NCBI GenBank assembly: GCA_035287045.1
Contig: DATECF010000256.1
Coordinates: 43,125 to 107,124 of the forward strand
Length of the DNA stretch: 64,000 bases
Reading direction: 5' to 3'
From: Gemmatimonadales bacterium
Lineage (GTDB): Bacteria > Gemmatimonadota > Gemmatimonadetes > Gemmatimonadales > GWC2-71-9
In this document: one piece after another, positions 1-64,000 of the stretch
Numbering within the stretch: the stretch's first letter is position 1
Layout: each line of letters starts with the position of its first letter
Notes under the pieces: model-generated
Told to the model about the DNA's origin: nothing
What the model saw: the letters and a program-made list of their open reading frames with translations, nothing else
Databases searched by the model: none
Position numbers and translations under genes: made by a program

Positions 1-34
1 GGCAAGGGGCCGCGGTGATCGTGGAGGCGTTCCT

Positions 35-868
35 ATGACGGGACTCTTGATCGCGCTGGCGGCCGTACTGGCGTACACCTACGGCAGCCTGCACATCATG
101 AAGCAGTACGAGCGGGCCGTCAGCTTCTTCCTGGGCAGGTATTGGGGCACCAAAGGGCCGGGCCTGATTTTCGTCCCCGCGTTTTTCGCCAAGCTCCAGC
201 GCGTATCGCTCCGGATCATCGCCATGGACATCCCGCCGCAGGACGTCATCACCCGGGACAACGTGTCGGTCAAGGTGAACGCGGTACTGTACATGCGGGT
301 GAAGCACCCCGACCGGGCGGTCATCGAGGTCGAGAACTTCGTCTACGCCACCAGCCAGCTGGCCCAAACCACCTTGCGCAGCGTGCTGGGCGAGGTGGAG
401 CTGGATCAGCTGCTGGCGGACCGGGAGAAGATCAACGGCATCTTGAAGCGCATCGTGGACGAGCGCACCGAGCCGTGGGGCATCGAGGTGTCGGCGGTTG
501 AGGTCAAGGACGTGGACCTGCCCACCGAGATGAAACGGGCGATGGCGCGGCAGGCGGAGTCGGAGCGCGAACGGCGGGCCAAGGTGATCGCCGCCGAGGG
601 CGAGTTCCAGGCGGCCGGGAAGCTGGCGCAGGCGGCCCAGGTGATCGGGACCCAACCCGCGACGCTGCAGCTGCGGTACCTCCAGACGCTGGTGGAGATC
701 GCGACAGAGAACAACTCGCGCAGCATCATCATCCCCGTGCCGCTCGATCTGATCTCGCCCTTCCTCGAGATGGCGGTGCAGCGCCGAGACCAGACGGCCG
801 CGCTCCCGGCGTCCACCGGCACGCCGCTTCCCAGCCCCGTACCGGCGGGGTCGCGGCAAACGACCTAA
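35..868 (+). CDS. SPFH/band-7 (stomatin/QmcA-like) membrane protein
   Basis: 277-aa ORF with an N-terminal TM helix, then an SPFH core ([31 protein letters not shown]) and a coiled Ala/Glu-rich segment. GGAGG lies 7 nt upstream of the ATG. Confidence 0.9.
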
Positions 869-875
869 GGCCCGG

Positions 876-1706
876 ATGGCGGAAACGCTGCCGTCCGGCC
901 CCCGCATCGACCGCGGCGCTCTGGAACGGATTGTCAAGCGCGCGGCGGAGCTTCAGGCTGGCGAGCGGGACATCGGCGAGGGACTGACCGAGCAGGAGTT
1001 GTACGCGCTGGGCCAGGACGTGGGGATCGGCGACCGATACCTCCGTCAGGCGCTGCTGGAAGAGCAGACCCGGGCCGTCACCGAGACCGAGCGGGGACTC
1101 CTGATCTGGCTCGCGGGGCCACGGCGGGTGGCGGCCGCCCGGACCATCCCCCGCCCCCGGCCGGACGTCGAGCCCATGATGCACGATTGGATGACGGAAG
1201 GAGAACTGCTCCAGGTGAAGCGGCGGTATCCGGAGCAGACCACCTGGGAGCCGCAGCAGGGCGCCTACGCGTCGCTCAAGCGCGCGTTTGGCTCCCGAGG
1301 CCGGCGCTACGTGCTGGGCCGGGCGCGGGAGGTGGCGGGAGCGGTGACCGCGGTGGACGCGCGGACCTGTCACGTCCAGTTGGTGGCCGATGTCGGTAAC
1401 GCCTTCAACGAGCAGGTGACCGGGGCAGCCGTCCTCGGCGCGTCCGGCGCGGTAGGCACCGGCGTCGCTCTGGCCGTGGGCGTCATGGTGCCGGTGGCGA
1501 TCATCCCGGTGGCGATCTGCGGCGCCCTGGCGGTGGGCGTGGCGCGCCGGCAGCGCCAGCGGGCCGCCGAGGCCTCGGTGGCGCTGGAACAGGTGCTGGA
1601 CCGGCTGGAGCACGGCGAGCTGGACCCGCGCCGCGCGGCCGGACCGGCGGGGACCAGTCCCCTGGTGCGCGTGGCGGAAGAGATTCGCCGCGCCTTCAAT
1701 CCATGA
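876..1706 (+). CDS. hypothetical protein with C-terminal TM segments, co-transcribed with the SPFH gene
   Basis: 276-aa ORF starting 8 nt after the SPFH stop. It has a hydrophobic Gly/Ala/Val-rich stretch (GAAVLGASGAVGTGVALAVGVMVPVAIIPVAICGALAVGVA). I recognise no family. Confidence 0.55.
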   Translation: MAETLPSGPRIDRGALERIVKRAAELQAGERDIGEGLTEQELYALGQDVGIGDRYLRQALLEEQTRAVTETERGLLIWLAGPRRVAAARTIPRPRPDVEPMMHDWMTEGELLQVKRRYPEQTTWEPQQGAYASLKRAFGSRGRRYVLGRAREVAGAVTAVDARTCHVQLVADVGNAFNEQVTGAAVLGASGAVGTGVALAVGVMVPVAIIPVAICGALAVGVARRQRQRAAEASVALEQVLDRLEHGELDPRRAAGPAGTSPLVRVAEEIRRAFNP

Positions 1707-1747
1707 TGCGCCGTGGGCGCGCGAACCTTTACACCTCTTAGACTACG

Positions 1748-2635
1748 ATGGCCGACATCAAGACCGTAGGCGTGCTGGGATGCGGACTGATGGGCAGCGG
1801 CATCGCCCAGGTCGCGGCGCAGGCTGGGTATCGCACGATCGTCCGCGAGATATCCGACGCCCTGAATGACAGGGGCAAGGCCGGCATCACCAAGTCGCTG
1901 GACAAGTTCGTGGAGAAGGGCAAGCTGCCTCAGGCCGACCGGGACGCGACCCTGGGCCGCCTCTCGTTCACCACCAAGGTGAGCGACCTCGCGTCCTGCG
2001 ACATCGTGATCGAGGCCGTCACGGAAGACCTCGAGACCAAGAACGCCCTGTGGAAGGAGCTGGACGGCCGGTGCGGGGCCGAGACCATCTTCGCCTCCAA
2101 CACCTCCAGCCTGACCATCGCGGCGATGGCGGCCGCCACCATGCGGCCGGACCGGTTCGTGGGGCTCCATTTCTTCAATCCGGTGCCGCTCATGAAGCTG
2201 GTGGAGGTGGTGCGGACCGTGACCACCAGCACCGGGACGTTCGACCGGGCGTTTACGTTCGCCCGCTCGCTCGGCAAGGAGCCCATCGCGGCAAAGGACA
2301 ACTCCGGTTTCATCGTCAACCTGCTGCTGGTGCCCTACCTGCTGGACGCGATTCGGGCGCTGGAGCACGGCGTGGGAAGCGTGCCGGACCTGGACCAGGG
2401 CATGGTCCTGGGCTGTGGGTATCCAATGGGCCCGTTCACGCTGCTGGACTTCGTGGGACTGGACACCACGTACAAGATCGCCGAGATCATGTTCACGGAG
2501 TATCGTGAGGCCCGATATGCGCCCCCGCCGTTGCTCAAGCGCATGGTGCTGGCGGGGATGTACGGTAAGAAGTCCGGCAAGGGGTTTTATGACTATTCCA
2601 CCACTCCACCCTCTGTGACCCAACTGGGACTCTGA
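1748..2635 (+). CDS. hbd: 3-hydroxybutyryl-CoA / 3-hydroxyacyl-CoA dehydrogenase
   Basis: N-terminal Rossmann motif VGVLGCGLMGSGIA, HFFNPVPLMKLVEV, and the typical C-terminal GKKSGKGFYDY. Confidence 0.9.
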   Translation: MADIKTVGVLGCGLMGSGIAQVAAQAGYRTIVREISDALNDRGKAGITKSLDKFVEKGKLPQADRDATLGRLSFTTKVSDLASCDIVIEAVTEDLETKNALWKELDGRCGAETIFASNTSSLTIAAMAAATMRPDRFVGLHFFNPVPLMKLVEVVRTVTTSTGTFDRAFTFARSLGKEPIAAKDNSGFIVNLLLVPYLLDAIRALEHGVGSVPDLDQGMVLGCGYPMGPFTLLDFVGLDTTYKIAEIMFTEYREARYAPPPLLKRMVLAGMYGKKSGKGFYDYSTTPPSVTQLGL

Positions 2636-2636
2636 C

Positions 2637-3227
2637 ATGCTCTTTGACACCGCAGCGGAATGGCACGCGGCGATCAACGATCTGCCGCCGGCGTTGTTGC
2701 TGGTCTCAGTGATCTTCGACTGGGTGGGGAGCGCCACCAAGCGGGATTCCCTCAAGGCCGCGGGGTTCTGGACGCTGGTGGCCGGCGCGGCCGGCGCGGT
2801 GCTCTCCGTAGCGTCCGGCCTCCGAGCGGAAGGGACCATCGAGCACGGCGAGACCGTGCACCTCGTCATGGAGCGGCACGAGACGTTCGCCATCGCCGTA
2901 ACGGTGGCGTTCGCCCTGCTGGCGGGATGGCGCATCTGGCGGAAAGGCGTACTGGGGCCGCAGGAGCGTCCGACGTACTTGTTCGCGGCCACGGTGGGGG
3001 CGGCCGGCATCATCTACGTGGCGCACCTCGGTGGTACCATCGTGTTCCAGCACGCAGGCGGTATTCCCACGCCGGCCCTCCAGGAAGCGCTCGCCGAGCG
3101 CACCCAGGAGCACGAGCATGCGCCGGGCGAAGAGCATGGGGAGACGGCACCGGCGGACACGGCGGCCGCCAAGGCCGATACGGGGCACGCCCATGCACCT
3201 GGAACACCGCCCCATGAGCACGACTAA
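2637..3227 (+). CDS. DUF2231-like integral membrane protein with His/Glu-rich tail
   Basis: 196-aa ORF starting 2 nt after the hbd stop, with four predicted TM helices. The layout resembles DUF2231. The tail is HEHAPGEEHGE...HAHAPGTPPHEHD. Confidence 0.65.
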   Translation: MLFDTAAEWHAAINDLPPALLLVSVIFDWVGSATKRDSLKAAGFWTLVAGAAGAVLSVASGLRAEGTIEHGETVHLVMERHETFAIAVTVAFALLAGWRIWRKGVLGPQERPTYLFAATVGAAGIIYVAHLGGTIVFQHAGGIPTPALQEALAERTQEHEHAPGEEHGETAPADTAAAKADTGHAHAPGTPPHEHD

Positions 3228-3696
3228 TGCGGGCACGGTGCGGCTGGCGCAGGCCTTGGCCGCCGTGGGGGTCGCCTGTACCGCTGTGGGTACCCGGCCG
3301 CATTTTGGGCCTATGCCGGGAGCGGTGGTGGACACGCTGGGTGCCGGCCCGGGAACGGTGATCGGCGCGCTGGCGTCGGAGCTGGAGACGCTCGGACTCC
3401 GGGTCCGGGCGGTGAGCCAGGCCGAGGGGTATCTGGAGACGTCCTGGTTCGACCCAACGACCGGGCGGTCCGTGGGCCAGGAGCACCGGCGCACGGGGCA
3501 GGTCTATCGGATGCGGGCCTACGCCGACTCGGTGCCGCCGACGCGAAGCGAGCTCACGCTGGAGACGGTCTTCCGCCGCTGGGCCGATCCCTCGTCCACG
3601 GGGCGGGAAGACGAAACCATCACCCCGCCGGGACACCCGGGCGACTCGCTGACGCAGCGGGTGCTGGAGAACCTCAAGGAGCGGTTTCCGAAATGA
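3214..3696 (+). CDS. hypothetical protein
   Basis: In-frame ATG at 3214 inside the 3031..3696 ORF. The upstream part of that ORF is an out-of-frame overlap of the previous gene. No recognisable family. Confidence 0.45.
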   Translation: MSTTNAGTVRLAQALAAVGVACTAVGTRPHFGPMPGAVVDTLGAGPGTVIGALASELETLGLRVRAVSQAEGYLETSWFDPTTGRSVGQEHRRTGQVYRMRAYADSVPPTRSELTLETVFRRWADPSSTGREDETITPPGHPGDSLTQRVLENLKERFPK

Positions 3697-3703
3697 GTCG
3701 TGG

Positions 3704-4777
3704 ATGGACGGGGATGGAGGGGGACGGCGGACGATGGGACCGGTGACCACGGTACCGGTTTCGCCCGAGGCCGACCGGGCCTACTGCCACGGGATACTCC
3801 CCAAGGTCTCGCGAACCTTTGCCTTGTGCATCCCGCTCCTCCCGTCGGGCCTCGACTACGCCACGCTGGTTGCCTATCTGGTCTGCCGGGTGGCCGACAC
3901 CATTGAAGACGCCGTTGCTCTGGCTCCGGACACCAAGGCATCGCTGTTGAGCGCCTGGGCGCGGGCGCTGGAGGAGGGCAACCCGGACGAGAGCCTCCTC
4001 GGCACCGCCTTCCCCACCCCCGCCGGCGACGACGAACGGTTGGTGAACGATGCCGACGTGGTACTGCGCGAGTTCCGGCGGCTGCCGCCGTCCCACCGGG
4101 ACGCGGTGCGACCCTGGGTCCGCGAGATGTGCGCCGGGATGGCCGAATTCGTGCGACGGCCGCCCGGCGGCATCGGGACCGTGGAGGACCTGGATCGCTA
4201 TACCTATTATGTCGCCGGCACCGTGGGCCATCTCCTGACCCGGTTGTTCCGGCTGCACGACCCCAGGCCGGCGGCGGGGCGGTATGAGCGGCTGGAGGCG
4301 CTGGCCACCAGCTTCGGGCGGGGACTGCAGCTCACCAACATCATCAAGGACGTGGCCGACGATCGCCGGCGTGGCTTCAGCTTCATTCCGCGCCAGTTGT
4401 GCCTGCTTGCCGGCATCCGCCCGGAAGATCTCCAGGACGAGCGGCACCGCGGCGAGGCGCGGCGCGTGGTCCTGACCCTGATCGAGAAGGCCAAACGCCA
4501 TCTGACCGACGCCCTGGCCTACAGCACGACGCTGCCCCGAAGGCGCTACGGTGTGAGGCTGTTCTGCCTCACGTCGCTGTTCTTCGCGGTCCGCACGCTC
4601 CGGCTGGCGGAGCGCGACGCCCACCTGCTCGATCCGGCGCACAAGGTCAAGATCAGCCGCGCCGATGTCTATCGGACGCTGGCGGCCACCCGGCTCGTCG
4701 CGCCCAGCAACCATATGGTGCGCGCCTATTTTCGGCTGCTGGCCGGTGCCGGTTGGCCGGCGGCGGCGACGGCGTGA
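3704..4777 (+). CDS. squalene synthase-like (squalene/phytoene synthase family, farnesyl-diphosphate farnesyltransferase type)
   Basis: SRTFALCIPLLP, YLVCRVADTIEDA (first Asp-rich motif) and QLTNIIKDVADD (second). The start is ambiguous: ATG 3704, or ATG 3734 preceded by GGAGGGGGA. Confidence 0.8.
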   Translation: MDGDGGGRRTMGPVTTVPVSPEADRAYCHGILPKVSRTFALCIPLLPSGLDYATLVAYLVCRVADTIEDAVALAPDTKASLLSAWARALEEGNPDESLLGTAFPTPAGDDERLVNDADVVLREFRRLPPSHRDAVRPWVREMCAGMAEFVRRPPGGIGTVEDLDRYTYYVAGTVGHLLTRLFRLHDPRPAAGRYERLEALATSFGRGLQLTNIIKDVADDRRRGFSFIPRQLCLLAGIRPEDLQDERHRGEARRVVLTLIEKAKRHLTDALAYSTTLPRRRYGVRLFCLTSLFFAVRTLRLAERDAHLLDPAHKVKISRADVYRTLAATRLVAPSNHMVRAYFRLLAGAGWPAAATA

Positions 4778-4790
4778 CGCTACCCGGCGT

Positions 4791-4883
4791 GCTCCCCATC
4801 CCCCTCCATCCCCTTCCATCCCCTTCCATCCCCCAGGGGGATGAAGGGCGATGGAGGACGATGGAGGAGGATGGACGGCGATG
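4791..4883. repeat. 10-bp periodic imperfect palindrome: (CCATCCCCNT)x4 / (GATGGNNNNN)x5
   Basis: CCATC occurs at 4796, 4806, 4816 and 4826. The centre is CCCCCAGGGGG at about 4835. GATG occurs at 4840, 4850, 4860, 4870 and 4880. The arms pair over about 45 positions with a few mismatches. The last GATG holds the thyA ATG. Confidence 0.85.
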
Positions 4884-5675
4884 AAGCAGTACCTCGACCT
4901 CCTCCGCCACATCCTCGACCACGGGCGGCCCAAAGACGATCGCACGGGAACCGGCACGCTCAGTGTGTTCGGTCACCAGACGCGTTACGACCTGGGGAAC
5001 GGATTCCCCCTGCTCACCACCAAGAAGCTGCACTTCAAGTCCATCGCGTACGAGCTGCTTTGGTTCCTCCGGGGTGACACCAACGTCCGTTTCTTGAGGG
5101 AGCACGGCGTCACCATCTGGGACGAATGGGCGGACGAGCAGGGCGAGCTCGGGCCCGTCTACGGATACCAGTGGCGGTCCTGGCCCGCGCCGGACGGGCG
5201 CCACATCGACCAGATCGCCGCCGTGGTGGAGCAGATCCGCCAGAGCCCCAACTCCCGGCGCCTCATGGTCAGCGCGTGGAACGTGGCGGACATCCCCCGC
5301 ATGGCCCTGGCGCCCTGCCACGTGCTGTTCCAGTTCTACGTGGTGGCCGGCCGGTTATCGTGCCAGATGTACCAGCGGAGTGCGGACGTCTTCCTGGGCG
5401 TCCCGTTCAACATCGCGTCGTACGCATTGCTCACCCGGATGGTGGCGCAGGTGACCGGCCTAGCGCCCGGCGAGTTGGTGCACACGCTGGGCGATGCGCA
5501 TCTCTACGTGAACCACGTGGAGCAGGCCCGGCTGCAGCTCACCCGCGAGCCTCGGCCCCTGCCCACACTGCGGCTCAACCCCGACATCCCCGACCTGCCG
5601 GCGTTCCAGTTCGAGGACCTGGTGCTGGAGGGCTACCAGCCGCACCCGCACATTCCGGCGAAGGTGGCCGTCTGA
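4881..5675 (+). CDS. thyA: thymidylate synthase
   Basis: [24 protein letters not shown], the catalytic LAPCH, and the C-terminal IPAKVAV. The conserved N-terminus begins at ATG 4881 rather than the ORF-track 4851. Confidence 0.95.
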
Positions 5676-6169
5676 TCCTGTCGCTCATCGCCGCGATGGC
5701 CCAGAACCGGGTCATCGGGCGGGACAACGCACTCCCCTGGCACCTCCCCGCCGATCTCAAGCGATTCAAGGCGCTCACCATGGGGCACTCGGTGATCCTG
5801 GGGCGGAGGACCTTTGACGCCATCGGGAAGGCGCTGCCGGGCCGCCGGTGGATCGTCCTCACGCGCGAACGTGATTGGCGTCACAAAGGGGTGGAGGTCG
5901 CGCACGACCTGGACCAGGCGGTCCGCACGGTGGCGCATGAGGCCGAGGTGTTCGTGGCTGGTGGCGCCGAGGTGTACGCCCAGGCGCTGGAGCGGGCCGA
6001 TCGCATCTATCTCACCGTGATTCACGCCCACATCGAAGGTGACGCGCGCTTTCCGGAGATGGTGCCGGCCGAATGGAGGCTGCTCGAGGACGAGCGGCAC
6101 CCGGCCGACGAGCGGCACGCGCATCCCTTCAGCTTCCGGCGATACGAGCGCACGTCCAAGAGTCGCTGA
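5672..6169 (+). CDS. folA: dihydrofolate reductase
   Basis: [36 protein letters not shown] aligns with the extreme N-terminus of DHFRs (E. coli MISLIAALAVDRVIG), which implies a start at CTG 5672 overlapping the thyA TGA. The first canonical start is ATG 5696. The 347-aa ORF-track model is an artefact. Confidence 0.85.
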
Positions 6170-6175
6170 ACCCTA

Positions 6176-6204
6176 TTGCATATCTTCTCATCATTTCTTA
6201 TTCT
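6176..6204 (+). promoter_or_regulatory. candidate sigma-70-type promoter (TTGCAT-17 nt-TATTCT)
   Basis: It sits in the only AT-rich tract in this region (6170-6236). TTGCAT is at 6176-6181, followed by a 17-nt spacer and TATTCT at 6199-6204. GGAG lies 6 nt upstream of ATG 6237. Confidence 0.4.
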
Positions 6205-6236
6205 GTTGCAACGCGAAATACTTGATCCGGAGCGCG

Positions 6237-7316
6237 ATGCGCTTAGGGCTCGCATACAACCAACGACCAACCGCGATCAGTACGCGTCGCGACGCCGCTC
6301 TCTCCCCCCAAGCCCCCCTCACCACAGATCAATTCGTAGAATGGGACGAGCCTGAGACGATCGCCGCCGTCGCGGATGCGTTAGGCGTCTTGGGCGACGT
6401 CATGCCGCTCGAAGCGATCGGTGACTTTCCCCGTCGGCTGGCGGAGGCGCGCGTCGACCTGCTGTTCAACATGGCGGAAGGCGTCGCGGGGCCCAGCCGC
6501 GAGGCGCACGTGCCCGCGATCGCCGAATTCCTCGGCGTCCCCTACACGGCCAGCGACCCGCTGACCCTGGCCATCGCGCTCCATAAGGGCCGCACCAAAG
6601 AGCTGCTGCGGCAGCGCGGCGTGCCGACGCCGCCGTTCCTGCTGCTCGAGTCGTTCGGCGACCTGTCGCGGCTGGACGGCGTCGCGTATCCGCTGTTCCT
6701 CAAGCCGGCGTGGGAGGGCTCCTCCAAGGGGATCAGCGCCGCCAACCGGGTGGAGTCGCCGCGGGCCGCGAAGGCGCGCGCCGAGCATCTGCTGGCGTCG
6801 TATCACCAGCCGGTCCTGGCGGAAGCGTACCTGCCCGGTGAGGAATTCACGGTCGCGGTGCTGGGGAACCAGGACGATGCCCGGTGCCTGCCGCTCATTC
6901 GGTATCGCTTCGAGACGCTGCCTCAGGGCGCGCTGCCGATCATGGGCTTCGAAGCGAAATGGGTGTGGGACACGCCCGACGCCTCGCTGGAGGTGCTGGA
7001 ATGCCCGGCGGACATCGCCCCGGAGCCGGCCGAGCGGATCCAGGCCGTGGCACTCGCGGCCTATCGCGCCATCGGCTGCCGCGATTGGGGGCGGGTGGAC
7101 GTCCGGCTGGACGCCGAGGGCGTTCCTAACGTGCTGGAGATCAATCCGCTGCCGGGGATCATTCCGGACCCGGCGGCGAACAGCTGCTTCCCGCGCGCCG
7201 CGGGGGCGGCGGGGCTGTCATACGCCGAGCTGATCCAGACCGTGGTGCGGATCGCCTGGCGGCGCATCGCGGGACGGGAGCTGGCGGTATCCACCCTAGC
7301 CGGAGTCGCCGGCTGA
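6237..7316 (+). CDS. ATP-grasp ligase, D-alanine--D-alanine ligase-like (paralog 1)
   Basis: ATG 6237 is the first start after the folA stop. Motifs: LFNMAEG...REAHVPAIAEFLGVPYTAS, LHKGRTKELL, PLFLKPAWEGSSKGI, EEFTVAVLG, RVDVRLDAEGVPNVLEINPLPG. Confidence 0.85.
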   Translation: MRLGLAYNQRPTAISTRRDAALSPQAPLTTDQFVEWDEPETIAAVADALGVLGDVMPLEAIGDFPRRLAEARVDLLFNMAEGVAGPSREAHVPAIAEFLGVPYTASDPLTLAIALHKGRTKELLRQRGVPTPPFLLLESFGDLSRLDGVAYPLFLKPAWEGSSKGISAANRVESPRAAKARAEHLLASYHQPVLAEAYLPGEEFTVAVLGNQDDARCLPLIRYRFETLPQGALPIMGFEAKWVWDTPDASLEVLECPADIAPEPAERIQAVALAAYRAIGCRDWGRVDVRLDAEGVPNVLEINPLPGIIPDPAANSCFPRAAGAAGLSYAELIQTVVRIAWRRIAGRELAVSTLAGVAG

Positions 7317-8314
7317 GAGTCGCGATCCTGTACGACGGCGGCGCGAGCGACTGGAGCACGCAAGACATCCAGTCGGTGCTCGATCCGGTCAACCAGATCG
7401 GCGACCTCCTGTCATCGTTGGGCCATCGTGTGGTCCGCGTCCCGATGCACCACAACCTCAAGTGGTTGGATCACGTGCGCCGGTCCGACCTGGTGGTCAA
7501 CCTCTGTGAGGGGATCGGCGGCGTGAGCCGCTGGGAGTGCATGGTGGCGGGGACGCTGGAGCTCACCGGTGTCCCGTTCACCGGCGCCGGATGCTGGACC
7601 ATCACCACCTGCCACAACAAGTCCGTGGTCAACGCCCTGCTCCAGGCGGCCGGCCTGCCGGTCCCCCGGTGGCTGGTGCCGGTCGCCGGCAAAGTGCCGA
7701 GCGATTTCCCCCTGCCCGCCATCGTCAAGCCGGCGGCGGAGGACGCCAGCGTGGGTATCGACCAGGCCTCGGTGGTGACCAACCACCGGCAGCTCAAGCG
7801 GCGGGTGGCGTACGTCGAAAAGGAATACGGCTCCGCGCTGGTGCAGCAGTACATCGGCGGCCGGGAGTTCGCGGTGGGGATCGTGGGAAGCACCATCCTC
7901 CCGCTCTCGGAGATCGACTTCCGCGGCATGCCCGAGGGCACGTGGCCCATTCTGTCGTTCGACGCCAAGTGGACCAGCGGGTGTCCGGAGGACGTTGGGA
8001 GCCAGCCGGTGTGCCCGGCGCGGGTGGAGTCGTGGTTGGCCCGGCGGCTGCGGGCCGTGGCGCTGTCGGCGTGGCGGGCGGTGCGGGGGCAGGGCTACGG
8101 GCGGGTGGACCTCCGCGTGGACGCGTCCGGACAGCCGTGGATTCTCGAGGTGAACCCGAATCCGGACATCTCCGACGACGCCGGCCTGTCGCGCATGGCG
8201 CAGGCCGCCGGCTGGTCGTACGACGACCTGATCCTGCGCATGGTGGAGCTGGCCCGGTCCACGGATCGCCGGCCCCCGGCCGAGGCGCCGCCGCTGGAGG
8301 TCCGCACCGCGTGA
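7313..8314 (+). CDS. ATP-grasp ligase, D-alanine--D-alanine ligase-like (paralog 2)
   Basis: Motifs: VNLCEG, GVPFTG, CHNKSVVNALL, AIVKPAAEDASVGI, REFAVGIVG, RVDLRVDASGQPWILEVNPNPD. The family-typical N-terminal VAILYDGG is encoded at 7319-7342, upstream of the first canonical start (GTG 7376). This implies CTG 7313 overlapping the upstream TGA. Confidence 0.8.
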   Translation: MRVAILYDGGASDWSTQDIQSVLDPVNQIGDLLSSLGHRVVRVPMHHNLKWLDHVRRSDLVVNLCEGIGGVSRWECMVAGTLELTGVPFTGAGCWTITTCHNKSVVNALLQAAGLPVPRWLVPVAGKVPSDFPLPAIVKPAAEDASVGIDQASVVTNHRQLKRRVAYVEKEYGSALVQQYIGGREFAVGIVGSTILPLSEIDFRGMPEGTWPILSFDAKWTSGCPEDVGSQPVCPARVESWLARRLRAVALSAWRAVRGQGYGRVDLRVDASGQPWILEVNPNPDISDDAGLSRMAQAAGWSYDDLILRMVELARSTDRRPPAEAPPLEVRTA

Positions 8315-8832
8315 GCGTCTCGGCCCCCCCTCTCACGCTCCGGCCCCCCCGCCCGAGCGATCGGAGCCGCGTGGCCCGGATCGTGCGCGCCACCGGCGTG
8401 TTCCGCCCCGCGGAGGTGGACATCGCGCTGGAGGTGTTCGACGGCGCCACGGCCAAACCCGGCGTGGATTACCACGCCCTGGGCGCGTACGACGACGCCG
8501 ATCAGCTCATCGGATTCGCCTGCTACGGCGCTACGCCCGGCACCGAGGCTACCTGGGACCTGTACTGGATCGCCGTGGATCCCGGCATTCACCACCGCGG
8601 CGTTGGCCGCGCCCTGATGGCGGCCTGCGAGCGCGCGATCGCGGAGGCCGGTGGCCAGCTGGTGGTGGTGGAGACGTCGTCGCGACCGGATTACGACTCG
8701 ACGCGTGCGTTTTACCAGGCGCTGGCGTACGGGGCAACGGCGCGCATCCCTGACTTCTACGCGCCGCACGACGACCTCGTCGTGTACACCAAGCGGTTGG
8801 TTCCCTCTACCAGAGAACGACCACATGGCTGA
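8311..8832 (+). CDS. GNAT family N-acetyltransferase
   Basis: GTG 8311 overlaps the upstream TGA (GTGA). Acetyl-CoA motif: IAVDPGIHHRGVGRALMAACE. 173 aa. Confidence 0.85.
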   Translation: MSVSAPPLTLRPPRPSDRSRVARIVRATGVFRPAEVDIALEVFDGATAKPGVDYHALGAYDDADQLIGFACYGATPGTEATWDLYWIAVDPGIHHRGVGRALMAACERAIAEAGGQLVVVETSSRPDYDSTRAFYQALAYGATARIPDFYAPHDDLVVYTKRLVPSTRERPHG

Positions 8833-10000
8833 TTGGCAGAAACTCCTGCACCAGCGGAGCGTCGCCTCCCTCCAGCAGCTGGTGGCCAGGTTCGGGCGTG
8901 AGCAGTTCCCGGACCTGGACCGGCTGCAACAGGCGATCGACAACTTCGAGCTGAGGATCTCACCCGCCATGGTGGATCTGATCAAGGAGCCGGGCGATCC
9001 CATTTGGCGGCAGTACGTCCCGGACCTTCAGGAGCTGGATGTCGTGGACGGCGTCCCGGACAGCCTGAACGAAGATGACGATAGCCCGGTTCCCAACATC
9101 ACGCACCGCTATCCTGACCGGGCGCTGTTTCTGGTGAGCCCGGTGTGCGCCGCCTACTGCCGGTTCTGTACCCGCCGCCGCAAAGTGGGCGATCCCGAAA
9201 AGATCCCGATGTCGCAGTTCGAGAGCGCGTTCCGGTATCTGGCGGAACACACCGAGATCCGCGACGTGATCATGTCGGGCGGCGATCCCCTGCTCCTGTC
9301 CGACCGCCGGCTGGACCAAATCCTGGGCCGGCTCCGGCAGATCAAGCATATCGAGGTCGTCCGGATCGGCAGCCGGGTGCCGTGCCACCTGCCCGAGCGG
9401 ATCACGCCGGAGCTGTGCGCCACGTTGAAGAAGTACCATCCGCTGTACCTCAACACGCACTTCAACCACCCGGACGAGCTGACGCCCGCGGCAGTGAAGG
9501 GCCTGGGGCTCCTGGCGGACGCGGGCGTGCCCCTGGGGTGCCAGACGGTCCTGCTGAAGGGCGTGAACGACGATCCGGATGTCATGAAGGAGCTGATGCA
9601 GCGGTTGCTCGCCGCGCGCGTCCGGCCCTACTACATCTACATGTGCGACCAGGTGGCCGGCGCGGAGCATTTCAAGACATCGGTCGAGACCGGACTGGAG
9701 ATCATCAAGGCGCTGCGCGGATGGACCAGCGGGCTCGCGGTGCCGCATTTCGTGATCGACGCGCCGGGGGGCGGCGGGAAGATCCCGCTGCTGCCGGAGT
9801 ACGTGGTGCGCATCACCGAAGACGAAGTAGTGCTGCGGAACTACCGCGGCAAGCGCTACGTGTGGAAGCAGCCGCGCGAGGAGGAATCGCTGGTCGGCGC
9901 GGGGGTGCGGGAGCCGGAATACGACTTTCTACCCACCTTTGAAGCCGCGCAGAACGCCAAGAACGGGAAGAAACGCAAACGCAACAAGCGGGTCGCGTAG
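8825..10000 (+). CDS. kamA: lysine 2,3-aminomutase (KamA family radical SAM/PLP enzyme)
   Basis: SPVPNITHRYPDRALFLV, the radical-SAM triad CAAYCRFC, SGGDPLL, YLNTHFNHP, RPYYIYMCD, VIDAPGGGGK. Collinear with clostridial KamA as I remember it. ATG 8825 overlaps the GNAT gene by 8 nt. Confidence 0.9.
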   Translation: MADWQKLLHQRSVASLQQLVARFGREQFPDLDRLQQAIDNFELRISPAMVDLIKEPGDPIWRQYVPDLQELDVVDGVPDSLNEDDDSPVPNITHRYPDRALFLVSPVCAAYCRFCTRRRKVGDPEKIPMSQFESAFRYLAEHTEIRDVIMSGGDPLLLSDRRLDQILGRLRQIKHIEVVRIGSRVPCHLPERITPELCATLKKYHPLYLNTHFNHPDELTPAAVKGLGLLADAGVPLGCQTVLLKGVNDDPDVMKELMQRLLAARVRPYYIYMCDQVAGAEHFKTSVETGLEIIKALRGWTSGLAVPHFVIDAPGGGGKIPLLPEYVVRITEDEVVLRNYRGKRYVWKQPREEESLVGAGVREPEYDFLPTFEAAQNAKNGKKRKRNKRVA

Positions 10001-10017
10001 GGGCGGTTTGCAAATGC

Positions 10018-10054
10018 GTGAGGGGTGAGGGGTCCCCTTCCCCATCACCCCTTA
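10018..10054. terminator. hairpin of inverted heptamer arrays between convergent genes
   Basis: (GTGAGGG)x2 then CCCCTTC-CCCATCA-CCCCTTA. AGGGGTGA at 10021-10028 pairs perfectly with TCACCCCT at 10045-10052. It lies between the kamA stop (10000) and the EF-G stop (10074). Confidence 0.5.
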
Positions 10055-10073
10055 CGCCGTCCGCTGTTGCACG

Positions 10074-12173
10074 TCATTTCTTGTCGGCCTCTTCGAGCTC
10101 CTTCTTCCTCGCCTCGATGACCTTCGCCGCCACCTCCGGCGGCACGTCCTGATATGCGTGGAATTTCTGGCGGTAGGTCCCGCGGCCGTGCGTAATCGAG
10201 TGGAGCTGCGTGGCGTATCGATCCAGCTCGGCCTCCGGCACGAGGGCGCGGATCTTGCTCATCCGCCCGTCGGCCTCGGTACCGAGAATCTGGCCACGGC
10301 GGGACGAAAGGTCCCCCATGACCGCGCCCAGATACTCTTCGGGCGTCCAGGCTTCAACCTCCACGATAGGCTCCAGCAGCACCGGCTTCGCGTTGGGCGT
10401 CACGTTCCGGAACGCCAGGATGCCGGCCATCTTGAACGACATTTCGTTGGAGTCGACGTCGTGGTAGGAGCCGTCGTATAACTCCACCTTGAAGTCCACC
10501 ATGGGGTAGCCAGCCACCGGGCCCCGGGCCGTGGCCTCAATGATCCCCTTCTCAACGGCCGGGATATACTGCCGCGGGATCACGCCGCCCACGATGTTGT
10601 CTTCGAACACCAGCCCTGAGCCCCGCGCCAGCGGCGCTACCCGAATCCAGCAGTCGCCGTATTGCCCGCGGCCACCGGTCTGCTTTTTGTGCTTGCCCTG
10701 ACCCTCCGCCCTGCCCTTCAGGGTCTCCCGATATGCGATCTTGGGTTTTCCCAGGGTCGCGTGGACCCCGAACTTGCGGGCCAACCGACCTACGATGATC
10801 TCCAGGTGCCGCTCGCCGCGGCCCCGCATCAAGGTCTGGCCCAGCTCCGCGTTGTACTCGTGATGGAACGTGGGGTCTTCCTCGTGCAGGCGCTGGAGTC
10901 CGGTGTTGAGCTTGTCCTCTTCGCCCCGCTGCTTCACCTCCACCGACAGGGTGATCACCGGGTCGGGGAACGGGATCTTGGGCAGGACGATGGGCTGCTC
11001 CTTGGTGGAGAGCGTATCGTTGGTATGGGTGTCGCGCAGCTTCGCGACCACGCCAATGTCGCCCGCGTGCAGCTCGGGGGCCTCGGTGCGTTCCTTGCCC
11101 AGCGCCACCGACAAGTGATTGAGCTTCTCCGATGCCGAGCGGGGGGCGTTGTATACCTCGGCCCCGTTCTTCACCAGCCCCGAGTAGACGCGGAAGAACG
11201 TCACATCGCCGACGTGGGGCTCGGACACCGTCTTGAAAACCTGCGCCACGAACGGACCGTCGTCCTTGAACGCCAGGGACACGGGCTTGGGGTCGCCCCA
11301 CATCTGGCCTTCCACGCCTTCGCGCTCGACCGGCGCGGGAACCAGCTCCACCAACGCCGTGAGCAGGGCGCGCGTCCCGTAGGTCAGCTCGCTCGCCCCG
11401 CACAGCAGGGGATAGATCTCCCCGCGGGCGACACCGGCGTGCATCGCCCTGGTCAGCTCGTCCGACGACAGCTCCTCGCCACCCAGGTATCGCTCCAGCA
11501 GCGCGTCGTCCGTCGAGGCGATGGCCTCCACCAGGTCCTGCTCGTAGCGGTCGAACTGCGCCTTCAACTCGGTCGGGACCTCCTGTTCGTCGTACTCGCC
11601 CGTCTTGCTGCCCTGGCGGTACACATGGGCTTTCGTGGTGAGCAGGTTGACGATCCCGTGGAACTGGGAGCCCGCGCCGACCGGGATCTCGATGGGCAGC
11701 ACCTTCGAGCTCACATTGGTCTTGATGTCCTGATAGACCTTCTCGAAATCCGCGTGCTCTTTGTCCATCAGTGACACGTAGAACAGACGTGGAATCCCGC
11801 GCTGTTCGGCGTGCTCCCAGGCCTGCTCGGTGCCGACCTCGACGCCGGCGGTACTGCTCACCACGATCAGGGCGGCATCGGCCGCGTAGATCGCCGCGAT
11901 CGCGTCGCCCAGGAAGTCGAGATACCCGGGCGCGTCAAGCAGATTGATCTTGGTGTCCATCCACTCGGCGTAGGCCAGCCCCAAGCTGATGGAATACTTC
12001 CGTTCGATTTCGTCGGGGGTGTAGTTGGTGAGGGCGCTGCCGTCCTTGACGGAGCCATGCCGCTTGCTGGTGCCGGCCACGAACGCCAGGGCGTCTACCA
12101 AACTCGTCTTGCCGCTCTGGCCGTGGCCGACCACCGCGACATTCCGGATGGCTTCTCCTGTGTACACGCGCAC
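10074..12173 (-). CDS. elongation factor G paralog (EF-G2-like translational GTPase)
   Basis: G1 motif VGHGQSGKTS, DAPGYLDF, and EF-G domains II-V are recognisable (RGRGERHLEI, GGRGQYGDC, SNEMSFKMAG). It is not in a str operon context. Confidence 0.9.
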   Translation of the reverse strand: MRVYTGEAIRNVAVVGHGQSGKTSLVDALAFVAGTSKRHGSVKDGSALTNYTPDEIERKYSISLGLAYAEWMDTKINLLDAPGYLDFLGDAIAAIYAADAALIVVSSTAGVEVGTEQAWEHAEQRGIPRLFYVSLMDKEHADFEKVYQDIKTNVSSKVLPIEIPVGAGSQFHGIVNLLTTKAHVYRQGSKTGEYDEQEVPTELKAQFDRYEQDLVEAIASTDDALLERYLGGEELSSDELTRAMHAGVARGEIYPLLCGASELTYGTRALLTALVELVPAPVEREGVEGQMWGDPKPVSLAFKDDGPFVAQVFKTVSEPHVGDVTFFRVYSGLVKNGAEVYNAPRSASEKLNHLSVALGKERTEAPELHAGDIGVVAKLRDTHTNDTLSTKEQPIVLPKIPFPDPVITLSVEVKQRGEEDKLNTGLQRLHEEDPTFHHEYNAELGQTLMRGRGERHLEIIVGRLARKFGVHATLGKPKIAYRETLKGRAEGQGKHKKQTGGRGQYGDCWIRVAPLARGSGLVFEDNIVGGVIPRQYIPAVEKGIIEATARGPVAGYPMVDFKVELYDGSYHDVDSNEMSFKMAGILAFRNVTPNAKPVLLEPIVEVEAWTPEEYLGAVMGDLSSRRGQILGTEADGRMSKIRALVPEAELDRYATQLHSITHGRGTYRQKFHAYQDVPPEVAAKVIEARKKELEEADKK

Positions 12174-12261
12174 GCGCGGTACCTCCTGCCAGGGGGACGG
12201 GAAACTTGAACCCCGGTCCCGGAGACCGCAACGGGAGGGGGATGAAGACTGCGACCGTCGC

Positions 12262-14142
12262 TCACCGGTACCCGGCCGCCTGCAGGTTAAACAGCTCCGC
12301 GTACAACCCGCCCCGCCCTACCAGCTCCTGGTGCGTCCCGTGCTCCACCAACCGCCCGCCCGTCAGCACCAGAATCCGGTCCGCCATCCGAACGGTGGAG
12401 AAGCGATGGGAAATGAGGACCGCGATTCTCCCTTTGGTGAGCTCGGTGAACCTGAGGAATACCTCGTATTCGGCGCGGGCATCCAGCGCCGCCGTGGGTT
12501 CGTCCAAGATCAGGACCTGGGCCTCGCGCAGGTAGGCGCGCGCCAGCGCCACCTTCTGCCACTCGCCGCCGGACAGGTCCACCCCGTCATCGAAGCGGCG
12601 GCCCAGTTGCTGGTCGAACCCCTTGCTCAACCGTTTGGCAACCGTGTCCGCCAGGCTGCGCCGCGCCGCCTCCCGGACCCGGTCATCCTGAGACATGTAC
12701 TCCGTCTGCCCCACGCCGATGTTCTCGCGGAACAGAAACGCGTAGCGCATGAAGTCCTGGAAGATGACGCCGATGTTCGCGTGCAAGCCGGCCAGGTCGT
12801 ACTCCCGCAGGTCCACGCCGTCCAGCAGGATCCGGCCCTCGTCCGGGTCGTAGAGCCGGGCCAGGAGCTTCACCAGCGTGGTCTTGCCGGCCCCGTTTTC
12901 CCCCACCAGCGCCACCGATTCGTCCGGCGCCAGCGAAAACGAGAGGTCGCGCACGGCCCACACGTCCGACCCCGGGTACTTGAAGCTCACCCGTTCGAAG
13001 TCGAACCCTCGGCCGATGGGCCGCGGCAGGGCCCTGGCCCCCGGCCTGGAGACCACCCGTGGTTGGAGCGCCAGAAACGTGAACAGGTCGCGGAGATAGA
13101 GACTCTCCTCATACACGCTCGAGAGCATCAGGAGCACGCGCTGAATGAGGTCCCGGCTCTGCCGGAAGGAGCCTGCGAGGAAGGTGAGCACCCCGATGGT
13201 GAACGGTCCCGCCGGGGACTGATACCCAGTCACCGTGAGGTAGATGATCACACCGTAGGCGCCGTAGTACCCCAGCGAGCCCACGCCGGCGAGCAGCGTG
13301 GAGACCGAAGCCCGCTTGATCGAGAGGCGCTTGTTGATTTCGTAGAACTCGTCCGCCAGGCGGCGATAGCGTCCAATCAAGTAGGGCGACAGGCCAAAGA
13401 GCTTCACCTCCTTGGCGGCCTGGTCGCTTGCCGCCGTGAACCGGAGGTAGTCCAGCATGCGCCGCTCCGGGGTCCACTGGAACAGCAGCGAGTAGCCCAG
13501 GGCGGCGAAGTGGGTTTCGCCGAGGAATGCCGGAATCACGGCGATCGCCAGCAGCACGAGGAGCCACGGGACGTACACCAGCAACGCCAGCGTCAGCGAC
13601 ACCAGGGTGATCAGGTCCTGCACCGTCCCCAGGAGTTGGGCCACCAGGCCGATGCGTCCGACGGTCTGCCGCCGGGCCCGCTCCAGGTGATCGTAGGTCT
13701 CGGCGTCCTCGAACTGGGCGACATCCAGCCTGGCGGCGTGCTCCATCAGCCGGACCGAGATGCGGTTGGAGAAGAGATCGCCCAGGAGGCTCTCCAGGAG
13801 GGATGACGCCCGCGCCAGGCCCTCGCCGCCGACGGCAATAGCCAGCTCGACGCCCACCAGCAGCCCAAGCTGCCCCCAATCCACCGGTTGCTCCCCTCGG
13901 TACGAGGCCTCGACCGCCTCGATGATCAACTTGCCGATCCACAGGAGCCCCAACGGCACCACCGCGCGCACCACGCGCAGGCCCACGATGGCCGCGGTGT
14001 AGCCACGGTGCGTCTCATACACCATCTTGAGGAGCGGCGGCACGTGCTTCAGGGCGGCGAGCCGGTCGGGCCAATTGGGGAGTTGGTCCGGCGTCAGTCG
14101 GCTTCGAGGCCGGCGGGGAAAGGGAATGAAGGGGCCCGTCAC
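12262..14142 (-). CDS. ABC transporter, fused permease/ATP-binding exporter (MsbA/ABCB type)
   Basis: Six-TM domain, then Walker A GENGAGKTT, signature LSGGEWQKVALARA and Walker B LILDEPT. I chose GTG 14142 so the N-terminus does not run through the divergent promoter. The ORF-track start at 14361 is unlikely. Confidence 0.85.
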   Translation of the reverse strand: MTGPFIPFPRRPRSRLTPDQLPNWPDRLAALKHVPPLLKMVYETHRGYTAAIVGLRVVRAVVPLGLLWIGKLIIEAVEASYRGEQPVDWGQLGLLVGVELAIAVGGEGLARASSLLESLLGDLFSNRISVRLMEHAARLDVAQFEDAETYDHLERARRQTVGRIGLVAQLLGTVQDLITLVSLTLALLVYVPWLLVLLAIAVIPAFLGETHFAALGYSLLFQWTPERRMLDYLRFTAASDQAAKEVKLFGLSPYLIGRYRRLADEFYEINKRLSIKRASVSTLLAGVGSLGYYGAYGVIIYLTVTGYQSPAGPFTIGVLTFLAGSFRQSRDLIQRVLLMLSSVYEESLYLRDLFTFLALQPRVVSRPGARALPRPIGRGFDFERVSFKYPGSDVWAVRDLSFSLAPDESVALVGENGAGKTTLVKLLARLYDPDEGRILLDGVDLREYDLAGLHANIGVIFQDFMRYAFLFRENIGVGQTEYMSQDDRVREAARRSLADTVAKRLSKGFDQQLGRRFDDGVDLSGGEWQKVALARAYLREAQVLILDEPTAALDARAEYEVFLRFTELTKGRIAVLISHRFSTVRMADRILVLTGGRLVEHGTHQELVGRGGLYAELFNLQAAGYR

Positions 14143-14215
14143 AAGGGGTGAAGTTAACAGCGCCGAGCCACGAGCGTCCCACGCGTAATAACAACCGCTC
14201 CCTCCAGAGCGTCCT

Positions 14216-15832
14216 ATGGCGGTCTTGCCTAAATCGTTGATCCTGGCAGGCCTGGTCTCCACGGCCGTGGCCTGGAGTCCGGTTCCGCGTGGGCCGGCGC
14301 CTGAGGGCGGCGGCCTGCCGTCCGACAGCGTCGAACGGGCCCGCGCCCTCCACGCCCTCAACCGATTGACGTTCGGCCCCCGTGCCGGCGACGTGGACCG
14401 CGTAGTGGCCCTGGGCGTGGATCGGTATATCGATCAGCAGCTCGCCGCTGAGCGAATCGACGACGGCCTGGTGGAGCGGCGGCTGGCGCGTTTCGACGTC
14501 CTGCGTCTCTCATCTGAAGAGCTGGCCCGGATCTATCTCGAGGAGCAACGCGCCCGGAGGCAGCGCCAGCAAGCCGGAGGACGGGACTCGGCGGCGGAGG
14601 AGCCGCAGATGCCGCAGATGCCGCAGGGGCGTCAGCTGCCTCGGGCGCGCCGCCTGGCCGGCGAGTTGCAGCAAGCCACCATGGTCCGGGCCACGCTCTC
14701 CGAGCGGCAGCTGTACGAGGTGATGGTCGACGTCTGGTCCAATCACTTCAACGTGTTCATGGGCAAAGGCGCGGACCGCTTTCTGGTGCCGGACTACATC
14801 GAGCGCACCATTCGCCCGCACGCGATGGGGAAATTCGAGGACCTGCTGGTCGCCACCGCCCGTAGCCCAGCCATGCTCTTCTACCTCGACAACGTGCAGT
14901 CGGTGGCACCGGGCTCGCGGCCGCCGGGCCGGGCGCGTGCCGGGGAGCGCCTGCCCGTTGGGCTCAACGAGAATTACGCCCGCGAGCTGATGGAGCTGCA
15001 CACGCTGGGCGTGGACGGCGGGTACACCCAGCAGGACGTGATCAACGTGGCCCGGATTCTCACCGGCTGGAGCATGACGCCGCCGCCACGCGGCGCACGC
15101 TTTGTATTCCACCACTGGGCGCACGACCGGGGAGCGAAGATCGTACTGGGCCGGACGTTCCCCGCCGGCCGGGGGCAGGAGGAAGGCCTGGAGCTGCTGA
15201 CGCTCCTTGCCCGCCATCCGTCCACGATGCGGCACGTGTCGGCCAAGCTGTGCGCCCGGTTCCTGGCGGACGACCCGCCGGACGGCTGCATAGACGCCGG
15301 GGTACAGGCATGGGAACGGACCGGTGGCGAGATCCGGGAGATCCTGCGCGCCATCTTCCGCTCGAACGAGTTCTGGGCGCCGGCGTACCGCGGCGCCAAG
15401 GTCAAGACGCCACTGGAGTTTGTGGTGAGCGCGGTGCGCGCCGTGGGCGGCGTTCCGGACTCGACGCTCGCGCTGGCGCAGTTGGTGGGCCGGTTGGGCC
15501 AGCCGCTCTACCTGCAACCGGCGCCCACCGGCTACCCCGAAACCCAGGAGTCGTGGGTCAACTCGGGGGCGCTGTTGGAGCGACTCAATGTGGCGATGGG
15601 CCTCGCGGCGGGTCGCGCTCCAGGCGTCGCCCTGAACCTGGAGGCGTTGATCGCTTCGTGGGCTGACGCTGCGCAGCTCGCGGAGCTGGTAAACCGGCGA
15701 ATCCTGAGCGGCGGGGCCTCGCGAAACACGCTGCGGGTCATCCAGGAGCAGACGGCGAGTTTGGCTCCGGCGCAGGCCCGCATGATGGCGGTGGGTCTGG
15801 CGCTGGGTTCGCCGGAGTTTCAGCGACAGTAA
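14216..15832 (+). CDS. DUF1800 family protein
   Basis: 538 aa with a signal-like N-terminus, NENYARELMELHTLGVDGGYTQQDV and HD-containing motifs typical of DUF1800. It is paired with the downstream DUF1501 gene. Confidence 0.8.
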   Translation: MAVLPKSLILAGLVSTAVAWSPVPRGPAPEGGGLPSDSVERARALHALNRLTFGPRAGDVDRVVALGVDRYIDQQLAAERIDDGLVERRLARFDVLRLSSEELARIYLEEQRARRQRQQAGGRDSAAEEPQMPQMPQGRQLPRARRLAGELQQATMVRATLSERQLYEVMVDVWSNHFNVFMGKGADRFLVPDYIERTIRPHAMGKFEDLLVATARSPAMLFYLDNVQSVAPGSRPPGRARAGERLPVGLNENYARELMELHTLGVDGGYTQQDVINVARILTGWSMTPPPRGARFVFHHWAHDRGAKIVLGRTFPAGRGQEEGLELLTLLARHPSTMRHVSAKLCARFLADDPPDGCIDAGVQAWERTGGEIREILRAIFRSNEFWAPAYRGAKVKTPLEFVVSAVRAVGGVPDSTLALAQLVGRLGQPLYLQPAPTGYPETQESWVNSGALLERLNVAMGLAAGRAPGVALNLEALIASWADAAQLAELVNRRILSGGASRNTLRVIQEQTASLAPAQARMMAVGLALGSPEFQRQ

Positions 15833-15834
15833 GC

Positions 15835-15862
15835 GTGAGAGGTGAGACGTGAGACGTGAAGA
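15835..15862 (+). repeat. tandem heptamer array GTGAGAG-GTGAGAC-GTGAGAC-GTGAAGA
   Basis: Four 7-nt units begin 3 nt after the DUF1800 TAA. The GTG of the third unit (15849) is the DUF1501 start codon. Confidence 0.8.
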
Positions 15863-17144
15863 TTGCTCCCGCACCGACTTGCCCGTTGGTCGCCGCGTGT
15901 TCGTGAAGGCGGGAGGCCTGGCACTCGTGGCGCTCGGGCTGGACCCCATCTTCCTCACCCGCGCCGCATACGCGGTAAAGCGCGGCACCGGATCGGCAAA
16001 CCGCATGAAGACGCTCGTTTGCCTGTTCCAACGCGGCGCCGTGGACGGGCTCAACATGGTGGTGCCGCACGGCGACCCGTTCTACTATCGCGAACGTCCC
16101 CGCATCGCGATTCCGCGGCCCGGCACGGCTGGTGGCGCACTGAACCTCGACGGCCACTTCGGGCTCCATCCGGCGCTTGCCCCGCTCAAGCCCCTATACG
16201 ACCACGGGACGCTGGCGATGGTCCACGCCGTGGGATCGCCCGAGGCCACCCGCAGCCATTTCGACGCCCAGGACTACATGGAAAGCGGGACGCCCGGGCT
16301 CAAGTCCACGCCGGATGGCTGGCTCAACCGGTACCTCGGCGCGCGGCACGCGATCGAGCACCGGGACACCCCATTCCGCGGCGTGGCCATCGGGCCGCAG
16401 CTCCCCCGCGCGCTGCGCGGCTCGGCGCCGGCGCTCGCGATCGACAACCTGCAGGGCTTCGGGCTTCGCGCGCCGGAACCGGCGCGAGGCCGCCTGACGC
16501 AGGCGTTCGAGCAGCTCTATCAGGGGTCCGCCACCGGATTGGTTGCCACTTCCTCGGAAGAAGCGTTCGACGCCGTCAGGATGCTGAGAACCGTGAACCC
16601 GCGGCGCTACGAACCAGCTAACGGCGCCCAGTATCCCGCGGGACCCCTGGGCCGGTCCATGAAACAAGTCGCCCAGCTCATCAAGGCCGACCTGGGGCTG
16701 GAGATCGCGTTCGCCGACGTGGGCGGCTGGGATACCCACGTGAACCAAGGGGCGGCCGAGGGCCAGCTCGCGGCCCGCCTCACGGAGTTCGCCGGCGCCA
16801 TTACCGCGTTCACCCGGGACCTTGGTGAGCGGATGGCGGATGTGGTGGTGCTCACCATGAGCGAGTTCGGCCGCACGGTCGCCGAGAACGGCAACCTGGG
16901 CACCGATCACGGCCATGCGACCGCCATGTTGGTGCTGGGCGGCGGGGTACGGGGCGGACGGGTGTACGGTGAGTGGCCGACGCTGGATCCAGCCAGGCGA
17001 TTCGAGGGGCGAGATCTGGCCGTGACCACCGACTTCCGGGATCTCTTCGGCGAAGTCCTCACTCGGCATCTTGGCGCCGTGGACCTCGCCACGGTGTTCC
17101 CCGGCTACCAGGGCGGCAAGCCGGTAGGCGTGATCCCGGCGTAG
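15849..17144 (+). CDS. DUF1501 family protein (sulfatase-fold, Tat-exported)
   Basis: Twin-arginine motif GRRVFVKAGG, the C-terminal motif SEFGRTVAENGNLGTDHGHA, and the canonical DUF1800/DUF1501 pairing. Confidence 0.85.
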   Translation: MRREDCSRTDLPVGRRVFVKAGGLALVALGLDPIFLTRAAYAVKRGTGSANRMKTLVCLFQRGAVDGLNMVVPHGDPFYYRERPRIAIPRPGTAGGALNLDGHFGLHPALAPLKPLYDHGTLAMVHAVGSPEATRSHFDAQDYMESGTPGLKSTPDGWLNRYLGARHAIEHRDTPFRGVAIGPQLPRALRGSAPALAIDNLQGFGLRAPEPARGRLTQAFEQLYQGSATGLVATSSEEAFDAVRMLRTVNPRRYEPANGAQYPAGPLGRSMKQVAQLIKADLGLEIAFADVGGWDTHVNQGAAEGQLAARLTEFAGAITAFTRDLGERMADVVVLTMSEFGRTVAENGNLGTDHGHATAMLVLGGGVRGGRVYGEWPTLDPARRFEGRDLAVTTDFRDLFGEVLTRHLGAVDLATVFPGYQGGKPVGVIPA

Positions 17145-17159
17145 CCCTACATTCCCACC

Positions 17160-17873
17160 ATGGACCTCAAAGGCGCCGTCTGCGTCGTCACGGGGGGCAG
17201 CGAAGGCATCGGCAGGGCCATCGCGGGAGCGCTCGGCGCCCGCGGAGCCCGGCTCGCCATCTGCGCCCGCACGTCCGGCAAGGTGGACGCCGCCGTGGCT
17301 GATCTTCGCAAGAGGGGGAGCACGGCATGGGGCGCCCGGTGCGACGTGTCCGACGACCGGCAGGTCCGCGACTTCGCGGACGCGGTGCATCGGGAGCTCG
17401 GCACGGTGGATGTGCTGGTGAACAATGCCGGGCTGGGACACCTGGTGCCGGTGGAAGACATGTCGCTGGCGCAGTTCGACGAGACCTTCGCCGTGAACGT
17501 GCGCGGCGTCTTCCTCATGACCAAGGCGTTCTTACCGGACATGAAAGCCAAACAGGCGGGCACCATCGTCAATATCGCCAGCCTGGCCGGACGGAACCCG
17601 GTGCAGCACCTCGCGGCGTACGCGGCGTCCAAGCACGCGGTGCTCGGCTTTTCCAAATCCCTGATGCTCGAGGTGAGGAAACACCACATCCGGGTGGTCA
17701 CGATCTGTCCGGGAACCGTCGTCACCGACATCTTTGGCAAGAGCGCCCGGGAGATCGAGCGCGCCGAGCACAAGTTGCTTCCGGAGGACGTGGCGCACAC
17801 CGTGGTGGCCACGATCGAGGCGGCGGGTCGGGCGATGATCTCCGAGCTGGATATCCGCCCAACGAACCCGTAA
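17160..17873 (+). CDS. SDR family oxidoreductase
   Basis: TGGSEGIGRA cofactor motif, NNAG, and the catalytic YAASKHAV. Confidence 0.9.
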   Translation: MDLKGAVCVVTGGSEGIGRAIAGALGARGARLAICARTSGKVDAAVADLRKRGSTAWGARCDVSDDRQVRDFADAVHRELGTVDVLVNNAGLGHLVPVEDMSLAQFDETFAVNVRGVFLMTKAFLPDMKAKQAGTIVNIASLAGRNPVQHLAAYAASKHAVLGFSKSLMLEVRKHHIRVVTICPGTVVTDIFGKSAREIERAEHKLLPEDVAHTVVATIEAAGRAMISELDIRPTNP

Positions 17874-17876
17874 GGG

Positions 17877-18491
17877 CTACCCGGTTTTCACCGTCGTCAG
17901 CACCCGCATCCCGACCCACCCCTTCACGCGCTCCTCGCGGAGCACCCGCAGCGGTTGCGCGCGTACGTGGGGGAGTGGGTCCGCCGGGCGGCTGTGACCC
18001 ACCAGCTCGGGCAGGGCGCGGTAGGCCGCCATCCACACCCGATGGGTGAGCTTGTTGGGTAGCGCCATGGTCCCCAGCACCAGGCGCCCGCCGGGAGACA
18101 GCACCCGGACCAGCTCCCGCAGGGCGTCGGCCATCTCGGCATCGGTCAGCACGTCGAGCAAATAGGTACTCACCACGGCATCGAACGACCCGGATCGAAA
18201 CGGGAGCGCCAGCGCGGTGGCCCGCGTGAGCGACGCGCGGGCTCGCTCGGCCGTCAGGTGCTCGTCGGCCAGGCGCAGCATCCGCCGCGAAACGTCCACG
18301 CCCACCACCCGGCGCCCGTTGCCGCTCAGGAGCGCCACGCCGCGCCCCGGACCGATGCCCACGTCCAGCACCGACTCCGGCCCCGCGTCCAGGGCCCGTT
18401 CCACGGCGCGCGAAACACCCAGATCGTGCAGGGGCGTCAGGACGCGCTCGTACACCGGCGCCACCAGGTCGTACAGGGTCGCCGCGTGCAT
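17877..18491 (-). CDS. class I SAM-dependent methyltransferase
   Basis: VLDVGIGPGRG motif I. ATG 18491 shares one nt with the upstream TAA (TAATG), so I prefer it over 18512. Confidence 0.8.
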   Translation of the reverse strand: MHAATLYDLVAPVYERVLTPLHDLGVSRAVERALDAGPESVLDVGIGPGRGVALLSGNGRRVVGVDVSRRMLRLADEHLTAERARASLTRATALALPFRSGSFDAVVSTYLLDVLTDAEMADALRELVRVLSPGGRLVLGTMALPNKLTHRVWMAAYRALPELVGHSRPADPLPHVRAQPLRVLREERVKGWVGMRVLTTVKTG

Positions 18492-19198
18492 TACTGCGGG
18501 ATGAACACCCACCGCGCCGACACGGTCGCCTCCACCGTCAGCTCGGGCGGCGTGATGGCGGTCTCGGCGGTCATGGCCATCGCGGCTCGGGCCGCGCGCA
18601 TCACGGGGAAGGCCGGTCCGGCGCTCGACGCCTCGATCAGCGGGCCCAGCCGCCCGCCGGCCGCGCGGGCCATGGCCTCCGCCTCGCGGCGGGCCTTCTC
18701 GACCGCCCGGCCCAGTGCTTCCAGTCGCGCCGCATCGCGCCTGGTGGATTGGAACTGGATACCCGAGATGTTGGTGGCCCCGGCGCCCAGCGCCGCGTCC
18801 ACCACTCGGCCAACCTGGGCGAGGTCATGGACGTGGGCTTCGACGGTGTTCCGCGCCGCGTAGCCCGTGGGTCGCCGTTCCCGGTCGTATTCGGTGTCCA
18901 CGGAGTACCAGATCGACGGCAGCGAATCGTCCGGCACGCGCAGCACCTGCCGCAACGCGGTCCGAACCGCCGTGGCGATCCGGGCGTTCTGCTCCCCCGC
19001 CCGGCCCGCCTGGGGCTCGCGGGTGACCACGCTCACGTGCACCACCGCGTAGTCGGGTGACAGGTCCACCGTGCCGGTCGCGGTCACCGCGATCTCGGGC
19101 CGATCCTGCTGCACTGGGCGGGGCTCCTGACCGGTCGCGGCCGTCGCGGCGGCGAGGTTCATGACCAGTCCAACCAACACGCTTCGCATACATGCCAT
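18491..19198 (-). CDS. SIMPL/DUF541 family periplasmic protein
   Basis: Signal peptide, then IAVTATGTVDLSPDYAVVHVSV and the C-terminal ITPPELTVEATVSARW, both typical of SIMPL. The start at M14 or M17 is uncertain. Confidence 0.7.
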   Translation of the reverse strand: MACMRSVLVGLVMNLAAATAATGQEPRPVQQDRPEIAVTATGTVDLSPDYAVVHVSVVTREPQAGRAGEQNARIATAVRTALRQVLRVPDDSLPSIWYSVDTEYDRERRPTGYAARNTVEAHVHDLAQVGRVVDAALGAGATNISGIQFQSTRRDAARLEALGRAVEKARREAEAMARAAGGRLGPLIEASSAGPAFPVMRAARAAMAMTAETAITPPELTVEATVSARWVFIPQ

Positions 19199-19265
19199 CC
19201 TCCCCCGGCGCCCTGCCGGGGCGTTGCAGCACGTCATACACCGCGATTGTCCGGCGGGAGCCGTA

Positions 19266-22200
19266 TTAGCGGTCCAGCCGCACCTCCGCCAGTCCAGCCG
19301 CCCGGAGCTTCTGGTTCAGCGCGGGAAGGTCCCTGGTCAGGATTTCCTCCCAACGAAGCAGGAGCTTCGACAGCACCATCTGGCGCTCGTGGACCGCTTC
19401 GACGACCACGGTCGTCGGCGCCACGTCGGCGCCCTGCAGCATGCCGAGCAATTGGGCCAGGTTGCCGTTCAGACGGGACAGGCTTTCCGTGGCGTCGCCC
19501 CCGAAACCGCCGCCGCTGCCGACCAGGGCCGCGGCGCGCTGATCCACCGCCGCCATTGCCGTCGCCAGGTCGCCGCGCGCGTTCGCCCCCCGGTTCTGGA
19601 GCTCCGCGCGGAGGGCGCGTGCCTGGTGGAGCGCTGCGGAGTCTTGCTTGAGCGCCTGGTACAGTCCCATGCTGAGGGTGGACTGCTGCGCCAGCGCGGC
19701 CGGCGGCGTCTTTACCCGCGGATCCATGCGCACCGTCAGCGGCTGCGTGTAAGGTCGTCCCGCGACCGTGAGCCGGACGGTGTACGCACCCGGCGCCACC
19801 CAGGGCCCGCGGGGCTCGCGGGGCGTGTCTCGGTAAATCGCCGAGATGGGGTACGAGAAGTTGCTCACCGCCGGCGGGGGGTAGCGAAGGTCCCACGCAA
19901 AGCGGTGCATACCCGGCTCCGCGGAGAGGGTCTGCGGCGGACGAATCCAGTAGTCCGGATGGTTGCGCCCGGGCACCAGCGGCTCGGGCTGGTCGTCGCT
20001 GGCGAATCGGCGGACGACGGCGCCCGACGGATCGCGCACCTCCAGCGTCACTGGCGCGGCCGGCCTCGCCTCGAGGTAGTAGTTGATGATCGCGCCGTCC
20101 GGGGGGTTCTGGCCCGCGGGCTCATCCGGCGGCAGCGGCGTGTCCGTGTTCTTGTTCCACCGAAACCGCGTGGCGGTCTGCGGCCGGAACAGGAAGGCCT
20201 CGGCCTGGACCACGGAGTCGGCCGTCTGCCGGAGGGGTGTGATGTCGTCCAGGATCCAGAAGGACCGGCCGTGCGTCCCGACGGCGATGTCGTCGTCCTT
20301 GACGATCAGGTCCCGAATAGACGTCGGCGGCAGGTTGAGCCGGAGCGATTGCCAGCGGTCGCCGTCGTCGAACGAGACATACACCGTCTGCTCCGTCCCC
20401 GCAAACAACAACCCGTTCCGTTGGGGATCCTCCCGCACCACGTTCACGGCCCCGCCGTTTGGAATGCCATTGGTGACGTGGGTCCAGGTGCTGCCACCAT
20501 CGCGGGTGCGGTAGATGTGGGGCCGGAGATCGTCCAACCGGAAGGTGTTGACCGCGGCGTACGCGGTGAGCGTATCCGAGTGCCCGGCATCCATGATGGA
20601 TACCTTGCTCCAAGGCGTGAGCTCCCTGGGCGTCACGTTGGTCCAGGTCTTGCCGCCGTCGTGCGTCACGTGGATCAACCCGTCGTCGCTTCCCACCCAG
20701 ATAGTATTCAATGACCTGGGTGACGGCGCGATGGTGTAGATCACACCGGGATGGCGGGCCCGGGCCGTGGGCGTGGTCGAGTAGACGCCCACGTTGGGAG
20801 GTACCACCGAATCCGTCCGGGTGAGATCGGGGCTGATACGAGACCAGGTATGGCCGCCGTCGGTCGTCTTCCACAGATGGTTCGAAGCGAAGTACAACGT
20901 GCGCGGGTCCACCGGCGAGAACAGGAGCGGCGCCGTCCGGAGCACGCGGTACTCCGGCGTGCGGATCGCGACGGGACCCACGAACTGTGCCTGCCCGGTG
21001 CGCCGGTCATAGCGCGTCACCTTGCCACCGTAGACGATGTCCGGATCCAGGGGATCGGGGGCCACGTAGCCGTACTCCTCGACGGCCACCGGGTGCCACT
21101 CGCGGAAGGTGATCTGTCCGTGATCGCCGCGGCTGGAGATGCAGACCGAGCCGCTTTCCTGCTGCCCGCTGCACAGGCGGTAGGGAAAGGCGTTGTCGGC
21201 GGTAACGTGATAGAACTGCGCGGTCGGCTGGTTGTACCACGAGCTCCAGGTCTGGCCGCCGTTGACCGTGATGACGGCGCCCTGATCGGAGGTGAGCAGG
21301 ATGATGTCGCCGTTGTTGGGATTGATCCAGCCCTTCTGATAGTCGTCCCCGCCGGGCGCGCCCCGGAACCCGGTCCAGGTCTTGCCGCCGTCGACGGATT
21401 TCCAGGTCACGATGGTGACGGAATAGACGATGTCCGGGTTCCGTGGATCCACCACGATCTCGGCCGCGTCGCTGGGCCGCGTGGCGATGCGGCCGTCGGT
21501 CGTCATCCGGGTCCAGGTCTCGCCGGCGTCGTCCGAGCGATAGACGAAGCCGCCGCCGCGTTGCTCCACCGTGGCGTACATTCGGTTGGGATCGCTGGGA
21601 GCGATGCCAATGCCGATCCGACCCAAGCCCTCCTCGAACGTGGGGAGCCCCTTGGTCAGATGGCGCCAGGTGTTGCCACCGTCGGTGGACTTGTAGAGGC
21701 CGCTGTTCGGACCGTTCCAGGCCGCGTTCTCCCACGGTCCCTGTCGTGCCTGCCAAAGCACCGCGTAGATGGTGTGCGGGTTCTTCGGGTCGAACAGCAG
21801 ATCGGACGCGCCCGTGTCCTCGTCCTGGTACAACACCTTCTGGAACGTCTGCCCGCCGTCGAGCGACCGGAACACTCCGCGTTCCTGGTTGGGCCCATAC
21901 GGATGTCCCAGCACGGCTACGAACAGCCGGTTGGGATTGGCGGGGTCCACGATGATCTCGGGGATCTGCTGGCCGTCGCGCAGTCCCAGATGGGTCCAGG
22001 TCTTACCCGCGTCGGTGGACTTGTAGATCCCATCGCCAGTGGAGAGATCCGGCCGTTGGAGGCCCTCGCCGCTGCCCACATAGATGATGTTGGGATCCGA
22101 CGGCGCCACGGCGATGGCGCCGATGGAGCCGGTGGGCTGATCGTCGAAGATGGGCGTCCAGATGCGGCCGTAGTCGGTGGTCTTCCAGACCCCACCGTTC

Positions 22201-22400
22201 ACTACCCCTATATAGAAGACACTTGGTTGGCTGGGCACGCCGGCCGCTGCCTTGGTACGGCTGGCGCGGTGCGGGCCGACCCCACGCCAGCGCATTTCTT
22301 GAAACAGCGACGGAGAGAACTGCTGCGCTGTCAGGACGGCCGAGAACAACGGGAGTAGAGCGAGCGTGAGGGGTAAGGGCCGAGCCCGGCGCATGAGCAT
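19266..22400 (-). CDS. BNR/Asp-box repeat, sortilin/VPS10- or GH74-like secreted beta-propeller protein
   Basis: 1044 aa with a signal peptide and many SxDxGxTW Asp-boxes (TTDYGRIWT, STDAGKTWT, SLDGGQTFQ, STDGGNTWR, SDDAGETWT, SVDGGKTWT, TTDGGHTWS, THDGGKTWT, TRDGGSTWT). Confidence 0.85.
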   Translation of the reverse strand: MLMRRARPLPLTLALLPLFSAVLTAQQFSPSLFQEMRWRGVGPHRASRTKAAAGVPSQPSVFYIGVVNGGVWKTTDYGRIWTPIFDDQPTGSIGAIAVAPSDPNIIYVGSGEGLQRPDLSTGDGIYKSTDAGKTWTHLGLRDGQQIPEIIVDPANPNRLFVAVLGHPYGPNQERGVFRSLDGGQTFQKVLYQDEDTGASDLLFDPKNPHTIYAVLWQARQGPWENAAWNGPNSGLYKSTDGGNTWRHLTKGLPTFEEGLGRIGIGIAPSDPNRMYATVEQRGGGFVYRSDDAGETWTRMTTDGRIATRPSDAAEIVVDPRNPDIVYSVTIVTWKSVDGGKTWTGFRGAPGGDDYQKGWINPNNGDIILLTSDQGAVITVNGGQTWSSWYNQPTAQFYHVTADNAFPYRLCSGQQESGSVCISSRGDHGQITFREWHPVAVEEYGYVAPDPLDPDIVYGGKVTRYDRRTGQAQFVGPVAIRTPEYRVLRTAPLLFSPVDPRTLYFASNHLWKTTDGGHTWSRISPDLTRTDSVVPPNVGVYSTTPTARARHPGVIYTIAPSPRSLNTIWVGSDDGLIHVTHDGGKTWTNVTPRELTPWSKVSIMDAGHSDTLTAYAAVNTFRLDDLRPHIYRTRDGGSTWTHVTNGIPNGGAVNVVREDPQRNGLLFAGTEQTVYVSFDDGDRWQSLRLNLPPTSIRDLIVKDDDIAVGTHGRSFWILDDITPLRQTADSVVQAEAFLFRPQTATRFRWNKNTDTPLPPDEPAGQNPPDGAIINYYLEARPAAPVTLEVRDPSGAVVRRFASDDQPEPLVPGRNHPDYWIRPPQTLSAEPGMHRFAWDLRYPPPAVSNFSYPISAIYRDTPREPRGPWVAPGAYTVRLTVAGRPYTQPLTVRMDPRVKTPPAALAQQSTLSMGLYQALKQDSAALHQARALRAELQNRGANARGDLATAMAAVDQRAAALVGSGGGFGGDATESLSRLNGNLAQLLGMLQGADVAPTTVVVEAVHERQMVLSKLLLRWEEILTRDLPALNQKLRAAGLAEVRLDR

Positions 22401-22475
22401 CCTCCGAGTGCGAAGATACCGACTAGCCTTTGGGGGGCATAGAGGGGTTGGAGTCGTCAGTCGCGCGACGGCTTC

Positions 22476-22910
22476 TTACGACCCTCCCAGCGGGTGGGCC
22501 CACTTGAGGCCCGGGAACCGGGCGTAATCGCGGTCGGTGGTGATCCACTCGCAGCTCCACTCCATCGCCAGCGCGGCAAAGTACGTGTCGGGAATCAGGT
22601 TGCCTTTGGCCTCACTTCGCTCGCACAGGTCGCGGAAGATTCCCCAGTGGCGAGGTCCCGGTACCACCGGGATGGCGTTGGGTCGGGCCCGGATCGCTTC
22701 CGCAAACGCGAACGCCTCGGCCAGCGTACTGGGGTAGTGATAGACGCGGGGATGCGTCGCGATCCGGATCATCGCGCTCAACGCGATCTCAGAGACTCCC
22801 ACGTTCTCCGGCGCGGTGAGGCGCTCGATGAGCCAGGCCCGGTACTCGTGGTGCCGCGCGCTGTCCGCCCGGAAGGCGTAGAGCAGCACGTTGACGTCGC
22901 ACAGAATCAC
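22476..22910 (-). CDS. vapC: type II toxin VapC (PIN-domain ribonuclease)
   Basis: MILCDVNVLLYAF N-terminus with PIN acidic residues. It overlaps the upstream antitoxin by 4 nt. Confidence 0.85.
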   Translation of the reverse strand: MILCDVNVLLYAFRADSARHHEYRAWLIERLTAPENVGVSEIALSAMIRIATHPRVYHYPSTLAEAFAFAEAIRARPNAIPVVPGPRHWGIFRDLCERSEAKGNLIPDTYFAALAMEWSCEWITTDRDYARFPGLKWAHPLGGS

Positions 22911-23149
22911 CGGCGGCCGTCCATCACCTCGTACAGCCCCGCCGTATCGTCGAGGTCCACGCCGGGGAGGGTGCCGCCGCGGCCGGAACGGGGCAGATCC
23001 GGTGGAGTCTCGAGGGGAGCCCGAGCCGGGCGAGCCAAGTACGCCAATAGGGCCTCCCGGAACACCAGCGTCATCGTCTTCCCCTGGCGGACCGCGTACT
23101 GCTTGACCTTGCGCAGTAGATGCTCATCGAGCCGGACCGTCGTTCTCAT
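22907..23149 (-). CDS. vapB: type II antitoxin (VapB-like, RHH/DUF2191-type)
   Basis: 80 aa starting MRTTVRLDEHLLRKVKQYA, from ATG 23149. The 247-aa ORF-track model is an upstream read-through artefact. Confidence 0.75.
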   Translation of the reverse strand: MRTTVRLDEHLLRKVKQYAVRQGKTMTLVFREALLAYLARPARAPLETPPDLPRSGRGGTLPGVDLDDTAGLYEVMDGRR

Positions 23150-23190
23150 ATGTCGAAATGTCTTATGCTGACATAAAGATGTCAACTGCC
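23150..23190. promoter_or_regulatory. candidate vapBC operator/promoter
   Basis: An AT-rich tract directly upstream of vapB carries ATGTC x3 plus GACAT, including ATGTC-7 nt-GACAT (tcATATGTCgaaATGTCttatgctGACATaaagATGTCaac). Confidence 0.4.
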
Positions 23191-23230
23191 ACGCGATTGC
23201 CCGGTCATCCCTCCTACCTTTCGGACCATC

Positions 23231-23833
23231 ATGGCCGGCGCTCCTTCCGAAACGCTGCTCACATCGCTCCGCGACGGCGCTCCGGTCCTGATTCGGCCGG
23301 TGGTCCCGGAGGACAAGCCCATCCTGCGGGAAGGCTTCACCCGCCTGTCCGAGGAGTCCCGCTACCGGCGCTTCATGCGGCCGGTCAAAGAGTTGACCGA
23401 GGCGGACCTCGACTACCTCACCCGCATTGACTACACCACCCACATGGCCTGGGTCGCGGTGGACCCTCACAAGCCGGAGCACCCTGGACTCGGCGTCGGC
23501 CGCTACATCCAGCTCCCCGGCCATCCCAACGTCGCCGAGGTCGCGATCACCGTGGTGGATTCGCATCAGCAGCTCGGGCTCGGCACCATTCTGCTGGGCG
23601 TCATTACCCGTTCCGCGGTCCAGCACGGAATCGAGGCCTTCGTGGCGCACGTGCTGGTCCAGAACGCGCCCATGGTCAAGTTGTTCACCGAGCTCGGCGC
23701 CACGGTGGCCCTGGAGGATGCCGGCGTGCTCGCCGTGCGGATGCCCCTGCCCCGGCGGCCAGAGGATCTCCCGGACTCACCGGCCGGGAGGGTGTTCCGC
23801 GAAGTGGCGCGCGGCTTCGCGCGCCAGGCGTAA
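23231..23833 (+). CDS. GNAT family acetyltransferase (protein-lysine acetyltransferase-like)
   Basis: LSEESRYRRF motif and the QQLGLGTILL acetyl-CoA loop. Confidence 0.8.
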   Translation: MAGAPSETLLTSLRDGAPVLIRPVVPEDKPILREGFTRLSEESRYRRFMRPVKELTEADLDYLTRIDYTTHMAWVAVDPHKPEHPGLGVGRYIQLPGHPNVAEVAITVVDSHQQLGLGTILLGVITRSAVQHGIEAFVAHVLVQNAPMVKLFTELGATVALEDAGVLAVRMPLPRRPEDLPDSPAGRVFREVARGFARQA

Positions 23834-23890
23834 CACCCTTGCGGGGCGGGACTCCCGCGCCCATATCACGCCCGTCCCGTCCGGCCAGAG

Positions 23891-25345
23891 GTGTCGATGC
23901 GACCCGTCGCTGTGGTTTCCGTGCTCCTCTGTTGCACGACACCCTGGCCCGCCCGCGCCCAGACGGTGCGTGACGACCCCCGGGTACAACAAGCGCTCAA
24001 CCTGCTGGACCTCTGGCTCGACGCCCAGCGGGATTACGAGCACATCCCCGGCGTCTCGGCGGGCGTGGTGTACGATCAGGAGCTGATCTGGAGCAAGGGG
24101 TACGGCTATCAGGACCGCGAAACCCGCGTGGTGCCGTCGGCGCGCACCATTTACAGCATCTGCTCCATTTCCAAGCTGTTCACCAGCATGGCGGTGATGC
24201 AGCTGCGCGACCAGGGCAAGCTCCGGCTCGACGACTCGGTCAGCCACCACCTGCCCTGGTTTTCCATCAAGCAGGCGTATCCGGACGGTCCGCCCATCAC
24301 GATCGAGGGCCTGCTGACCCACGCCTCCGGGCTGCCACGTGAGTCCGATTGGCCGTACTGGACCGGACCTGACTTCACCTTCCCCACGCGCGAGCAGGTG
24401 ATTCAGCAGCTCGCCCACCAGCAAACGCTCTATCCTGCCGAGACCTACTACCAGTATTCCAATCTGGGGCTCACGCTGGCCGGGGAAGCGGTCCAGCAGG
24501 CGTCGGGCCGGCCGTACGCGGACTATGTACGACAGCACATTCTCGAGCCGCTGGGGCTCACCAGCACCACGCCCGAGGTTCCCGCCGAGGAGCGGGGCAA
24601 GCGGCTCGCCACGGGTTACGGCGCGCTGTCCCGCCAGGGGACGCGCACGACGCTGCCGCTGTTTCAGGCGCGCGGCATTGCGCCGGCGGCGGGATTCGCC
24701 TCGACCGTCGAGGATCTGGCACGGTTCGCCCAGTGGCAGTTCCGCCTGCTCTCCCGCGGCGGCATGGAGGTCCTGGCGGCCAACACCCTCAAAGAGATGC
24801 AGCGGGTCCACTGGACCGACCCCGACTGGCGCACCACCTGGGGGCTGGGCTTCACCGTGTGGCGCAACCAAGAAAAGACGTTCGTGGGCCATGGGGGCCG
24901 CTGCCCGGGCTACCGCACCCAGCTCTCACTGCAAACCGACGATAAGATCGCCACCATCTTCATGGCCAACGCGCTGGGCGTGAGCCCGCAGCCCTTCACC
25001 ATGCGGATGTACCAGCTGGTGGCCCCCGCCGTCTCGGGGGCCAAGAAGACCCCCGGCGCCGGCAAGCAGCCGGACCCCTCGTTCGCCAAGTACTACGGCT
25101 CCTACGAGCAGTCGTTCGGGGGTGAGACAGCGGTGATCCCATGGGAAGACGGGCTCGCCATCGTGGGGTTTCCCACCGATGATCCCTTACAGGCGCTCGC
25201 CAAGCTCAGGCACGTGAGCGGCGACACCTTCCGGCGCGTGCGTGAGGACGGCCAACTGGCGGAAGAGCTGGTGTTCGAGACCAACGCGCGCGGCGAGGTC
25301 ACCCGGCTCAAGCGGAACAGCAATTACTCCGCGCGAATCCGATAG
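23891..25345 (+). CDS. serine hydrolase, beta-lactamase/PBP4*-like (class C fold)
   Basis: Signal peptide, the SxxK motif CSISKLFT, and a YSN motif (YQYSNLG). Confidence 0.85.
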   Translation: MSMRPVAVVSVLLCCTTPWPARAQTVRDDPRVQQALNLLDLWLDAQRDYEHIPGVSAGVVYDQELIWSKGYGYQDRETRVVPSARTIYSICSISKLFTSMAVMQLRDQGKLRLDDSVSHHLPWFSIKQAYPDGPPITIEGLLTHASGLPRESDWPYWTGPDFTFPTREQVIQQLAHQQTLYPAETYYQYSNLGLTLAGEAVQQASGRPYADYVRQHILEPLGLTSTTPEVPAEERGKRLATGYGALSRQGTRTTLPLFQARGIAPAAGFASTVEDLARFAQWQFRLLSRGGMEVLAANTLKEMQRVHWTDPDWRTTWGLGFTVWRNQEKTFVGHGGRCPGYRTQLSLQTDDKIATIFMANALGVSPQPFTMRMYQLVAPAVSGAKKTPGAGKQPDPSFAKYYGSYEQSFGGETAVIPWEDGLAIVGFPTDDPLQALAKLRHVSGDTFRRVREDGQLAEELVFETNARGEVTRLKRNSNYSARIR

Positions 25346-25351
25346 TCCCGG

Positions 25352-26668
25352 TTACGCCTGGTCCAGCCGCAATACCGTCTGGAGCAGCACGTTGGCGCCG
25401 TTGGTGACGTCCTCCGGCCGGGTGAGCTCGGCCGGCGAGTGACTGATGCCCTTCACCGACGGCACGAAGATCATCCCCATAGGGCAGATGTGCGCCAGGT
25501 CCTGCGCGTCGTGCCCCGCCCCGCTGGGCATCACCTGGCTGGTGAACCCCAGGTTAGCCACCGCGTCGGCGATCACCTCCCGGATGTGAGGGTCGGACAG
25601 CGCCGCCACGTTGGAATGCTGTTGAGCGAACCTGAACGTGGTGCCATGCTTGGAAGTGACCGTCTGGAGCTCCCGGTAGATCCGGTCCCATAAGGCTTCG
25701 ATTTTCTCCATCGAGAGATCGCGGAGCTCCACGGTCAACGCCACCTCACCGGGGACGACGTTCGGCGCCCCCGGTTTGACCAGCAGGCGCCCTACCGTCC
25801 CTACCTGACGTCCCGGCTCCGCCCGAACGATGCGCTCCACGGCGAGCACCAGCTCGGCGGCCGAGAGCAGGGCGTTCTGGCGCTGGTCCATGGGGGTGGT
25901 CCCCGCGTGGTTCGCGAAGCCGTTGATCGTGATGTCGTAGTGGTTGATCCCCACGATGCCCTCGACGATCCCGATCTGAATGCCCGCCTGGTCCAGAATG
26001 CCGCCCTGCTCGATGTGCAACTCGATATAGGCCGCGACGCTCCCGGGGCCGTGCTTCGCCTCCGCAATACGCAGCGGATTCCCGCCGATCCGCTGGATCT
26101 TCTCGGCCAGCGAGACGCCGTCCCGCCCCGGGGTGCGCAGATCTTCATCCGACAAGTCACCGACAAACCCGCGGCTGCCGGTGAGCCCGCTTTCTTCATC
26201 TGCCCACACCACCACGTCGAGCGGGTGGCGGTTTGGGTAGCTCCGGTCACTTAGCGTGTGCGCCACCTCGATGGCGGACATGGAGCCCACGTCGCCGTCG
26301 TAGTTCCCACCCTCCGGCACCGAGTCAATGTGGGACCCGAACAGAATGGGCGGCGCACCCGCCCGCGATCCCTCGCGGCGTCCCAGGATGTTGCCCACCG
26401 GATCCACCCGCACCGAGAGTCCGGCGGCGCGCATCAACTCCATGACGAACGCCCGCCCTTCGACGTCCGCCGGGCTGAAGGCGACCCGCGACACCCCACC
26501 CTGGGGATTCCGTCCAAAGCGGGAAAGGTCCGAAAGGTGCTGGTTGACGCGGGCGCCGTTCACCCGCCAGGACCGCCAGGCGGTCCCTTGCGGCGCCAGC
26601 CCTCGCGGGTACCAGGCAGCCGCCGCTCCCAAGCCAGCCGCCGCTCCCAGAAACCGTCGTCGGTTCAT
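25352..26668 (-). CDS. M20 family Zn-hydrolase (allantoate amidohydrolase / N-carbamoyl-L-amino-acid hydrolase type) with Tat signal
   Basis: MNRRRFLGAAAGLGAAAAW twin-arginine leader. GSHIDSVPEGGNYDGDVG and HAGTTPM are typical of the carbamoylase family. Confidence 0.85.
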   Translation of the reverse strand: MNRRRFLGAAAGLGAAAAWYPRGLAPQGTAWRSWRVNGARVNQHLSDLSRFGRNPQGGVSRVAFSPADVEGRAFVMELMRAAGLSVRVDPVGNILGRREGSRAGAPPILFGSHIDSVPEGGNYDGDVGSMSAIEVAHTLSDRSYPNRHPLDVVVWADEESGLTGSRGFVGDLSDEDLRTPGRDGVSLAEKIQRIGGNPLRIAEAKHGPGSVAAYIELHIEQGGILDQAGIQIGIVEGIVGINHYDITINGFANHAGTTPMDQRQNALLSAAELVLAVERIVRAEPGRQVGTVGRLLVKPGAPNVVPGEVALTVELRDLSMEKIEALWDRIYRELQTVTSKHGTTFRFAQQHSNVAALSDPHIREVIADAVANLGFTSQVMPSGAGHDAQDLAHICPMGMIFVPSVKGISHSPAELTRPEDVTNGANVLLQTVLRLDQA

Positions 26669-26862
26669 GTGCTTCACCAGGGGAAGGTCGTTGTCGAATG
26701 TGCCACCGCGCTGCGGCGCCAACAAGGAGCGCCAGTGGGCTGGACACCGGAGGGGGCATCACACAGATGATGGTGGCGGCCGCGGCGGCCGCGGTCCCGC
26801 CGGCCTGGCGCGCGATTCGAGTGATTCCATGGAGGCGTTGCGGGCGGAATAGTCGCGCGACG

Positions 26863-27726
26863 TCACCCGGTGGGCCGGGGCACGAACCGTCCCACAATAA
26901 TGGTGATGTTGTCGGTTCCCCCGCCATCGAGCGCATCCTGCAGCAGGCCTTCGCAGCCCTGCCGGGCGGATTCCATGGCGCCGAGCCGCTCGGCGATGCG
27001 CTCGTTGGAGACGTGCTTCGTGAGCCCGTCGGTGCAGAACAGATGGACGTTGCGCCAATGGTTCTGGAGCCGCGTTACCACCGGCTCGGTTTGCTTCCCG
27101 CCAATGGCGCTGGACAGGACGTGGCTCCACGGTGACCGCTCCAGGTCCGCCGGCTTCAGGACGCCCTGGTCCGCCAGGGCTTGCGCCATGGTTTGGTCGC
27201 GGCTCACCTGGGTCAGGCGGCCTTCACGGAACAAATAGAACCGCGAATCGCCCACCTGCAGCAGATACAGCCACGGCCACACACCGAGGAACAGCGTCAG
27301 CGTGGTCGCCATGCCGTGCAGGTCGGGGTCGCTCCCCGCCCGCTCGAGCACGCCGGCGTGGGTCCGCCGGGCCGCCTGCTGCAGCTCGTCGCGGAAGGCC
27401 TCATCCCTCGCGTCCGCCGAGTAGTAACACCTCATGCTCTCGGTCACGTACAGCATGGACTGTTCCAGGGTGAACCGGCTCGCCTCTTCGCCTCCCGCGC
27501 CGCCTCCAACCCCATCCGCCACCATGACCAGAAACGCGACGCGGTCCTCCCCAGTGGGGAGACGCGCCACGTCGGGCAGGCTGGTCTGGTGCAGCTCGAT
27601 CTTCTTGCGCAGCGAGGCGATGAGGAAGTGATCCTGATTGGTCTTGCGGACCTTGCCGGGATGGGTGAGCCCGTGAATATCGATCTCGTCGTCACGGGGT
27701 TTGCGGGTGATGGGCGGGGCGTCCAT
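26863..27726 (-). CDS. PP2C-family Ser/Thr protein phosphatase
   Basis: GLTHPGKVRKTNQDHF, VADGVGG, and GGTDNITIIV at the C-terminus. Confidence 0.85.
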   Translation of the reverse strand: MDAPPITRKPRDDEIDIHGLTHPGKVRKTNQDHFLIASLRKKIELHQTSLPDVARLPTGEDRVAFLVMVADGVGGGAGGEEASRFTLEQSMLYVTESMRCYYSADARDEAFRDELQQAARRTHAGVLERAGSDPDLHGMATTLTLFLGVWPWLYLLQVGDSRFYLFREGRLTQVSRDQTMAQALADQGVLKPADLERSPWSHVLSSAIGGKQTEPVVTRLQNHWRNVHLFCTDGLTKHVSNERIAERLGAMESARQGCEGLLQDALDGGGTDNITIIVGRFVPRPTG

Positions 27727-27747
27727 GCCGAGTGGATCGGTGGACGG

Positions 27748-29358
27748 CTAACGCCGGGCGCGGGCCGGTCCGTACAGCACCCGCCCAGGCCTCGCGGCCG
27801 TCATGTGCCCGTTCTCGAAAACGATCTGTCCGTTGACGACGACCACCGAGAACCCTTCCGCATACTGGTGCGGCCGCTCGAACGTGGCCGCGTCGCGCAC
27901 GGTGGCCGGATCGAACACCGCCAGATCTGCTTTCATTCCCGGCTTCACCACGCCGCGATCCGGGAGCCCCAGTCGCTGCGCCGGGAAGGACGTCATCTTG
28001 CGTACCGCGTCCTCCAGCGTGAGCGCGCCCTGGTCCCGCACATACACGCCCAGCACTCGCGCAAAGGTCCCGTAGCTCCGAGGATGCGGGCTCCCTCGGC
28101 CGAAGATGGGGATCTCTCCGTCGGTCGCGACCATGGTTGCCGGATGCCGCAGGATGCGGACCACGTCCTCTTCATTGATCGCGTGGAACACGCCCTGGCA
28201 GCCGCCCCGCTCGGTGACCCAGATGGCGGCCTCGGCGGCGTTCTCTACCGTGGGCTCCATGCCCCGCAAGCGGGCCACGTCCGCTAGGGTTTTGCCCGCC
28301 AGCGTGCTGTCCCACTGGCAATTCGCCACCACCACGTTCTTGGGGTCCCCCCCGCCTCGCTCCTCGCGAATGATCCGCGCACTCTCGGTCTTGATTCGCG
28401 CACGGGTGGCGGGGTCCCCAAGGCGCTTCAGGATCTCCTCCCGGCCGCCCTCCTGGGCCCAGGCCGGAAACAGCGCCGCGGTGATACTGGTGCTGGAGGC
28501 GGTGTACGGGTATTGGTCGATGGTCGCGTCCACGCCCCTCGCTCGCGCCTGGTCCACCAGCCGCAGCGTTTCCACGCTCCGTCCCCAGTTGGCGGGCCCC
28601 ACCACTTTGTGGTGGGTCACCTGGGTGGGCAGCCCGCCTGCCTCGCCGATCCGGATGGTCTCCTCGACGCTCTGCACCACCCGCGACGCCTCTTCGCGCA
28701 TGTGGGAGATGTAGATGCCGCCCATTCGGCCCACGACCTTCGCCAACTCGACCACCTCTTCCGTGGGCGTGAACGTGCCGGGCACGTAGAACAACCCGGA
28801 GGAGAGCCCAAACGCCCCGTCCCGCATCCCCTGCTCCACCAAGGCCCTCATCCTCTGGACCTCGTCCGGCGTGGCTGTGCGGTTGACCTCCCCGATCACC
28901 GCCGAGCGGACCGAGCCCTGGCCAATGAAGGCGCCGATATTGATGGACTTTGGGAGCGAGTCGAGGCGCGCGAGGAACGGTGCTAAGGGCACCGGCGATC
29001 CGCCGTCCGGTCCCTCGATGACGGTGGTCACGCCCATGCGCACGTCGTTGTCCGCGGTCGGGACCTGGAAGATCCCGCGACGGGCGTGCGAGTGGATGTC
29101 AATGAACCCCGGTGCGATCACCCATCCGGCGACATCTATCACTCGGGCCGCTGGCTCCGTAATGGACGCGGCGATCCGCACGATGGTCTCGCCCCGAATC
29201 GCGACGTCCCCCCGGTACCACGGGCTGCCGGTCCCGTCCACCACCCGGCCGTTCTTGAGGAGGAGATCGTACGGCGCGTCCTGAGCCCTGGCAGGCTGGA
29301 CCAACGCAACACCGATCAGCGCGACGGTCAGCACGGATAAGACGCGTGCGGCGGGCAA
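27748..29358 (-). CDS. N-acyl-D-amino-acid deacylase (D-aminoacylase) family amidohydrolase, secreted
   Basis: Signal peptide, GFIDIHSH metal motif, and family-typical ADLAVFDP and VVVNG. Confidence 0.85.
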   Translation of the reverse strand: MPAARVLSVLTVALIGVALVQPARAQDAPYDLLLKNGRVVDGTGSPWYRGDVAIRGETIVRIAASITEPAARVIDVAGWVIAPGFIDIHSHARRGIFQVPTADNDVRMGVTTVIEGPDGGSPVPLAPFLARLDSLPKSINIGAFIGQGSVRSAVIGEVNRTATPDEVQRMRALVEQGMRDGAFGLSSGLFYVPGTFTPTEEVVELAKVVGRMGGIYISHMREEASRVVQSVEETIRIGEAGGLPTQVTHHKVVGPANWGRSVETLRLVDQARARGVDATIDQYPYTASSTSITAALFPAWAQEGGREEILKRLGDPATRARIKTESARIIREERGGGDPKNVVVANCQWDSTLAGKTLADVARLRGMEPTVENAAEAAIWVTERGGCQGVFHAINEEDVVRILRHPATMVATDGEIPIFGRGSPHPRSYGTFARVLGVYVRDQGALTLEDAVRKMTSFPAQRLGLPDRGVVKPGMKADLAVFDPATVRDAATFERPHQYAEGFSVVVVNGQIVFENGHMTAARPGRVLYGPARARR

Positions 29359-29482
29359 AGGGCGGTTCCTTGGTGTCGGACGAGACCAAGATCCGCGTCC
29401 GGAGGCGACACCGCCAGGGTCGGCTTGACACGCGCCCCCGCCCCGGGCACCCTACGGGCATCCTCGTGGAGGCCCTCCCCCC

Positions 29483-30292
29483 ATGACACACGACATCATC
29501 GCGCTGTCGGCGGTCCTGGCGTTGTTCGCCGCGCCGAGCCGGCCGTCCTACGCGCAGGCCGGCTCTTCCATTCCGGAAGCGTTAGTGGGCAAAGCCCCCC
29601 CGCCCGCCGGGCAGGCCGTCACCTACGTTGCCGGAGATGCGGCGACCAGGGGCTACCTCGCCGTGCCCGGTGGCACCGGACCCTTTCCGGCCCTGATCAT
29701 CATTCACGAGTGGAACGGCCTGGTGGACCGGGTGCGTCAGGTGGCAGACGCGTTCGCGTCGCAGGGTTACCTGACGCTGGCCGCCGACCTGTACCAGGGC
29801 CGCACGGGAACCAGCCCCGAGGAGAACCGGCGCCTGTCCTCAGAGGCGCGAAGCAACCTGCCCGCGGTGATCGCCAACCTCAACGCCGCCCAGCGCTTCT
29901 TGCGGCAACGGGCGGACGTGACCGGGAAGATCGGGGTGATGGGGTGGTGCTTTGGCGGGGGCGTGGCGTTGAGTTACGCGCTGGGGGGCGAACATCACGA
30001 TGCCACCGCCATGTTCTACGGCTCGCTGGTTACGGATCCGGCTGAGCTCAGGAAGCTGGACCATCCATTGTACGGCACCTTCGCGGGCCAGGACCGGGGC
30101 ATTCCGCCGGAGCAGGTTCGCCGGTTCAGCGCCGCCCTCGACTCCCTTGGCATTCAGAACGACGTGCACATTTACGATCCCGTGGGCCACGGGTTCTGGC
30201 TGTACGTGGACCAGGACCCGGCCACGCGCGAGGCGCCGGCCCGGGACGCGTGGGCTCGGCTGATGCGGTTCCTGGGGACGGTTCTGCGCTGA
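29483..30292 (+). CDS. dienelactone hydrolase family protein
   Basis: Signal peptide, IIIHEWNGL, nucleophile region GVMGWCFGG, and a C-terminal HGF. Confidence 0.85.
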   Translation: MTHDIIALSAVLALFAAPSRPSYAQAGSSIPEALVGKAPPPAGQAVTYVAGDAATRGYLAVPGGTGPFPALIIIHEWNGLVDRVRQVADAFASQGYLTLAADLYQGRTGTSPEENRRLSSEARSNLPAVIANLNAAQRFLRQRADVTGKIGVMGWCFGGGVALSYALGGEHHDATAMFYGSLVTDPAELRKLDHPLYGTFAGQDRGIPPEQVRRFSAALDSLGIQNDVHIYDPVGHGFWLYVDQDPATREAPARDAWARLMRFLGTVLR

Positions 30293-30295
30293 TCC

Positions 30296-31036
30296 TCAGG
30301 GCGCGGTTTCGGCCCGCCGCCGGATGGCCTCCAGCCACCCGCGCCGGATCAATGCGCTGCCGGGATAGATGAAGCTCCAGTAGAGCCCGAAGCGGCGCCG
30401 GACCGACGGGGCGCGCGCGGCGACACGGGTCTCGGTGGTGAGCAGGCTGGCGCCGTCCGGGAGGGCCTCGACGCGAAAGCTCATCGCCGCCCGCGCATAG
30501 TCCAGGGTCTCCAAGGCCTGGAAGCCGTCCGCGCTTCCCAGCGCCACCGTGCCGCAGCAGACCACGGTGCCCACCACCAGCTCAGTCTCCGGGATTTCTC
30601 CCAACAGAACGAAACCCGACCGTAGGGCCACATCCAGAATGGGGGCGTGCCAGTCGGGCGCGAGGACGCTCTCGGTCCCACGCCTCCACGGCAGCCTCGG
30701 CGAGCGGATCCACGTGAGCACCCGGAAGTATCGGATCTCGTCCGCGGTGACGGCGTGGACGGCCCGGAAGATGCGTTCAGGCGCGGCCCGGACTCGGGTC
30801 GTGTGCACCTCGCCGAAGTGTGATTCCGGCAAAAGCTCGTCGAGGAGCGTGTCACCGGTCGCCTGCTGCACGCCAACCGGCCACCAGGCGCCGGCGCACG
30901 CGAGGACCACGCCGGCCGGCAGCAGGACCATGCCGATGCCGGGAGTACGCCGCCCCATGAAGCGTGGCCGCACAACGGCAACTGCTCCGGCGAGCACCAG
31001 CGCAAGCCCGACGTAGGCGAGAACGCTCAGAATCAC
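30296..31036 (-). CDS. hypothetical membrane-anchored protein (possible SRPBCC/DUF2867-like fold)
   Basis: 246-aa ORF with two N-terminal TM helices. The family assignment is tentative. Confidence 0.5.
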   Translation of the reverse strand: MILSVLAYVGLALVLAGAVAVVRPRFMGRRTPGIGMVLLPAGVVLACAGAWWPVGVQQATGDTLLDELLPESHFGEVHTTRVRAAPERIFRAVHAVTADEIRYFRVLTWIRSPRLPWRRGTESVLAPDWHAPILDVALRSGFVLLGEIPETELVVGTVVCCGTVALGSADGFQALETLDYARAAMSFRVEALPDGASLLTTETRVAARAPSVRRRFGLYWSFIYPGSALIRRGWLEAIRRRAETAP

Positions 31037-31048
31037 GAGGAGCCCGCG

Positions 31049-32293
31049 CTAAGACGCGGGGTTGCCCTGGTATCTCGCCAGGATGGTGACCGAAGCGAGG
31101 TGCGCCGTCACGTTGGCCATGGTCTTGAAGAGATCGGGAATCGCGTCCACCGCAATGAGGATGCCCACGCCTTCCGCCGGCAACCCCAGGTGCACCAGCA
31201 CGGGCGCCAGCAGGAACAAACTGGCGGACGGGATGCCCGGAACGCTGAAACTGATGAGCGTGGAGGTCAGGATCAGGCCACTCATCTGCGCGATATCCAG
31301 CGGTACGCCGTAGAGCTTGCCCAGAAACAGCACGCCCACGACCCACGCGATGGGAACGTTGACCCGGAACACCGACACGGCCAGTGGGAGCGCGAACCCC
31401 GTGACCGGGGAAGGGAGCTTCAGCCGATCCGTGGCGCCGGCGATCATCGCAGGCAGGGCGGCGAGCGACGACCGGGAGCTGAAGGCCACGGCCTGGGCGG
31501 GCGCCGCCGCGGTGGCGAACGTGCGGAGACCTGCCCGTCCCACCAGGACGGCGACGGGATACAACGCGACGATATAGATCAACAACACGGCGGACAGCGT
31601 GAGCACGTAATGCAGCAGGGCGCCCGCCGCCGCCGCGCCCATCCGGAAGCCTAACGCCACGGCCAACCCGAAGATCCCAATGGGCGCCACCATCAGCACC
31701 CAGTGCACCAGGACCATCATCGCATCGGCGACGCTCTGGAACACGCCCACCAGCGCCTCCCGGCGCCCCGGCTCGAGCCGGGTGAGCGCGAGCCCCAACA
31801 GGAGCGTAAACACCACCAGCGGCAACATGGCGCCGTCGGCGGCGGCCTTCACCGGGTTGGCGGGTACCATCTCGACGATGCGCTGCACCAGGCCGGGCAT
31901 CTGCGGCCCGCCAGTGGCGGCGCCCGCGGTGGCGGCGGCGCCGGACCGGAGGTTGGCCGCGACCTCCGGGGCGATCACCAGGCGGTCCAGGGAGAGCGGC
32001 GCCACCAGGAGGGTGAAGACGCCGCCGGCCAGCAGAAACATCAGAAATACCGGCACCGCCAGCGCGCCCAGGCGACCGACTCGCCGAGTGTCGGCCGTGG
32101 AGACCACACCGGTGATGACCAGCGCCACGACCAGCGGCACCACGGTCATGCGGATCGCGTTGATCCAGAGGGTGCCGACGGCCTCGAATCCGCTGACGGC
32201 CGTCGCCAGAGAGGGACGGTGCAACGCGGCGGCGCCGGCGCCCAGTGCCAGGCCGACCACCAGCGCGAGGAGCACCCAGGTGGCGGAGCGCAC
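31049..32293 (-). CDS. dicarboxylate/amino acid:cation symporter (DAACS family)
   Basis: 414 aa, polytopic, with family motifs SSRSSLAALP and GIPSASLF. Confidence 0.9.
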   Translation of the reverse strand: MRSATWVLLALVVGLALGAGAAALHRPSLATAVSGFEAVGTLWINAIRMTVVPLVVALVITGVVSTADTRRVGRLGALAVPVFLMFLLAGGVFTLLVAPLSLDRLVIAPEVAANLRSGAAATAGAATGGPQMPGLVQRIVEMVPANPVKAAADGAMLPLVVFTLLLGLALTRLEPGRREALVGVFQSVADAMMVLVHWVLMVAPIGIFGLAVALGFRMGAAAAGALLHYVLTLSAVLLIYIVALYPVAVLVGRAGLRTFATAAAPAQAVAFSSRSSLAALPAMIAGATDRLKLPSPVTGFALPLAVSVFRVNVPIAWVVGVLFLGKLYGVPLDIAQMSGLILTSTLISFSVPGIPSASLFLLAPVLVHLGLPAEGVGILIAVDAIPDLFKTMANVTAHLASVTILARYQGNPAS

Positions 32294-32295
32294 TC

Positions 32296-33336
32296 CTAGA
32301 CGTTGAACCGCACGTGCAGGATTTCTCCGTCCGCCACCACGTAGTCCTTGCCCTCGAGCTTGAGCCGGCCCGCCTCTTTCACCGCGTGCTCGGAGCCGTA
32401 CTCCATGAACACCTGGTAGGGAATGACTTCGGCCCGGATGAACCCGCGCTCCAGGTCGGAGTGGATCCGCCCGGCCGCCTGCCGCGCGTTGGCGCCACGC
32501 TTGATGGTCCAGGCGCGGACTTCGTCGGGCCCCACGGTGAAGAACGAAATCAGATCCATGAGATGGTAGGCGGTACGAATAAACCGGACCAGGCCCGGCT
32601 CCGTGAGGCCCAGGTCCTCGAGGAAGGCCGGCTGATCCGCGACATCCATTCCGGCGATTTCCGCCTCCACGCTGGCCGAGAGCACGAATCCCTCGGCGTT
32701 GACCTGCTCCAGGCGCTTCGCCAGATCGCCCGGCAGCGGCTTGGCCGCCTCCGCCTCGTGCCGGTTGAGGACCACCATCAGGGGACGGTCGGTGAGCAGC
32801 GCGTAGCCCTTGAGTTGATCCCGGTGCAGCTCACTCTCCGAGAGCGAGCGTAACGGCCGTTCCTGTTCCAACGCCGCCTTCATTCGCTCGAACGTCGCCA
32901 CCTCGAGCGGGTTGGTCTTCTCCTTGTGGGCGCGATCCAGCCGCCGCTCCACTATGCCGAGGTCGGCGAACAGGCACTCAGTGTAGAAGGCTTCAAGATC
33001 GGCGAGCGGGTCCGGCTTTCCCTCCAGCGCTGGATTCTCGAAGTCCCGCAGCACCAGGCACAGTACCTCCTGATCGCGGATCTGCTGCAATGCTTTGGTG
33101 GAGAGGCCTTTCTTGTCTGCCCCGTGCTCGCCCGGGATGTCGCAGAAGGCGATCTCCGCGTACGTGGTCTTCTTTGGCTTGAAGATGCCGGAGAGGACAT
33201 CAATCCGTTGGTCCGGCACCTTGACCGTGCCCAGCCGCACCTCGCCACCGAAGCCAACCGGCGCATCGAGGCCCGTCAGGGCGTTGAACACGGTCGTCTT
33301 GCCGGAGCCCGCAAAGCCCACCAATCCCACTTTCAC
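32296..33336 (-). CDS. ychF: YchF/OLA1-like P-loop NTPase
   Basis: VKVGLVGFAGSGKTTVFNALTG from GTG 33336. The C-terminal EGKDYVVADGEILHVRFNV is the YchF TGS end. The ORF-track N-terminal 90 aa are not supported. Confidence 0.85.
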   Translation of the reverse strand: MKVGLVGFAGSGKTTVFNALTGLDAPVGFGGEVRLGTVKVPDQRIDVLSGIFKPKKTTYAEIAFCDIPGEHGADKKGLSTKALQQIRDQEVLCLVLRDFENPALEGKPDPLADLEAFYTECLFADLGIVERRLDRAHKEKTNPLEVATFERMKAALEQERPLRSLSESELHRDQLKGYALLTDRPLMVVLNRHEAEAAKPLPGDLAKRLEQVNAEGFVLSASVEAEIAGMDVADQPAFLEDLGLTEPGLVRFIRTAYHLMDLISFFTVGPDEVRAWTIKRGANARQAAGRIHSDLERGFIRAEVIPYQVFMEYGSEHAVKEAGRLKLEGKDYVVADGEILHVRFNV

Positions 33337-33386
33337 CAACCCCTCCCAGGTTGCCCGCTCACCTCCCAGCCACGACACCCGCCCAT

Positions 33387-35552
33387 TCAGCGTCCGGGAC
33401 GATACCTGCGCTCCGTATGCCCTTCGAGCTGGGAGCGGTAGAAGTACACCTCGCGCAGGTCCCCGGTGCTGTAGCGCACGGCCTGGTCGTTGAAGTGGGC
33501 GGATGCGGGACTGCTGTTCAGGCCGCCCGCCGTGATGGCTCTGGCCCGGACGCTGTCGCCGAACTCGACCACCGCGACGAAGCTGTTCCCGCTGGTGCCG
33601 TACCACTTCTTGGTACCCGGGTACGCGCGCGCTCCGAAGGACGCCAACGAACCCCAGCGCGAGGACGTGAAGCCCACGGGGATGCTGGGCCCACTGTCGT
33701 TGAACGGCTGCACGATATCCCCCGTGAGGCGCTGGAACCGGCTGATGTCTCCCCAGGGGGTTCGCCAGGTGCCAAAGTCGTTGGTGAGCCTGGTGGAGGT
33801 CGCCGCGAGCGCCTCGAGCCGCTGGCGAGGCGTCGTCCGGGTGGCCATGTAGTCGAAGAGGGGCACGCCGGCCCGCCGCGCGTCCGCGCCGACCCGTTGC
33901 GCCAGTTCCTCGCCCCAGAACACCGCCAGCGACGTGGGCACCGAGGTCACCGACCAGCGGAGGTCCCAGCCCCTGAGCGCCGCGATCTGCTCCGCCACCT
34001 GGCTCTTGAGCGGACTCGAGGCCGGCGTCTGATCGTCGGCCCGGAGCAGGGAGGGGATCAGGTCCTCGAACGCCGTGAGGTAGCTGTCGAACGCCGCGGC
34101 GGTGAGCGAGGCCATCGTGAAATCGGTCCGGTCTTCCAGGACCCGGATGGCGTGGATCCCCCGGGCGTTTTCCCCTCCGGTCTCCATGTACGCGGGGTAG
34201 TCCCGCCGCCTGGGGCTGTTGGCGCCCGCCGCCGAGTAGGGCCAGTTGTTGGTGTTCTGGATCCAGCCGCCGGCCGGGTTGATCACGTTGGGGCTCTGGT
34301 CAATGGCATGCACGCCCTGCCACTCGGTCGCCGGGTTGCTTCCGTCCACCGGCTCGCTCCAGTCGAAGCGCGGGTCACGTTTGGGAACGAAGTTGGCGTG
34401 GAAGTAGGCGATGTTGCCTTCGGCGTCCGCGAACACCGTGTTGTTGGATGAGTTGGTGTGCAGCTCCATGGTCTCGCGGAACTCCTGGACGTTTCGGGCC
34501 TTGGTCCGCGTGTAGGACTGCGTCAGCGCCTTCACGGGCTCCTGCATCAACCGGACGCTGATCCACTTGCCGTTCGCCTCGCGGACGATGGGTCCGTGAT
34601 GGGTCCGGTACACCGTGAAGGCCTTCCTGGCCATGCCCGTGTCGGTCTTGAACGGCACGGCGATCGTCGTGGCCAGGACCGGGCGCTCTTCCCTGCCGTA
34701 GCGATAGACGTAGCCGTCGCCCCGCTGCACCACAGTTTCCGCGTATTCGTCGATGTTGTCCACGCCGCTCGAGGTGTGCATCCACCCCGCGGTCTGGTTG
34801 AACCCCTGGTAGACGAAAAACTGACCCCACGTCACGGCGCCGTAGGCGTTCAGGCCCTCGTCGCTGGTCATCTGCAGCTCGGCCCGGAAGAAGAACGACG
34901 TGTGCGGGTTGATCCACAGGAGGGCGTGCCGTGAGGCGCTGTTCGACGGGGCGACGGCGAAGCCGTTCGATCCCGCCGGCTCGGCCACGGGCTCGAGGTC
35001 CTCGAGCGGGACCAGGGCCCGGGTTCGGGGCCCCTCACCGTAGAACGCCTCGAGCTGGCGGAGGTTCACGCGCTCGATGTCCCCGCCGATACTGCCCTCG
35101 GTAAACGAGAGCGCCATCCAGGGCTCGAACCGGGTGATGACCCGGGGCGTCACGTCCGGGTGCGTATGGAGATAGTAGTTCAGCCCGGCGGCCCAGGCAT
35201 CCATCAGGTGTCGCAACCACTCAGGGCTCGCCGCGTACTGCGCCCGCAGCGAGTCGGGATCAATGAACAGCTTCATGCGCAGGTCGCGATAGACCGCGGC
35301 CTCCCCCTCGGCTTCGGCGAGCCGGCCCATCGCATTGAGGTAATTCGTTTCCACGCGATGGAAGTCGTCCTCTGCCTGCGCGTAGATCATGCCGAAGACC
35401 GCGTCGGCATCGGTATTCCCGTAGATGTGGGGGATGCCCCAGTCGTCCCGGATGATCGTGACCTCCCTGGCCTGCTGCTCCCAGGCCGCGACCTCCGGAT
35501 CCCGAGGCGCGCACGCGACGCAGGCGGCGAGCACGAGGACGAGGTGTCTCAT
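33387..35552 (-). CDS. penicillin acylase / acyl-homoserine-lactone acylase family (Ntn hydrolase)
   Basis: 721 aa with a signal peptide, the autoprocessing site GSNGFAV (nucleophile Ser) and a typical alpha/beta subunit layout. Confidence 0.9.
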   Translation of the reverse strand: MRHLVLVLAACVACAPRDPEVAAWEQQAREVTIIRDDWGIPHIYGNTDADAVFGMIYAQAEDDFHRVETNYLNAMGRLAEAEGEAAVYRDLRMKLFIDPDSLRAQYAASPEWLRHLMDAWAAGLNYYLHTHPDVTPRVITRFEPWMALSFTEGSIGGDIERVNLRQLEAFYGEGPRTRALVPLEDLEPVAEPAGSNGFAVAPSNSASRHALLWINPHTSFFFRAELQMTSDEGLNAYGAVTWGQFFVYQGFNQTAGWMHTSSGVDNIDEYAETVVQRGDGYVYRYGREERPVLATTIAVPFKTDTGMARKAFTVYRTHHGPIVREANGKWISVRLMQEPVKALTQSYTRTKARNVQEFRETMELHTNSSNNTVFADAEGNIAYFHANFVPKRDPRFDWSEPVDGSNPATEWQGVHAIDQSPNVINPAGGWIQNTNNWPYSAAGANSPRRRDYPAYMETGGENARGIHAIRVLEDRTDFTMASLTAAAFDSYLTAFEDLIPSLLRADDQTPASSPLKSQVAEQIAALRGWDLRWSVTSVPTSLAVFWGEELAQRVGADARRAGVPLFDYMATRTTPRQRLEALAATSTRLTNDFGTWRTPWGDISRFQRLTGDIVQPFNDSGPSIPVGFTSSRWGSLASFGARAYPGTKKWYGTSGNSFVAVVEFGDSVRARAITAGGLNSSPASAHFNDQAVRYSTGDLREVYFYRSQLEGHTERRYRPGR

Positions 35553-36427
35553 GGCAGCCCCAGCTTCCGCCGTGCGAAGGGGCGCGCAAACGCCGATGGC
35601 GGATTGTGCGCGGTCGCCATGTCGTACGCTCGCTGGTACAGCGCCTTGGCCCGGTCCTGCTGCCCCAGCTTCTCGTACGTCATGGCCAGCAGACAGTGCA
35701 TGAAGGGATCGCGGTCGTTTCCGCGCATGGCAACCGCTTTCGTGAGCTCCGCCTCGGCGGTTGCCAGGTCATTCGCGTAGAGCGCCACGTAGCCCGCGAG
35801 ATAGGGAAAGAACCGCTCCTGGTTTTCCGCCATGGTCGGGTCGCTGTCCAGGATCCGTCGCGCCTCGGCGACCTGGCGCTGGGCTTCCACCTGGTCTCCC
35901 CGGCGGGCGGCGAGCCGGCCCAGCGCGTGCGCCAGGCGGTAGTCCCAGAGGCTCCTGGGATGCTCCCGGGGCTCGGGCTCCTTGAGGCCCAGCTCCCAGC
36001 CCCTGCGGTACATCCGCTCCGCGGTCTCCAGCTCGCCGGCGTCAATGCACACCCGCGCGGATTCGTTCGCCATCTCCCCCTGCTGGTAGAACGCGTTCTG
36101 GGGCTCGGCCTGCTCGCGGGTCACCCAGTAGGCGATCACCATCTCGTGATATCTCACCGCGTTGGCGCAGTCGCCCTCAAAGCCGTAGGACATGGCCATG
36201 CGGCGCTGGGCCGCGGCTTTGGCGGCCGGCTCGGGCGCTTCGTCAATCAGGCGCTGCAAGACGGCGCGTGCTTCCGCGTGCTTTCCCTGCCGGTCCAGCT
36301 CCTGGGCCTCCCGCATAGGGCCGGACGGGCCGCCCCCACCCTGTGCCCCGGCGGTTCCGGTCGTCAGGGTGGACGCGGCGATCGTCAGGAGCGCCGACGT
36401 GGCATAGTGCACATAGGATGTGGTCAT
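35549..36427 (-). CDS. TPR repeat protein, secreted
   Basis: ATG 36427 is preceded by GGAGGA. It has a signal-like N-terminus and several TPR-like A/Y/L-rich repeats. Its stop overlaps the acylase start by 4 nt. Confidence 0.7.
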   Translation of the reverse strand: MTTSYVHYATSALLTIAASTLTTGTAGAQGGGGPSGPMREAQELDRQGKHAEARAVLQRLIDEAPEPAAKAAAQRRMAMSYGFEGDCANAVRYHEMVIAYWVTREQAEPQNAFYQQGEMANESARVCIDAGELETAERMYRRGWELGLKEPEPREHPRSLWDYRLAHALGRLAARRGDQVEAQRQVAEARRILDSDPTMAENQERFFPYLAGYVALYANDLATAEAELTKAVAMRGNDRDPFMHCLLAMTYEKLGQQDRAKALYQRAYDMATAHNPPSAFARPFARRKLGLP

Positions 36428-36476
36428 GGTCGTCTTCCTCCACGATTTGCCATTGCGTTGTCCTCGGCCTCCCACC

Positions 36477-38189
36477 TCAGAACCCCCCGCCCCCTCCACC
36501 GCCCGACCCACCACCCGACGACCCGCCGCTGAACCCCGAGCCGCCCGAGCTCCGCGGTGCGCTGCTCATGGCGCTGCCTGCTCGGGTGGAGAGGTCGGAC
36601 AGGCGGCTCGAGAACGTGCCGGCGTTGAAGCCCATCGGGTTGGTGCCGACGTACCAGGTAGGCGGCTCGCGGTACACGTCCCGGAACGCGTTGGCCCATC
36701 TCCGCTCCACCCCAAAAGCCATCGCGTAGGGCAGGAAGCGCTCGAACATCTCCGGCGTCTTGATGACGCGCTCGAAGCGATCACCCTCGACCCGATCGAG
36801 AAACTCCTCGAAACCCAGGACCCGCTCGCGCTGCCGCGCACCAAGCACAGTGCGCGCCGGCATGACGAGCCCGAACAGCGCCACGATGAGCGTGCTCAAC
36901 CCCGCCGCCACGATGACGGTCACCATACTGAGGCCGGATGTCGCTCCGGCGGTGGTTCCCAGCGCGGTCAGGATCACGCCCAGGAACGCGGCGCCGGTCA
37001 CCCAGCGGACCTTCACGCGGTCCGGCCGGGCGCGGTACAGCCCCCGCTGAATCAGCCGGTCGAAGACGCTTGTCCGGATGGCGGGCAACTCCACATAAAA
37101 CTCATTCTCCAGATCCGACAGCCGGACGGTCCGCTGACCGTGCTGGAACAAGCCGCCCAACACCCGCGACTCATGCGGCTCGAGCCCTCTTGCGCCCGCC
37201 GCCGGCTCGGTCCGGTGGAAGACGTACTCCCGGCGTTTCCACAGCCCCAGGAATGCCTCCTCTTCCCGCTCCTCGATCTTGAGATACCCTCGAACGGCGA
37301 GATCCACCATGGTCGCCGTGATGTCCCGCAGGTCCACCGAGGCATCCATCAGCGTGCCGGCCTCGGCCGGCGTCATCCCGCCCGGCGGCTCGTACTGCAC
37401 CGTGACCGGCAGCCTGGCCGGATCGCGTCCTACCCGGTACCAGAGCCCGAACATCCCGAGGAATACCGCGACCGGAATGGCGAGGGGCCAGTTACTCGCC
37501 AGGAATCCCGCGGCCCGCTCCGCCTGAGTGGGCTCCGTCACCGCACCCTTGTCCCACCCTACCACGGCGGTCAAGCCCTCGCGAAAGCCCAGCGGCGTGG
37601 GCAGGACCACGCCCAGCGTGGTTCCGGAGATGGTGAGCTCGGCGTCCCGGGCGGTGGACCCGTAGGGACCGTTGAACGCGGTGGCGCGCACTCCCGTCGC
37701 CGACGCGGGCAGCTCGATCCGCGCCGAGGCCGCCTCGATCGGCACGTCCCATTCATCCCCGGTGATGTTCCAGTACAGCTCGTCGTGATCCTCGAAGAAC
37801 CGGAGCCCGTTGGCCGCCCGGTATCGCAGCACCACGGTGCGGGTCGCATCCTGGGCACCGGGCACCCAGATCTTGTACTTGAGGTAGTGGCGCTCCCGGG
37901 AGCTCTCCACCTTGAGTGGGCGGCCCTCGCCGTCCGTGGCGCCCAGCAGGGTCAGGCGAAGGGTCCAGCTGAATCCCTGGGGCGTGCGGTACCCCACCGG
38001 CACGGTGCGGTAGATCCCGTTCCACGAACCGGTGAACGCGACGGTAATGGACTCCGTGACGTTCACCGCCCCATCGCGGTTCACCACGATCGCGGCGTCG
38101 AAGCGCTTGATCGCGAGCGAGCGCTGGGCCCACACCACGCGGGGGAGGAGGAGCAGCGCCAGCGCCAGCAAACCTCCCAGGGGTCTCAC
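36477..38189 (-). CDS. DUF2207 family membrane protein
   Basis: Signal peptide, an extracellular domain, three or four TM helices and a Gly/Ser-rich tail ending GGGSGGGGGGGF. It has the canonical LemA-DUF2207 pairing and overlaps lemA by 4 nt. Confidence 0.8.
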   Translation of the reverse strand: MRPLGGLLALALLLLPRVVWAQRSLAIKRFDAAIVVNRDGAVNVTESITVAFTGSWNGIYRTVPVGYRTPQGFSWTLRLTLLGATDGEGRPLKVESSRERHYLKYKIWVPGAQDATRTVVLRYRAANGLRFFEDHDELYWNITGDEWDVPIEAASARIELPASATGVRATAFNGPYGSTARDAELTISGTTLGVVLPTPLGFREGLTAVVGWDKGAVTEPTQAERAAGFLASNWPLAIPVAVFLGMFGLWYRVGRDPARLPVTVQYEPPGGMTPAEAGTLMDASVDLRDITATMVDLAVRGYLKIEEREEEAFLGLWKRREYVFHRTEPAAGARGLEPHESRVLGGLFQHGQRTVRLSDLENEFYVELPAIRTSVFDRLIQRGLYRARPDRVKVRWVTGAAFLGVILTALGTTAGATSGLSMVTVIVAAGLSTLIVALFGLVMPARTVLGARQRERVLGFEEFLDRVEGDRFERVIKTPEMFERFLPYAMAFGVERRWANAFRDVYREPPTWYVGTNPMGFNAGTFSSRLSDLSTRAGSAMSSAPRSSGGSGFSGGSSGGGSGGGGGGGF

Positions 38190-38743
38190 GTGCGGGTCTC
38201 CAGGTCGATCGCCGGCACCGCCCCTTCCCGGTCATCGGCGAGCCCAAAGAACTCGGCCGGCTGGAACCCGAACGCGCGGGCTACCAGCACGGCAGGGAAC
38301 TGCTGAGTCATGACGTTGAAGTCGCGGACGACCGCGTTGTAATAGCGGCGCGCGTGCTGGATGTGGTCTTCGATCTCGGTGAGGCTCCGCTGAAGCGACA
38401 GATAGCTCTCGGCGGCGCGAAGATCGGGATACGCCTCCGCCACGGCGAAGATCTGACGCACGGACCCGGCAAGCGCCCGTTCCGCCTCACCCGCCGCGCC
38501 GGGCCCGCGCGCCAGGACGGCGCGGCTCCGCGCTTCCGCCAGGGCCTCCAGCGTGCCCTTTTCGTATCCCGCATGCCCCTTCACCGCGGCCACCAGCGAG
38601 GGGATCAGGTCGTGCCGGCGCTTGAGCTGGACGTCGATGTCCGCCCAGGCATTCCCGATGAGCAACCGCAGGCGGGCGAGACGGTTGTACATGAGGACGC
38701 CGGCGACGGCGAGCACGGCGAGGATGGTCAGGAACAGGCCCAT
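38186..38743 (-). CDS. lemA: LemA family protein
   Basis: N-terminal TM helix, YNRLARLR...NAWADIDVQLKRRHDLIP and RRYYNAVVRDFN motifs. Confidence 0.9.
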   Translation of the reverse strand: MGLFLTILAVLAVAGVLMYNRLARLRLLIGNAWADIDVQLKRRHDLIPSLVAAVKGHAGYEKGTLEALAEARSRAVLARGPGAAGEAERALAGSVRQIFAVAEAYPDLRAAESYLSLQRSLTEIEDHIQHARRYYNAVVRDFNVMTQQFPAVLVARAFGFQPAEFFGLADDREGAVPAIDLETRT

Positions 38744-38764
38744 CAGACATCTCCCGGAGCGGAA

Positions 38765-39520
38765 TCAAAGCCGCTCGGCCGACCGTAACAAGACCAGGCA
38801 TTCGTCATAGTAGAGCACCTCCGCGCCCGCCGTGTCCCGCTCCGCATTCAGGCGCATGGCCCGCGCGAGATCTTGAACCCGGATCTGGTGAAAGCGGGAA
38901 GGCAGGAGCCTCGATGCCCACGGAACCAGGCGCTGCGTGAGCCAGTCCTGGAAACCGTAGCGCAGCTTCTCCGTTACCAGGACGCTGGGCCGGTACAGGC
39001 TCAATCGCGGAAACCCCAAAGCCCGATAGCGCTCTTCGACGGCACCCTTGACCCGCAGGTAGTAGCTGGACGAACGCGGGTTGGCGCCGAGGGCCCCGAG
39101 CAGCGACATGTGCCGCACCCCCGCGTCCTTGCAGGCCCGCGCAAAGGCGGTCGCGTACTCCACGTCCACGTTCCAGAACACCTCGCGCGGCACCTTGCGG
39201 GGCTGGCCGATCCCCATGGTGCAGAACGCGGCCTCGCAGCCGGCGGCGGGCTCGCGCGCCTGCAGGTCCACCCGATCCATGTCCACGACGCGCTGGGTCA
39301 GCTTGGCCGCCCCGGCAGCGCTCGCGAACATGCCCGTCGCCCGCCGCGTGAGGATCGTGACCGCGGTGCATCGAGGCGACGCCAGCAGCTCGCGCACCAG
39401 GGCGGACCCCACCGCGCCGGTGGCCCCGATGGCCAGGGCCCGGTAGGGGGTCACCGGCCTCCGCCCAGGGTCTTCATACTCGAGCGGGCTAAGGTACCCG
39501 GCCTCTTGCCCCGGCGCCAC
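38765..39520 (-). CDS. NAD(P)H-binding oxidoreductase (atypical SDR, HTATIP2-like)
   Basis: Rossmann motif AIGATGAVGSALV. The start may instead be GTG 39454. Confidence 0.7.
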   Translation of the reverse strand: MAPGQEAGYLSPLEYEDPGRRPVTPYRALAIGATGAVGSALVRELLASPRCTAVTILTRRATGMFASAAGAAKLTQRVVDMDRVDLQAREPAAGCEAAFCTMGIGQPRKVPREVFWNVDVEYATAFARACKDAGVRHMSLLGALGANPRSSSYYLRVKGAVEERYRALGFPRLSLYRPSVLVTEKLRYGFQDWLTQRLVPWASRLLPSRFHQIRVQDLARAMRLNAERDTAGAEVLYYDECLVLLRSAERL

Positions 39521-39554
39521 GCAGGGTGCAGTTTAGACGCTGAATCCCTCACAT

Positions 39555-40694
39555 ATGGTGTCGTACGTGCTCGCAGCCCCAGTGAAGTTCGAGGGTCGCG
39601 CCGCGGAGTTTGTGGCGGAGCTGAAGGAACGCGTGGACGCCTATTTCGACGAGCGCGGTCTGTCACGCCATGCCGACTGGCGGATGATCGCCAGGACCCT
39701 CTCGGCCTTCTCGCTGACGTTCATTCCCTACGCCCTGATCCTGACCAACCGGTTCGACCCGTGGACCATGCTGATCCTGGCCATCGTGATGGGGGTCGGC
39801 GTGGCGGGCATCGGGTTCGGGGTCTCCCACGACGCCCTGCATGGCGCCTATTCGGCCAATCCCGCCGTCAACCGGCTGCTGGGCTATTCGTTCGACTTGC
39901 TGGGCGCCAACGGGTACCTGTGGAAGATCACCCACAACGTCATTCATCATACCTATACCAACATCCAGGGCGTGGACGAGGACCTCGAGGTCTCGCCGCT
40001 GATTCGCCTGTCCCCGCGCTCCGAGTGGCGGCCGATCCACCGCATCCAGCCGGTCTTCGCGTTCGTGCTGTATGGCCTCTCGACCATCTTCTGGGTCTTC
40101 GCCAAGGATTACAAGTACTTTCTGCAGAAGAACCTGGGGCCCTACCAGAACAAGAAGCACCCGCCGGCTGAGATCGCCATCCTGATGGTGGGCAAGCTGG
40201 TGTACTACGGCTGGTCGGTGGTCATCCCGTTCCTGGTGGTGCAGGTGGCCTGGTGGCAGTTCGCGATCGGTTATGCCGCCATGCACCTCACGGCCGGTCT
40301 CACGCTCGGCGTGGTGTTCCAGCTGGCGCACGTGGTTGAAGGGGCCGAGCATTTGGCACCGGACGCCGGCGGGCGGATGGAACCGGCGTGGATGGTGCAC
40401 CAGATGCGGACCACGTCGAACTTCTCCACCGGCAGCAAGCTCCTCACGTGGTACGTGGGCGGGCTGAACCACCAGGTGGAGCACCACCTGTTCCCCAGGG
40501 TGTGCAGCATCCACTACCCGGCGATCCGCCCCATCCTGCGCGAGGTGGCGGCCAAGTACGGCGTACCGTATCACGAGCAACCCACGCTCTGGGCGGCCAT
40601 CCGGTCGCACTACCACATGCTCAGGGAGTTCAGCCGGCCACCGGTCACGGCAGCGCCCCAGGTGGTGGCGGCTACCGGATGTTCCACCCGTTGA
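39555..40694 (+). CDS. membrane fatty acid desaturase
   Basis: Three His boxes: HDALHG, HNVIHHTYTN, HQVEHHLFP. Confidence 0.9.
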   Translation: MVSYVLAAPVKFEGRAAEFVAELKERVDAYFDERGLSRHADWRMIARTLSAFSLTFIPYALILTNRFDPWTMLILAIVMGVGVAGIGFGVSHDALHGAYSANPAVNRLLGYSFDLLGANGYLWKITHNVIHHTYTNIQGVDEDLEVSPLIRLSPRSEWRPIHRIQPVFAFVLYGLSTIFWVFAKDYKYFLQKNLGPYQNKKHPPAEIAILMVGKLVYYGWSVVIPFLVVQVAWWQFAIGYAAMHLTAGLTLGVVFQLAHVVEGAEHLAPDAGGRMEPAWMVHQMRTTSNFSTGSKLLTWYVGGLNHQVEHHLFPRVCSIHYPAIRPILREVAAKYGVPYHEQPTLWAAIRSHYHMLREFSRPPVTAAPQVVAATGCSTR

Positions 40695-41973
40695 CCGGCC
40701 CGCCGTGGAAGAACTTCTCGGGCGTCATCACCCCGTCCCGCTTGAACACCACGCCATCCTTCAGCACGAACCGCACCTCCCGCAGCGCGTCAATGTTCTG
40801 GAGCGGGTTTCCCGGCACCGCGATCAGATCGGCCGCATAGCCGACCTTGATCGGGCCGCGTGAGGTGTAGGTCTCGCTCGCCTTGAAGCCGTTGACGGTC
40901 ATGGCCCGCAGGATGTCCGCCGGAGGAATTCCCGCCGCTTTCCAGGTCTCGATGAACTCGATCGCCACCTCGCCCCGGGTCTTGCCCGGCACGTAGTAAT
41001 CGGCGTCGGTGGAAAAGGTGAGCGGCACCTGGTTGTCGTAGGCGTTCTTGAGGCCCGCGACCGTGGCCTGATACCGCTGGGGCGTGGTGTGCCCCGTCAG
41101 CGAGATCGGCGTCTCCGTGCCGGCGCGCCAGATGCCCTTTTGCGCCATCAGTTTGTGCATCTCGTCGGTCAGCCCGCGATCGTGCGCGATGGACCAGATG
41201 CCGGCCTCGATGGCGCGCCGCGCGCCGTCCACCGTTTGCACGTGCCCTTCCACCTTGAGCCCCGCTTTGGCCGCCTCGGCGATGAACAGCGTGATCTCAT
41301 CGACGGTGTAGCCCCAGGGCTTACAGTCCACGCAGATCTTGATGACCCTGGCGCCGAACAGGGCGTTCTGTCGGACCGCCTTGACGATCTCGTCCGGCGT
41401 GTCCGCGTCGAGGTACTCCGGATACACGATAGACTTCCCCATGGCCATTTCCGGCGTGGGCCAGAACTGCCCGCCGAAGCCGCCGATGATGATCCCGGAG
41501 TTGATGATGGTCGGGCCGGGGATCCAGCCCTGCTCGATGGCGATCCGCAGCGCGGCATCGGCGTAATTGCCGTTGTTCCCCATGTCGCGGACGATGGTGA
41601 ACCCGGACGACAGCATCTGGATGCCGTTGGACACCGCCTGGATGGCCCGGAGCGGCGTGCCGTCCAGGACGTACGTCAGGTAATAGACGTTGCTCTCGGG
41701 CTCCGCCTTGTACGTGAGGGCGAGGTGGTTGTGCGCGTCCACCAGCCCCGGGAGCACCGTGAGCTGGGAAAGGTCAATGACCTCGGCGCCTTGGGGGATG
41801 GTCACCGTCGGGCCGATAGCGCGGAATCGCCCGCCTTCCACCAGAATCACCTGATTGACCGCCACCGTCCCCGCCTCCGGATCAACCAGCCGACCGGCTC
41901 GGATGGCAGTCACCTGACCCTCGGCGGACGACGCGGCGAACGCGAGCACGGCAGCAACCAGCCCGATGCGCAT
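40672..41973 (-). CDS. amidohydrolase family protein (metal-dependent, secreted)
   Basis: Signal peptide and GLVDAHNHL metal motif. It overlaps the desaturase 3' end convergently by 23 nt. Confidence 0.85.
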   Translation of the reverse strand: MRIGLVAAVLAFAASSAEGQVTAIRAGRLVDPEAGTVAVNQVILVEGGRFRAIGPTVTIPQGAEVIDLSQLTVLPGLVDAHNHLALTYKAEPESNVYYLTYVLDGTPLRAIQAVSNGIQMLSSGFTIVRDMGNNGNYADAALRIAIEQGWIPGPTIINSGIIIGGFGGQFWPTPEMAMGKSIVYPEYLDADTPDEIVKAVRQNALFGARVIKICVDCKPWGYTVDEITLFIAEAAKAGLKVEGHVQTVDGARRAIEAGIWSIAHDRGLTDEMHKLMAQKGIWRAGTETPISLTGHTTPQRYQATVAGLKNAYDNQVPLTFSTDADYYVPGKTRGEVAIEFIETWKAAGIPPADILRAMTVNGFKASETYTSRGPIKVGYAADLIAVPGNPLQNIDALREVRFVLKDGVVFKRDGVMTPEKFFHGGPVNGWNIR

Positions 41974-42025
41974 AATCTCTACTCCTTTGCGGTGAACTAG
42001 GGTGGATTATCCCGTTCGCTGTTCA

Positions 42026-42052
42026 TCTCTGCGTTTCTCTGCGCTCTCTGCG
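42026..42052. repeat. three copies of TCTCTGCG at 10/9-nt spacing
   Basis: Copies at 42026, 42036 and 42045, in the intergenic space between the kinase stop and the amidohydrolase start. Confidence 0.7.
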
Positions 42053-42086
42053 GTAGCCTACCTCGCCGCAGCGAGGCGCCGGGCGC

Positions 42087-44327
42087 TTAGAGCCGGAGCT
42101 CCTGCACCAGGGCCTCAAACCGTGGTTCGCCGCGCAGGGGATCCAGCAGCGGGTGCACCCTGAGATACGCCAGCCACCCGCGCCGCTCCGCGTACGCGCG
42201 CTCGGCCCAGTCCAACGCCCCAGCGTGATCGTCCAGGGCCAGGTGCAGCGTGGCGAACGCCACCGGCGAGACGTAGCCGGCCGCCGCGCGCGCGTGCAGT
42301 TGATCGAGCAGGGCCTGCGCCTCCGCGCGCTTGCCGGCGCGGGCCAGGACCCATCCAAGCGAGGCGATGGTATACGCTCCGGCACCCGGCAACGCCAGGG
42401 CCTGCCGCAGTACCTGCTCGGCCCCACCGAGATCGCCCGCCAGCGCCTGCGACAGGCCCAGGATCCGGCAGGTCTCCTCCGCGGCGGGGTTCATGGCGAG
42501 CGCACGACTCAGGTGGTAGATCGCCTGAGCGTAGCGCCGCGCGTAGAAGTAGAGCCAGCCCGCGCCGCGCCGCACGGACACGGAAGCGGGATCCAGCTCC
42601 AGCGCCGTGTGCCCCTCGATGATGCCTTCCTCCACCTTCCCGCGCGCCGCCAGGAGGAAGGCATACCACTGGTGCGCCGACGCATACCGGGGATTCAGCT
42701 CGATGGCCCGGCGGAATTCGCGGTCCGCCTCGTCCCATTCCCAATCGTAGATGAACAGCGCCCAGGCCAGCGACGAGTGCGCCTCCGCCAGGGCCTCGTC
42801 CAGCGCCAGCGCCTGTCGCGCGTAGCCTTTGGCGCGCTCGAACCCCTGGGCCACCGGCACGCTCCGGTAATCCAGCTGCAGGGCGTACGAGTCGGCCAGG
42901 CCGGTGTAGGCCAGCGCATAGCGCGGGTCCTCGGCAATGGCCTGCTCGAAGTAACCGATCGCCTCCGCGATCCCCTCCTGGGTGCGCTTGTTCCAGGCGT
43001 GGCGCCCTTGGAGATACAAGGCGTAGGCGCGGACGTTTTCCGTGTAGCGCCGGGGGATCGGGGTCGCCAGGTGGGCAAACGACGTCGCGCGCAGCGTGTC
43101 CACGATGGTGCGAGCCAGCTCGTCCTGAACCGCGAACACGTCGTCCAGCCGGCGGTCGTAGCGCTCGGACCAGATCAGCCGCCCGTCGTCCGTGGAGCTC
43201 ATCTGCGCAGTGATCCGGAGCCGATCCCCCGCGCGGCGGACCGACCCCTCCAGCACCCACGCGGCGCCCAGCAACGCGCCGATGGCTCGTACATCCTGGG
43301 CCTTCCCCTTGAGCGCAAACACCGACGTGCGCGACGCCACCCGGAGCCCTTCCACGTTGGCCAAGGCGGTGATCAGCTCGTCCGTGATACCGTCGCTCAG
43401 GTACTCGTTTTCCGCGTCCGGGCTGGCGTTGACGAAGGGCAACACGGCGATGCAGCGCGTGGCCACCGAGAGGGCCGGGGCCGCACCGGTGGCGTCGGCT
43501 CCACGCTCCAGCGCCGTGGCGAACTCGCCGAAGCTCGCGAAGCGGTCCTCGGGGTTCTTGGCCAGCGCCCGTTCCAAGGCGCCCTCCACCGACGCCGGTG
43601 CGTCCGGGCGGAGCAGCCGGACCGGGCGTGGGAGCTCCGTCACCTGCCGGGCCATGGTGGACCGTGCCTTGTCGCCTCCGAGCGGCGGCTCGCCGGCCAG
43701 CATCTCGTACACCACACACGCCAGGCTGTAGAGGTCGCTGCGCGCGTCCAGGTCCAGCTCGCCGCTCGCCTGCTCCGGACTCATGTACTCCGGGGTCCCC
43801 AGGGCGAGCCCCACCTCCGTGAGCGCGGCCATCCCCGGAGCGCAGCAGGCCCGGGCCACGCCGAAATCCGCCAGCACCGCGTGGCCGTCGGCGAACAGGA
43901 TGTTCTCCGGCTTGACGTCCCGGTGGACGAAACCCTGGCGGTTGGCGTAGTCCAGCGCCGCGCCGATCTCCCGCGCGATGCGCACGGCCTCCGCGACGCC
44001 CATCCGGCCCTCGCGGCGCAGCCGCTCGCGCAACGAGCCATCCGGCACGTAGGGCGTCACGTAGTACAGCACCCCGTCCGCGTCGCCGGAATCCAGCAGC
44101 GGCAGGATGTGGGGATGCGACAGCCGGGCCGCGATCCTGATCTCCCGGAGGAAGCGCTCGGCCCCCACGGAGGCCGCCAGGTCGGGCTTGAGCACCTTGA
44201 CCGCCACCCGCCGCCCGTGCTTGCGGTCTTCGGCGAGATACACGGTCGCCATTCCGCCGCGGCCGAGCGGAGATTCGATGACGTAGCGGCCGGCCAACGC
44301 TTGCCGCAGGCTGTCGAGAGCGGTCAT
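42087..44327 (-). CDS. Ser/Thr protein kinase with TolB-N-like and TPR domains
   Basis: GRGGMATVY...VAVK, HRDVKPENI, DFG, then an AVLPF...YLSDGITDELI module and C-terminal TPRs. Confidence 0.9.
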   Translation of the reverse strand: MTALDSLRQALAGRYVIESPLGRGGMATVYLAEDRKHGRRVAVKVLKPDLAASVGAERFLREIRIAARLSHPHILPLLDSGDADGVLYYVTPYVPDGSLRERLRREGRMGVAEAVRIAREIGAALDYANRQGFVHRDVKPENILFADGHAVLADFGVARACCAPGMAALTEVGLALGTPEYMSPEQASGELDLDARSDLYSLACVVYEMLAGEPPLGGDKARSTMARQVTELPRPVRLLRPDAPASVEGALERALAKNPEDRFASFGEFATALERGADATGAAPALSVATRCIAVLPFVNASPDAENEYLSDGITDELITALANVEGLRVASRTSVFALKGKAQDVRAIGALLGAAWVLEGSVRRAGDRLRITAQMSSTDDGRLIWSERYDRRLDDVFAVQDELARTIVDTLRATSFAHLATPIPRRYTENVRAYALYLQGRHAWNKRTQEGIAEAIGYFEQAIAEDPRYALAYTGLADSYALQLDYRSVPVAQGFERAKGYARQALALDEALAEAHSSLAWALFIYDWEWDEADREFRRAIELNPRYASAHQWYAFLLAARGKVEEGIIEGHTALELDPASVSVRRGAGWLYFYARRYAQAIYHLSRALAMNPAAEETCRILGLSQALAGDLGGAEQVLRQALALPGAGAYTIASLGWVLARAGKRAEAQALLDQLHARAAAGYVSPVAFATLHLALDDHAGALDWAERAYAERRGWLAYLRVHPLLDPLRGEPRFEALVQELRL

Positions 44328-44379
44328 GATGATGGACCCACAATCTATGCCCGGGACCCGTGCCCGGGCGCGCCAAGGA

Positions 44380-44407
44380 TTGCAATATCAATATTACTTG
44401 ATATATT
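44380..44407 (+). promoter_or_regulatory. candidate arsR promoter with embedded operator palindrome
   Basis: TTGCAA (44380-85), a 16-nt spacer, then TATATT (44402-07). The inverted repeat ATATCAA (44385-91) / TTGATAT (44398-404) overlaps the spacer and the -10 element. The arsR ATG at 44416 is only about 8 nt past the -10. Confidence 0.5.
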
Positions 44408-44415
44408 GAACGTCA

Positions 44416-44757
44416 ATGGTACGATTCAGCCAAGCCGACCGGCGGCGGTTGGCCCGGTGTTGCCACGCCCTCTCGGACGACACCCGGCTCCGGATCCTGG
44501 AGCGGCTCTCGGCCGGTGAGCGTTGCGTGTGCGAGTTGACCGCGGCGCTGGGCGCCGGGCAATCTCGGTTGTCCTTCCACCTGAAGGCGTTGAAGGACGC
44601 CGGGCTGGTGCGGGATCGGCGTGAGGGGCGCTGGATGTACTACTCGCTCAACCCGGAGGCGGTCTCCGAGGCGAGGCGGCTGCTGGAGCTGGTCGCGGCG
44701 AAACCACAACACCAGTTGCCTGTGCTGGCGTCATCAGCGCCTCCTTCGGCACTTTAA
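44416..44757 (+). CDS. arsR: ArsR/SmtB family metalloregulator
   Basis: [15 protein letters not shown], the metal-site CVCEL, and the [13 protein letters not shown] recognition helix. Confidence 0.9.
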
Positions 44758-44802
44758 ATCAATGGTTGTTGATGCACTGTCCTCGACACGGGAGCTGCCG
44801 GT

Positions 44803-45627
44803 ATGGATGAGCCACTGAAGCTGCGGGACGTGGTGCGGGCCAAGTACGGGGCGGCGGCGCGCCAGGCACGGGAGGGCGCCCAGCCAGCCGGCTGTGGCTG
44901 CGGCTCCTCGTGCGGCTGCGATCCCATCACCCAGGACCTGTACCAGGCGGGCGAGACGGCGGGCCTGCCCGCCGAAGCGGTGCTGGCGTCCCTCGGCTGC
45001 GGCAACCCCACGGCCCTGGCGGAGCTTCGCCCCGGGGAGGTGGTGCTGGACCTGGGGTCCGGGGGTGGCATTGACGTCTTGCTCTCGGCCAAGCGCGTGG
45101 GGCCCGGCGGGAAGGCCTACGGTCTGGACATGACAGATGAGATGCTGGAGCTGGCGCGGTCCAACGCGCAAGCGGCCGGCGTGACGAACGTCGAGTTCCT
45201 CAAGGGGGAAATCGAGCGCATCCCGTTACCCAACGACTCGGTGGACGTGATCATCTCCAACTGCGTGATCAACCTGTCGGCGGAGAAGCCGCGGGTCCTG
45301 CGGGAGGCGTTCCGGGTCCTGCGGCCCGGCGGCCGTCTCGCGGTATCGGACGTGGTGGTACGGGGGCCCGTGCCCGAGGAGATTCGCCGCAGCCTGGAGC
45401 TGTGGGTGGGCTGCGTGGCGGGCGCCCTGGAGGTCGAGGAGTTCGAGCGGCTGTTACGGGAGGTGGGGTTCGAGGATCCCTCCATTGAGCCCACCAGGAT
45501 CTATCGCGTGGAGGACGCGCGGGCGTTTCTGATGGAGGCCGGCCTGGACCCGGACCGTCTCGCGCCGGAGGTGGGCGGGCGGATGATGGCGGCGTTCGTG
45601 CGGGCGCGGAAGCCCGGCGGGGCGTGA
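44803..45627 (+). CDS. arsM: arsenite S-adenosylmethionine methyltransferase
   Basis: Cys-rich N-terminus ([10 protein letters not shown]), [17 protein letters not shown], and a conserved Cys in WVGCVAGA. It lies downstream of arsR. Confidence 0.9.
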
Positions 45628-45686
45628 CGTCTGACGTCCGGTAAGACTCACCCCAGCTGACGCGCGCCGCTCAGACGTCACGCCCC
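45619..45686. terminator. 16-bp perfect inverted repeat spanning both convergent stop codons
   Basis: GGGGCGTGACGTCTGA (45619-34) and TCAGACGTCACGCCCC (45671-86), separated by 36 nt. Confidence 0.55.
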
Positions 45687-46438
45687 GACGTGCCTACGCG
45701 CCCTTTGAGTCGCCAATGGAGGGTGCGGGCCACCGTGCCCCAGAGCGGCGCCATCGCCGCGATCAGCGGCGGCAGCGGGTCGGTTCCGTTCGTCTCGCGG
45801 TAGCGCCGGACGGCCGACCAGGTGTCGAGGTAGCCGGCAAACTGGTCGAGCGTGAGGTCCCGCTCCATGGTGCACGGTGGAAACGGGAGTGCCTGAAACG
45901 GGAACGGCAGGTCCTGATACCCGGCCCGCACGTGCCGCCGCTCCGGCGCCCAGTGCGGGCCGACGGTGTCCTGGGCAAACCGGTCAACCAGCGCGTCGAT
46001 AGCCGGTGTCACCCGGGCCAGGTCGTAGCACCACACCGCGATCGCCGCCCCGGGACGGAGCACCCGGCGAACCTCCGCGAAGAACGGCTCGACGTCGAAC
46101 CAGTGCAGCGCCTGCGCCACCGTCACCAGGTCCACCGAGGCGGCCGCCAGGCCGCTTCGCGTTTCCAGGCTGCGCGCGTAGACCACGCGGGGGTGATGCT
46201 CCGCGTGGGCCAGTTGTTGGGGGCTCGCGTCGGTCGCGACCACGCGACGGAAGTGCGCCGCCAGGCGCACCGCCGCCTGCCCATTTCCCGTGCCGCAGTC
46301 CCAGGCGAGTCCCCGCCCGGGCGTCAGGTGGGCCAGGGCCTCGAACAGGGCGGCGGGGTACCGCGGCCGGAAGCGCGCGTACTCCGCCGCGCGCTCGGAG
46401 AAGTAGTCCTTGAACCCGGCGCCGCCCGGCGGCGTCAT
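45671..46438 (-). CDS. class I SAM-dependent methyltransferase (type 11)
   Basis: ATG 46438. Motifs: YARFRPRYP and the LAWDCGTGNGQAA motif I. Confidence 0.8.
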   Translation of the reverse strand: MTPPGGAGFKDYFSERAAEYARFRPRYPAALFEALAHLTPGRGLAWDCGTGNGQAAVRLAAHFRRVVATDASPQQLAHAEHHPRVVYARSLETRSGLAAASVDLVTVAQALHWFDVEPFFAEVRRVLRPGAAIAVWCYDLARVTPAIDALVDRFAQDTVGPHWAPERRHVRAGYQDLPFPFQALPFPPCTMERDLTLDQFAGYLDTWSAVRRYRETNGTDPLPPLIAAMAPLWGTVARTLHWRLKGRVGTSGRDV

Positions 46439-46487
46439 GGCAGTGGAATAACGCCCCCGAAACGCACGGAACGCCGCCTCGCAATGG

Positions 46488-47105
46488 CTAGGGCAATGAC
46501 GGCGACCGGAGCGGCACGCGCACTGACACCGCTCCGCGAAGGTCGCCCACGGCGTACCCCGTCGCACGATCCTCCGGATAGCGCCGGGCCAACGCGGCCC
46601 GAACCTCGGGGTCGAACTCCGCGGGATCGCCGTGACACGGTAGGCAACGTCCATCCACCAGCAGGGGCCGGATATACTGCAGCTCGGCTGTGCCGTCCGG
46701 GGCCCGGATCACCTGCACCAGCTCCCGTGGCAGCCGCTTCTGTCGCCGCGCCTCCGCCAGGTCCTCCAGCAACCGGCGCTCGATGGCGTCGGGCGTGTCG
46801 TCCACGTTGCGTACCCGGCGGCTGACGCGGCGGATGTACACGCCGTTCTTCCAGTGCCGCAGGGTGCGCACCTGCGCCGAGTCGGCACAGATGTGAATGG
46901 CCAGAGCGGGGCCGCCCTGCTCGAGCGTGGCCGCCAACAGACCCATCAACTCTTCGTCCAGTGAGTCCGCAACGGCCCGCGCGAGCTGCACCGTCGCGGA
47001 ATCCACCGCAGGCACTTGCACCAGGACGCGGGGATCCTGGCGGCACGCCGCCGCCACGACCATCACACCCACCCACGGCACCCAGGACGCCATCATGGTG
47101 TCCAA
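46488..47105 (-). CDS. DUF3365 / Tll0287-like c-type heme protein (probable lipoprotein)
   Basis: Lipobox-like VVAAAC. The CLPCH heme-binding site is followed by YPEDRATGYAVGDLRGAVSV, typical of DUF3365. Confidence 0.7.
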   Translation of the reverse strand: MDTMMASWVPWVGVMVVAAACRQDPRVLVQVPAVDSATVQLARAVADSLDEELMGLLAATLEQGGPALAIHICADSAQVRTLRHWKNGVYIRRVSRRVRNVDDTPDAIERRLLEDLAEARRQKRLPRELVQVIRAPDGTAELQYIRPLLVDGRCLPCHGDPAEFDPEVRAALARRYPEDRATGYAVGDLRGAVSVRVPLRSPSLP

Positions 47106-47153
47106 CGTAGGCCGGCGTTCTTTGAAGGACCGCTACGGCAACCATGAAGCCGT

Positions 47154-47660
47154 CTATAGGCAGCGCCACGACGCGGCGGCGGCGGCGTATCCCACGCGGG
47201 GAAGCACCTGTTGCGCGACCAGCACGAACCCCCAGAAGATGGCCAGCAACGATGCGACATGGGCCGCACCCATGCGCAGCTTCCAGGACGACACGCTGCC
47301 CCACCCCGCGGCGACGATGATGACCGCCACGGCGGCCAGGTACAGATAGAGGCTGAACCCGCAGCCGTGGGCGTAGGGCCATTGCGACATGACCGCGCTG
47401 GCCAGCACGGCGAGGCCGACCTTGAGCCACACGGCCATCTTGTCCCGAACCGTGGGCTCACGGGGGATGGCGGCTCCCGCCGGTGCGGTGACCACGCCCG
47501 GTCTGATCGGTACCGCGGAGGGAGGCGGGGACCCGGGCGACCGGGATGGCCCGGATCCGCGGAGCGAGGGATCCGCCCCGGGTAACTGCTTGAGCAGCCG
47601 GTTCACCTCGGCCGACATGCCGTCCAGGGGATCGTCGGCGGGGGATGGGGGCTTCGCCAT
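47154..47660 (-). CDS. hypothetical membrane protein
   Basis: 168 aa with a Pro/Ser-rich N-terminal half and three C-terminal TM helices. No family recognised. Confidence 0.5.
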   Translation of the reverse strand: MAKPPSPADDPLDGMSAEVNRLLKQLPGADPSLRGSGPSRSPGSPPPSAVPIRPGVVTAPAGAAIPREPTVRDKMAVWLKVGLAVLASAVMSQWPYAHGCGFSLYLYLAAVAVIIVAAGWGSVSSWKLRMGAAHVASLLAIFWGFVLVAQQVLPRVGYAAAAASWRCL

Positions 47661-47683
47661 GGTGCCAAGACCTCCTATTCGCT

Positions 47684-49969
47684 CTACCTGACCATCTCTT
47701 CAAAGAGTTTGAAAATCCGGCGGTATTCGTCGGTCCAGCTGTCGTTCCGCCGGAATCCGTGCGGCTCCACCGGATACATGGCCACTTCCCAGTCCTCCTT
47801 GCCCAGCTCGATCAGCCGCTGCACCAGGCGGGCCGTGTCCTGGAAGTGCACGTTGTCGTCCACCATGCCGTGACAGATGAGCAGCCGCCCCGCGAGGTGC
47901 TCCGCGAAGTAGATGGGCGACGACCGCTTGTAGGCCAGCGTATCTCCCTGGGGCAGGTTGAGGATCCGGCCGGTGTAGCCGTGATTGTAATGGGCCCAGT
48001 CCGTCACCGGGCGCAGCGCGGCGCCCGCCGCGAACACGCCCGGCTGGGTGAACATCGCCATCAGCGTGATGAACCCGCCGTAGCTCCCGCCGTAGATGCC
48101 GATCTTGCTCGAGTCCACGCCCATGGTCCGCACCAGCCAGCGCGCCCCGTCCACCTGGTCGTCCAGGTCCTTGCCGCCCATGTGCCGGTAGATCGCGGTG
48201 CGCCAGTCGCGGCCCTGCCCCGCGCTCCCGCGATAATCCAGGTCCAGCACGGTGAAGCCCCTGGAGGCCAGCAGATGATGGAACATGTACTCTCGGTAGT
48301 AGCTGGACCACCACTTGTGCACGTTCTGGAGATAGCCCGCGCCGTGCACGAAGATCACCGCCGCGCGATTCGACGGTACGCCCATGGGCCGGTAGAGCCG
48401 GGCGGGCACTTGGGCCCCGTCCCGCGCCGGGACCATGACGATCTCCGGCGTGATCCAGGGGAAGTTGCGCCATTCCGCCGTGGTGCTTCTGGTGACCCGG
48501 CGCATCTCGGCGCCGGCGCGGTTGGGCTGGAAATACAGCTCGGGCGGGTGGTTCGCCGTGCTGTGCCGCAGGGCCAGCGTCCGGCCGTCCGGCGAGATGA
48601 CGACGTCCTGGCGTCCCTCGGCGACGGTGAGCTGCGTCTTCCGACCGGTGGCGACGTCAATGGCGTAGAAGTGGACCTGGCCGAAGTCGCCCTCATTCGT
48701 GTGCAGGTAGAACGTCTTGCGGTCCGGCGACAGCTCAACGTCGTGCACCTCCCATTGGCCGCTGGTGAGCGCGCGGGGCGTGCCGCCGGCAGCCGGGACG
48801 GTGTAGAGGTGGGCGTAGCCGGTCTCTTCGCTGCCGAAGTAGACGGTCTCGTCGTCCAGCCAGCCGGTCCAACTTCCCAGCCCGAGGAACCCGGTGCCCA
48901 GCCACGCGTCGTCGTGCCGGTGCACCACGGCGCGGGTCTCCAGCGAGGGCAGGTCCACGACCACCAGCCAGTCATCCTTGAAGTCGTCCGTCCCGATCCA
49001 CACGAGAGCGTGGCGCGCGTTGGGCGAAAACCCGATGGGCCGGGCGTCGTGCGGCGCGGTCGTGACCGTGGCCAGCGAGTCCACCCACGACACCTTCCCG
49101 GTCGCCAGCTCGATGATCGCCGCGCGCTGATCGCCCGGCTCATCCCCCACCTTGGTCCGGATCTGCCGGGTTTCCACGTATCCCGACTCGGTGACCCAGA
49201 CCGGCATCTGGACTCGCCGCCCGTCCACCGTGTCGCCGCGCGCCTGTTCGCTCACCTGCACCAGGGCGAACTTCCCATCCGGGGACACCCGAATGCCGCT
49301 CGCACTTTCGCGATCGCCCAGGTACATCGGCCGGGCCGCGGTGGTGTCGGTGTCGGCGCGGAACGCCTGCTCCGCCACCAGGCGCCGGATGAAATCGAAC
49401 AACTCGCGCTGCTGGTCTTTCAGGAAGTCCTTCTGTCCCGTGGGCTCGGCGGCCTTCCTCGGCGCCGGGCCGCGGCGAATGTCGGTGCGCTGCACCAGCC
49501 GTCCGTCCCCCAGATCCAGCGACCAGGCGTTGTTGTCGCGGGTGAAGTACACGCTCCGCCCGTCGGCCGACCACGAGGGGTTCGACTCCCCGCCCTGCGT
49601 CTGGGTGAGCCGCCGCTTCGCGCCGGCGCGGTCCACGATCCACAGGTCCCCCTTGAGGACCACGATCTGGTTGCGGAGATCGGGCGACCAGACGCCGGTC
49701 ATCGGCAGCGTGTCCACCGTGAGGCGGGGCAGCCGCTCCGGGTCGCCGCCGGCCACCGGCACCCGGTAGTCCTGATCCAGCGTATCTACGCCGGGGCTCC
49801 GCCACCGGAAGTAAACGTACCGGCCGTCCGCCGAGAACCGCACGTTGGACGGAGATGTCCCAACCAGGTCCGGGCCCCGCATGATGCTCGGGACGGTGAG
49901 CTGGAACTCCTGGGCGGACGCGGCCGCCGGCGGCAGCGCGAGCGGCAGGAAGCAGATCCAACGACGCAT
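47684..49969 (-). CDS. S9 family serine peptidase (DPP-IV/prolyl oligopeptidase-like, N-terminal beta-propeller)
   Basis: Signal peptide, propeller repeats, the nucleophile elbow GGSYGG, and a C-terminal D...H region (HGMVDDNVHF...EPHGF). Confidence 0.9.
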   Translation of the reverse strand: MRRWICFLPLALPPAAASAQEFQLTVPSIMRGPDLVGTSPSNVRFSADGRYVYFRWRSPGVDTLDQDYRVPVAGGDPERLPRLTVDTLPMTGVWSPDLRNQIVVLKGDLWIVDRAGAKRRLTQTQGGESNPSWSADGRSVYFTRDNNAWSLDLGDGRLVQRTDIRRGPAPRKAAEPTGQKDFLKDQQRELFDFIRRLVAEQAFRADTDTTAARPMYLGDRESASGIRVSPDGKFALVQVSEQARGDTVDGRRVQMPVWVTESGYVETRQIRTKVGDEPGDQRAAIIELATGKVSWVDSLATVTTAPHDARPIGFSPNARHALVWIGTDDFKDDWLVVVDLPSLETRAVVHRHDDAWLGTGFLGLGSWTGWLDDETVYFGSEETGYAHLYTVPAAGGTPRALTSGQWEVHDVELSPDRKTFYLHTNEGDFGQVHFYAIDVATGRKTQLTVAEGRQDVVISPDGRTLALRHSTANHPPELYFQPNRAGAEMRRVTRSTTAEWRNFPWITPEIVMVPARDGAQVPARLYRPMGVPSNRAAVIFVHGAGYLQNVHKWWSSYYREYMFHHLLASRGFTVLDLDYRGSAGQGRDWRTAIYRHMGGKDLDDQVDGARWLVRTMGVDSSKIGIYGGSYGGFITLMAMFTQPGVFAAGAALRPVTDWAHYNHGYTGRILNLPQGDTLAYKRSSPIYFAEHLAGRLLICHGMVDDNVHFQDTARLVQRLIELGKEDWEVAMYPVEPHGFRRNDSWTDEYRRIFKLFEEMVR

Positions 49970-50042
49970 GACGTACGCCTCTCTGGTTCAGTAGGCTGAC
50001 AGATGTGGGACCGGGCGTCGGCCCACTCGCATGGGTGATACC

Positions 50043-50682
50043 TCAGAGTCGCAAGAGCCGAAACGCGTGGGTCCAGGCGGTTCTCCAGAAAGCCGGGAAT
50101 GCACCACAGCTGGCAAAGGGGCTCGATCGCGCGGGCCGCGGTCGCCTTCCCCATGTCCGCCGGCTCCCAGTCGAACTGCTCGATGATCCGGGCCACGGTC
50201 CGTTTCGCCTCCGCGTCGTTGCCGCAGTAGAACATGGTCGGTTTGCCGCCCGGAAACGACGGGCCCACCATGAACGCGTTGCCCACGCTGCTGAACGCCT
50301 TGACGAAACGGGCGTCGGGAAACGCCTTCTGCAATCGCTCCATCAACGAGTCGTTCGGCCCGGTGAAGAAACGGATCACGCCGTCCTCGGGCGGTTCGTC
50401 GCTGATGGGGTTGGTGGTGTCCATCACGACTTTGCCCGTCAGGTGCTTCCCCCCCGCCCGCTTCAGCGCCTCCTCGGCTCCGCGCCCCTGGACCGCCAGC
50501 ACCAGGGCCTCGGCCTACGCCGCCACGTCGGCGAACGTGCCGCTCGGAATGCCGCTCGCGGACGAGAACTCCGCCAGCTTCTTGGGTGTCCGACTGCCGA
50601 TGCGCACCTCGTAGCCGTGCTTCTGCAATCCCTTCGCGAGTACCTGGCCGACGGGCCCCGAGCCCAGGACTCCAAACTTCAT
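50043..50682 (-). pseudogene. NADPH-dependent F420 reductase-like / NAD(P)-binding oxidoreductase gene, disrupted
   Basis: ATG 50682 gives MKFGVLGSGPVGQV... (Rossmann fold), then an in-frame TAG at 50517-50515 (FADVAA*AEALVLAVQG). After ...CIPGFLEN at about 50079 the conserved end AWTHAFRLLRL* is in another frame and stops at 50045-50043. Confidence 0.65.
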
Positions 50683-50747
50683 GCAAGCCTCCGTTCAGAA
50701 TGTCACCGCGGAGCACGCAGCGTCCGCGTTCTCCGCGGTAAGATCCC

Positions 50748-52838
50748 CTATTGCAGCGCTTTGGCCGGGGTCGTTCCGGTCCCGATCCAGTGCGCGAACC
50801 AGGTGCGAATCCGCTCCAGCCGGTCCACCAGCAGCCACGGCGGCCCGGTGCGCGAGAGCCCGTGCGAGCTTCTGGGATAGCGCACGAATTCCACCGGCAC
50901 GCCGCGCTTCTTGAGCGCCATGAACAGCTGCTCCGCGTCCGTGATGGGCACCCGGTAGTCTTCCTCGCTGTGCACGATCAGGAGCGGAGTCTTCATGTTC
51001 GTGACGTAGGTGAACGGCGACAGCGCCCGGTACAGCGAGTCCTGCTCCCAGGGGAAGCCGCCGAACTCGTACTCCGTGAGCCCCTGCGCCTCCGACGAGC
51101 CGTACCACGAGAACCAGTTGGCGATGGAGCGATCGGTCTGGGCCACGGCAAAGCGATTAGTGTGGCCGATGATCCAGTTGGTCATGAAGCCGCCGTACGA
51201 TCCGCCCAGCACCGCCATCCGGGTGGTGTCCACCTGCCCGGTGCGGCGGATCACCTCGTCCACCGCCTTCATCAGGTCCTGGTAATCCTCCATGCCCCAG
51301 CGCATGCGCGTGGCGTAGGTGAACTCGTGCCCGTAGCCGGTGGACCCGCGGGGATTGGTGAACAGCGTCCAGTACCCCTGGCCCGCCAGCATCTGGAATT
51401 CGTGGAAATAGACATTGCCGTACTGGCCGTGCGGGCCGCCGTGGATATAGAGAACCAGCGGGTATTGCTTCCCCGCTTCATAGCCGTAAGGCTTGTGCAA
51501 CCAGCCCTGGATCTTCAAGCCGCCCACGCTCTCGTACCACAGCGTGTCCGCCGGGATCGCGGTCACCTCGGCCAGGTACGGGTCGCTGAAGCCGGTGAGC
51601 CGCTTCTCACCGCTGCCGTTGCTCTGGGCCACGAACAACTCGCTGGGGTGGGTGATGTCGGTGGCCGTGTACGCCATCATCCGGCCGTCCGCGCTCATCG
51701 AGAAGCCGCCCAGCTGCCGCGGGCCCTGCGTCACCTGCGCCACCGCCCCGCCGCGGGCCGGCACCCGGAACCAGTGCACGTTGCCGTGCATCTCGGCCTG
51801 AAAGGCGATGCTGGCGCCGTCGGGAGACCACCGGGGCGCGCCCGGGTCCAGATCCCAGTTCGGCGTCAGGTTCCGCTGCTCGCCCCCGCCGGCGGGGATG
51901 AGACAGACATCGTCCGGCTGTCCTCGGCCGGTCGAGCAATTGAACGCGATCGTGCGGCCATCCGGCGAAAACGCCGGGCTGTTGTGGTACCCGGGCGTCG
52001 TCGTGAGCCGGCGCAGCGTCCCGGTCGCCACCTCCACCAGGTAGATGTCCGGGTGCTGGTCGAGCCGTCGCTCGTCGCCGTCGGTCGAGTCCTGCACCAA
52101 CGCGATCAACCGCCCATCCGGCGACCAGGTGATGCTCCGCTGCGAGAGCCGGCCGTGGGTGAGCTGCCGGGGCTCCCCACCGCCCGCGGGCACCACGTAG
52201 AGGTGTTGCCGCGGCTCGCTGGCGACGTCGCGCAGGAAGCCGCGTCCGTCGGCCATATAAGGAATGTGGGTGATCACCCGGCCGTCGAACCGCTGGGGAT
52301 CGGGACCCCGAGAGATGGCATCCGGCGCCATCCACCCACGGCGCGGGTTCCGCCGCACGCTGTCCGGCACCTCGCCCTCCCAGGTGTACGCGATCCACTT
52401 CCCGTCTTTGGACCACTCCGGCATGCCGTGCACGCCGCGCATGCGGAACGCTTCACCACCCATCGCCCCGGTGCGGAGGAACCACACGCCGGCCTCGTCC
52501 TCCACGCCGGCGCTGTCCCGCCGGCTGCTGAACGCCAGGAGCGAGCCATCGGGCGACCAAACGGGGCTCGATCCCTCCGTCGAGAGGCTGGTGAACCGGT
52601 AGGGCGGCGCCGAGCCGTCGGTGGGCGCGAACCAGACCTCGCGGTGGCGGCGATCCTTGTCCTCCACCACCGTGGTCACGGTGAATGCGACCGCCGCTCC
52701 GGAAGGCGACATGGCGGGCTCGGACACCGAGATCAGGCGGTAGTAGTCGGCGGAGGAAATGGGGCGTTGTTGGGCCGCGAGGGGTGCGGCCGCCAGGGCC
52801 GCGTACAGGCCGGCGCGGGCGATGGTCCAAGTCGCCAT
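50748..52838 (-). CDS. S9 family serine peptidase (acylaminoacyl-peptidase-like, TolB-type propeller)
   Basis: Signal peptide, WSPDG-type propeller repeats, nucleophile GGSYGG, and a C-terminal EDYRVP...SSHGL. Confidence 0.9.
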   Translation of the reverse strand: MATWTIARAGLYAALAAAPLAAQQRPISSADYYRLISVSEPAMSPSGAAVAFTVTTVVEDKDRRHREVWFAPTDGSAPPYRFTSLSTEGSSPVWSPDGSLLAFSSRRDSAGVEDEAGVWFLRTGAMGGEAFRMRGVHGMPEWSKDGKWIAYTWEGEVPDSVRRNPRRGWMAPDAISRGPDPQRFDGRVITHIPYMADGRGFLRDVASEPRQHLYVVPAGGGEPRQLTHGRLSQRSITWSPDGRLIALVQDSTDGDERRLDQHPDIYLVEVATGTLRRLTTTPGYHNSPAFSPDGRTIAFNCSTGRGQPDDVCLIPAGGGEQRNLTPNWDLDPGAPRWSPDGASIAFQAEMHGNVHWFRVPARGGAVAQVTQGPRQLGGFSMSADGRMMAYTATDITHPSELFVAQSNGSGEKRLTGFSDPYLAEVTAIPADTLWYESVGGLKIQGWLHKPYGYEAGKQYPLVLYIHGGPHGQYGNVYFHEFQMLAGQGYWTLFTNPRGSTGYGHEFTYATRMRWGMEDYQDLMKAVDEVIRRTGQVDTTRMAVLGGSYGGFMTNWIIGHTNRFAVAQTDRSIANWFSWYGSSEAQGLTEYEFGGFPWEQDSLYRALSPFTYVTNMKTPLLIVHSEEDYRVPITDAEQLFMALKKRGVPVEFVRYPRSSHGLSRTGPPWLLVDRLERIRTWFAHWIGTGTTPAKALQ

Positions 52839-52867
52839 GACGGGTCTCCAGGTGGAAGGGAGACGAA

Positions 52868-52893
52868 GGCGGCCGGAATCGGACCCGGCCGCC
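52868..52893 (-). terminator. GC-rich hairpin downstream of the LamG gene
   Basis: GGCGGCCGG (52868-76) and CCGGCCGCC (52885-93) form a 9-bp perfect stem with an 8-nt loop. On the minus strand it is followed by TTCGTCTCCCTTCC. Confidence 0.4.
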
Positions 52894-52964
52894 TGGGGAT
52901 CTGAGGCTGGTACGTTAGGGGCCCCGCCCTGGAGTGGCTAGGGCCACGGTCGTCGCCCTCCTCG

Positions 52965-54197
52965 TTAGTGCATCCCACCCCGCTCCGGGGAGGCGACGTT
53001 CGCGCTCCCCTCATCGTCTCCGATTCGGAGCGTGACGACCAGCGGATTCGCCGCGTTGACCACGCCCAGGTCCACCTCACTGACGCGCACCCGGAAGATC
53101 CCGTTGTCGCGAATGACGACCTGCTTGATCCCCGGAGCCGTGGTCTGGAACTGGAACCCGTCATTCTCGTCGGTGCGGACGAAGGCGCTCCCCGGCATCG
53201 TCCACGTCAGTCCGCCGAGCGTGACGGCGACCTGCTCACCAGGCAGGGCGATCCCGTCGCTCGACGGGCCGAGCGCGAACTGGCCCCAGAGGTCGATCTG
53301 ATCCCGGGTCGCGCCCCGGCTTTGCCCGATGCGCGCGCGGGTGATCTGGAGACTCGCGAACGCGACGACCGTGCACTTCCCGGCGCTGCCGGCGCCATAG
53401 ATATCGGCGATCTCGTCATCCGACAATGCGCGGCCGTAGATGGCGACCTCGTCCAGCAGGCCCACGAACGGGTCAGCCCGGGAAGACGTCGCGGCGCCGA
53501 TGGTCAGCGGCGCGTCGTTCAAGGTCCGGACCAGGCTGCCGGGGAGCGTCATGGACTTGATGATTTCTCCATCCACGTACATCCGCACCTCGACCCCGCC
53601 CGTCGTCTGCCGGTAGGTCCCGGCGAAGTGATGGAACGAGCTGGCGGACGGCGGGGGGAGCATGCGGATGGTCTCGAACCGCGACCGCACCTGCTGCCAG
53701 TCGTCGCCGCCCACCACGTTGGGGTCGTTGTAGTACAGGCCGAGTCCCAAAAACGTCTGATGCAGGGTCACGCCGTAGTTGGTGACCAGGTTTGCCGCGC
53801 GTTTCGCGACCATGCCGCGGTTCGTCGGCGCGGTGGTGTAGTTGAACCAGAGCTCCAGGGTGAATGCGTCAACCAGGTCCAGCGTTTCGTGGTCCGGCAC
53901 CAACACGAAGCCGTCACCGTTCAACTGAAACGCCTGCCCCACCACCCCGGGGGCGAAACCGACGTTGCCCTGGAGGGTTCCGGGGTTGGTCTGCGTGTAG
54001 TCCAGAGCATCCCCGTCCCCACGCCACCAGCTTACCAGACCATCGGGCATGCGAGCGCAGGCCGCTGCCGCACCGGGCCCGCGCACCCGCCAGACCGGGG
54101 AGGGCGGGACCGGGTGATGCAAGAGCCCGCGGTCCATGGGGACCGTGAAAGGTGTCAGGGCAATGCCAACCGCCCACAGCGCCGGACGGGTCAACAC
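52965..54197 (-). CDS. LamG/concanavalin-A-like domain secreted protein
   Basis: GTG start preceded by AGGAGG, and a signal peptide. LamG signatures: AFTLELWFNY and LLDEVAIYGRALSDDEIADIY. Confidence 0.8.
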   Translation of the reverse strand: MLTRPALWAVGIALTPFTVPMDRGLLHHPVPPSPVWRVRGPGAAAACARMPDGLVSWWRGDGDALDYTQTNPGTLQGNVGFAPGVVGQAFQLNGDGFVLVPDHETLDLVDAFTLELWFNYTTAPTNRGMVAKRAANLVTNYGVTLHQTFLGLGLYYNDPNVVGGDDWQQVRSRFETIRMLPPPSASSFHHFAGTYRQTTGGVEVRMYVDGEIIKSMTLPGSLVRTLNDAPLTIGAATSSRADPFVGLLDEVAIYGRALSDDEIADIYGAGSAGKCTVVAFASLQITRARIGQSRGATRDQIDLWGQFALGPSSDGIALPGEQVAVTLGGLTWTMPGSAFVRTDENDGFQFQTTAPGIKQVVIRDNGIFRVRVSEVDLGVVNAANPLVVTLRIGDDEGSANVASPERGGMH

Positions 54198-54348
54198 AAG
54201 CCACCTCCTGTTGGGTGTATGAGCGCAACGAACAGGCTCGCCAGATAGAGGGTCTGGGCGGTATGACGTAGATCACACTCGCCGGCCGTCGGTGTAACCG
54301 GCTATGGTGGTTCGACTTACGGCCTCTGGGCCGGGCCGGTTGCGCTAA

Positions 54349-54681
54349 CTATCGGCGCCGTCGCTTCTTGCGAGCGGGCGCCGCCTCGGGCGCGAACTGG
54401 ACATTGATCGCCGCCAGGTGCTGCTCGAACCACGCCGTCAGCCGGCCCAGGAATTTCTCAGAGAGGTAAAAGACGTCTCGGGGCGCCTTGGGATGGAGGT
54501 GGGCCACCAGGACGCCGTCGGCGCCGCGAACGTCGATGTATCCCTTGGAGTTCAGGTGGCGCAGGCGGGTCCTGGCCTTGTTCCCCCAGTACCAGGTGGT
54601 TGCTTCGTGGAGCACTTTGGCTCGCAAGAGCCGGTAGATGTCGACCTTCGCGTCCCGGGGCACGACCTGCATGACGATCAT
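54349..54681 (-). CDS. hypothetical protein with poly-basic C-terminus
   Basis: 110 aa from ATG 54681, ending PARKKRRRR. No family recognised. Confidence 0.45.
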   Translation of the reverse strand: MIVMQVVPRDAKVDIYRLLRAKVLHEATTWYWGNKARTRLRHLNSKGYIDVRGADGVLVAHLHPKAPRDVFYLSEKFLGRLTAWFEQHLAAINVQFAPEAAPARKKRRRR

Positions 54682-54754
54682 GTGACCCTCCCACCTGCAT
54701 AAGGTTGGGGGTGGCGCCGGGCACCGCGTCAGCCACGCGGCGCCCGGCACGAGG

Positions 54755-55291
54755 CTACATCCCGCCCTGGCTCGACGGCGGGACCACGCCCTTCGTGCGC
54801 AAGTACGTCACCAGGTTCCCGTAGTGCTCGCTGTCGTGCGCGACGTTGAAGATGAGCACCCACAAGCGGCTGCCCTTGCTCCCGAAGAAGGTGACCTCCT
54901 CCATGGCTTTCATCTCCTCCATGCGATAGGCCGGGTCGCAGTATGCGAAGGAGTCCTTGAGGGCCTGCACCATTGCCGCTTTGCTGGTGGTCTTCTCGAA
55001 GTCGGCCTTGTTGGGATTCTCCTCTCCCTTGGCCGCAGCGCAGAAGAGGTAGTTCTCGTTGGCGACGTGGCCCAGAATCTCCCCGTAGGATCTGACCTCG
55101 GGGACCGGCTTGAAGCCGTAATGCTCCTCCGGCATCAGCTCGGCGGCACGCTCGTAAAGATCCTTGAGCCGGTCGTACGGCCGTTGTACCGCGGCGATGC
55201 CGCTCATCGAGCCGTGGCCGTGGGCCGGTTGCTGGGCCACGGCGGCGCACGGCAGGGCGGCGGTCAACCAGATCAACGCACGGGTGTTCAT
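54755..55291 (-). CDS. DinB family protein, secreted
   Basis: Signal peptide. GEILGHVANENY and VAHDSEHYGNL are His-containing DinB helices. Confidence 0.8.
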   Translation of the reverse strand: MNTRALIWLTAALPCAAVAQQPAHGHGSMSGIAAVQRPYDRLKDLYERAAELMPEEHYGFKPVPEVRSYGEILGHVANENYLFCAAAKGEENPNKADFEKTTSKAAMVQALKDSFAYCDPAYRMEEMKAMEEVTFFGSKGSRLWVLIFNVAHDSEHYGNLVTYLRTKGVVPPSSQGGM

Positions 55292-55408
55292 GCGGTCACC
55301 TTGGAAGGGGTTGGGAACAGCATGCCCAGGGAGCGGCCCTGAATCAAGTGGGGGACGCCGTTCGGGGCCCGACCAGCGCCTCGAACCCCGCGGTGTAGAT
55401 TAGCCCCG

Positions 55409-56587
55409 ATGCGCCTGACCTTCCGCCACCGCCTGTTCCTGGGGCTCATCGCCCTGGGGACGGTGCCGCTCGCGGCGGCCCTCGTGGCCCTGGCGCTGTA
55501 CGTGCGCTCCACCGCCACGCTGGCCGGCCCTCGGGCGGCGGTGGACAGTATCGCCGTGAGCGGGCGCGCCGTCATCGAGGCGCTGGACGCCACCGCCCTC
55601 GACGACTCGGCCCGCGCGTTGGTGCGCCGGCACGAAGGGCAGATGGCGGTCGCCGCCAGGCTCACCCGCCGGGCGGAAACCCTGTCCCGTGTCGCGGCGC
55701 CCGCGCTGGCGGCGGTGGCGCTGTTCGCGGCCGCCGTGCTGGTGGGCCTGTCCGTGATCTTCGTCCGGAGCTGGGCCGCGCAGGTCTCGGCGCCAGTGGA
55801 GGAACTGGTGGACTGGACTCGCCGCATCCAGCGCGGCGAGTCCCTGCCGCCAGAGAGGAGCCGGCGCGTCGCCCCGGAGCTCGTGACGCTGCGGGACGCC
55901 CTCCGGGAGCTGGCCGCCGCCCTGGAGGGGGCGCGCCGGCAGGAGATCGAACGGGAGCGCCTCCAGGCGTTCCGGGAAACCGCCAGGCGCGTGGCGCACG
56001 AAATGCGCGGCCCGCTCACGGCCGCCCAGCTGGCCCTCGGCCGCCTGGTCGAGAATGCCGACCCAAACTCGCAGGCGGCTCACCGCGTACTGGCGGAGGA
56101 GACCGAGCGCCTGAAACGCATGGCCGACGAATTCTCCGCGTTCGGCCGCCTCCCGGAAGGTCCGGAGAGCGACATTGACATGACCGAGCTGTTCGAGAGC
56201 GTGCTGACCGCCACCGTGCCGGCCGAGTGCCCCGTGGGCCGCAGCCTCGAGCCGGGCCTGGTGATTCGCGGGCGCTACGAAGCCCTGCGCCGCGCGGTCC
56301 AGAACGTGGTGCGGAACGCGGTGCAGGCGACGGACGGCCGCGGCATCGCCGTGAGCGCTTCGCGGGACGGCGCCCGCGTGATCTGCGTGGTGCGCGACCA
56401 TGGAGCCGGCATTCCGGTGGAGCTGCGCCGCCGGCTGTTCCAGCCGTACGCCACCACCAAACCTCAAGGCACCGGACTCGGGCTCGCGATCGCCCATCAG
56501 GCGGTGGCCGCCCACGGCGGCACGCTCACCACGGAAGACACGGCGGGGGGCGGCGCCACGTTCGTGTTTTCTTTCCCCGCGGCGTGA
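55409..56587 (+). CDS. sensor histidine kinase (two TM, HAMP-like linker, HisKA, HATPase)
   Basis: H-box [12 protein letters not shown]-box VVRNAVQA, G-boxes RDHGAGIP and GTGLGLAIA. Confidence 0.9.
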
Positions 56588-57963
56588 GCCCCCGCATCCT
56601 CGTCGTGGACGACGAGGCCAACCTCCGGCGGATGCTCCAGGCGCTGCTGGAAGACGCCGGCCACGAAGTGCGCGCCGCGGCCAGCGGCGCCGAAGCGCTC
56701 GCCGCGGTGCCCGCCTTCAGCCCGGAGGCGGTGCTCCTCGACCTGGTGCTCGGCGACGGGCCCGACGGCCTCGCCGTGTTGGAGCAGCTCAAGGCGGGCG
56801 ATCCCGACCTGGTGGTCATCATGATGAGCGGCAAGGCCACTCTGGCCGACGCGGTGCGCGCCACCCGGCTCGGCGCCTTCCAGTTCCTGGAGAAGCCGCT
56901 CTCACCCGAGAGCGTGCTCACCACCACGCGCGCCGGCCTGGACCTGGCGGCGGCACGAGCCGACGCCAGGGCGCTTCGCGCCGCCCTGACGCACGACGAC
57001 GAGATGGTGGGCGACAGCCCCGCCATGGCCGCGGTGCGGCGACTCATCCGCCAGGTAGCTCCCACCACAAGCCGGGTACTGATCACCGGGGAGTCGGGCA
57101 CGGGGAAGGAGCTGGTGGCGCGCGGCGTCCACGCGCAGAGCCCGCGCGCGCTCAAGCCGCTGGTGAGCCTCAATTGCGCCGCCGTCCCCCGTGAGCTGTT
57201 GGAAAGCGAGCTGTTCGGCCACGAAAAGGGAGCCTTTACCGGCGCGGTCCAACGGCGCGTCGGGAAGTTCGAGCTGGCACACGGAGGGACGCTGTTTCTC
57301 GATGAAGTGGCTGAGCTGGAGCCCGCCGCGCAGGCGAAGCTGCTGCGGGTGCTGGAGACCGGGGCGGTGGACCGGGTGGGCGGCACCGCCGCGCGGATGG
57401 TGGACGTGCGGGTGGTCGCGGCAACCAACAAGAACCTCGAGCGGGAGGTTCAGGCCGGCCGGTTCCGTGCCGATCTGTTCTTCCGGCTGAACGTGTTCCC
57501 CGTCAACGTGCCGCCCCTGCGTGAACGGCTCGAGGACCTACCTATGCTGGTCGAGCATCTCGGGCGCCGAGCGGCGGCCCGCTGCAACCGGCCATCGCGC
57601 CGCGTGGGTGACGCGGCGCTCGACCGGCTGCGGGCGCACACCTGGCCCGGCAACATACGGGAGTTGGCCAATCTGATTGAACGGCTCACCATCCTGGGTG
57701 AAGGCCCGGTGAGCGTCGCCGAGGTCGAGCCGATGCTCGCGGCCCCGCTGAGCGCGCCTACCACACCGCGCGCCGGTTCCGCGACGCCGTCACTGAGCGA
57801 CGCGCTGGAGCACTACGAGCGGCGGCTGATCCGCGAGGCGCTGGATGCCGCCGGCGGGAATCTCGCAGAGGTCGCACGACGCCTGAGCACCGACCGCGCC
57901 AACCTCAACCGCCGTATGCGTCGCCTGGGCATGAGTCGAAACGACCCGAACGAGTCCGAGTGA
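56584..57963 (+). CDS. sigma-54-dependent response regulator (NtrC/NtrX-like enhancer-binding protein)
   Basis: GTG 56584 overlaps the kinase TGA (GTGA). The protein has a REC domain (ILVVDDE...DLVL), an AAA+ domain ([20 protein letters not shown]) and a C-terminal Fis-type HTH. Confidence 0.9.
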
Positions 57964-58032
57964 CACGGAACGCGGCGTTGTCCGTTTTCGGTGGTCCGTT
58001 GTCCAGGAAGCACTTACGAGCCGACACGCCGC

Positions 58033-58049
58033 CGGTACGCTCCGTGCAT
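58033..58049 (+). promoter_or_regulatory. candidate sigma-54 promoter (CGGTACG-N4-GTGCAT)
   Basis: GG at 58034-35 and GC at 58046-47 have exact GG-N10-GC spacing. 5 of 7 and 5 of 6 positions match TGGCACG/TTGCAT. It lies 23 nt upstream of ATG 58072 and just downstream of the activator gene. Confidence 0.45.
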
Positions 58050-58071
58050 ATGCACCATGCCGGAGGTAGCG

Positions 58072-58281
58072 ATGGCCAAGATCTTCGTGTTTTTCTGGTG
58101 CGTAGCCGGACTGCTGACGCTGGATGTGGTGCTGCGAACATCGGCGTCGCGTCCGCCCCGCCCGCCCCGGTCCGCGGTGACCGCCGACTCCCTGCCCGTG
58201 CTCACCCAGATCCGCACCCGCTGCGAGCTGCCGGCCGGAACGGTCGTGTTCGTGGTGCGCGACCGGGAGCCCTCGCCATGA
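58072..58281 (+). CDS. small membrane protein (69 aa)
   Basis: GGAGG lies 5 nt upstream of ATG 58072. One TM helix (IFVFFWCVAGLLTLDVVL). Its stop overlaps the next ATG (ATGA at 58278-81). Confidence 0.5.
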   Translation: MAKIFVFFWCVAGLLTLDVVLRTSASRPPRPPRSAVTADSLPVLTQIRTRCELPAGTVVFVVRDREPSP

Positions 58282-59954
58282 CGAGCCGATGGGCCCTGCT
58301 GGCAGCGGTCCTCGGGGCTCCATTCCCGCTGGCGGCGCAGGACACGGTGCTCGTAGCGCGCGGCGTGCCGGCCGGCGAACGCGCCCTCCGGATGTTCAAC
58401 GGTGAGAACACCACCCGCCACTATGGAGAGCAGACCATCAGCCGCGGGACGACCATCCGCACCGACCTCGGCGTTCTGGATGGCCCCCTCAACCTGTACG
58501 GCACGGTCGAGGGCGACCTGGTCGCGATCAACGCCGATGTCTCGATCTACGCGGGCGCCGAGGTCCTGGGCGATGTCCTCGTGGTGGGCGGCACGCTCTT
58601 CGTCAGCGAGGACGCCGACGTCGGCGGCTCGGTGGAACGGCATTCTGATCGTATCGGCGTCCGCGTGGTGGACGGCCGGCTGGAGGTCACCGGAGCACGC
58701 CCTCGACCGGTCGTGGTGAGCGGGGATCGCCGGCTGCGGCGATCCTACAACCGGGGACGCGCTTCGCTGGCGGTGACCACCGGACGCACCTACAACCGGG
58801 TCGAGGGGCTGGCGGTGATGGCGGGCCCGAGGATCACCTGGTCCGATCGCGCCACGGCGGTCCGCCTCGAGGCGCTCGGCATCTGGCGCACCGCCACGGG
58901 CTTCGATCCGGACATTGACAATCGTGAGCTGGGCTACGACGCGCTGGTTTCCCTGCGGCTGGGACCGGAACGGCAGATCGAGATCGGCGGCCGGGCGTTC
59001 GACGTCGTGACGCCAATAGAGGATTGGCAGCTCCGGAGTGACGAAGCCGGGCTGGCGACGCTGCTGTGGCACCGCGACTACCGGGATTACTACCTGGATC
59101 GCGGCGTGGCCGGCTTCGCGCGCCTGAAGCCATCGCCGGAGGTCACGCTGTTCGGGGAGTTGGCGCGTGCCGAGGCCACGTCGGTCGCCGCCCGCGACCC
59201 GTGGACCCCGTTCCGCGACGCCGAGCCCTGGCGGCTCAACCCCCTGGTGGACGAGGGCACGTTCACGCGCTTCACCGCCGGCTTCGATGTGGACACCCGA
59301 TACCAGGACCGGTGGTCCACCGGCATCCGGCTGCACGCCGAATGGGAGCGCGGCCGGAGTGAGGCAGTGGCGGAGCGGGTCTTGCCGCTGGCCGTGCGGC
59401 CCCCCTTACCCCTTACCCCTTACCAGTACGACCGCGTCTTTGGCGATCTGCGCCTGTACCAGCCTGTGGGTTGGGGCGAGCTGCGGCTCCGGGCGGCCGG
59501 CGGCACCGTGCTGGGCGACGCGCCGCTCCCGATCCAACGCCGCTTCTCGCTCGGGGGCCCCGAGCCGATGCCGGGGTACGGGTTCCGGCGTTTCGCCTGC
59601 AACGACTTCGTCGCCGACCCCGCCCTACCGGCGTTGTGCGATCGCATGGTGGTGTTCCAGGCGGAATACCGCGGCGGATTGGATATCAATCCGTTCGATG
59701 CCTGGGACCGCGACGCCTGGCACGGGCGTCGCGACCGGGACTGGGGCGACTGGGAGGATTTCTGGTGGGAGGGCCCGCAGGTCGTGCTGTTCGCCGACGC
59801 GGGGACCGGGTGGCTCAAGGGGTCCGACCCGGGGCGGCTCCACTGGGACATCGGCGCCGGGCTGGAGGTGGGGAGCGTCGGCCTGTACGCGGCGCGCGCC
59901 ATCGAGCGGAATCAGCCGATCCGCTGGACCCTGCGCATCCACCGCCGGTTCTAG
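58278..59954 (+). CDS. outer-membrane beta-barrel protein (Omp85/surface-antigen-like) with N-terminal bactofilin-like repeat domain
   Basis: Signal peptide MTSRWALLAAVLGAPFPLAAQ, then a bactofilin-like repeat (GTVEGDLVAINADVSIYAGAEVLGDVLVVGGTLFVSEDADVGGSV). The C-terminal barrel has FSLGG..PGYGF and a terminal Phe. Confidence 0.75.
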   Translation: MTSRWALLAAVLGAPFPLAAQDTVLVARGVPAGERALRMFNGENTTRHYGEQTISRGTTIRTDLGVLDGPLNLYGTVEGDLVAINADVSIYAGAEVLGDVLVVGGTLFVSEDADVGGSVERHSDRIGVRVVDGRLEVTGARPRPVVVSGDRRLRRSYNRGRASLAVTTGRTYNRVEGLAVMAGPRITWSDRATAVRLEALGIWRTATGFDPDIDNRELGYDALVSLRLGPERQIEIGGRAFDVVTPIEDWQLRSDEAGLATLLWHRDYRDYYLDRGVAGFARLKPSPEVTLFGELARAEATSVAARDPWTPFRDAEPWRLNPLVDEGTFTRFTAGFDVDTRYQDRWSTGIRLHAEWERGRSEAVAERVLPLAVRPPLPLTPYQYDRVFGDLRLYQPVGWGELRLRAAGGTVLGDAPLPIQRRFSLGGPEPMPGYGFRRFACNDFVADPALPALCDRMVVFQAEYRGGLDINPFDAWDRDAWHGRRDRDWGDWEDFWWEGPQVVLFADAGTGWLKGSDPGRLHWDIGAGLEVGSVGLYAARAIERNQPIRWTLRIHRRF

Positions 59955-59957
59955 AGA

Positions 59958-60551
59958 GTGCGCCTGGGACTGGCGGTGTCGCTCGGAGCACTGTTCGCTG
60001 GAGCCTTGAGCGGGCAGGAGCGGCCCTCGCTCCGCGTGGATCTCGGCGGGCCGGATTCCCCGGAGGCGCTGGTGAGCGTGCGCGACCTGCTCGGCGAGCC
60101 GCGATTTCTTCAGGCGCTGGAGTCCGGCTTCCCGCTGTACATGGAGTACAGACTGGCGCTCAGGCGTACGCGCTCGTTGCGCGACCGGACCGTGGGGGAA
60201 CCTGTGGTCTGGGAGTACGTGGTGTTGTTCGACCCGGTGCGCGAGCGGTTTACGGTGGAGACGCCCGACGGCACCGAGCGCCTGCCCGATCGCGAGGCGC
60301 TGCGGGCGCGGCTGGCGCGGGTGTACCGTGTCCCGCTGGAGCCCGAGCGCGCCGGCGAGTACTACTGCGCGGGTGAAGTCACCGCGCGAACCCTGTCGGA
60401 CGACGACGTGGACGAGACCTTCGCGTGGCTCAAGGGACAGAGCGGCGGGCCGGGATTGTTGGACCGGATCGCGCGGCGGGTGCTGGTGGAGGTGGCGCCC
60501 CTCCCGCGCATCAAGCTCAGCGGGAGGAGCGCCACGTTCCGTTGGCGGTGA
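59958..60551 (+). CDS. DUF4390-like periplasmic protein
   Basis: GTG start 4 nt after the previous stop, and a signal peptide. ALESGFPLYMEYRLALRR and YVVLFDPVRERFTVE..LPDREALRARL resemble the DUF4390 pattern as I remember it. Confidence 0.6.
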   Translation: MRLGLAVSLGALFAGALSGQERPSLRVDLGGPDSPEALVSVRDLLGEPRFLQALESGFPLYMEYRLALRRTRSLRDRTVGEPVVWEYVVLFDPVRERFTVETPDGTERLPDREALRARLARVYRVPLEPERAGEYYCAGEVTARTLSDDDVDETFAWLKGQSGGPGLLDRIARRVLVEVAPLPRIKLSGRSATFRWR

Positions 60552-60558
60552 CGGCTAC

Positions 60559-62097
60559 CTACGGCCGCTGCAGCCAGAAGGTGTACGACCCGCTGCCCGA
60601 GTACGAAGTGATCCGCCAGTAGTAGTAGCCGAACGACCCGTTGTAGCTGATCTCCTCGGTCGAGCTGGCGCTGGTGGAGGACGCCACGGGGAGCCAGCCC
60701 CACCACCCGTACCACCGATACAGGTACAAGTCGAAGTCCGTGCCCGACGGACCCTGCAGCCACCCGCGATGCGTGCCGATGCCGCTGTAGTAGTACGTGC
60801 CGTTGGGCTGGTTGTCGTAATCGCCGGTGCCGGACAGCGAGCCGGTGAACTGCTCGCAGTCGGTGCATGGCGCCGGTGGGGGCGGGGGCGGCGGAGGCTC
60901 GCCGTTCCCGTCCAGCAGCGAGTAGAGCAACCGGTTGGGCGAGCCGCTGCCGATCGCGGTCAACTGGTTGGCGGTCGCCCCGCTCACCAGGGCCTGCGCC
61001 ACCGCGGCGGGCGTGGCCGTCGAATGGGTCTCCAGGTAGAGCGCCGCGACGCCGGCCACATGGGGGGCGGCCATGGACGTGCCGCTGATGGTGTTGGTGG
61101 CCCCGTCGCTGGTTGACCAGGCCGATGTGATGCTCGCGCCCGGCGCGAACAGATCCAGACAGCTGCCGTAGTTGGAGAACGACGCTCGCGCGTCGCTCTG
61201 GGTGGACGCCCCCGTGGTCAGCGCCGCGGCCACGCGCGCCGGCGAGTAGTTGCAGGCGTTGGCGTTACTGTTGCCCGCCGCGATCGCGTAGGTGACGCCC
61301 GCGTTGATCGAGTTGTTGACCGCGTTGTCGAGCGCGGACGACGCGCCGCCGCCCAGGCTCATGTTGGCGACCGCGGGATCCTGGTGGTTGCCGGTGACCC
61401 AATCCACCCCGGCGATCACGCCCGACGTGGTGCCGGACCCGCTGCAGTTCAGCACCCGCACGGCGTACAGCGTGGCGTCCTTGGCGACACCGTAGGTGGC
61501 TCCGCCGATGGTCCCCGCGACGTGGGTGCCGTGGCCGTGGCAGTCCTGGCCGTCGCCGCCGAGGGCGTCGTAGCCCACCCCCGCGCGCCCGCCGAACTCG
61601 CCGTGCGTGGTACGGATCCCCGTGTCGATCACGTAGACCCGCACCCCCTCGCCGCTCGCGTGGTAGAGATAGGTGTTGTCGAGGGGAAGCGTGGCTTCGT
61701 CAATGCGGTCCAGGCCCCATGTTGGATTGGCCTGGCTGCCGCCGCCGACGATGCTCATCACCTGATCCGTTTCGACATAGGCGACGATGGGCAGCCGGCG
61801 CAACGCCTCGACGGCGGCCGGCGAGAGCGTGGCCGCGAAGCCGCGCAGCGCCCAGCGATAGGTGTGCACCAGCTCGCCACCGTAGAGGCGGATCAGACGG
61901 TCCGCTTCGGCGGCCGGGTCGCCGGCCCGCGCGTTGAACACCACGATGTAGCGATCGGGCACGGCTTGCGCGGCCGAGAACATCGGGGCCGGAAGGTCCC
62001 GGGTTTCCTGGGCCGGTGTGGTGGGACTGTCAGAGCACGCGGTGGCGAGCCCGGCGAGGGACGCGACCACCATTCCAGCATGCAGCCTTGGCCTCAT
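60559..62097 (-). CDS. S8 family serine peptidase (proteinase K/subtilisin-like) with I9 propeptide and C-terminal PPC-like domain
   Basis: ATG 62097 is preceded by GGAGG. Catalytic triad motifs: [27 protein letters not shown] poly-Pro linker ([10 protein letters not shown]) precedes the C-terminal domain. Confidence 0.9.
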
Positions 62098-62242
62098 GAA
62101 TACCTCCGTGAGAGGGGAAACGGAGCCCTCCAAGGCGCGGGCGCACGGCCCCGGCCGGGTCAGTCCAATTGGGTCTTCGACGGCCCGACCGTCAACCGGG
62201 GAATCCCGCGGTGGCGTCCTGGTCTGGCGATCGCGCGCTCGT

Positions 62243-62258
62243 TGGCACTGGAATTGCA
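62243..62258 (+). promoter_or_regulatory. perfect sigma-54 -24/-12 consensus TGGCAC-N5-TTGCA
   Basis: TGGCACTGGAATTGCA at 62243-62258, intergenic. It is oriented toward, and antisense to, the plsC-like gene. Confidence 0.4.
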
Positions 62259-62279
62259 AAACGGCGGCGGGAAGGACTC

Positions 62280-63599
62280 TTAGACCAGGGACCGCTCTTC
62301 GTAGAGAAGCTTGAATCGCTCGGCCAGCTCCCGCTGCCGGTCACGCAGCGTAGCGACCAGATCCTGGCGGGAGCGCAGCAGAAAGAACCGTCGCGCATCG
62401 ATCCAGGCGCCGCGCCAGCGTTCCCGGATCACCAGGCCCGCCATGCCAACCACCGGCACGACGAGCAGGACGGCGAGGACGGCAGACGGCCCCTGGCTGA
62501 ACCCGGCGACCACCGCCAGCAGCAGCAGCCAGGCCCCGTACACGGCACCACCTAACAGCAGCTTCCAGGTGGAGCGCTCGTCCACATCCAGCCGGAGGCG
62601 ATCCACCAGCTTCCCGGTGAGCCAGTAGGGGGCGAGGAACAGCAGCAGGCCGGCAAGCGCCAGCAGCAGGGCCATGGGCATCACCAGCACGTAGCGTCGC
62701 ACCGCCCACCCCACGCTGGTGGCGAGGTCCGCCCGCGCGCCCAGCCACCGGGGTGAGAGCCGCAGCCGCGCCAGCCGCCGCCGGTGCGCCCGCACGGCCC
62801 GCACCAGCTCGTCCCACCGGGGATCCGGCGCACGCCGCAGATCGGCGAGAATGCGGGTGGTGACGTCCAGCCGCTGCACGCGCTCGGCGCGATCGGGGCC
62901 CGACCCCCACTCCGCTTCCCACACGGCCACGGCGGTCTCCACCAGCGGCCGGTCCTCCCAACGCTCCAGGTTCAGCGTCACCTGCCGCAGCCCCACGCCG
63001 ATGCGCTCGGTGAGGTCCCGCACGGCGTCAGGGTCCTCCGTGCCACGATCGGCGAGGTCATCCCAGGGTACCGCCGAGCCGACCACAATGAGGGCGTCGG
63101 ACCGGAAGATGTCCTTTTGCCGGAACACCAACCCCATCGGGACGATGGGCACGCGCGTGCCGTGCGCCGCGTGGGTTCCGAGCACGATGCGCGCCGCTCC
63201 GGTCTTGAGCGTCACCATGGACGGCTCGCTGTGACTTTGGCCCTCAGGGAAAATCCCGACGGCCGCGCCGCGGGCCAGCGTGGCGTACACCGCCCGGAAC
63301 GTGTCCGTGTTGCGATCCATGAGGGCGGGGTCATCCACCCGGCGATACACCGGAATCGCGCCCACCGCCCGCATCATCCAGCCGGTCTTGAAATCGCTGA
63401 ATAGGGGCGCCTTGGCCAGGAACCGCACCGGGCGTCTCGCCGCGGCGCACACCAGGATGGGATCGATCAGCGAGTTGGGATGATTGGCGACCAGCAGCAC
63501 CGGCCCGTCGCCGGGGACGCGGTCACCGGCGACGGTGAGCCGGTAATAGACCCGGGCGGCGGCGTTCGCGAGCAGGGAAAAGGCGGGCGCGAGCCACAT
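62280..63599 (-). CDS. lysophospholipid/glycerol-phosphate acyltransferase (PlsC family) with C-terminal multi-TM extension
   Basis: ATG 63599 shares one nt with the upstream TGA. It has the acyltransferase motif LLVANHPNSLIDP and FPEG, followed by about 190 aa containing about four TM helices. Confidence 0.8.
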   Translation of the reverse strand: MWLAPAFSLLANAAARVYYRLTVAGDRVPGDGPVLLVANHPNSLIDPILVCAAARRPVRFLAKAPLFSDFKTGWMMRAVGAIPVYRRVDDPALMDRNTDTFRAVYATLARGAAVGIFPEGQSHSEPSMVTLKTGAARIVLGTHAAHGTRVPIVPMGLVFRQKDIFRSDALIVVGSAVPWDDLADRGTEDPDAVRDLTERIGVGLRQVTLNLERWEDRPLVETAVAVWEAEWGSGPDRAERVQRLDVTTRILADLRRAPDPRWDELVRAVRAHRRRLARLRLSPRWLGARADLATSVGWAVRRYVLVMPMALLLALAGLLLFLAPYWLTGKLVDRLRLDVDERSTWKLLLGGAVYGAWLLLLAVVAGFSQGPSAVLAVLLVVPVVGMAGLVIRERWRGAWIDARRFFLLRSRQDLVATLRDRQRELAERFKLLYEERSLV

Positions 63600-64000
63600 C
63601 AGCGCGCGCTTACCTCCCGCCCCCATGCTTGAAACGCCACGCGGAAATACGTCGGCGAGAACATCATCCATTCCTTGAAGTCGGCCGGCAGCTCGTAGGC
63701 ATCGGCCGCCTGATCCAGGGGCGTGCCTGCGGCGATCGCTGCTTTGGCCTTCTCGCCCACATCGTCCAGCAGCGTGAGGTAGCGCTCGATGTCGCCCCGG
63801 CGCGCCAGCTCGCCGTGCCCCGGCACGTACACCGCGTCGCCGGCGGTCAGGAGCTCGCGCACGCTGGCGGCCTTCTTGGCGGGCGTGGCGTCGCGGTAGT
63901 TGGGGAACATCCGGTTCCACACCAGATCACCGCAGAACACCACATGCGGATCGCTCACCTCGACCGTCACGTCACTGGCGGTGTGGCCCGATCGCGGCGT
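63599..64000 (-). CDS. MBL-fold metallo-hydrolase (3' part; the gene continues beyond the window)
   Basis: The reading frame is open to the window edge (..SGHTASDVTVEV..FCGDL..VPGHG), which is typical of MBL motifs. Confidence 0.7.
   Translation of the reverse strand, partial: TPRSGHTASDVTVEVSDPHVVFCGDLVWNRMFPNYRDATPAKKAASVRELLTAGDAVYVPGHGELARRGDIERYLTLLDDVGEKAKAAIAAGTPLDQAADAYELPADFKEWMMFSPTYFRVAFQAWGREVSAR

Follow-up and report, generated by a model that had tools for sequence, protein, structure and literature searches.

Pyrrolysine biosynthesis combines a radical-SAM lysine mutase, PylB, with a Ddl-like ligase, PylC, that acylates the epsilon-amine of lysine; PylB is a methylornithine synthase and not a 2,3-aminomutase. 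Small N-acetylated peptides are made by Ngg (GNAT plus ATP-grasp), which produces the osmolyte N-acetylglutaminylglutamine amide (NAGGN) in the Ngg/AsnO pathway, and by mammalian NAT8L plus RIMKLA/B, which yield N-acetylaspartylglutamate. The ATP-grasps of both systems are of the RimK/cyanophycin-synthetase type, use Gln, Glu or Asp as substrates, and work without an aminomutase. AblA and AblB are the enzymes that form N-epsilon-acetyl-beta-lysine (2003, PMC201229), and EpmB, which acts with EpmA in the beta-lysylation of EF-P, is without the C-terminal domain (PMC2821294).

The locus described here lies in a 64-kb stretch of DNA from an uncultured Gemmatimonadota, referred to as the window. 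Four co-directional genes on the plus strand (6237-10000) encode two Ddl-like ATP-grasp ligases (AG1 and AG2), a GNAT N-acetyltransferase and a KamA-type lysine 2,3-aminomutase (Table 1). The initial annotation had them joined by CTGA, GTGA and 8-nt overlaps, and its coordinates are correct: the AG1 stop overlaps a CTG codon of the AG2 frame (7313-7316; L/M-RVAILYDGG...), the AG2/GNAT junction is GTGA (8311-8314), and GNAT and KamA share ATGGCTGA at 8825-8832. The CTG start of AG2 is non-canonical yet well supported, since the AG1/AG2 junction is a 4-nt NTGA overlap in all 14 related loci examined (ATGA, GTGA or TTGA in most, CTGA in L004, L005 and L007), a GGAG lies 7 nt upstream, and residues 2-8 form the first beta-strand of the AF2 model. 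A start at GTG 7376 would remove this strand.

The genes follow an AT-rich tract (6142-6240, GC minimum 35%), one of only three 60-nt tracts below 45% GC in the window, which holds the putative promoter TTGCAT-17-TATTCT. Both had been pointed out in the initial annotation. Although the promoter agrees with the sigma-70 consensus at no more than 7 of 12 positions and was not called by a simple sigma-70 consensus scan, the two hexamers and their spacing of exactly 17 nt are kept 5′ of AG1 in 25 Gemmatimonadota loci, with 0.0046 expected per 250 nt, so that the predicted promoter is better than chance. In the alignment of upstream regions the position of the palindrome GTTGCAAC reads GTTGCGCAAC in L004-L008; it may possibly be an operator, for which there are no functional data. 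At the other end, the fold computed for 10001-10075 (-41.4 kcal/mol, z -4.9, equalled in stability by none of 200 shuffles) makes it probable that the hairpin terminates transcription from both sides and closes the operon. The preferred reading given below takes the genes as a single self-contained operon that runs from the promoter at 6176-6204 to a terminator at about 10018-10055; the overlaps, the SD sites, the conserved promoter and the hairpin speak for it.

Table 1. Coordinates of the genes and putative signals of the locus
Feature	Position	Strand	Remarks
Promoter	6176..6204	+	-35 TTGCAT 6176-6181, 17-nt spacer, -10 TATTCT 6199-6204; read directly from sequence; conserved hexamers and spacing
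Palindrome (possible operator)	6205..6212	+	GTTGCAAC, just 3′ of -10; alignment of upstream regions
AG1 SD	6229-6232	+	GGAG
AG1, Ddl-like ATP-grasp ligase, 359 aa	6237..7316	+	ATG 6237, TGA 7314-7316
AG2 SD	7302-7305	+	GGAG, 7 nt 5′ of CTG start
AG2, second Ddl-like ATP-grasp ligase, 333 aa	7313..8314	+	CTG start overlapping AG1 stop
GNAT N-acetyltransferase, 173 aa	8311..8832	+	GTG start overlapping AG2 stop
KamA-type lysine 2,3-aminomutase, 391 aa	8825..10000	+	stop 9998-10000
GC-rich hairpin (probable terminator)	10018..10055		between KamA and convergent EF-G-like gene

KamA has Radical_SAM and LAM_C domains and the motifs THRYPDR, CAAYCRFC and DAPGGGGK, as first annotated, and aligns with 2A5H (E 2e-111) with C125/C129/C132, R134, D293, D330 and K337 conserved. 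Among the 74 KamA members of such modules, 69-74 keep the Fe-S cysteines, the PLP lysine, Arg134 and the lysine-specific Asp293 and Asp330. The protein exceeds the cutoff of TIGR00238 (281 bits against 199.2), falls below the AblA equivalog cutoff of TIGR03820 (440.7 against 525.4), and reaches 230 bits on the EpmB model (cutoff 369). Its C-terminal domain is shortened, with most of it missing, and the tail is K/R-rich. Identity as EpmB was rejected on the 230 bits, as opposed to 440 for KamA/AblA, and on the presence of the lysine-binding Asp293 and Asp330, which settles on the KamA/AblA side the placement that the initial annotation had left to be checked. The locus resembles EpmB/EpmA in that an ATP-dependent ligation would be fed by an aminomutase of the KamA family that lacks the clostridial C-terminal domain; it differs in that the ligases are ATP-grasp enzymes and not LysRS paralogs.

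AG1 and AG2 are 36% identical to each other and match Pfam PF07478 (E 1e-32 and 1e-28, respectively). Their AF2 models (pLDDT 85.6 and 85.3) predict a Ddl fold for both, the same three-domain ATP-grasp fold as in DdlA/DdlB and the VanA family, and the top Foldseek matches of AG1 are all Ddl (TM 0.7-0.8). The ATP, Mg and catalytic residues of DdlB (K97, K144, E187, K215, R255, D257, E270 and N272) are kept in both, and therefore both should be active, an activity that is inferred, by the acyl-phosphate mechanism that joins two amino-acid-like substrates in Ddl. Identity to Ddl is nevertheless only 22-33%, and the residues of the substrate site differ from Ddl and between the two proteins: relative to DdlB, Y216 is W in both, AG1 has H63E, E68R and L282C but retains Ser281, Gly276 and an acidic side chain at the position of E15, and AG2 has S150A, G276D, S281A and L282G. 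On the NCBIfam Ddl subfamily model NF002378 (cutoff 243) AG1 scores 165 bits and AG2 138, which places them 80-100 bits under the Ddl cutoffs. Because of these scores, the changed substrate residues and insertions around the omega-loop that AG1 and AG2 share and DdlB lacks in the alignment, identification as bona fide Ddl, RimK or GshB was rejected; the profile-HMM check proposed in the initial annotation leaves them Ddl-like in fold but under the Ddl cutoffs. Proteins of the AG type are labelled D-alanine--D-alanine ligase in databases. The search for a separate canonical ddl covered the 64-kb window and not the whole genome. The pairing recalls PylB/PylC, where the product of a radical-SAM mutase, a non-proteinogenic diamino acid, is amide-coupled by a Ddl/CPS-type ATP-grasp ligase; however, neither AG1 nor AG2 retrieved PylC in a PDB sequence search (E <= 1e-3), and here PylD is absent and two ligases plus a GNAT are present.

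The GNAT protein matches PF00583/PF13508 and carries the acetyl-CoA motif RGVGRAL. Its family is that of PDB 2R7H (E 8e-32), a crystal structure of unknown function deposited as a "putative D-alanine N-acetyltransferase of GNAT family"; 2R7H is known as a solved structure only, and no paper giving it a function was found. A KamA-AG-AG-GNAT cluster includes the gene of P0271, a protein 99% identical to 2R7H, and the molecule was apparently named after neighbouring "Ddl" annotations. The best named relatives are RimI and Ard1, protein N-alpha-acetyltransferases, with weak scores. Identity as AblB was rejected, as the AblB model TIGR03827 found no match; the initial annotation had remarked on the small size of the GNAT. 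The arrangement of a KamA-type aminomutase gene beside a GNAT gene is that of ablAB, a likeness by which beta-lysine is a likely intermediate and an acetylated amine a likely end group. The differences from ablAB are the GNAT family, the KamA that is under the AblA cutoff and has lost most of its C-terminal domain, and two ATP-grasp ligases as constant extra members, sometimes fused to KamA.

The conservation across genomes that the initial annotation had left to be tested extends over several phyla. The order AG1-AG2-GNAT-KamA was found in 61 of 75 evaluable loci from at least seven phylum-level groups, with carriers in Gemmatimonadota, Ignavibacteria/Melioribacter, Kryptonia, Chlorobiaceae, Bacteroidota, Acidobacteriota and Desulfuromonadales. 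Desulfovibrio, Woeseia and others have the permuted order KamA-AG1-AG2-GNAT, and there are also fused AG1~AG2 genes between KamA and GNAT. Among the best 150 representatives, 40 have tandem AG~AG fusions and five have KamA~AG or AG~KamA fusions, AG1 being the paralog that is fused to KamA. The ligase genes are more constant than the other two. KamA is missing in cis at seven loci and GNAT at four, and at one locus a very divergent member of the KamA family takes the place of KamA, so that beta-lysine may not be obligatory in every lineage. Flanking genes are housekeeping genes that vary by lineage (thyA/folA/EF-G here, recG/plsY/gpsA in Ignavibacteria), and no transporter, carrier-protein or precursor-peptide gene was found in cis at module loci. 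KamA-AG-AG-GNAT loci are often accompanied by a deacetylase closest to solved acetylpolyamine amidohydrolases (E 1e-63 to 1e-66), a likeness that hints at a small molecule, although HDAC-type deacetylases are able to act on proteins too.

The reading preferred here, with about an even chance of being right, is that the operon would encode a self-contained pathway from lysine to a small, amide-linked, N-acetylated beta-lysine derivative, the product being unidentified. KamA, by strong homology, would convert L-lysine to beta-lysine by radical-SAM/PLP chemistry. AG1 and ATP would then couple beta-lysine to a further amino acid, which may itself be beta-lysine, as inferred from the KamA fusions, the Ddl acyl-phosphate machinery, the acidic E15 position and Ser281/Gly276. 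AG2, whose acceptor site is rebuilt (S281A, L282G, G276D), would form another amide of a different chemistry and thereby lengthen the product or acylate the second amino group of beta-lysine, and GNAT would acetylate a remaining primary amine, probably the epsilon-amine. In Proteobacteria the acetylpolyamine-amidohydrolase-like enzyme would take the acetyl group off again. This compound would stay in the cytoplasm as a solute that protects against osmotic stress or desiccation, or that resembles a polyamine, much as GNAT and ATP-grasp enzymes in the Ngg/AsnO and NAT8L/RIMKLA/B systems yield small N-acetylated peptides that accumulate in the cytoplasm; no sequence relationship to those systems was detected. 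The osmolyte role is only a guess, since many carriers are soil or groundwater MAGs and not halophiles. Counted against this reading are the sub-cutoff, truncated KamA and the weak resemblance of GNAT to protein acetyltransferases. The substrate assignments of AG1, AG2 and GNAT are inferred from few residues and gene order, without an observed product.

It is unlikely, though less so than the other alternatives, that the ligases instead put beta-lysine or a short beta-lysine-containing tail on a protein carboxylate or lysine side chain, through RimK/TTL-like tailing or EpmA-independent beta-lysylation of a translation factor, with proteins being acetylated by GNAT and deacetylated by the HDAC-like enzyme. 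The RimI and Ard1 matches of GNAT would suit this, but in no lineage is the module accompanied by a target, carrier or efp/epmA gene (efp and epmA are also absent from the window). An EF-G paralog faces the operon in convergent orientation, but only in Gemmatimonadota; the deacetylase matches HDAC6 among others, but its best matches are small-molecule acetylpolyamine amidohydrolases. AG2 has a weak, sub-threshold Pfam TTL match, yet both ligases are of the Ddl type, solved Ddl enzymes couple free amino acids, and the E15-position acid and Ser281 kept by AG1 bind the free amine and free carboxylate in Ddl. The truncation of KamA is EpmB-like (PMC2821294), but its scores favour KamA/AblA.

Still less likely is a template-independent oligo- or poly-beta-lysine, or a branched cyanophycin-like N-rich polymer, whose chain would be capped or primed by acetylation. 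Cyanophycin synthetase also has two ligase sites, and here two distinct active sites are frequently fused in one polypeptide, beta-lysine offers two amines for chain growth, and a deacetylase accompanies some versions; however, no gene for a depolymerase, an exporter or a granule-associated protein is conserved in cis, there is no sequence sign of processivity, and the oligo-beta-lysine chains known so far (streptothricin, poly-beta-lysine) come from NRPS-type enzymes.

Streptothricin is acetylated on a beta-lysine amine by small GNATs, so a streptothricin-like antibiotic cluster with GNAT as self-resistance could be considered. This and a plain ablAB pattern, suggested by KamA beside GNAT (PMC201229), are very unlikely even taken jointly, as the ligases, the most constant part of the module, are fused to KamA in several lineages, GNAT does not match AblB, and the module is inherited vertically within Gemmatimonadota amid housekeeping genes, without exporter, NRPS or other tailoring genes. 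The least credible alternative is that specialised Ddl paralogs make an alternative peptidoglycan dipeptide (for example with a beta-lysine-containing terminus) or modify an envelope precursor, for while Ddl is the closest family in sequence and fold and gives the database annotation, the sub-cutoff scores, the altered specificity residues (Y216W; S150A/S281A/L282G in AG2), the absence of adjacent mur/fts genes in all 90 loci examined and the constant company of KamA and/or GNAT count against it, and the KamA fusions are hard to square with a cell-wall function.

Each computational test proposed in the initial annotation supports its interpretation as a beta-lysine conjugate pathway; the chemistry remains unproven, and sequence cannot decide between a beta-lysyl peptide, an oligomer and a protein tail. 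No paper describing the module or a characterised pathway of such composition was found in the literature, as the initial annotation had supposed. The locus belongs to a conserved, sometimes gene-fused four-gene module of many phyla, whose ligases are mislabelled in databases as the cell-wall D-alanine ligase.

The two Ddl-like ATP-grasp ligases (AG1 and AG2), the GNAT acetyltransferase and the lysine 2,3-aminomutase (KamA) constitute an uncharacterised, widespread and evolutionarily coherent four-enzyme variant of beta-lysine metabolism, one that adds two novel ligases of the Ddl (D-alanine--D-alanine ligase) branch. A genome scan with an 8-sequence alignment seed, restricted to one genome per species, returned 593 relatives, from which the best 80 loci were fetched; among the 75 of these with sufficient flanks, the order AG1-AG2-GNAT-KamA is complete in 61. 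The remaining evaluable loci lack KamA in cis (7 of 75: L011, L012, L014, L017, L022, L027, L076), lack GNAT (4 of 75: L034, L038, L044, L051) or show other arrangements (3 of 75), and in the reduced modules the missing gene may lie elsewhere in the genome or the chemistry may differ. At L025, a locus from a Gemmatimonadales MAG, KamA is replaced after GNAT by a 462-aa, very divergent radical-SAM protein of the KamA family (12700-14088; 162 bits to AblA, 29% identical to the window KamA). The nearest AG1 homologs (63-91% identity), annotated as D-alanine--D-alanine ligase or hypothetical protein, come almost entirely from Gemmatimonadota where the source is named; carriers of the module comprise Gemmatimonadota, Ignavibacteria/Melioribacter, Kryptonia, Chlorobiaceae, Bacteroidota, Acidobacteriota and Desulfuromonadales.

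The module is flanked by lineage-specific housekeeping genes, which are thyA, folA and EF-G in Gemmatimonadota and recG, plsY, gpsA and NAD kinase in Ignavibacteria. In the window, thyA (4851-5675) and then folA (5675-6169) lie on the 5' side, and an EF-G paralog (10074-12173) and an ABC transporter are convergent on the 3' side. The EF-G paralog was rejected as a module partner because its adjacency is confined to Gemmatimonadota. Clustering of the ORFs in 25 loci (L059-L083, mostly non-Gemmatimonadota) yielded lineage-specific housekeeping genes only, with no co-travelling transporter, carrier protein or precursor peptide.

A search from the family of the GNAT structure 2R7H recovered four more places in which the order is permuted to KamA-AG-AG-GNAT: Desulfovibrio mangrovi, a contig whose encoded protein shares 99% identity with 2R7H, Woeseia (with an apparently fragmented gene for the second ligase) and one 3.7-Mb genome. 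A sigma-54 activator is found upstream in both Desulfovibrio-type loci. Three of the four permuted places carry an extra gene, with a catalytic domain resembling acetylpolyamine amidohydrolases (E 1e-63 to 1e-66), that neither the window nor any of the 80 AG1-type loci has; its product, of about 580 aa, has an N-terminal GNAT-like region fused to the deacetylase domain. Natural fusions are also frequent. A search of 1.84 billion representative proteins gave 1064 clusters at E <= 1e-30, and the best 150 of these include 40 tandem ligase-ligase fusions and 5 in which KamA and an AG1-type ligase are joined, whichever comes first. On metagenome contigs, relatives of one of the AG1~AG2 fusion proteins sit between KamA and GNAT. 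Adjacency that persists despite permutation of the gene order, together with these fusions, argues strongly that all four proteins work in one process, and suggests that it is AG1 which deals with the product of the aminomutase. The initial annotation had let its predicted beta-lysine conjugate pathway depend on the four genes keeping company in other genomes, and they do so in conserved order, in permuted order and as fusions.

Coordinates of the module, its predicted control elements and the additional gene of the permuted loci (window positions unless a locus is named)
Feature	Position	Arrangement	Details
AG1	6237-7316	co-directional with the other three genes	359 aa, ATG start
AG2	7313-8314	co-directional	333 aa, CTG start
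GNAT	8311-8832	co-directional	173 aa, GTG start
KamA	8825-10000	co-directional	391 aa, ATG start
Promoter, -35 element	6176-6181	17 nt before the -10 element	TTGCAT
Promoter, -10 element	6199-6204		TATTCT
Hairpin	10018-10055	between convergent KamA and EF-G-like genes	GC-rich, without T-run
GNAT-like/deacetylase fusion gene	L084, 8629-10386
GNAT-like/deacetylase fusion gene	L086, 6268-8004
GNAT-like/deacetylase fusion gene	L085, 6505-8001

The co-directional layout and the three start/stop overlaps claimed from the sequence alone agree with the coordinates, the junctions being CTGA (7313-7316), GTGA (8311-8314) and ATGGCTGA (8 nt, 8825-8832). The AG1 stop and AG2 start share a 4-nt NTGA overlap in all 14 related loci inspected, mostly as ATGA, GTGA or TTGA; the window shares its CTGA with the three loci closest to it (L004, L005, L007). 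A GGAG motif lies at 7302-7305, 7 nt 5' of the AG2 CTG, and the 333-aa AG2 product is also called by the gene caller in a complete Gemmatimonadota genome. The next canonical start codon, GTG at 7376, was ruled out, since it would cost AG2 its conserved N-terminus and its first beta-strand (residues 2-8 in the N-terminal domain of the AlphaFold model). The AG2 CTG within CTGA looks like a clean natural example of CTG initiation through translational coupling.

The AT-rich tract reported ahead of the operon is likewise real (6142-6240, minimum 35% GC) and is among three tracts in the window where GC over 60 nt drops below 45%; the remaining two, at 23126-23202 (minimum 42%) and 44361-44445 (minimum 33%), may be promoters or regulatory regions. 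The promoter proposed within the first tract has only 7 of the 12 sigma-70 consensus positions and was not called by a simple consensus scan, so that its assignment rests on conservation alone. Here, the pattern ATTG(C/T)NN, exactly 17 nt, TA(T/A)NNT recurs 5' of AG1 in 25 Gemmatimonadota loci with diverged surroundings, against a chance expectation of 0.0046 per 250 nt, and the promoter is accepted because hexamers and spacer are conserved in these loci. In loci L004-L053 the conserved promoter reads ATTGC(A/G)N, 17 nt, TAT(T/C)(G/C)T, often with an A-run ahead of it. Behind the -10 element stands a palindrome, a possible operator; it reads GTTGCAAC in the window, where promoter and palindrome together take up 6176-6212, and GTTGCGCAAC in the loci most closely related to it. 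At the other end, the hairpin 3' of the KamA stop (-41.4 kcal/mol, z -4.9) is probably a bidirectional terminator. Promoter, overlapping junctions and end hairpin together therefore define the four genes as one compact transcription unit.

No RNA family of Rfam matches in the window, and the window's short AG1 leader has no significant fold (z -0.67). Longer leaders between promoter and AG1 occur in L009, L010, L013, L015, L016, L019, L020, L029 and L032, in which a GC hairpin and then a T-run stand just before the Shine-Dalgarno sequence, some 30-100 nt upstream of AG1 (for example GACCGCG...CGCGGCCTTTTTT). This arrangement in other Gemmatimonadota looks like an attenuator, a putative assignment, and is absent from the window leader.

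KamA aligns with the Clostridium subterminale lysine 2,3-aminomutase (2A5H, whose numbering is used here) at E 2e-111 and keeps the CxxxCxxC motif (CAAYCRFC), R134 and the PLP lysine K337 (DAPGGGGK). In lysine 2,3-aminomutase, Asp293 and Asp330 bind the epsilon-ammonium group of lysine, and these lysine-specific residues are reportedly replaced in glutamate 2,3-aminomutase; the window KamA has both, as do 69 of the 70 KamAs of the module that were aligned. The cluster cysteines, Arg134, Lys337 and Asp293/Asp330 are conserved in 69-74 of 74 module aminomutases. The full lysine 2,3-aminomutase sequence used for mapping is presumed correct, its checkable parts agreeing with the database alignment. 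KamA passes the general family model TIGR00238 (281 vs cutoff 199) and scores 440.7 bits against the AblA equivalog TIGR03820 (cutoff 525.4), 384.8 bits against the glutamate 2,3-aminomutase model and 230.3 bits against the EpmB model TIGR03821 (cutoff 369.3). The enzyme thus sides with KamA/AblA and not with EpmB, in favour of the initial annotation's reading; it does not reach the AblA equivalog cutoff, and its C-terminal domain is shortened, the LAM_C match covering only profile positions 1-59 of 127. Module KamAs lack most of the clostridial C-terminal domain, and many have a Lys/Arg-rich tail (window 9940-9997; also L004, L006, L037, L079, L081; for example KNGKKRKRNKRVA). Conversion of L-lysine to beta-lysine is the predicted activity of KamA, resting on homology.

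AG1 and AG2 both match the Pfam family Dala_Dala_lig_C (PF07478; E 1e-32 and 1e-28), and by homology both are predicted ATP-dependent carboxylate-amine ligases. They fall below both Ddl models, NF002378 (165 and 138.1 bits, cutoff 243) and TIGR01205 (132.7 and 125.2 bits, cutoff 245.65), and share 36% identity with each other and 32% and 33%, respectively, with E. coli DdlB in tblastn alignments. Their top-scoring solved relatives are all Ddl enzymes, as are the top 50 PDB matches found by Foldseek with the AG1 model, the only one searched (TM 0.7-0.8, 21-28% identity); both proteins have the three-domain ATP-grasp fold, and both AlphaFold models are of good confidence (pLDDT 85.6 for AG1, 85.3 for AG2). 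Other Pfam matches at E <= 0.01 are to ATP-grasp_3/4 and, both below cutoff, to TTL and YheCD, and no RimK-type ATP-grasp model of Pfam matches at that threshold, so the suspicion that the pair are neither bona fide Ddl nor RimK enzymes survives the profile comparison. No other Ddl homolog was found in the 64-kb window, the only region searched for one.

About 70 AG1 and 64 AG2 sequences were surveyed in DdlB numbering; the DdlB N-terminal sequence used is presumed correct, and residues 71-305 agree with the database alignment. The ATP, Mg and catalytic residues K97, K144, E187, K215, R255, D257, E270 and N272 are kept in both ligases, each in at least 61 of about 64-72 members. The D-Ala-binding set (the E15-S150-Y216 triad, H63 and S281/L282) is not conserved. 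Trp takes the place of Tyr216 in both. In AG1, H63 is replaced by E, E68 by R and L282 by C, with S150, G276 and S281 retained together with an acidic residue at the Glu15 position; in AG2, S150 is replaced by A, G276 by D, S281 by A and L282 by G. Insertions flanking the omega loop are common to AG1 and AG2 and not found in Ddl. Catalytic residues being kept and substrate residues changed, the two are therefore probably active ligases with new specificities, unlike Ddl and unlike each other. AG1 also has a low-complexity insert of variable length (about 10-60 aa) between strand 1 and the conserved E-W-D-x-x-x-T motif; in the window this insert spans 6276-6330 (residues 14-32), and the model predicts disorder for it (pLDDT < 50). 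Proteins from each of the two ligase families (P0004, P0016-P0120, P0408-P0482) are publicly annotated 'D-alanine--D-alanine ligase', a name that is probably wrong and propagated, as is the PDB label 'putative D-alanine N-acetyltransferase' of 2R7H.

The third protein is, by homology, a predicted acyl-CoA-dependent N-acyltransferase, with PF00583/PF13508 matches and the acetyl-CoA motif RGVGRAL, and its gene adjoins KamA through the 8-nt overlap. The initial annotation called it small, and the AblB model TIGR03827 gives no match at E <= 0.01; its best NCBIfam match, RimI, is weak (31.8 bits vs cutoff 86.4). It is clearly related to 2R7H (E 8e-32), a protein of unknown function that we take to come from O. 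alaskensis G20.

Radical-SAM lysine mutase and Ddl-like ligase are coupled in PylB/PylC, and in the Ngg system a GNAT and an ATP-grasp enzyme make NAGGN. In Ddl, Glu15 binds the donor amine and Ser281/Gly276 bind the acceptor carboxylate. Since AG1 retains the acid at the Glu15 position and Ser281/Gly276, it would join beta-lysine, formed from lysine by KamA, to a second amino acid; AG2, in which those acceptor residues are gone and an Asp has come in, would form another amide of a different kind, by which the product is lengthened or the other amine of beta-lysine is acylated, and GNAT would acetylate a primary amine that is left. The AblA/AblB pair offers a further precedent in N-epsilon-acetyl-beta-lysine (PMC201229). 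With these precedents, a charge-balanced N-acetylated beta-lysine peptide, serving as a stress solute or polyamine-like compound, is the most economical reading; the product has not been identified, and we regard this inference as evenly poised between right and wrong. A bolder form, doubtful as it stands, is an unknown class of beta-lysine compounds made through two dedicated ATP-grasp ligases: an N-acetylated oligo-beta-lysine or mixed pseudopeptide that soil Gemmatimonadota and the FCB group would use as a major stress solute or polyamine surrogate or, more radically, a beta-lysyl tag placed on a protein by ATP-grasp ligation, independently of EpmA.

Tailing or beta-lysylation of a protein is an unlikely explanation: weak RimI/Ard1 and TTL similarities speak for it, but the active sites are of Ddl type and no target gene travels with the module. 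The module also differs from EpmB/EpmA in that the window KamA is under the EpmB cutoff, and no efp homolog was found in the window or among the module's conserved neighbours. The acetylpolyamine-amidohydrolase-like partner in Proteobacteria hints that the acetyl group sits on an aliphatic amine of some small molecule, which speaks for a metabolite rather than a protein as the target. An oligo- or poly-beta-lysine or a cyanophycin-like polymer has nothing specific in its support, though it is not excluded, and seems quite improbable. There is little room for a plain ablAB system with passenger ligases, or for an antibiotic cluster, given that no member of the module is more constant than the ligases and that the module is inherited vertically among housekeeping genes. 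A cell-wall role, the faintest prospect, is contradicted by the Ddl-model scores, the changed substrate residues, the genomic context and the fusion of a ligase to KamA.

None of the four proteins matches a PADLOC anti-phage defence model. As the initial annotation had surmised, no characterised pathway of this composition was found by full-text searches of the literature; papers naming KamA in Pelobacter or in EF-P modification treat only ablAB or yjeK, and the 2009 amidoligase survey by Iyer et al., which may list the neighbourhood, was not covered. Within the reach of computation, the earlier interpretation is supported.

If it is true, many soil, sediment and subsurface bacteria, among them Gemmatimonadota, Ignavibacteria/Melioribacter, Chlorobiaceae-type MAGs, Desulfovibrio and Woeseia, make an undescribed lysine-derived compound, the Ddl branch of ATP-grasp enzymes gains two new specificities, and a second natural pairing of a radical-SAM lysine mutase with a Ddl-like ligase is added after PylB/PylC. 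The module is tractable, as it has only four genes and one component with a crystal structure, and cultured carriers include Melioribacter isolates, Desulfovibrio mangrovi, D. psychrotolerans and, presumably, O. alaskensis G20. As Gemmatimonadota are known from dry soils, a stress solute or polyamine-like metabolite not described before would have a bearing on their survival there.

Follow-up and report, generated by a model that had tools for sequence, protein, structure and literature searches.

A conserved sigma-54-type -24/-12 element pointing away from an S8 peptidase gene in a Gemmatimonadales bacterium

Genes for a PlsC-like acyltransferase and an S8 peptidase were found on the minus strand of the window, by which we mean the whole 64-kb stretch of DNA that was analysed (68.5% G+C). 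A sigma-54 type element lies between them on the plus strand. The features of the locus are as follows:

62280-63626, minus strand: PlsC-like acyltransferase with C-terminal membrane helices (Pfam Acyltransferase, 6.5e-20)
60559-62097, minus strand: S8 (subtilisin/aqualysin-like) peptidase with a signal peptide and an I9 propeptide (Pfam Peptidase_S8, 4e-41; Inhibitor_I9, 1.9e-8)
62243-62258, plus strand: sigma-54 type -24/-12 element TGGCAC-TGGAA-TTGCA, TGGCACTGGAATTGCA, an exact and unique match
62266-62272, plus strand: putative transcription start zone, about 10-14 nt past the -12 GC, placed by standard sigma-54 geometry
62196-62242, no strand assigned: 47-nt spacer separating the TTGACGGTC box from the sigma-54 element; most of its sequence has diverged
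62187-62195, minus strand (S8-sense): conserved box TTGACGGTC, retained in all four lineages described below
62098-62165, minus strand: 5′ leader of the S8 gene, from alignment and consensus fold
56584-57963, plus strand: NtrC-family activator with receiver, Sigma54_activat and HTH_8 domains (Pfam) and GAFTGA at residue 335 of the translated ORF

The PlsC-like protein is 100% identical to the 448-aa protein P0001, and its stop codon occupies 62280-62282 of the minus strand. Among the homologues of the PlsC-like and S8 proteins, all those with a source name come from Gemmatimonadota. The gap between the two genes is 182 nt, and the sigma-54 motif within it is oriented away from S8 and toward the plsC stop, which is an intergenic antisense geometry. 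The preliminary description had placed the motif in a 182-nt intergenic space and had it point antisense into the PlsC-like gene; the geometry is as it stated.

The dinucleotides characteristic of the element, GG at 62244-62245 and GC at 62256-62257, stand at canonical spacing, and 11 of the 11 specified positions of TGGCACTGGAATTGCA agree with the consensus TGGCAC-N5-TTGCW. When both strands of the 64-kb window were searched for TGGCAC-N5-TTGCA, TGGCACTGGAATTGCA was the single match, so that the perfect consensus claimed for 62243-62258 (+) was recovered as the sole one in the window. Dinucleotide-preserving shuffles of the window gave a mean of 0.02 matches, with at least one match in 2 of 100 shuffles, in line with the 0.02-0.03 chance matches estimated earlier. 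It is worth noting that 0.02 per 64 kb corresponds to 1-2 chance matches in a genome of several Mb, and a perfect match by itself is therefore not proof of function. It is the comparative evidence that lifts the element above a chance match.

The element was also scored on a position weight matrix (PWM) built from 42 gene-facing intergenic E. coli ChIP sites (Table 1 of PMC4591121), with the spacer columns neutralised and the background set to 68.5% G+C. On this matrix, TGGCACTGGAATTGCA reached 19.1 bits, while the training sites have a median of 16.0 and a maximum of 19.5 bits, and the second-best of the 127,968 window positions reached 12.25 bits. A scan of about 208 kb of related loci gave, apart from the orthologous sites described below, a single further match of at least 15 bits, CTGGCATTCCGCTTGCG in L016 (3103-3119, minus strand; 15.5 bits), which faces a VanZ-like gene from 56 nt upstream. 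As this putative promoter is a canonical, gene-facing one, the E. coli-type consensus applies in the clade. In L016 the VanZ-like gene and the PlsC-like gene are divergently oriented; the corresponding place in the window is without a VanZ-like gene. Antisense sigma-54-like matches of 14 bits were seen within the S8 genes of L020 (6072-6088, minus strand) and L026 (490-506, minus strand). They were rejected as related sites, since they arise from the codons that encode the catalytic AAGN(S/P)xA motif (GGC AAC NNN AGT GCC A), and they provide an example of coding constraint generating look-alike sites.

To follow the element beyond the window, 29 loci from relatives were gathered, and four lineages were found to carry an S8 orthologue at the same slot. 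The first is the population of the window itself, with L003 and L029 (S8 DNA 99% identical). The second is L004 (PlsC 93%), the third comprises L010, L014, L015 and L017 (PlsC about 83%; S8 88% as protein and 86% as DNA), and the fourth comprises L007, L018 and L019 (PlsC about 79%, S8 84%). In the protein database, the identities of S8 orthologues run through 98, 88, 84 and 82% and then fall to 66%, which leaves no further orthologous lineage there except that of the short contig L026 (S8 82% identity), from which the upstream DNA is absent. The orthologous sites are the following:

L004: TGGCACTGGATTTGCG, TGGCAC-TGGAT-TTGCG
L017, L010, L014 and L015: TGGCACCGGATTTGCA, TGGCAC-CGGAT-TTGCA
L018, L019 and L007: TGGTACGCGACTTGCA, TGGTAC-GCGAC-TTGCA

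Conservation at the orthologous locus, a check named in the preliminary description, was thus found in 4/4 lineages with S8 at the slot (S8 protein identity 84-98%). In all of them the element lies on the strand opposite S8, with GG and GC retained, and the three orthologous sites score 15.2, 19.1 and 16.7 bits on the E. coli-derived matrix. Of the 33 consensus positions compared with the window in the three other lineages, 2 differ; the spacer differs at 6 of 15 positions and the 25-nt flanks at 78 of 150. The difference between consensus and flanks gives a Fisher p of 4e-7, or 3e-9 for the two distant lineages alone, values that are optimistic because the four lineages come from one narrow clade and are phylogenetically non-independent. 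Specified positions that are kept around a free N5 are the pattern expected of a -24/-12 element. Homology among the S8-bearing lineages begins at the sigma-54 site, and the stretch from the site to the upstream gene cannot be aligned.

We then looked at what might be produced in the direction of firing. Sigma-54 promoters usually start transcription about 10-14 nt after the -12 GC, and a transcript starting there would reach the plsC stop codon, antisense, within about 10 nt. The plus-strand ORFs past the site are Arg/Ser-rich shadow frames, none of which passes a GC3 coding test, and the earlier statement that no credible plus-strand ORF follows stands. An intrinsic-terminator scan of 61900-63900 found no plus-strand terminator in the 1.6 kb that follow the site, nor elsewhere in that range, and Rfam gave no match at E <= 1 in 61800-62800. 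The predicted RNA of 155 nt (62266-62420) is not more structured than its shuffles and is in fact less stable (z = +1.57). The sequence 3′ of the site shows no conservation, being unalignable among the lineages, and the gene lists of L014 and L017 contain no divergent gene that the site could serve within at least 5 kb, the real genes there all lying on the opposite strand. A sigma-54-dependent sRNA was rejected for the missing Rfam match, terminator, stable fold and conserved downstream sequence, and a small protein was rejected on the character and GC3 of the shadow ORFs. A conserved sRNA, a small protein or a long-leader mRNA from the site is unsupported.

The sigma-54 activator that the preliminary description had noted 4.3 kb away is present: its gene ends at 57963, 4.28 kb from the element, and the GAFTGA loop is intact. 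Its start was taken from the 459-aa orthologue in L029. Given a GAFTGA-bearing activator, the organism very probably has sigma-54. The rpoN gene itself is not in the 64-kb window, in whose six-frame translation no RpoN-box peptide was found; an rpoN gene is not expected in a given 64 kb. The activator belongs to a plus-strand gene set that includes a histidine kinase, the NtrC-type activator, a 69-aa/559-aa pair and a weak DUF4390 match. This set ends 7 nt from the S8 stop and abuts the 3′ end of S8 in three of the four lineages. In L018, S8 is followed directly by a DinB gene, with no activator operon adjacent, and the site is kept. Adjacency of the activator is therefore not required, and the link to the activator 4.3 kb away suggested in the preliminary description is not supported.

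Activators of this type usually bind 75-150 bp upstream of the sigma-54 start, typically at a dyad. Comparison of the lineages revealed no conserved inverted repeat of this kind upstream of the site. A GACGG-N5-CCGTC dyad present in the window was rejected as an activator dyad, as it is retained neither in L017 nor in L018. The TTGACGGTC box lies at about -75 to -85 from the inferred sigma-54 start, at fixed spacing. As a link to the activator, an upstream motif common to this site and to the weak -24/-12-like CGGTACGCTCCGTGCA described below was also sought, with the GTTGTCC repeats downstream of the activator gene and GTTGACGG upstream of S8 as candidates. It was dismissed: with 19 occurrences of the degenerate form GTTG[AT]C[CG]G in the window, the likeness of the TTGACGGTC box to the GTTGTCC repeats is non-specific.

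Several further observations concern the activator gene set. Downstream of the activator stop (57963) there are tandem GTTGTCC repeats at 57977 and 57998 together with a conserved GCACTTACG (window 57977-58074, plus strand). A -24/-12-like sequence, CGGTACGCTCCGTGCA, is located at 58033-58048 (plus strand), 24 nt before the ATG (58072) of the gene for the 69-aa membrane protein, which heads the 69-aa/559-aa/DUF4390 set. This arrangement is kept in L028 and L013 and scores 3.9-6.3 bits on the E. coli-derived matrix, and CGGTACGCTCCGTGCA is a candidate for a promoter on which the regulator itself acts. The large ORF that follows the activator gene (57960-59954, plus strand) has no Pfam match; in relatives its counterpart is called as the 69-aa and 559-aa proteins, followed by a 197-aa protein with the weak DUF4390 match. 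Near the convergent S8 stop, at the 3′ end of the DUF4390 gene, an inverted repeat of 16 bp with 94% complementarity (60492-60535, plus strand; GTGGCGCCCCTCCCGC / GCGGGAGGAGCGCCAC) may be a terminator common to the two convergent units.

Which of the two flanking genes the site belongs to can be judged from its inheritance. At eight PlsC-bearing loci without S8 at the slot (L013, L016, L005/6, L027, L028, L001, L002 and L009), no site was found at the corresponding junction, where the best score is at most 5 bits. In L018, L019 and L007 the gene order is plsC-MFS-S8, and the site lies between the MFS stop and S8 and is directed into the MFS gene. The distance from the site to the TTGACGGTC box is 47, 47, 48 and 48 nt in the four lineages (11 loci). 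Toward the upstream stop codon the interval varies, from about 20 nt (window, L004) to tens of nt more (L017, L018). The box itself is exactly TTGACGGTC in 10 of the 11 loci and TTGACGGCC in one sub-lineage. L018 has suffered a deletion of the S8 leader and about 92 first codons, the coding homology restarting at ...AVEALRRLP, and despite this deletion neither the site nor the 48-nt spacer nor the TTGACGGTC box has been lost.

The deletion was also seen as a feature of the peptidase itself. In L018/L019 (4838-5040) and in L026, S8 lacks the signal peptide and most of the I9 propeptide, and the deletion begins just past the conserved upstream box. Even so, an intact S8 ORF of 405-410 aa is kept in two versions that have diverged (84% and 82% identical to the window protein). 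The S8 homologues at 66% identity (L020 and L021-25) have no upstream site on either strand, with best scores of 4.8 and 0.7 bits, and an older origin of the site, shared with distant S8 homologues, was rejected on this account.

The emphasis that the preliminary description had put on plsC as the target is not supported, as the site is inherited with S8, is missing at the eight plsC loci without S8 and faces MFS in L018. Its underlying proposal was a sigma-54 promoter for a cis-antisense RNA that controls the PlsC-like gene or its operon, the RNA pairing with the 3′ end of the mRNA or transcription colliding with it, possibly under the NtrC-like regulator 4.3 kb away. The immediate entry of such a transcript into the plsC stop codon speaks for this proposal, as does the upstream operon common to all four site-bearing lineages (M14 peptidase, YdjM, MBL, cytochrome c, plsC and sometimes MFS), and regulation by long sigma-54 antisense transcripts has been proposed in E. 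coli (PMC4591121). The siteless plsC loci count against it, and so do the MFS gene as the first gene met in L018 and a distance that is fixed on the S8 side and variable toward the upstream stop. The same is true of the failure to find a conserved or structured RNA or a terminator, and of L018 with no activator operon beside S8. We consider this proposal improbable. Because the operon is common to all four lineages, some antisense action on it keeps a place among the candidates, less well supported than the tie to S8.

On the S8 side, the region between the site and the start codon has features of its own. The TTGACGGTC box could serve as the -35 region of the S8 promoter or be bound by a regulator; a generic sigma-70 scan gave no promoter in the region, hence the -35 role is only inferred, and an arrangement of the type TTGACG-N17-CCWAKY was set aside as a guess. 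A sigma-54 promoter driving S8 on the minus strand was excluded too, since inspection and the PWM scan found no GG-N10-GC in consensus context upstream. The 5′ leader of S8 is near-invariant among lineages whose S8 coding DNA is 86% identical. In its predicted hairpin the Shine-Dalgarno GGAGG is paired with an upstream GCCTY, and a second stem, GGAGGG/CCCTCT, adjoins it. The leader gave no covarying pairs that would prove this fold, and no Rfam match; it may be a translational control element.

Linkage to S8 and a fixed distance from an S8-side box would also suit regulation of the S8 promoter by some other DNA-binding protein, bound about 50 bp upstream of TTGACGGTC, the likeness to sigma-54 being coincidental. 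An example would be a response regulator that recognises TGCAA-N6-TGCCA, on the S8-sense strand, as direct repeats spaced by one helical turn. A position upstream of S8 is the usual place of activator sites, and nothing is encoded in the direction in which sigma-54 would fire. Against such a protein, the conserved positions are exactly the 11 of the sigma-54 consensus and the variable ones are its N5 spacer, the match is 11/11 both in the window and in L017, and 0.02 chance matches are expected per window. The -24 change in L018 gives TGGTAC, and the same C-to-T after GG is seen in E. coli ChIP sites (TTGGTATG..., Table 1, PMC4591121); this change also reduces the direct-repeat likeness of the half-sites. 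It is therefore unlikely, in our estimation, that another protein accounts for the element.

It should be noted that the slot separating plsC from the DUF4390 gene (window 60552-62279; L013, L014, L016, L017, L018, L027 and L028) varies in gene content among close relatives. The variants include S8 alone, S8 with a second S8, MFS alone, MFS with HxlR and BBE oxidase genes, MFS with a truncated S8, and fragments of the second S8. The slot is a local hot spot of gene gain and loss. A mobile-element boundary with an outward promoter was considered and rejected, as there are no terminal direct or inverted repeats around the S8 module and no transposase.

In so changeable a place, the element could be a relic of the promoter of a lost divergent gene, or a harmless parking site of the holoenzyme, that persists through linkage to S8. 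Such a silent site would agree with the lack of any downstream gene, RNA family, terminator or conserved sequence, and with the frequent rearrangement of the slot; in enterobacteria, many sites are considered noise or storage (PMC4591121, PMC7657599). The pattern of change points the other way. In L017 and L018 the flanks and the N5 are at near-random identity, yet 21 of 22 consensus positions are kept, which means that drift had time to erase an unselected 16-mer. The site has also outlived two separate rearrangements, namely the upstream MFS gene and the deletion of the S8 5′ end in L018. No flanking repeats or signs of mobile elements occur at the S8 module, and the S8 homologues at 66% identity have neither a divergent gene nor a site upstream. 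The probability that the site is such a leftover appears to be low.

Based on the above results, we suggest that the element is probably a real sigma-54 site under selection. We lean, with less assurance, toward a fuller reading in which this genuine sigma-54 holoenzyme site is maintained by selection as part of the upstream control region of S8 while facing away from S8. The first interpretation of the locus is in this way retained in part: the sigma-54-like conservation, the score in the top range of the PWM, the presence of an activator, the antisense aim and the lack of coding sequence downstream agree with it, and the focus on plsC and the link to the activator do not.

The following course of events is proposed for an S8 control site. 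Some 50 bp upstream of the S8 promoter box, the holoenzyme would wait on its near-ideal site in a stable closed complex. Activation by an enhancer-binding protein would then send a non-coding transcript, in antisense, into the 3′ end of the upstream operon (plsC, or MFS in one relative), and the binding zone of the activator would overlap the S8 promoter and leader. With no conservation of the RNA sequence, any effect would stem from occupancy, or from divergent transcription as such, and not from the RNA. Candidate outcomes would be the blocking of read-through from the upstream operon into S8, or collision with it, or modulation of the adjacent S8 promoter. For E. coli, occupancy has been found to correlate with the score of the motif, and binding of the holoenzyme occurs there without transcription (PMC4591121). 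Mutations of intergenic RpoN sites in Yersinia had both positive and negative effects, and mutations of antisense sites lowered the expression of the sense-strand gene (PMC7657599), so effects independent of an RNA product have a precedent.

A roadblock or coupling mechanism of this kind is put forward tentatively, with a rather small probability. Much the same holds for the more specific idea that the site is an integral, fixed-geometry part of the S8 promoter, where a holoenzyme parked 47-48 bp upstream of the box, or its divergent firing, gates the protease. Gating could take the form of a head-on roadblock or insulator against upstream read-through. Alternatively, firing could be coupled to the S8 promoter via local supercoiling or a common activator.

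If true, sigma-54 would here have a regulatory use that needs no transcript and is conserved outside Proteobacteria. The locus is a compact and testable case for what gene-averse sigma-54 sites do, in a distant and little-studied phylum. The evidence of selection is clean in that the consensus is kept while the spacer and the flanks are scrambled, with one neighbour gene at a fixed distance. Even a silent site would be informative, as a case of a near-perfect site that persists although it yields no product.

The class invoked in the preliminary description, sigma-54 sites directed away from genes, does exist. Genome-wide ChIP studies in enterobacteria have turned up the 'outside antisense' (OA) sites of E. 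coli, 8 among 50 intergenic ones (Bonocora et al. 2015, PMC4591121), and in Yersinia pseudotuberculosis the 'group B' of RpoN sites, which are likewise intergenic and antisense (Mahmud et al. 2020, PMC7657599). The element described here is a likely member of this intergenic antisense class, judging from its sequence and placement. It is similar to the OA and group B sites in its geometry, in the lack of an obvious product and in a motif conserved between related species.

Other known systems are alike in part. With canonical sigma-54 promoters (glnAp2, pspA) the element shares the -24 GG and -12 GC, their spacing, the extended consensus and a GAFTGA activator in the window; unlike them, it has no sense-direction gene or RNA and no recognisable conserved upstream activator dyad. 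Sigma-54-dependent sRNAs such as GlmY, whose promoter is site OS24 in Table 1 of PMC4591121, likewise start from an intergenic sigma-54 promoter without a following ORF, but the present site lacks a conserved RNA sequence, a stable structure, a terminator and an Rfam match. Long antisense transcripts of the 'excludon' type, which silence one neighbour and serve another, are cited in the discussion of PMC4591121. As there, the promoter is aimed at the 3′ end of an oppositely oriented operon; in contrast, no divergent gene to serve lies within at least 5 kb in the gene lists of L014 and L017, and the transcript here is only inferred.

In contrast to the OA and group B sites, the present element belongs to a member of Gemmatimonadota, far from Enterobacteria, and is known here from sequence alone. 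Its consensus is perfect, unlike that of the E. coli OA sites, most of which range from weak to middling. It also differs from the enterobacterial sites in its fixed spacing to the promoter region of one neighbour gene, S8, with which it is co-inherited. To our knowledge, fixed spacing and co-inheritance with a neighbour gene have not been reported for enterobacterial sigma-54 sites. The distinguishing features of this site are its phylum, its perfect consensus and its co-inheritance, at a fixed distance, with one gene.
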